The notes: generated from the letters alone by a model not told the origin. 17,537 bases of DNA from Promethearchaeota archaeon (GCA_048938895.1 JBHLLU010000004.1:111884-129420); one strand, 5' to 3'. Shown: positions 1 to 17,537, numbered from the stretch's first letter. Numbers and translations are program-made.

Positions 1-607
1 CATTATAATCCATAAATTCCTTCTCTACATAAGTAAAAACAATTTCGTATAATTGTCTGAATAACTCCTCCGGAAAAGCTTTTTGTTCGAAAACCACTTC
101 ATGAACTAATTCTTCAGAAAGAATTTGGGAGTTAATAGATTGGTGACAGATTAAGAAACTCATCATTGCCTTCTCAACTTTAGATTTAATTAGTTTTTTA
201 ATTACGTTCAATGCAATATCTCTTTTTGGATCCACAAAGTATGGAAACTTTAAGTCATCTAAGATCTTGACATAGTTCAAAGAATCTGTCATTTTCTCAA
301 CACAATATTCCAATGAACTTACATTAAGCCCAAATTTCTCACAAAATTCGGCTTTAGTCTCATGAGCAGGAAATGCAAAGGGATGCCTTGATATAATATA
401 GTATGCCGCAATAAAAAATTTATACAGATTATGAGGAATTTTCCCGTTATTTCTTAAATATTTATATACTAATGTAGTAGTGTCCAATAATAGATCGGTA
501 TCTATGTCGAACTGCTCTAAAAAATCTTGACCATCTTTGAGTAAATCAATCGTTATGCGTTCTTTAGTGTTGATCGTTTCATATTCAGGGGTATAAAGTT
601 CTAACAT
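1..607 (-). CDS. Hypothetical protein with an N-terminal cyclin/TFIIB-repeat-like helical domain (3' end outside window)
   Basis: Not in the ORF track; translated by hand. ATG at 607-605 opens a stop-free frame to the window edge (~202 codons): MLELYTPEYETINTKERITIDLLKDGQDFLEQFDIDTDLLLDTTTLVYKYLRNNGKIPHNLYKFFIAAYYIISRHPFAFPAHETKAEFCEKFGLNVSSLEYCVEKM... The segments AAYYIISR and ETKAEFCEKFGLNVSSL resemble the AAxxYxxxR and TxxEIAxxxxVSxxxI pattern of TFB/cyclin repeats. The CDS is secure; the fold is inference. Confidence 0.75.
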   Translation of the reverse strand, partial: MLELYTPEYETINTKERITIDLLKDGQDFLEQFDIDTDLLLDTTTLVYKYLRNNGKIPHNLYKFFIAAYYIISRHPFAFPAHETKAEFCEKFGLNVSSLEYCVEKMTDSLNYVKILDDLKFPYFVDPKRDIALNVIKKLIKSKVEKAMMSFLICHQSINSQILSEELVHEVVFEQKAFPEELFRQLYEIVFTYVEKEFMDYN

Positions 608-810
608 TTTATACACACGACAGTATAATATTTGTATGACATATCGATCATACCTCTTCTTGTCATATTTTAAAATGCTCCGACTAATTTACGCAGTCTT
701 TTAAAAGTATGTAATATCGATATGTTGTTTTGATAATATTCATATGTTATTTTTCATATTTAAATGTGATGCATCATAATTGTTGCACTTTAGGATCTAA
801 TTTGCAAATA

Positions 811-818
811 TTTATATA
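811..818 (+). promoter_or_regulatory. Putative archaeal TATA box for the 873-1585 unit
   Basis: TTTATATA preceded by purine-rich GCAAATA (BRE-like), about 55 nt upstream of the ATG at 873. Confidence 0.45.
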
Positions 819-872
819 CCCAAATGATCTTCTTTAGATCAGCAACATGATTTTGTCGGAGTAACCCAAATA

Positions 873-1325
873 ATGTCGCTCGATTCGGATAACCAAGAGG
901 AAAAACAGAAAAGAATAACCGTTAAACTAGACGAATTTGATAAGATAGTTGTTAGTAGGATGGCAGCTAATAGAAATATCTCTTTATCACATACAATGCG
1001 AAACATAGTTCATCAATGGATTGAAGAGAATCCCAACGTATTAAAAACCAATTATGGGATTGATGTTGAAGAAATTTCAGAACGCCTTGCTTTAGAAACT
1101 GCGAGTGTCTTACTAGATAAAACAATGAAACCATATGAAAAAGCAATCATAGAAGAACTGCCTCAATTTTTTGAAATGGTTGAAGATGTCAGTTTAGAAG
1201 ATATGGCAGAGAGATTTGATGTTAATGCTAAGGCAATAAAAAATATAATTTTCACTCATGGTAAAGAAATAAAACAACTTGGACTAACTCTGAAATATAA
1301 AGAAAATCGAATTTATAGAGAATAG
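873..1325 (+). CDS. Putative DNA-binding protein: N-terminal ribbon-helix-helix (CopG/Arc/MetJ-like) plus C-terminal HTH/winged-helix-like region
   Basis: KRITVKLDEFDKIVVSRMAANRNISLSHTMRNIVHQWI fits the RHH strand-helix-helix pattern. VSLEDMAERFDVNAKAIKNII...LTLKYKENRIY looks like an HTH followed by a beta wing. Confidence 0.7.
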   Translation: MSLDSDNQEEKQKRITVKLDEFDKIVVSRMAANRNISLSHTMRNIVHQWIEENPNVLKTNYGIDVEEISERLALETASVLLDKTMKPYEKAIIEELPQFFEMVEDVSLEDMAERFDVNAKAIKNIIFTHGKEIKQLGLTLKYKENRIYRE

Positions 1326-1326
1326 A

Positions 1327-1334
1327 GAGGTGAT
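1327..1334 (+). promoter_or_regulatory. Shine-Dalgarno-like GAGGTGAT upstream of the 76-aa ORF
   Basis: Strong match to the archaeal SD consensus immediately after the stop codon of 873-1325. Confidence 0.45.
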
Positions 1335-1354
1335 TTATTATAGGTTTAGCAAAA

Positions 1355-1585
1355 TTGGAGCGGATTTATCAAGAGATTATAAATGAATCTTATGAAAGAT
1401 CCCATCAAAATAAACCTAAAAATGATATCAATTATTCAGAATTAGTAATTCCTTTTTCTCAAATATGTAAATCAGATAAATCCAGAGATATTTATGCTGG
1501 AAACGAAAAAATCCCGTTTAAAGAGAGGGATTATGAGTTTAGGATGATTTTAAAACATGAATTTTCTAAGCTACTAAAGATATAG
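1355..1585 (+). CDS. Small hypothetical protein, paralog family member 1 (DIYxGxExIPFxE...EF motif)
   Basis: C-terminal NYSELVIPFSQICKSDKSRDIYAGNEKIPFKERDYEFRMILKHEF aligns with the ORFs at 7998, 8318 and 8654. The start codon (TTG) is uncertain. Confidence 0.8.
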   Translation: MERIYQEIINESYERSHQNKPKNDINYSELVIPFSQICKSDKSRDIYAGNEKIPFKERDYEFRMILKHEFSKLLKI

Positions 1586-1692
1586 ATTTGTTAGCTAATT
1601 TATCAATTATTTGTTTTTGAAAGATTTACATTTTATACAATTTTGTGAGGGTTGTATTAATTCTTTTATACTAGAGTAATGTAATTCTTATT

Positions 1693-3027
1693 ATGAAATC
1701 TAAACAATTTTTGCTCAAAACTCTATTAATTTTTAGTCTTTTTCCATTAATAATCAACCCCGTTAATTTAAATCCTACAGAAGCAAGATCACCTAATATT
1801 GCAGCAAATTCTGAGTGGGTTTCAATTTGGAGCATATTTGATAACAAAAATGAAGTGAGTATAGATGTAGATGTTGATAGTAATGATGATGTAATAATGG
1901 GGGGATATGTCATTAATTCCTCAGTGGATTATTTTGTAACCAAATATGATGAAAATGGAGTTCAACTTTGGAATGATACTCGTGATGGTGGTAGTCAAGA
2001 TTGGTTCAGAGCTCTCACAGTTAGTGGGACAGATATCTATGTAGGAATTGATTTTTATAATCAAACAAGATATGAATGCTTTCTGGGAAAATTTGATGTT
2101 TCTGGAAATCATTTATGGAATATTTCATGGTTTAAAACAGGAGCGAGTGGTTGCTATACTCGAGATTTGGCTCTAAGTCAAGCAGGTGATTTTTATTTTA
2201 CTGGGGAGATGGCATATGGGTTTTCACCGTCCTATACATATCAGTATTTTATTGTAAAGCTTAATTTTGCTGGGAATGAAGTATGGAATATGACTTTCGG
2301 TGTAAAAAATGAAACTAGGAAAACAATACACGGAATTGCTACATTTAATGATATAATTTATTTGGTTGGCCAAGAACGTAATTATACTCGAAGTGAAAAT
2401 GATCCCCTAATAATATGCGTAAATGCAACTAATGGATATCAGCTTTGGAATAAATCTTGGACGGTGCAGGATTATAATGAAGGAAGAGCTACAGATGTTA
2501 TTGTAGATTCTTCTGGAAATTTCTATGTTTCTGGTTATTATGGCGCAATGTTTAATACTGAGGTTTTCCTAAGGAAATACAATCCCTCAAGTGATCTTAT
2601 TTGGGAGGAAACATATAAAGATATCTCTTCAAAAGCTCAAGGGATTGCACTAGAAGATAATTCTAATATTTATATTTCAGGAAGTACTGAAGAAGATTTC
2701 TCAGGAAGCTCTGCCTTGTTATTAAAATACGCATCAAATGGATCTTTGCTCGGAGAAGGATCATGGAAGAGAGATACCACAAGTGGTCAGAATTATGGAC
2801 ATAATGTTGAGGTAGACTCCTCTGGAAATGTTTATATGGTTGGGGTAACTCCCGGAATAATTGGGACTGATGCATTTATAATTAAGAATTTGGAATTATT
2901 AAAACCAAGAAGTGGTGGAAAAGATAATGTGATTCCAAGTTTTAATAGTTGGATTATAATGGCAATTCTAGGATGTTCAATTCTTTTGGTAATGAAAAAA
3001 AATCATTTAAAGAATAAACAAACCTAA
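1693..3027 (+). CDS. Secreted/cell-surface beta-propeller protein (SBBP-like repeats) with a Loki-CTERM-like C-terminal anchor
   Basis: N-terminal signal peptide; repeated DSSGNxYVxG and xxKYDxxGxxLW units; 10 N-x-S/T sequons counted; C-terminal IPSF + hydrophobic helix + KK. Confidence 0.8.
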   Translation: MKSKQFLLKTLLIFSLFPLIINPVNLNPTEARSPNIAANSEWVSIWSIFDNKNEVSIDVDVDSNDDVIMGGYVINSSVDYFVTKYDENGVQLWNDTRDGGSQDWFRALTVSGTDIYVGIDFYNQTRYECFLGKFDVSGNHLWNISWFKTGASGCYTRDLALSQAGDFYFTGEMAYGFSPSYTYQYFIVKLNFAGNEVWNMTFGVKNETRKTIHGIATFNDIIYLVGQERNYTRSENDPLIICVNATNGYQLWNKSWTVQDYNEGRATDVIVDSSGNFYVSGYYGAMFNTEVFLRKYNPSSDLIWEETYKDISSKAQGIALEDNSNIYISGSTEEDFSGSSALLLKYASNGSLLGEGSWKRDTTSGQNYGHNVEVDSSGNVYMVGVTPGIIGTDAFIIKNLELLKPRSGGKDNVIPSFNSWIIMAILGCSILLVMKKNHLKNKQT

Positions 3028-3043
3028 TTCTTATTTCTTTTTT

Positions 3044-3883
3044 TTATTTAATGGGGACAATGGCCACTGGTCTTACCCAAGCTGCACTTGCTTTAAGAAT
3101 TTTGATAGGAAAACAGCTCACCTTAAAACCATAAGGAGGCAGTTGATCTAAGTTAGCTAATTTTTCCATTTGATAATACTCTCTTTCAATCCCGGCAAAA
3201 TGACCCTCCCAAATAAAATTTCTATCTCCTGTCTCGCGAAATTCCTTAGCTTGAAATTGAAAAGGACGATCCCAACCTGCTGCGTCAGTTCCTACTACTT
3301 TTATTCCTTGATCTACCAACCAGATTGTTCCTTCTCTTCCTACTCCGGAATAATCAGTCCAGTATTGCATAGTATCCCATAATTTATCCGCATCTGTCCG
3401 AATAAGGACAATATCTAAGGGTTTCAGCGTATATTTTATTTTTTGAAGAGCGTCTTGTATATCCTGCGAACTTATCAAGTCTCCAGGTTTTTTATGAGTC
3501 ATATCAAGAACTACCCCATCACTAAAGCAATATTCTATCGGAATCTCGTCAATAGTTTTTGACTTTTTTCCTTCACTTGTAGGATGATAATGCCATGGAG
3601 CATCCATATGTGTACCCATATGAACTCCAATTGTTAAATAATCATCAGCCCACGCTAAACCATCGGGAAGATCATCAGCAGAAATTCCAGGAAAGGAATT
3701 TAACATTACTGAAACATTATCTTTATGATCAGCATGTCTGATCTTAGCAGATAATCCTGCTTCAAGGTATTTAAATTCTTCTGGTATATCCCCTAAACCT
3801 TCTTTAATTTCCAAACTCAAATCCACAAATTTTAATTTTTTTGACATTATATTTTGATCTTCAATTATTGGTAATAAAGACAT
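3044..3883 (-). CDS. Cyclase family metal-dependent hydrolase (kynurenine formamidase KynB-like)
   Basis: HMGTHMDAPWH matches the HxGTHxDxPxH signature, plus DIVLIRT, GIKVVGTD and E-x-LANLDQLP. An alternative start is the ATG at 3847 (MSKKLKFVDLS). Confidence 0.9.
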   Translation of the reverse strand: MSLLPIIEDQNIMSKKLKFVDLSLEIKEGLGDIPEEFKYLEAGLSAKIRHADHKDNVSVMLNSFPGISADDLPDGLAWADDYLTIGVHMGTHMDAPWHYHPTSEGKKSKTIDEIPIEYCFSDGVVLDMTHKKPGDLISSQDIQDALQKIKYTLKPLDIVLIRTDADKLWDTMQYWTDYSGVGREGTIWLVDQGIKVVGTDAAGWDRPFQFQAKEFRETGDRNFIWEGHFAGIEREYYQMEKLANLDQLPPYGFKVSCFPIKILKASAAWVRPVAIVPIK

Positions 3884-3939
3884 ATTTGGGTAGAGAGAAT
3901 ATTACCTTAAATATATATTAAAGACAAGAATAGTTATTA

Positions 3940-4428
3940 TTACTTTCTTCTATCAAATTTTTTAGTTTCCTTTTCAAATGTGCCTGAAGTAATGATCTCA
4001 ATTTCAGAAAAATTAAGCTTTAGAAAATTTGTATCATTATCTGATAAAAAGTCCTTTATATCCATTATTTTCGATTCATATTTCATTATCTCATCAGCGA
4101 TCATTCTATGACAAACTATAGCTCCCGAATATATTGCTTGAGCGGTAAACCGAAAAACCGTCCAACCATTGTCGATTAAAAACTTGGTTTTTCTTAAATC
4201 ACTTTTTCTTTCGTCAGGTGCTTTATAATCTAATAGGATATTATCACATTCGATGGCAATTTTATATTTTTCAACGGCAAAATCAACTGTAGTTTGTCCT
4301 ATAGTTAAATGTGCTTCATATAAATCTAATAATTTACTCGGAGCAGAATCTATAAAAAATTCTTCATATTTTGATTTGCAGGATTGTTTTAAATATTCTC
4401 TTCTTGAATTTGTCAAAACTAATTTCAC
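3940..4428 (-). CDS. DUF559/Vsr-like PD-(D/E)xK-fold protein, possibly catalytically degenerate
   Basis: IGQTTVDFAVEKYKIAIECD...DLRKTKFLIDNGWTVFRFT matches the DUF559 pattern IGxYxVDF...LxIExDG...DxxRxxFLxxxGWxVxRF. Confidence 0.7.
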   Translation of the reverse strand: MKLVLTNSRREYLKQSCKSKYEEFFIDSAPSKLLDLYEAHLTIGQTTVDFAVEKYKIAIECDNILLDYKAPDERKSDLRKTKFLIDNGWTVFRFTAQAIYSGAIVCHRMIADEIMKYESKIMDIKDFLSDNDTNFLKLNFSEIEIITSGTFEKETKKFDRRK

Positions 4429-4538
4429 CTATATTCCTATTATTGTAAATGAGATTTATGAGAATCATTGATTATTACGATTTTGAGTTTATTATATATA
4501 TTCTAAGAGTAATAAAAATTATTCATCATAGAATAGTC

Positions 4539-4556
4539 TTGGACTTTTTTGTCCAA
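4539..4556. promoter_or_regulatory. Inverted repeat TTGGAC-N6-GTCCAA, candidate transcription-factor operator
   Basis: Perfect 6-bp arms in the divergent DUF559/MFS intergenic region, just upstream of an AT-rich TATA-like stretch (about 4564-4575). Confidence 0.35.
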
Positions 4557-4620
4557 AGTGACATAAAATATATATGAAAATGGAAGATATCCCTTTATTC
4601 ATAACTTAAATCTAATATAA

Positions 4621-6006
4621 GTGATTCAATTGTCATCAGACGTAGAAGAAGTAGAATTCGAAACTGAGACGTCATGGCGTAATGTTTTCTATTGGGCAAT
4701 GTATGATCTGGCAAACACGATTTACTCCATGGTAATCGTAAGCTTGATTATTGGCAAGTACGTACTTGTCATTGGACAATTAGAAGATGGAATGTCATAC
4801 GGTGAAGCAAGTTTTCTTTTTGGAATAGTTAGTACACTCATGCAAGTCGTAGTAGCTATTTGTGTTCCCATTTTAGGAGCATTGAGTGATAATGTTGGAA
4901 AGCGTAAACCGTTTGTAATAAGTTTAACAGGTATCATCCTTCTTTTCGCGAGCTTGCTTGGATTCTTTCACGATATAACCACGGTTTTAGTTTTATATGT
5001 AATTGCTAACGTTGCTTATCAATTTAGTCTTACTTTCTATGATGCTATGCTCCCTTTTATCGCAAAGCGAGAGGATATTGGAAAAGTTGCAGGATTCGGA
5101 GTTGCTTGGGGTTATTTAGGTACAATTCTTGCATTAATAGTTATGTTTCCCTTTATATTTATTATAGGTGATTTAGTATCAAGTCCACCAAAAGAGATAG
5201 GAGATCCAGCAATAGGTTATGGTTTTGCCGGAAATTGGGTTTCATTTGCGTTGCCTATGTACCTATTTTTGCTTTGCACGATCCCGTTTTTATATGTTCG
5301 TGAAAAACAGAAGAAAAGGAAAAGGCCACCTATAGGTAAATTAATCAAAAATACTTTCAGTCAACTAAGAAGTACTTTTAAGGACATTAGAAAACACAAA
5401 TCAATGTTTATCTTTATTATAGGGTATTTCTTTGTTGCCGATATCGCCAATGTAATAGTTCTCTATATGACACTTATAGTTACTGATGGACTAATTATAG
5501 CAGAGGGATCAAATATATTTGCTATCCTTTTTATTATACTTGCCACGATATCTGCAGTTGTGTTTACATATTTTGTTGGGAAATTTGGTGAAAAGCACGG
5601 TGCCAAAAATACATTTTTTCTAGTAGGCTCACTGTGGGGTATTTCATTACTAATTGGTATACTTCTAATATTTCTAACTCCATCCATTGATGTGGGTTTA
5701 AATCTCCCTTTTTTGCTTAGCCTTATTATGGGCGTGGTAGCCGGTCCTGCTCTAGGAGGAACTTGGACAGCACAACGGATAATGGTTGTAGAACTTGCTC
5801 CTAAAGAAAAATTCGGAGAATTTTTTGGATTTTCAAAGTTAAGTGGGAAATTTTCCTCAGCATTAGGTCCATTTCTTTTTGGTACTATTTTAATATCTTA
5901 CGATGCTATAGGTAAAGCAGCGTACGGCTGGGCAATGATATCTGTTGGTATAGTAATGGCTATTGGAATATTTATTATTTCCTTAGTTAAATCTAACCAA
6001 TCCTAA
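4621..6006 (+). CDS. MFS transporter, UMF1/YxiO/Atg22-like family
   Basis: About 12 hydrophobic segments; WAMYDLAN, PILGALSDNVGKRK (MFS motif A), FYDAMLP, GWGYLG-like AWGYLG and GEFFGFSKLSGKFSSALGP are typical of UMF1-type MFS proteins. Confidence 0.9.
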   Translation: MIQLSSDVEEVEFETETSWRNVFYWAMYDLANTIYSMVIVSLIIGKYVLVIGQLEDGMSYGEASFLFGIVSTLMQVVVAICVPILGALSDNVGKRKPFVISLTGIILLFASLLGFFHDITTVLVLYVIANVAYQFSLTFYDAMLPFIAKREDIGKVAGFGVAWGYLGTILALIVMFPFIFIIGDLVSSPPKEIGDPAIGYGFAGNWVSFALPMYLFLLCTIPFLYVREKQKKRKRPPIGKLIKNTFSQLRSTFKDIRKHKSMFIFIIGYFFVADIANVIVLYMTLIVTDGLIIAEGSNIFAILFIILATISAVVFTYFVGKFGEKHGAKNTFFLVGSLWGISLLIGILLIFLTPSIDVGLNLPFLLSLIMGVVAGPALGGTWTAQRIMVVELAPKEKFGEFFGFSKLSGKFSSALGPFLFGTILISYDAIGKAAYGWAMISVGIVMAIGIFIISLVKSNQS

Positions 6007-6012
6007 AATCAA

Positions 6013-6025
6013 TTTTTTTTTTTTT
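6013..6025 (+). terminator. Oligo-T (T13) archaeal terminator
   Basis: Run of 13 T beginning 7 nt after the MFS stop codon. Confidence 0.55.
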
Positions 6026-6166
6026 AATTTAATTACAATTACTTAACTACAATTTAGAATGTGTTCATGATTTTATATTTCGATTACTATTCTTACTCTA
6101 ACTATAGTTCAGTTCTTTAATCTATAAAAAAAAGGGAAATTTATATTAGAATATTATGATTTCAAG

Positions 6167-6490
6167 GTGAAAATGGAAATGAGAAAAATCAAAATAACTG
6201 TTGTTAAACAATTTGGGCCAAAAGATGTGCTAGGACATGAGTTTATAAGACCAGATGGAAGACCAATCACTAAATGTGGTATGAAAGAAGGTATGGAATT
6301 TTTTGTAGATGAAAATGGAAACATGCCAGATGACTTTTGTCATCATGCTTGGTATGGGTTATATAAAAACATCAATATTTTACAATGTGGTGGGGGATTT
6401 GCTGGTTGGACTGGAGAAGATATGATCTATACTGCATGTCCTGATGGCATACGACCTGTATGCTTCAAATTAGAAAGAATTAAAGACTAA
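6167..6490 (+). CDS. TIGR04076 family protein
   Basis: KIKITV...C...EG.EF...P..FCHHAW...ACPDGIRPVCFKLERI is characteristic of this small Cys-containing family. The true start may be one of the ATGs at 6173 or 6179. Confidence 0.85.
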   Translation: MKMEMRKIKITVVKQFGPKDVLGHEFIRPDGRPITKCGMKEGMEFFVDENGNMPDDFCHHAWYGLYKNINILQCGGGFAGWTGEDMIYTACPDGIRPVCFKLERIKD

Positions 6491-6497
6491 AATTATC

Positions 6498-6509
6498 TTT
6501 TTTTTTTTT
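6498..6509 (+). terminator. Oligo-T (T12) archaeal terminator
   Basis: Run of 12 T beginning 8 nt after the stop codon. Confidence 0.55.
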
Positions 6510-6614
6510 CCTAATTTCCTCAATAATCGCAATCAGTTTTTATAAAGATTTTTAATTTATTTAAAATTAAGATTCAAAATATTGAAGATTTAATAGAATA
6601 GAAGGAGAAAACTT

Positions 6615-7820
6615 TTGGAGATTCGAAAATTAACTGGAAAGGATCGTGAAACTTGTCAAAAACTTATGCGCTATGCTTTTACAACCTCAATGAATTCATA
6701 TGAAGATCTTGAGTATCCTAATGAAAAGATACCGATGGATTGGTATCATGGTGCATTTGAAAAGAATTTATTAATTGCCTGTGCGGGGTCTATTCCTTTT
6801 GATATTCGATTACGTTCTAGCGATTTTAAAATGGGAGGTGTAATGGGGGTTGCTACTAAACCAGAATACCGAAATCGAGGAATAATTAGAAAAATAATAG
6901 TGAAAATGTTTAAAGATATGTATGATAGCAATATTCCAATTTCAGTTTTATATCCATTCAAAGTAGCCTTTTATGAAATGTTAGGTTATAAGCTTGTTGA
7001 TGAAATAATTTACTATCAATTCAAAATCTCAGATATCATAACGAAAAAAACAAGTTATTCTATGCAAGAAGTAGAACAAATAAATGATGACATAAGAAAA
7101 GTGTATGATAAGGCTATATTAAATTTTGATTATATAGCTAAAAGACCTTCTATCAATTCGTGGTGGACTCACTTCAAAGGAAACTATAAATTTATCTGTT
7201 ATAATGGTGATGAGCCAGTAGGTTATATTCTAATTAGCTTTCCAACCATAAATTTATTAACAGGTAGGTTGTTAACAGGTAGGTTAGCAAGCCCAGAAAG
7301 AACAATTATAATTAATGAGACTTTCTGGCTTAATCAAACCGCTAAACAAACAATTTTTAATTTTCTGTGGAGCCATCGTGATCAACGAAAATACGTAGTT
7401 GGGGGGTTTTCTGAAAGTGAGATAATAATTGATCTATTAAAAACACCACGAGTTAAAGTACGTCAAACCACTGCTAACTCATTGTTAAGAATCATTGATA
7501 TAAAGACTGTTTTAAAGAATATAGAATATCCTATTGATAACTTTACCATATCACTTCACATCCATGATGAGTATTGCCCATGGAATGATGGAATTTTTAT
7601 TTTAAAATCAGAAGGGAAGAGTATTGAGGTCGAATACATGAAATCATCCATGACAGCAGATATAGAATTAGACATCGGTCATCTCGCTCAACTTATAGGG
7701 GGGTTTAGAACTGTATATGATTTACTTAAATTTAATTTCATATCGATCAAGAAGGATAAATTTGAGCTTTTAGAGGCTTTATTTCCAAAAAAAAATAATT
7801 TTATGTGTGATCACTTCTGA
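6615..7820 (+). CDS. Eis-family GNAT acetyltransferase (tandem GNAT + SCP2-like domain)
   Basis: GVATKPEYRNRG (acetyl-CoA motif A), SVLYPF...FYEMLGY, RIIDI...L, D.YCPWNDG and a C-terminal Phe (DHF) as in Eis. GAAGGAG SD lies upstream of the TTG start. Confidence 0.9.
   Translation: MEIRKLTGKDRETCQKLMRYAFTTSMNSYEDLEYPNEKIPMDWYHGAFEKNLLIACAGSIPFDIRLRSSDFKMGGVMGVATKPEYRNRGIIRKIIVKMFKDMYDSNIPISVLYPFKVAFYEMLGYKLVDEIIYYQFKISDIITKKTSYSMQEVEQINDDIRKVYDKAILNFDYIAKRPSINSWWTHFKGNYKFICYNGDEPVGYILISFPTINLLTGRLLTGRLASPERTIIINETFWLNQTAKQTIFNFLWSHRDQRKYVVGGFSESEIIIDLLKTPRVKVRQTTANSLLRIIDIKTVLKNIEYPIDNFTISLHIHDEYCPWNDGIFILKSEGKSIEVEYMKSSMTADIELDIGHLAQLIGGFRTVYDLLKFNFISIKKDKFELLEALFPKKNNFMCDHF
7254..7285 (+). 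repeat. In-frame 15-bp tandem duplication (LLTGR x2)
   Basis: TTATTAACAGGTAGG TTGTTAACAGGTAGG TT; one mismatch between the two units. Confidence 0.85.
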
Positions 7821-7997
7821 TCTAATAGAATCTACCCTTGAGTTCATATTCTATTGATAATTCGATAAAAATGCGGGAAACTCCATTGTTTTTTATATAA
7901 AAACCTTTGTTTTTATTTACGCTTAAATAAAATCATTTTATTAAGAAAATAACAAATAAAAATGATATAATTTCAATACGTCTAAGCAATTAAAATT

Positions 7998-8204
7998 ATG
8001 CTCACTGAAGATGTTATCAAAATTTATCAACAAAGTATTGAACGTTTGGATGAAATAGTAATTCCAAATATCTCAGGTGCTGTCATGTCATTTCATAATT
8101 CTGATAAATTTGAAGAAAAATACATTTATACGGGAGAGGAGAAAATTCCTTTCAATGAAAGAGACTCTGAATATCAACAGATTTTTAAGGATGAATTTCT
8201 CTAA
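7998..8204 (+). CDS. Small hypothetical protein, paralog family member 2
   Basis: NISGAVMSF...YIYTGEEKIPFNERDSEYQQIFKDEFL; 16/25 identities with the 1355 ORF from IY to EF (manual count). Confidence 0.8.
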   Translation: MLTEDVIKIYQQSIERLDEIVIPNISGAVMSFHNSDKFEEKYIYTGEEKIPFNERDSEYQQIFKDEFL

Positions 8205-8270
8205 GGTAAGTTTATGCTTTAAAAATAAAGTAAAAAATATTTTTAGATAATCTCACCAAAAACCTGTTTC

Positions 8271-8278
8271 TTTATATA
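8271..8278 (+). promoter_or_regulatory. Putative TATA box for 8318-8629
   Basis: TTTATATA about 40 nt upstream of the ATG at 8318. Confidence 0.45.
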
Positions 8279-8317
8279 CATATAATTAAAAAAATCGTAA
8301 AAGAATATAGTTTTACG

Positions 8318-8629
8318 ATGTCTGTCAGATCAAATTCTATAGAAAAACAAGTTGAAGAATTTTTAGAAAATTCATATTGCTCTGAAGATACAGTATTTAA
8401 TGAGGAAATTCAAAAAAAACGATTTTCTTTGCTTTCAAGACTAGTAGATGATTTATTCAATTGTAATAATTCAATAATATGCTTCCATAATATCTCAAAT
8501 CTTATAATATTAATATTAAATATATATAATGAGAAATTTCCAATTGATGTTTACTCAAATGGTAAGAAAAGCTTAGTCCAAAAGCCGGATCCCGAATTAA
8601 AGCGTATTCTTAAAGAAAATTTTCTTTGA
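8318..8629 (+). CDS. Small hypothetical protein, divergent paralog family member 3
   Basis: C-terminal NISNLIILILNIYNEKFPIDVYSNGKKSLVQKPDPELKRILKENFL aligns without gaps to members 1 and 4 (S-x-L, D-[IV]-Y, E-x3-IL-x3-F). Confidence 0.75.
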   Translation: MSVRSNSIEKQVEEFLENSYCSEDTVFNEEIQKKRFSLLSRLVDDLFNCNNSIICFHNISNLIILILNIYNEKFPIDVYSNGKKSLVQKPDPELKRILKENFL

Positions 8630-8653
8630 AGGTGATCCAAAAAAATTAAACTT

Positions 8654-8959
8654 ATGGATTTCACTAAATTTGTCGGGAGCTTTCTCTTAAATAAACTCAA
8701 TCCTATGAAGAAATTAAATAAAAGGAGTAAAGTACATAACATGAGTTTAAAAATAACAGAGAAAAAAATACAGGATCTAGAACCTGAAACAGAAATTATC
8801 GAAAATTTCCCAGATATATCAAAGTTGATAATCCCTTTCTCTGTCGCGTTTAGAAGTTTTGGTCCATCAGATATATATACTGGAGAAGAATTAATTCCTT
8901 TTAAAGAAAAAGAAATTGAATTTAAAGAAATATTAATTCACGAATTTCTTGCTAAATAA
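8654..8959 (+). CDS. Small hypothetical protein, paralog family member 4 (probable true start 8741, 72 aa)
   Basis: DISKLIIPFSVAFRSFGPSDIYTGEELIPFKEKEIEFKEILIHEF; 24/45 identities with the 1355 ORF (manual count). AGGAG at 8723-8727 precedes the ATG at 8741. Confidence 0.8.
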   Translation: MDFTKFVGSFLLNKLNPMKKLNKRSKVHNMSLKITEKKIQDLEPETEIIENFPDISKLIIPFSVAFRSFGPSDIYTGEELIPFKEKEIEFKEILIHEFLAK

Positions 8960-9150
8960 AAACTCTCGAGCATTTCATTGGCTTTCATTGTAATTATTCA
9001 ATTCTCTTCCTTCTTTTTAGAATTTTATATAATTATATATATACTGAACCCAATATAATTCAAAAATCAAAATCTATGATTTATAATTGATAAATTATGG
9101 CAGTATTAAATAAAATGTTTGACAAAGTTCTTTAATTCCTAATTTTATTA

Positions 9151-9486
9151 TTATTTTCTATTTTCAATTGATATTGTTTCTGGCATTAGGAATGTATTTA
9201 AACATAAAGGACAAGAATTGTAATCTAATAACCAATTAGTAATACATTTTCTGTGAAATTGACTTCCACAATAAGGACATTTAATATTCCTATTTTGTTG
9301 CGAGTTAACTTTTTCATGACATATAACACAACTTATTTTCTTGATAGAAGAGAAATTAACCTTACCTAAACTTTTCCCACATGATGGGCAGAAGTTAATG
9401 TGAACTGTATTAGGCTTTGAAAATCTCCTTCCACAATAAGGACAAAATCTAAAATTATGATTAGTCATATTAATCCCATATTTCAT
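9151..9486 (-). CDS. Zinc-ribbon + RING-finger protein (putative E3 ubiquitin-ligase-like)
   Basis: N-terminal FCPYCG...FCPSCG zinc ribbon; C-terminal CVIC-x13-CPYC-x4-H-x2-C-x3-W-x6-CPLC with the RING-typical W and CPxC. Confidence 0.85.
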   Translation of the reverse strand: MKYGINMTNHNFRFCPYCGRRFSKPNTVHINFCPSCGKSLGKVNFSSIKKISCVICHEKVNSQQNRNIKCPYCGSQFHRKCITNWLLDYNSCPLCLNTFLMPETISIENRK

Positions 9487-9633
9487 GATTTATATTCTAA
9501 TCTAATCTAAATCTAGAGGATTAAAAAATGATTTCTAGACCAATTTCTATAAATTGAAAAATAAGAATTTTGAAAGAAATTCATTATTTATGTTTTTGAA
9601 GATAGAAATAAACAAAAACTTCTAAAAGTCAGA

Positions 9634-10422
9634 TTACTTAAATTTATTGATAAATTCCCTCAATGGAGTGATATATTCATGTTCATAAGAAAAAATATTA
9701 TTATGTCCCGCACCTTCAATCATCACCAGTTGTTTTTCTATTACTTCAGGCAAATTTTCATAAATTAGTTTTCCTTGATAGGAAGGAATAATCCAATCTA
9801 GAGTTCCGTGGATTACTAATGTAGGTTTGACAAATTTTCTAATCCTCGTATCATTCGAATACTCACTAAGAAATTCTGGGGTTATCTCTTCACCACTAAT
9901 TCTAAACAATCTTGACATCATATCATAAAGACTTGCGAATCCACTTTCAAATATTATTCCGTGTGTACTCTCTGGATTATGTGCTCCAATTTCAGAAGCA
10001 CAAACGCTTCCTAAAGATCGACCTAGAACAAAAAGAGAATCATTATAGCCCTTTTTCACTACCCATTTATGAAATTCATCATAAATGGGGAGGGCGTCAG
10101 TAATTAGACTTGTATAGAACGGATTACCTGAACTAAACCCATACCCCCGAAAGTCAACTACAGCTAAATTAACACCACATTGAAAGAAAAAACTTAGGAA
10201 ATACTGATATTCTGATGCAAGCTCTCCATTTCCATGAAATAACAAAATAGTAGGATAGTTAGGGTTATTTAGATAAAAAAAACCTCCGATAAGAATCTCT
10301 TTGTTAATTCTTAATTCTAACGTCTTTGTTTTTGGATCTAAACCTTCAGGTTTCCTAATCTTCCGAGGATAGAAAACCACATTTGAAACCACAGGATTGT
10401 CAATCAATAATTTTTTTGTCAT
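9634..10422 (-). CDS. Alpha/beta hydrolase (ABHD13/ABHD17/Bem46-like)
   Basis: FHGNG, DFRGYGFSSG, nucleophile GRSLG, HGTLDWIIP (Asp) and GAGHNN (His) complete the catalytic triad. Confidence 0.9.
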   Translation of the reverse strand: MTKKLLIDNPVVSNVVFYPRKIRKPEGLDPKTKTLELRINKEILIGGFFYLNNPNYPTILLFHGNGELASEYQYFLSFFFQCGVNLAVVDFRGYGFSSGNPFYTSLITDALPIYDEFHKWVVKKGYNDSLFVLGRSLGSVCASEIGAHNPESTHGIIFESGFASLYDMMSRLFRISGEEITPEFLSEYSNDTRIRKFVKPTLVIHGTLDWIIPSYQGKLIYENLPEVIEKQLVMIEGAGHNNIFSYEHEYITPLREFINKFK

Positions 10423-10425
10423 ACT

Positions 10426-11172
10426 TTATTGTGCCTTTCCTTGATTTTCAACCGCTTTAATTGCTTCTTCTAACTTCTCAGTATCTCCGAGATAATAATG
10501 ATTTATTGGTTTCATATCTTCATCTAATTCATAAATTAATGGTATTCCAGTAGGAATGTTCAATTCCACAATCTCGTCTTCAGGAACATTATCAAGGTAT
10601 TTTACAAGGGCGCGAAGGCTGTTACCGTGAGCAGAAATTAATATCCTTTGTCCTGATTTAATAGTTGGGACAATGGTATCATGCCAATAAGGTAAAACTC
10701 TCTCAACTGTATCCTTTAAACATTCTGTTAAGGGAATTTCTTCAGCTGTTAATCCTTTATATCTTCTATCATTTCCAGGATATCTTGGATCGCTCGTTTT
10801 TAATGCAGGAGGTGGTACATCGTAACTTCTCCTCCAGATAAGAACCTGTTCTTCCCCGACTTCTACTGCCATTTTTGACTTAAAAAATCCCTGGAGTGCA
10901 CCATAATGTCTTTCATTCAACCTCCAAGATCGGTGAACAGGAATCCACATTAAATCCATTTTATCTAAGACAATCCATAACGTCCTGATCCCTCTTTTTA
11001 ACACAGAGGTAAATGCGATGTCAAAAGTAAAACCTTCTTCAATTAATACCTTTGCTGCTTCATTAGCCTCTTCAATTCCTTTTTCTGAAAGATCAACATC
11101 AGTCCAGCCTGTAAATCTATTTTCTTTATTCCAAGTACTTTCCCCATGTCGTAATAAGACTATCTTATACAT
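10426..11172 (-). CDS. gpmA: 2,3-bisphosphoglycerate-dependent phosphoglycerate mutase
   Basis: [59 protein letters not shown] and LNIPTGIP are canonical dPGM motifs. Confidence 0.97.
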
Positions 11173-11336
11173 TTTATTTCATTGTTTACGATAATAATTC
11201 TCACATTACTTGAATATTTTAAAACTTCATATATATCTCTTTACTTTTTAATAGAGGTTAAGAATTAAATACATGAAGAGTCTAATTATTATCTAACACA
11301 AATTTAACTGGAATCCAAGAAAAAAAACATACACAA

Positions 11337-12035
11337 GTGTCTAATATGAAAAAAATAACAACAATGACTCTATTGTTATTTTGTTCTTTCTTATTACTTT
11401 TTCCTTTTGTATCTAATGTCGTAGGAATTACTACGCAAGGAGATACTACATTTGGGGTAGATAAGGGTCAAGAGTTAATTTGGAAAGTTACTGGGGGTGT
11501 ACCTGAATATAAAGGTTTTAAATATAATTTAACAATCGAAGATATTTATAATGGCTCCTATATGACGGTTGATTCTTTTATAATTGATGCTACTTTTAGA
11601 ATGTATAATAAGACATCAGATTCATGGATGACGTTGATAAATAATGCTTTTTATGTTGCCGCTAATGAAACTCAAAATTTCATTGCGTATGAAGCCAACA
11701 TATCTGCGGGAGGATTATATCTTATTATTCCCACCCCTATAAATTTAACTATGATTGGTGAATATGCTTTAGATACAGGATACTATGGAAGCTATTTAAT
11801 TGATGGAAGTACAATCACCATTGAGAGTATATTTTTAGGTACATACCATTTAACATATAATCCTGAGGGAATTGTAAAAAAAATGAAAGCAGAAATATTT
11901 GGTGCAACGTTTCTGGTAATGACTCTAGAAGGTGAAGGCGGAGGAGGAGGTATTCCCTTTGGTTATTCCTTCTTAATTTTTACTATCATAGCAATAATAG
12001 GATTAGTATACCTCAAAAAGAGAAATATTAAATAA
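11337..12035 (+). CDS. Secreted/cell-surface protein with a Gly-rich linker and C-terminal membrane anchor
   Basis: Signal peptide, 6 N-x-S/T sequons counted, C-terminal GGGGGIPFG + hydrophobic helix + KKR. The start may be the ATG at 11346. Confidence 0.8.
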   Translation: MSNMKKITTMTLLLFCSFLLLFPFVSNVVGITTQGDTTFGVDKGQELIWKVTGGVPEYKGFKYNLTIEDIYNGSYMTVDSFIIDATFRMYNKTSDSWMTLINNAFYVAANETQNFIAYEANISAGGLYLIIPTPINLTMIGEYALDTGYYGSYLIDGSTITIESIFLGTYHLTYNPEGIVKKMKAEIFGATFLVMTLEGEGGGGGIPFGYSFLIFTIIAIIGLVYLKKRNIK

Positions 12036-12036
12036 C

Positions 12037-12045
12037 TTTTTTTTT
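12037..12045 (+). terminator. Oligo-T terminator between convergent genes
   Basis: T9 directly after the stop codon of 11337-12035. Confidence 0.45.
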
Positions 12046-12052
12046 AATTTCT

Positions 12053-12409
12053 TTATTCCATTTTGAAGTCTTTAATTATACTTACATTTTTATTAAGATC
12101 AATAGTAATAGCAAGGAGTTTGGGCTCATCTTCTTCTTCAAATTCAGGATCAAACATTACAAAATAGAATCGCTTTTCTTCACTCTCAAATCCAACTTCC
12201 ATTTCGCCGCAATCTTCAGGTAAAATCTTTTTAATATCATCTGAGGCATTAGATCTTAGGATTTCGTATATTGAATCCTCAGATTTCTTCTGTTTGGCTC
12301 TGATTTCTTTTATTTTTGCGAAATCGAATTCCCCAAGGAATTTTTGAGCGTTTGTGTTTAATTCATTCCATTCATTAAACAAATTTTCGATATTAGGTTG
12401 TGAAGTCAT
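12053..12409 (-). CDS. Hypothetical acidic protein
   Basis: 118-aa ORF with an ATG start and protein-like composition that fills the gap between neighbours; no family recognised. Confidence 0.7.
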   Translation of the reverse strand: MTSQPNIENLFNEWNELNTNAQKFLGEFDFAKIKEIRAKQKKSEDSIYEILRSNASDDIKKILPEDCGEMEVGFESEEKRFYFVMFDPEFEEEDEPKLLAITIDLNKNVSIIKDFKME

Positions 12410-12502
12410 AAGAATTCATTGAATTTGACTAAATTAAAACTTCTTATTATTAAGGAAATAAATATTAATTGAAAAATTTCTTTAAAAAATCATAAATTTT
12501 TC

Positions 12503-13507
12503 CTAATCAATTACGGTAATAATTAATCGTGGCCAACTATTTTTTCCGTCAAAAGCATATGAGTCGAGCATTGGTTGAGTATTATTATAAATATCAGTTG
12601 CTTTAGAATAAAAATTATAGCTACCCGAAGTGTTAAAAGTTACTAAGACGTTCCAAAATACCCACACATGATCAGCATCAATAGATTTAATTATTTTTGC
12701 CTGTTGCCAACTCATTCCCTCATCAATAGTAAAATCCACTTTAGATATTCTTGTACCACCATATGCAGCTCCACCTATTTCAAGTGTAACACCTACTTGA
12801 ACTTTAACATAATCTTGAGGAAAGAATATTGTAGAATCAACATCCATCGGTGGTGAAGTGTCCCAGCCTTGATCGTCCCAAAAATCTTCTAGGGGCCTGT
12901 CTATAACTTCTATTTCTGTTACCCATGCGGGTTGTTTTGCTCCAAAGGATCCAGGATTTACTATTCTAAGAGGAAATCCTTGAACAAGAGGCAAAATTTT
13001 ACCATTCATATAAAGCGCTCCAAGAGTTCCGTTATTTTTTAGTTGAGCTAAAGTATGAGAAGCATAATAGCCATCTGCAGCCTTATATTTCACACCAGTA
13101 GCATTCGCTTTTAAGCCAAGAGACTCCAAAAAATTATACAATAAGAATCCACGCCAGACAGCAGTGGATAAAAGTGGACCTCTAGTTGGATTACCAATAC
13201 ATTCTGTTGTTAATGTCCGGTCAATTAAATTTAAATTTCGGAGCTCAGTAAGTGTAAAATTTTTTGGGTTATCAATTTGACCCCAAACATTTAACTTATA
13301 AGTACTCGAATCAATATTAGGAACTGATCCTATCCTAGTTATAAAATAATTTTCATTTTTTGTTATAAAATCTGGATATTTATTATTTTTTGAATTATCT
13401 AAATTTAAGAAGTTAGTTCCAAGGATAAGACAAACTCCGATTATGCCTACTACAATAACAATAATAATAGCAATCTTCTTTTTATGCAACAAATCAAAAC
13501 GTTTCAA
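12503..13507 (-). CDS. Sulfite-oxidase-family molybdopterin oxidoreductase with N-terminal membrane anchor and C-terminal Ig-like dimerisation domain
   Basis: ECIGN (Mo-ligating Cys), A.WRG..L, AADGY, MNG.ILP..QGFPLRIVNPG.FG.KQP.WV..IE, and GAAYGG..ISKVDFT.D.G.SW..A. Confidence 0.9.
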   Translation of the reverse strand: MKRFDLLHKKKIAIIIVIVVGIIGVCLILGTNFLNLDNSKNNKYPDFITKNENYFITRIGSVPNIDSSTYKLNVWGQIDNPKNFTLTELRNLNLIDRTLTTECIGNPTRGPLLSTAVWRGFLLYNFLESLGLKANATGVKYKAADGYYASHTLAQLKNNGTLGALYMNGKILPLVQGFPLRIVNPGSFGAKQPAWVTEIEVIDRPLEDFWDDQGWDTSPPMDVDSTIFFPQDYVKVQVGVTLEIGGAAYGGTRISKVDFTIDEGMSWQQAKIIKSIDADHVWVFWNVLVTFNTSGSYNFYSKATDIYNNTQPMLDSYAFDGKNSWPRLIITVID

Positions 13508-13687
13508 ATTAGTATATAATTATATTATTTTGATTTTAAGGCTGTTTGCTAATTTTTTAAAATATATCATTTATAAAACGATTTGCTCGATAACAACAAT
13601 TTAAAAAAAAAAATAACAATGAAAATAAACGTTATAAGCTCAATATATTTAATAATTTGATAATTAGAAATGATTTATTTTAGCAAA

Positions 13688-14257
13688 TTAAAATCTTCTT
13701 TGAGAAACATATTCCTGTTTTTCAATAGAAAATAACATAACCTTAAAACTTAGATAAGAATGCATATAATGTCCCAGATATTTCATTCCAATTCTTTCTG
13801 CAACTTTCCAACCTTTTGAGTTATCTGGGTGTAAAAAAACGATAATCTTAGGAATATTAAGTATATTAAACGAAAATTCAAATAATTTCAACATAGCCTC
13901 AATCGTATAGCCATTACCTTGATGAAAGGGAAGCAATGTGTAGAAACATTCTATTGCTTCATTCATATTTGATTTCATTAGTCCACAAGCTCCAATGTAC
14001 TCATTCGTTTCTTTTTTTAGGATTTTTAATATGAGATGAGCGTTAGGAGTATTATATGACCCAATAATTGAAGAAAATAGAGTTTTTGCTTTTTCAAGAA
14101 CTGAACCTTCTGATGTTCTATTGATATAATTCATGCAGTATTTGTTATTTATGGTGTCGAAGAAATTTTTGAAATTATCCTCCATAAAGGGGCAAAGTTT
14201 AAGTCTTCTTGTCTCTAATTTCTCGATACCTATCATATTATTTAGAATAATGTTCAA
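13688..14257 (-). CDS. RimJ/RimL-family GNAT N-acetyltransferase
   Basis: LETRRLKL, IGACGL, HQGNGYTIEA and DNSKGWKVAERIGM. The start may be at MIGIE. Confidence 0.85.
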   Translation of the reverse strand: MNIILNNMIGIEKLETRRLKLCPFMEDNFKNFFDTINNKYCMNYINRTSEGSVLEKAKTLFSSIIGSYNTPNAHLILKILKKETNEYIGACGLMKSNMNEAIECFYTLLPFHQGNGYTIEAMLKLFEFSFNILNIPKIIVFLHPDNSKGWKVAERIGMKYLGHYMHSYLSFKVMLFSIEKQEYVSQRRF

Positions 14258-14383
14258 ATTATTGATAAAAACTTATTAAGATCCTAATTTAAAGAAAAAT
14301 TAATAGTTATTCTAATAAATTGTAAAGATGAATTTTAGGATTTTCTTTGTAATTAGAAAATACAACCAATTAATCTTATAAGA

Positions 14384-15199
14384 ATGTTAAATTACAATAA
14401 AAGAATTAAAGCAAAACTTCATAATATAGTTTCCAGCAATATAATAATACTATTATTCTTTCTTTTTTGGTTTATATATTCAACCTATAATGTATTTATT
14501 AATATTATTTTTATTTCTTCATATTATCTTACTGTAATTGGTTTTATTCTCAGCGTTAAATATATAATTGAAACAGATCTAAAAGTATCGGTATCAGTAT
14601 ATTTAATGCTGTTTATAATTCCTTTAATATTTCTTTTAGATTTACTATACTTTTCTCTTCCTAATATTGATCCTTTTATCTTTTCTTTCTATGACTTAAT
14701 TGGATTAAACCACAGATTTGAAATTTATATCTTTCTTCCATTATTAACAATAATCATACTAAAGATTTTAGGCATTTATGTATATTTTAAAAGTAGAGCG
14801 GGAATTTTTGAAATGGGAAAAGGGGATGAAATTTTTTATTATCTTACTCATGATTTAAATCCTCAAAAAATAGCTTCTATTGGATTAATGTTTTCCCTAA
14901 GTGCATTTATAGAGGAATTAATATACCGAAGTTTAGTTTTAAGTGTACTTATTTATTACTTTAATTTTAACATGGTCATGGGTATTATGTTTGGATCGAT
15001 TCTTTTCGTAATTGTACATACCATAAGTTTAAGCGATTCAGGAAGAATGCTCTCTTTGATGATTTCTTCAATTATATACTTCATTACATTAATATTTTTG
15101 GGCATCTTGTATACTTGGCTCTTTCATTTAATGACAAATTTATTTGTAATGGTATTTTATTTACAAAGAAAGAAGAATGAATCGAAATATGAAAATTGA
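14384..15199 (+). CDS. CPBP family intramembrane glutamic endopeptidase (Rce1/Abi-like)
   Basis: Multi-pass membrane protein with EELIYR (EExxxR), FVIVH (FxxxH) and HLMTN (HxxxN). Confidence 0.85.
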   Translation: MLNYNKRIKAKLHNIVSSNIIILLFFLFWFIYSTYNVFINIIFISSYYLTVIGFILSVKYIIETDLKVSVSVYLMLFIIPLIFLLDLLYFSLPNIDPFIFSFYDLIGLNHRFEIYIFLPLLTIIILKILGIYVYFKSRAGIFEMGKGDEIFYYLTHDLNPQKIASIGLMFSLSAFIEELIYRSLVLSVLIYYFNFNMVMGIMFGSILFVIVHTISLSDSGRMLSLMISSIIYFITLIFLGILYTWLFHLMTNLFVMVFYLQRKKNESKYEN

Positions 15200-16004
15200 T
15201 TTCAAAGAAGCTAAGAATATAATAACAAAAAGCAATATTCCCTCAATTGATTATGTCATAAATCCTTATACAGGATGTCAACATGGATGTATCTACTGTT
15301 ATGCGGAATTCATGATAAGATTTACCAATCATAAGGGGGATAAATGGGGACAGTTTTTAGACATCAAAACATTTGATTTGGATAAGATTAAGCCTGAAAG
15401 ATATAATGGAAAGAGGATTCTCCTCAGTTCAGTTACAGATCCTTATTTGCCCTTAGAAAAGAAATACCAAAATACTCGAAAAATATTGGAAAAATTAATT
15501 AGTACCAAAGCTTCAGTTTCCATTCTTACGAAATCTAAATTAGTATTAAGAGATATCGATTTATTTAAAAAATTTGAGAATATAAGCGTGGGAATTTCAA
15601 TTAGTACATTGGATGAACAATTTGCCAGAATAATTGAAAGGGCAGCCTCCAAACCCTTAGAAAGGTTAGAAGCGATTAAACAAATTTCTCAAGAGGGTAT
15701 TGAGACATATACCTTTATCTCACCATATTTTCCAGAAATTACTGACTATAAAGGAATCATTGAAAACGTAAAAGATTTTTCAAATCGTTTTCTTTTTGAA
15801 AATCTCAATTTTAGACCTCACAATATTCCCAGAATAATGAAGGTGATAAATGAGAAATATCCTAATTTAATGCATATTTATAAGGATCTACAAAAAGATC
15901 GCGGATATTGGGATGTCCTTGAAGATGAGATCATGAATTTCTGTGAGGAAAAGAAATTAAATTACTCAATTGAATTCCATCATGGGGGATTTTCAAAAAG
16001 TTAA
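15177..16004 (+). CDS. Radical SAM protein, spore-photoproduct-lyase-like (SPL/Rv2578c-type) family
   Basis: INPYTGCQHGCIYCYA (CxxxCxxC), SSVTDPY, ILTKS.LVLRDIDL. Likely start is the ATG at 15189. Confidence 0.88.
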   Translation: MNRNMKIDFKEAKNIITKSNIPSIDYVINPYTGCQHGCIYCYAEFMIRFTNHKGDKWGQFLDIKTFDLDKIKPERYNGKRILLSSVTDPYLPLEKKYQNTRKILEKLISTKASVSILTKSKLVLRDIDLFKKFENISVGISISTLDEQFARIIERAASKPLERLEAIKQISQEGIETYTFISPYFPEITDYKGIIENVKDFSNRFLFENLNFRPHNIPRIMKVINEKYPNLMHIYKDLQKDRGYWDVLEDEIMNFCEEKKLNYSIEFHHGGFSKS

Positions 16005-16050
16005 TACGTCATTAACAATTTAAAAATCAAAAATAGCAAATTGTAAATAA

Positions 16051-16698
16051 ATGCCTAGCAGTATATTTTCCCATCAAGCACCAGGATTATTGTTAAAAAT
16101 GAAATACCCTAAGATGTTTGATGGAACTGCCCTTTGTATAAGTACTATAATTCCTGATATTGATATACTATTTGGTCCTTTTCTACCATTCGAATTTAGG
16201 AACCTAACTCACAGCCTATTAGGCATAATAATTCTCACTATCCCATTATCTATAATTTTAACTATTATATTTAGCAAGAATATCGGCCCATTTTTGGCAG
16301 AAAGAGTAAAGAAGAGAAAGATTTTTCATAGACCCATGAGATATTTTGGGATTGAGAAATTTGATGTTTTGAAGTACAAGAAAATAAATAAAAGATTTTT
16401 TATAGTTAGTTTTTATTCAGCATTTATCGGAGGATTATTACATCTTTTACTTGATCTCCCATCTCATGAGAAGATTGAATTTTTTTTTCCGATCATCTTG
16501 CAAACCCCTGAAATATTATTATATTCAATTGTCAATTATGGTACCTTTCATTTTGGGGGCATAGTACTTGATGGCAATATCAGAGTTTACGATCTTATCT
16601 GGCTTATTGAAACGCTGGCATTTCTAATTTTATCTCTATACCTTCTTAGATTGATTAAGAAACGTGATTTAATTCATAAATGGTATGAAACAATATGA
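16051..16698 (+). CDS. DUF4184-like membrane protein (putative metal-dependent hydrolase)
   Basis: MPS..FSH..P, PD, TH and H.LLD..SH motifs with hydrophobic segments. Confidence 0.7.
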   Translation: MPSSIFSHQAPGLLLKMKYPKMFDGTALCISTIIPDIDILFGPFLPFEFRNLTHSLLGIIILTIPLSIILTIIFSKNIGPFLAERVKKRKIFHRPMRYFGIEKFDVLKYKKINKRFFIVSFYSAFIGGLLHLLLDLPSHEKIEFFFPIILQTPEILLYSIVNYGTFHFGGIVLDGNIRVYDLIWLIETLAFLILSLYLLRLIKKRDLIHKWYETI

Positions 16699-17537
16699 AT
16701 TACGATAAAGTATCTGCTGAAAAGATGACACAGAAGAAAGAAGTTATCGCTTATCTATTATTAATCTTGACTATGGTAATATGGGGTGGAACTTGGCCTT
16801 TAGGGCGATGGTTAGTTTCTAAAGAGGTAGGAGGGGCGACAATCCCACCATTAATGATTGCGGTGATTCGTTACTTTCTTGCAATACTTTGTTTCTTTCC
16901 GATCTTAAAAATTAAGGAAGGAACCTTAAATTGGCAATTTGCAAAAGAACATTGGAAAGTTCTGATGCTAATGGGTTTTTTATCAGTAACAGTTTACCAA
17001 GTAGGATATCTTTTAGGGGAAATCTTTACAGCCGCGAGTGATGCTAGTATAATGGTGGCTACAAATGCGATTTGGGTGGTTATTCTATCTAGTATATTTT
17101 TAAAAACAGAATATTTTACTTGGAAAAAAGTACTTGGGACTGTTTTAGCCTTCATAGCAGTTATTATTGTTGTAGGATTTTCTCCTAATGTGGATGTCTT
17201 AAATCGAATTTTAGGCGATATTTTGATTTTAGGGGCTGCATTTGCCTATGCAATTTATACAGTAACTTCAAGGTCTTTCATAAATAAAACTCAGATGAAT
17301 ACTCAATCTCACCAACCTTCTTCTCTGTGGATAATTACATGGGTATCTTTCTTTGGATTTTTAATTACTATACCTTTTGGTATTGTTGTAAGTCCCCAAT
17401 ATCTTAACCCTCTCGAATTTCTTAATGTCCCTCTACGAGTCTGGATCGGAATTTCATATCTAGCTTTTATTTCTACTATTGGAGCATATACATTCTATTT
17501 AGAAGGTGTTAAACGTCTAAATGCAAGCAGAGCGGCA
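16695..17537 (+). CDS. DMT/EamA family transporter (3' end outside window)
   Basis: Not in the ORF track. ATG at 16695 overlaps the upstream TGA (ATGA): MNYDKVSAEKMTQKKEVIAYLLLILTMVIWGGTWPLGR...IPPLMIAVIRY...YLAFISTIGAYTFYLEGVKRLNASRAA; IWG and P...A..R are EamA hallmarks. Confidence 0.9.
   Translation, partial: MNYDKVSAEKMTQKKEVIAYLLLILTMVIWGGTWPLGRWLVSKEVGGATIPPLMIAVIRYFLAILCFFPILKIKEGTLNWQFAKEHWKVLMLMGFLSVTVYQVGYLLGEIFTAASDASIMVATNAIWVVILSSIFLKTEYFTWKKVLGTVLAFIAVIIVVGFSPNVDVLNRILGDILILGAAFAYAIYTVTSRSFINKTQMNTQSHQPSSLWIITWVSFFGFLITIPFGIVVSPQYLNPLEFLNVPLRVWIGISYLAFISTIGAYTFYLEGVKRLNASRAA

Follow-up and report, generated by a model that had tools for sequence, protein, structure and literature searches.

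Four small genes with a common C-terminal block

The window, that is, the whole stretch of 17,537 nucleotides from a Promethearchaeota archaeon analysed here, carries on its + strand four short open reading frames (ORFs). Member 1 (A type; 1355..1585) encodes 76 residues from a TTG at 1355. Its frame opens at 1334 and has no ATG; this TTG is the first common start codon, and the start remains uncertain. The three other ORFs form a tandem, hereafter the B-C-D cluster. Member 2 (B type; 7998..8204, 68 residues) leads it and is followed by member 3 (C type; 8318..8629, 103 residues), which belongs to a divergent subfamily, and by member 4 (D type; 8654..8959), of 101 residues if read from the ATG at 8654 or 72 residues from the ATG at 8741. 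Homologues of member 4 (24 clusters, 59–92% identity, 60–132 residues) represent both start lengths; translation of member 4 may start at 8654 instead of 8741. In one relative (L011, where the frame opens at 1174), a stop codon lies inside the N-terminal extension of the member 4 type.

The preliminary description had placed four + strand ORFs at this locus and had proposed that they end in one alignable block. The ORFs were located as described, and the common C-terminal block was recovered in all four, both by pairwise BLASTP and by profile-profile comparison. The counts given at the time were reproduced: 24/45 identities between members 1 and 4, 16/25 in the distal part between members 1 and 2, and an ungapped spacing of 23 residues from the conserved Tyr to the final Phe in 4/4 members. 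BLASTP E values are 1e-14 (members 1 and 4), 6e-10 (members 1 and 2) and 4e-10 (members 2 and 4). Member 3 is only marginally related in pairwise searches (6e-4, 1e-4 and 2e-3 against members 1, 2 and 4, respectively), yet hhalign comparison of a member-3-type profile (n=16) with a profile of the other members (n=27) gave 96.8% probability and an E value of 2.8e-10 over 62 columns, which ties this subfamily to the others. By these comparisons, the four ORFs are confirmed as members of a real conserved family.

As for expression signals, a Shine-Dalgarno-like AGAGGTGAT (1326..1334, + strand) was read in the sequence upstream of member 1, just past the stop codon of the preceding gene. Among 91 family ORFs, 17 have a Shine-Dalgarno-like core 4–18 nt before an in-frame start, as compared to 2.5 +/- 1.6 in random frames; the four window members are outside this spacing range. 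Comparison of the regions upstream of the four genes revealed AT-rich words alone in common, and the promoter and terminator scan, being of bacterial type, is uninformative for an archaeon.

Lineage range and subfamilies

The genome of the window contains seven members and not four as initially counted, the extra three being on contig C152, with E values up to 8e-6. The next match lies at 0.03 to 0.2, which separates the seven cleanly from noise. A full search of 1.84 billion proteins returned 273 family clusters at E≤1e-3, of which 134 reach E≤1e-10; the 150 matches listed are, with few exceptions, 42–120 residues long. In an order-level sample, the family was found in 68/81 genomes of its own family-level clade (f1) and in 0/19 genomes of three other families. 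Sampling of the whole phylum gave 56 of 68 f1 genomes and none of 232 genomes from 29 other families. Together with the lack of any curated family match, these counts support well the earlier proposal of a lineage-specific set, and, among the genomes sampled, the family appears to occur in a single family-level clade of the Asgard archaea (Promethearchaeota) only. No relatives were found in the viral contigs and phage records searched. In the public record, at least one orthologue (P0019) is labelled as a hypothetical protein. A literature search for the family found nothing, which is weak evidence of its absence from print since an unnamed family is not searchable by name.

Sequence comparison showed that the family is split into two deep subfamilies. 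The C type (member 3) has an additional N-terminal helix and lacks the IPF motifs that characterize the other one, named IPF type (members 1, 2 and 4; consensus ISxLIIPFS...DIYSGxExIPFxERDxEYKxILxxEFL). The C-type clade has a branch support of 100/100, comprises 29 of the 85 tree rows, from 8 genera, and is the subfamily of widest distribution. Members 1 to 4 fall in separate orthologous groups, each retained across genomes, and member 2 orthologues of the same genus group together in the tree. The copies are shown to be ancient orthologous groups, each conserved separately and subject to purifying selection.

Lineage-specific “dark matter” genes are said to represent 30–80% of archaeal genes according to one study (PMC6393860). 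Like archaeal small-protein families of that kind, the present one is made of short proteins that are unannotated or labelled “hypothetical”, has a narrow taxonomic range and shows several paralogues per genome. It differs from them in the unusually strong conservation of its 45-residue block, in its well-marked subfamilies, in the operon partner conserved for one of the types and in the existence of fused forms. These features make the family open to experiment.

Genes adjoining the family members

Member 1 lies 30 nt downstream of a gene (873..1325, + strand) encoding a 150-residue putative regulator, with an N-terminal ribbon-helix-helix (RHH) domain and an HTH-like C-terminal part. This regulator is the partner proposed for member 1. 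The assignment comes from sub-threshold matches: DUF6290 (1e-3), RHH_1 (0.012) and ParG (0.019) in Pfam, ParG (0.011) in the PDB, and RelB_antitoxin in NCBIfam with an E value of 3e-5 and 24.3 bits for a cut-off of 50, over residues 15–52 only. Divergent from the RHH gene, a conserved gene of about 213 codons (2..616, − strand) has its end outside the window; no match to its product was found in Pfam, NCBIfam or the PDB. The RHH gene is present in 69/81 genomes, covering all 13 sampled genera and almost never in more than one copy, and the 213-residue gene adjoins it in 29/30 loci.

In 19/30 loci, from four genera, the RHH gene is directly followed by a co-oriented family member. These downstream genes are orthologues of member 1 and are located 12–60 nt (up to about 160 nt) 3′ of the regulator gene. 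The pair is kept even though the RHH protein shows only 23–26% identity between genera. Two more loci (L083 in g5 and L090 in g23) have diverged downstream copies, as judged by eye. No family match was found downstream in the 11 other RHH loci, seven of which (six g6, one g22) are devoid of any candidate downstream ORF, so that the regulator does its work there with no such small protein. When conserved inside a single taxonomic family, gene order is weak evidence of physical interaction. Two ATATCGAT palindromes between the RHH gene and the 213-residue gene were considered as a conserved operator and rejected, only 5/28 orthologous intergenic regions having them.

Convergent with the B-C-D cluster, a gene at 9151..9486 (− strand) encodes a RING-finger/zinc-ribbon protein (zf-RING_2 1e-8, Prok-RING_1 1e-7). 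This gene adjoins the cluster in 11 loci, all from the genus of the window genome, and was not found beside any family member when other genera were examined; as the adjacency is limited to one genus, the RING-finger protein was rejected as a partner of the family. Neither members 2 to 4 nor the C type at large showed a conserved neighbour, or any RHH or antitoxin-like one, at the loci examined. In five genera, the C type sits among housekeeping genes, such as those for Thi4, a radical SAM protein, adenylate kinase and ribosomal protein L11.

The shared module and its possible role

In an alignment of 54 members, the most conserved residues are F70 (53/54), Y47 (51/54) and E69 (51/54), in member 1 numbering, and the strongest conservation concerns aromatic, aliphatic and acidic residues of a loop and of the last helix. 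The AlphaFold2 monomer model of member 1, computed from 54 sequences (pLDDT 75, pTM 0.33), has three helices without packing and a layout of helix, conserved loop and amphipathic helix that is not compact; its best-defined stretch covers residues 51–70 (pLDDT 88–89). Low pTM for a helical protein of 76 residues may also stem from limits of the model and not from a need for a partner. In fused forms, one module or two modules in tandem are joined to a conserved domain of 185 residues. The model of one such protein of 324 residues was unusable (pLDDT 40.9), and a search for its 185-residue C-terminal domain in the window genome gave no match. The non-compact monomer model suggests a binding module, and the shared block is most likely a protein-binding or oligomerisation surface rather than a compact monomer.

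The preliminary description had recognised no named family in the motif, and Pfam, NCBIfam, PADLOC, and sequence and fold searches of the PDB give no assignment. The four members gave nothing better than E 0.08 in Pfam and no match at E≤0.01 in NCBIfam and PADLOC. Across the 54 members, the same Pfam family is never matched by more than two. With the member 1 model, Foldseek gave 0 PDB matches at E≤10, VIA wide returned long-helix proteins only (best Z 2.9), and the best E value in BFVD was 2.7. The protein atlas gave no usable match for member 4.

Several other explanations have to be weighed. The ORFs might be suspected of being gene fragments in decay, or frames left open by chance in AT-rich DNA, given that long open frames easily arise at a G+C content of about 26–30% and that member 1 has no ATG. 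This explanation is already contradicted by the comparative data, and its probability is close to nil: the open frames and the motif are kept across dozens of genomes and in the 273 clusters of public data, and orthologues of each type occupy conserved positions. Moreover, dN/dS is 0.12–0.62 in 23 of 26 orthologue comparisons, dS being saturated in the remaining 3, which limits these figures; values below 1 argue against decay. Conservation also acts at the protein level, identical residues having differing codons (9/16 for members 1 and 2, 7/16 for members 1 and 4, 6/14 for members 2 and 4), so that the codon divergence noted earlier is borne out. A second explanation, close to what was first proposed, is that the paralogues hetero-oligomerise or serve one common partner as interchangeable subunits. 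The tandem arrangement of the B, C and D types in the window genome and in relatives of its genus, the single conserved module common to all types, and the two tandem modules of the fused proteins, which make module-module contacts conceivable, are in line with it. On the other hand, several genomes, such as G098, G040, G086 and G097, have a single family match each, and hetero-oligomers of paralogues are consequently not obligatory. In addition, the types are separately conserved and their copies are not homogenised, and a deep split separates the C type, which has none of the IPF motifs, from the others. Neither the interchangeability nor the hetero-oligomerisation put forward originally is supported, and we regard this explanation as unlikely.

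The RHH gene and member 1 could also be read as a type II toxin-antitoxin-like pair, the other members being orphan toxins. In type II systems, the antitoxin gene usually precedes the toxin gene with a short gap; the locus has this layout, and the N-terminus of the RHH protein resembles the ribbon-helix-helix domains of RelB, CopG and ParG. As in toxin-antitoxin and plasmid ParG/CopG-type operons, the RHH gene is followed by a small ORF on the same strand, here across genera. However, all matches of the RHH protein are below curated cut-offs (24 bits against 50), members 1 to 4 match no toxin family or defence model in Pfam, NCBIfam and PADLOC, and no antitoxin or partition family is matched above cut-off. 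Unlike toxin-antitoxin loci, which are patchy and mobile, the RHH gene is chromosomal, nearly always single-copy and tied to the 213-residue gene, a distribution that points to vertical, housekeeping-like inheritance. An RHH or antitoxin-like gene is lacking beside most family members, among them members 2 to 4 and those of the C type. We therefore view this pairing as very improbable. Similarly slim are the chances that the module is a helix-loop-helix of the S100 pseudo-EF-hand kind, binding Ca2+ or another metal and pairing as a dimer. The sole PDB sequence matches are to S100A4 and S100Z, in their first loop, which is the pseudo-EF-hand one (YSGKEGDKFKLNKSELKELLTRE against the consensus YsgeEkipfkerdpeykeILkeE), and the AlphaFold2 model is helix-loop-helix across the aligned region. 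The likeness consists of a helix, a loop starting Y-S/T-G-x-E with an aromatic residue, and an amphipathic helix with many K, E, I and L residues. This match lacks significance: its E value of 0.0016 stems from an engineered fusion chain in which the same repeat occurs twice, each stretch giving 11–12, and natural S100 chains give 0.046–0.47. At E≤10, neither S_100 nor any of the EF-hand models of Pfam is matched by a single one of the 54 members. In the window genome, PF01023 has no match at E≤10, and the 5 weak matches of EF-hand_7 (PF13499) include none at family genes. The column of member 1 E61, which we take to be that of the loop-closing Glu ligand of S100, is not conserved (E 31, K 9, D 5, others 9 in 54 members), and the family loop contains a conserved Pro. 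In contrast to the pair present in S100, the family has a single helix-loop-helix, the chain ending right after the second helix. S100 proteins are known from vertebrates only.

The most plausible reading of the family is that of small adaptors or regulators binding a partner, in view of the non-compact monomer model, the RHH operon and the fused forms. The operon of the member-1 type hints, through its conserved gene order, at a regulatory role: member 1 would bind the RHH regulator encoded upstream and modulate its activity, and members 2 to 4 would be stand-alone duplicates whose module, common to all, serves with this partner or with different ones. To this explanation as a whole, in which the genuine, unnamed and clade-confined family of small proteins (about 60–130 residues) possesses a binding module and member 1 modulates the RHH regulator, we give about even odds. 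The newness of the family is to be understood in a limited sense, that of a module without match in curated families, solved structures or folds, and not of a new mechanism.

No prokaryotes known are more closely related to eukaryotes than the Asgard archaea, much of whose gene content is uncharacterised. Very small proteins expanded within one Asgard clade offer a tractable way into lineage-specific regulation, because they are NMR-sized, have a known partner candidate and provide paralogues as natural variants. A broader and rather doubtful scenario would see here an invention of this clade, in which small modulators built on one binding module were ancestrally paired with the RHH/HTH regulator and the divergent 213-residue gene. 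The A, B, C and D types would then have arisen by duplication and, together with fused forms, would have produced a partner-switching network tuning transcription. If true, such a network would constitute a regulatory layer without described counterpart. Among the fused forms, one in which the module follows an EVE domain was seen once.

A family of small proteins in one archaeal clade

The four small plus-strand ORFs reported in the preliminary description are all present in the window, which has a low G+C content (24-35%): member 1 at 1355-1585, member 2 at 7998-8204, member 3 at 8318-8629 and member 4 from 8654 or 8741 to 8959. In the C-terminal blocks of all four, the 23 residues from the conserved Tyr to the final Phe align without gaps, and the identity of 24/45 claimed between members 1 and 4 was found again (BLASTP E 1e-14). 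BLASTP also relates member 2 to member 1 (E 6e-10) and to member 4 (E 4e-10), and member 3 to members 1, 2 and 4 (E 6e-4, 1e-4 and 2e-3, respectively). Comparison of a profile of 16 member 3-type sequences with one of 27 other members gave 96.8% probability and E 2.8e-10 over 62 columns, and at this profile level the inclusion of member 3 in the family is settled. Because identical residues often use different codons (9/16 between members 1 and 2, 7/16 between members 1 and 4, 6/14 between members 2 and 4), conservation lies at the protein level, as had been proposed.

A profile built from the four ORFs retrieved seven members in the window's genome (E ≤ 8e-6; next matches 0.03 or worse). The same seven were recovered when an HMM restricted to the C-terminal block was run against all six-frame ORFs of that genome (E ≤ 2.8e-6; next match 0.21). 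The initial count of four is thus replaced by seven, with four members on the window's contig and three outside the window, on contig C152 at 1795-2088 (+), 43116-43334 (-) and 44463-44678 (-). A 278-aa membrane-protein ORF is flanked by two of the C152 members; the third has helicase genes on both sides.

Searched against all 1.84 billion representative proteins, a 54-member profile matched 273 clusters at E ≤ 1e-3, of which 134 reach E ≤ 1e-10; all but three of the 150 matches listed out of the 273 clusters are 42-120 aa long. Genome counts are samples, in which absence means "not found in those searched": among whole genomes, 68 of 81 from the window's own family-level clade (f1) had a match versus 0/19 in three other families of the same order, and in a phylum-wide sample the figures were 56/68 for f1 and 0/232 for 29 other families. 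Within f1, the phylum-wide sample yielded no match in genera g3 (0/4 genomes) and g8 (0/1). Among the genomes searched, the family is restricted to a single lineage, which we call just "one family-level clade of Asgard archaea" because taxon names rest on few source labels. In public data, 24 clusters are homologous to member 4 (59-92% identity), one of them labelled hypothetical protein, "Candidatus Heimdallarchaeota archaeon"; a fused form from another genus bears the source label "Thorarchaeota", and a neighbouring gene has the atlas label "Promethearchaeota".

Subfamilies and predicted structure of the C-terminal module

A deep split in the family is visible by inspection of the sequences and in a maximum-likelihood tree built on 85 module sequences, which is short (72 columns) and has many unresolved forks. 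Type C, the type of member 3, is a clade supported at 100/100 (29 rows, genera g1, g2, g4, g5, g6, g7, g9 and g10). Its proteins are longer (about 105-127 aa), with an additional N-terminal helix (QKKKFxLLSKLVxDLF), ISNLIILxL replacing the first IPF motif, and a looser loop. The rest of the family, the IPF type, includes member 1 (type A), member 2 (type B) and member 4 (type D), each clustering with its same-genus orthologues (support 85-93). This split and the grouping by orthologue indicate, from the sequences, that each of the four window genes belongs to an orthologous group that is old and has been maintained separately, and that they are neither recent nor interchangeable copies; the interchangeability suggested at first is not borne out.

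Counted over 54 members and in member 1 numbering, the conserved columns are I32 (45), P33 (41), F34 (42) and S35 (42) in the first motif, D45 (40), I46 (48), Y47 (51), G49 (47), E51 (47), I53 (44) and F55 (44) in the loop, and I65 (48), L66 (42), E69 (51) and F70 (53) in the last helix. The AlphaFold2 model of member 1, obtained with the 54-sequence alignment, has a pLDDT of 75 and a pTM of 0.33. Its helices (residues 2-18, 34-40 and 60-74) are connected through the conserved loop and unpacked against each other, and the best-scored part is residues 51-70 (pLDDT 88-89). Because the predicted short helical monomer is unpacked and its conserved aromatic, aliphatic and acidic residues fall on a single loop and a single amphipathic helix, the module would most simply be a binding or oligomerisation module. 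The family proteins are soluble, and most are mildly acidic (median pI 5.1).

With the member 1 model, Foldseek gave no match in the PDB at E ≤ 10, a search of 48,161 chains by a method independent of Foldseek returned long-helix proteins only (best Z 2.9), and the best E in BFVD was 2.7. Pfam, NCBIfam and PADLOC provided no assignment for the four members, and no Pfam family recurred in more than two of the 54 members. Judged by sequence and model, the family is related to no curated family or known fold detectable with the tools used, in agreement with the preliminary description, which had recognised no named family. A literature search, in which an unnamed family is not searchable by name, found nothing on it.

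The regulator locus and the proposed role of the module

Member 1 starts 30 nt downstream of a 150-aa gene (873-1325, plus strand), whose N-terminus resembles ribbon-helix-helix (RHH) proteins (RelB_antitoxin 3e-5, DUF6290 1e-3, ParG 0.011-0.019, all below cut-offs) and whose C-terminus shows weak HTH-type matches. This RHH regulator was found in 69/81 clade genomes, nearly always as a single copy, and in all 13 sampled genera. A conserved gene encoding about 213 aa, transcribed divergently from it, is its neighbour in 29 of 30 loci across the clade; in the window this gene occupies 2-616 on the minus strand and runs past the window start, and it has no Pfam, NCBIfam or PDB match. By eye, the 213-aa gene product recalls a cyclin/TFB-like helical repeat, a likeness supported by no tool. 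Between the two genes, at 617-872, lie two ATATCGAT-centred palindromes, which are probably no clade-wide operator because the core is present in 5/28 orthologous regions.

A family member lies downstream of the RHH gene, on the same strand, in 19 of the 30 loci (g1, g2, g4, g5). Two more loci, L083 (g5) and L090 (g23), have diverged downstream copies, seen by eye, in which YSKLxIPFSKF and the last helix are retained and the loop is lost; L084 and L088 (both g5), among the 19 matched loci, also hold such copies. Seven loci (six g6, one g22) have no such small ORF, and two stop at a contig edge. The pair is kept despite divergence of the regulator to 23-26% identity between genera.

The data establish the family itself, its distribution, the selection on it, its subfamilies and the gene order; binding, a partner and a regulatory role we infer. 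In this explanation, which we hold with about even confidence, the common module would be the protein-binding surface of small partner or modulator proteins, and members 2-4 would be diverged stand-alone proteins using the same module. More tentatively, the member 1 type may act on the RHH/HTH regulator encoded immediately upstream.

The initial observation is confirmed and extended, and its interpretation is partly supported: the family is real and lineage-restricted. Its proposal of hetero-oligomerising or interchangeable subunits is weakened by genomes with a single member and by the separate orthologous groups, and we regard it as unlikely. The association of member 1 with the RHH gene could also be read as a toxin-antitoxin pair; the vertical, single-copy pattern of the RHH gene and the existence of some family members without any antitoxin-like neighbour speak against this, and we give it little credence.

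A similarly slight chance is given to an EF-hand-like metal binder. Searched against PDB sequences, the family profile matched only the pseudo-EF-hand at the N-terminus of S100A4 and S100Z; the E of 0.0016 arises from two identical repeats of an engineered chain (per-stretch E 11-12), and natural S100 chains score E 0.046-0.47. No match to S_100 or any EF-hand Pfam model was obtained for the 54 members at E ≤ 10. In the window's genome, PF01023 had no match at E ≤ 10, and EF-hand_7 had five weak matches, all away from family genes. Where the alignment places the loop-closing Glu, only 31/54 members have Glu. Identity with the S100 pseudo-EF-hand thus fails on non-significant PDB E values, the lack of a Pfam match and a poorly kept loop-closing Glu, and the likeness is a resemblance of pattern only. 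As for the ORFs being spurious, the motif is kept and the frames are open in dozens of genomes. Nei-Gojobori dN/dS against same-genus orthologues was 0.12-0.62 in 23 of 26 comparisons (dS saturated in the other three), values that are approximate, and over- rather than underestimated if biased at all, because pS is at least 0.47 throughout. A Shine-Dalgarno core of at least 5 nt lies 4-18 nt before an in-frame start in 17/91 family ORFs, versus 2.5 ± 1.6 (maximum 8) in random-frame controls (n = 200). In the window, Shine-Dalgarno-like sequences follow the stop codons of the RHH gene (AGAGGTGAT) and member 3 (GAAGGTGATC), in both cases over 18 nt away from the first canonical start codon. By these sequence measures the family is real, and spurious ORFs are extremely improbable.

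Other neighbours and fusions

In 11 loci of one genus, the B-C-D tandem has a convergently transcribed RING-finger gene beside it, an adjacency that is within-genus synteny only. In the window, this gene (9151-9486, minus strand) encodes a 111-aa zinc-ribbon and RING-finger protein (zf-RING_2 1e-8, Prok-RING_1 1e-7); four weaker paralogous matches occur elsewhere in the genome. For type C, no conserved partner gene was seen across the genera examined: in five genera it lies among Thi4, radical-SAM, adenylate kinase, dehydroquinase and ribosomal L11/L1/L10 genes, and in g6 it is flanked by a gene of no recognised family and MFS transporter genes.

The module also occurs fused to other domains. 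Proteins of 242-338 aa from g6 and g7 carry a single module or two in tandem, followed by a conserved domain of about 185 aa without a Pfam match (L039:4326-5300 (-), L040:3479-4453 (+), L041:3121-3846 (+); also public clusters P0127, P0147 and P0174-P0179); the AlphaFold2 model of such a fusion was unusable (pLDDT 41). In P0151 (210 aa, a single cluster), the module is at the C-terminus, behind an EVE domain (PF01878, 3e-12). In P0180 (285 aa, a partial record), a C-type N-terminus ends just before the last helix and continues into a tyrosine recombinase (PF00589), which could be due to integration of a mobile element at the 3' end of a C-type gene, or to an error in gene calling.

Elsewhere in the window, 6167-6490 (+) encodes a TIGR04076-family small protein (4e-20), whose gene is present in two or three tandem copies beside the small-protein cluster in the related loci L014 and L028. 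An Eis-like GNAT acetyltransferase with an SCP2 domain (5e-29 and 4e-16) is encoded at 6615-7820 (+), and a DUF559/restriction-endonuclease-like protein (1e-6) at 3940-4428 (-).
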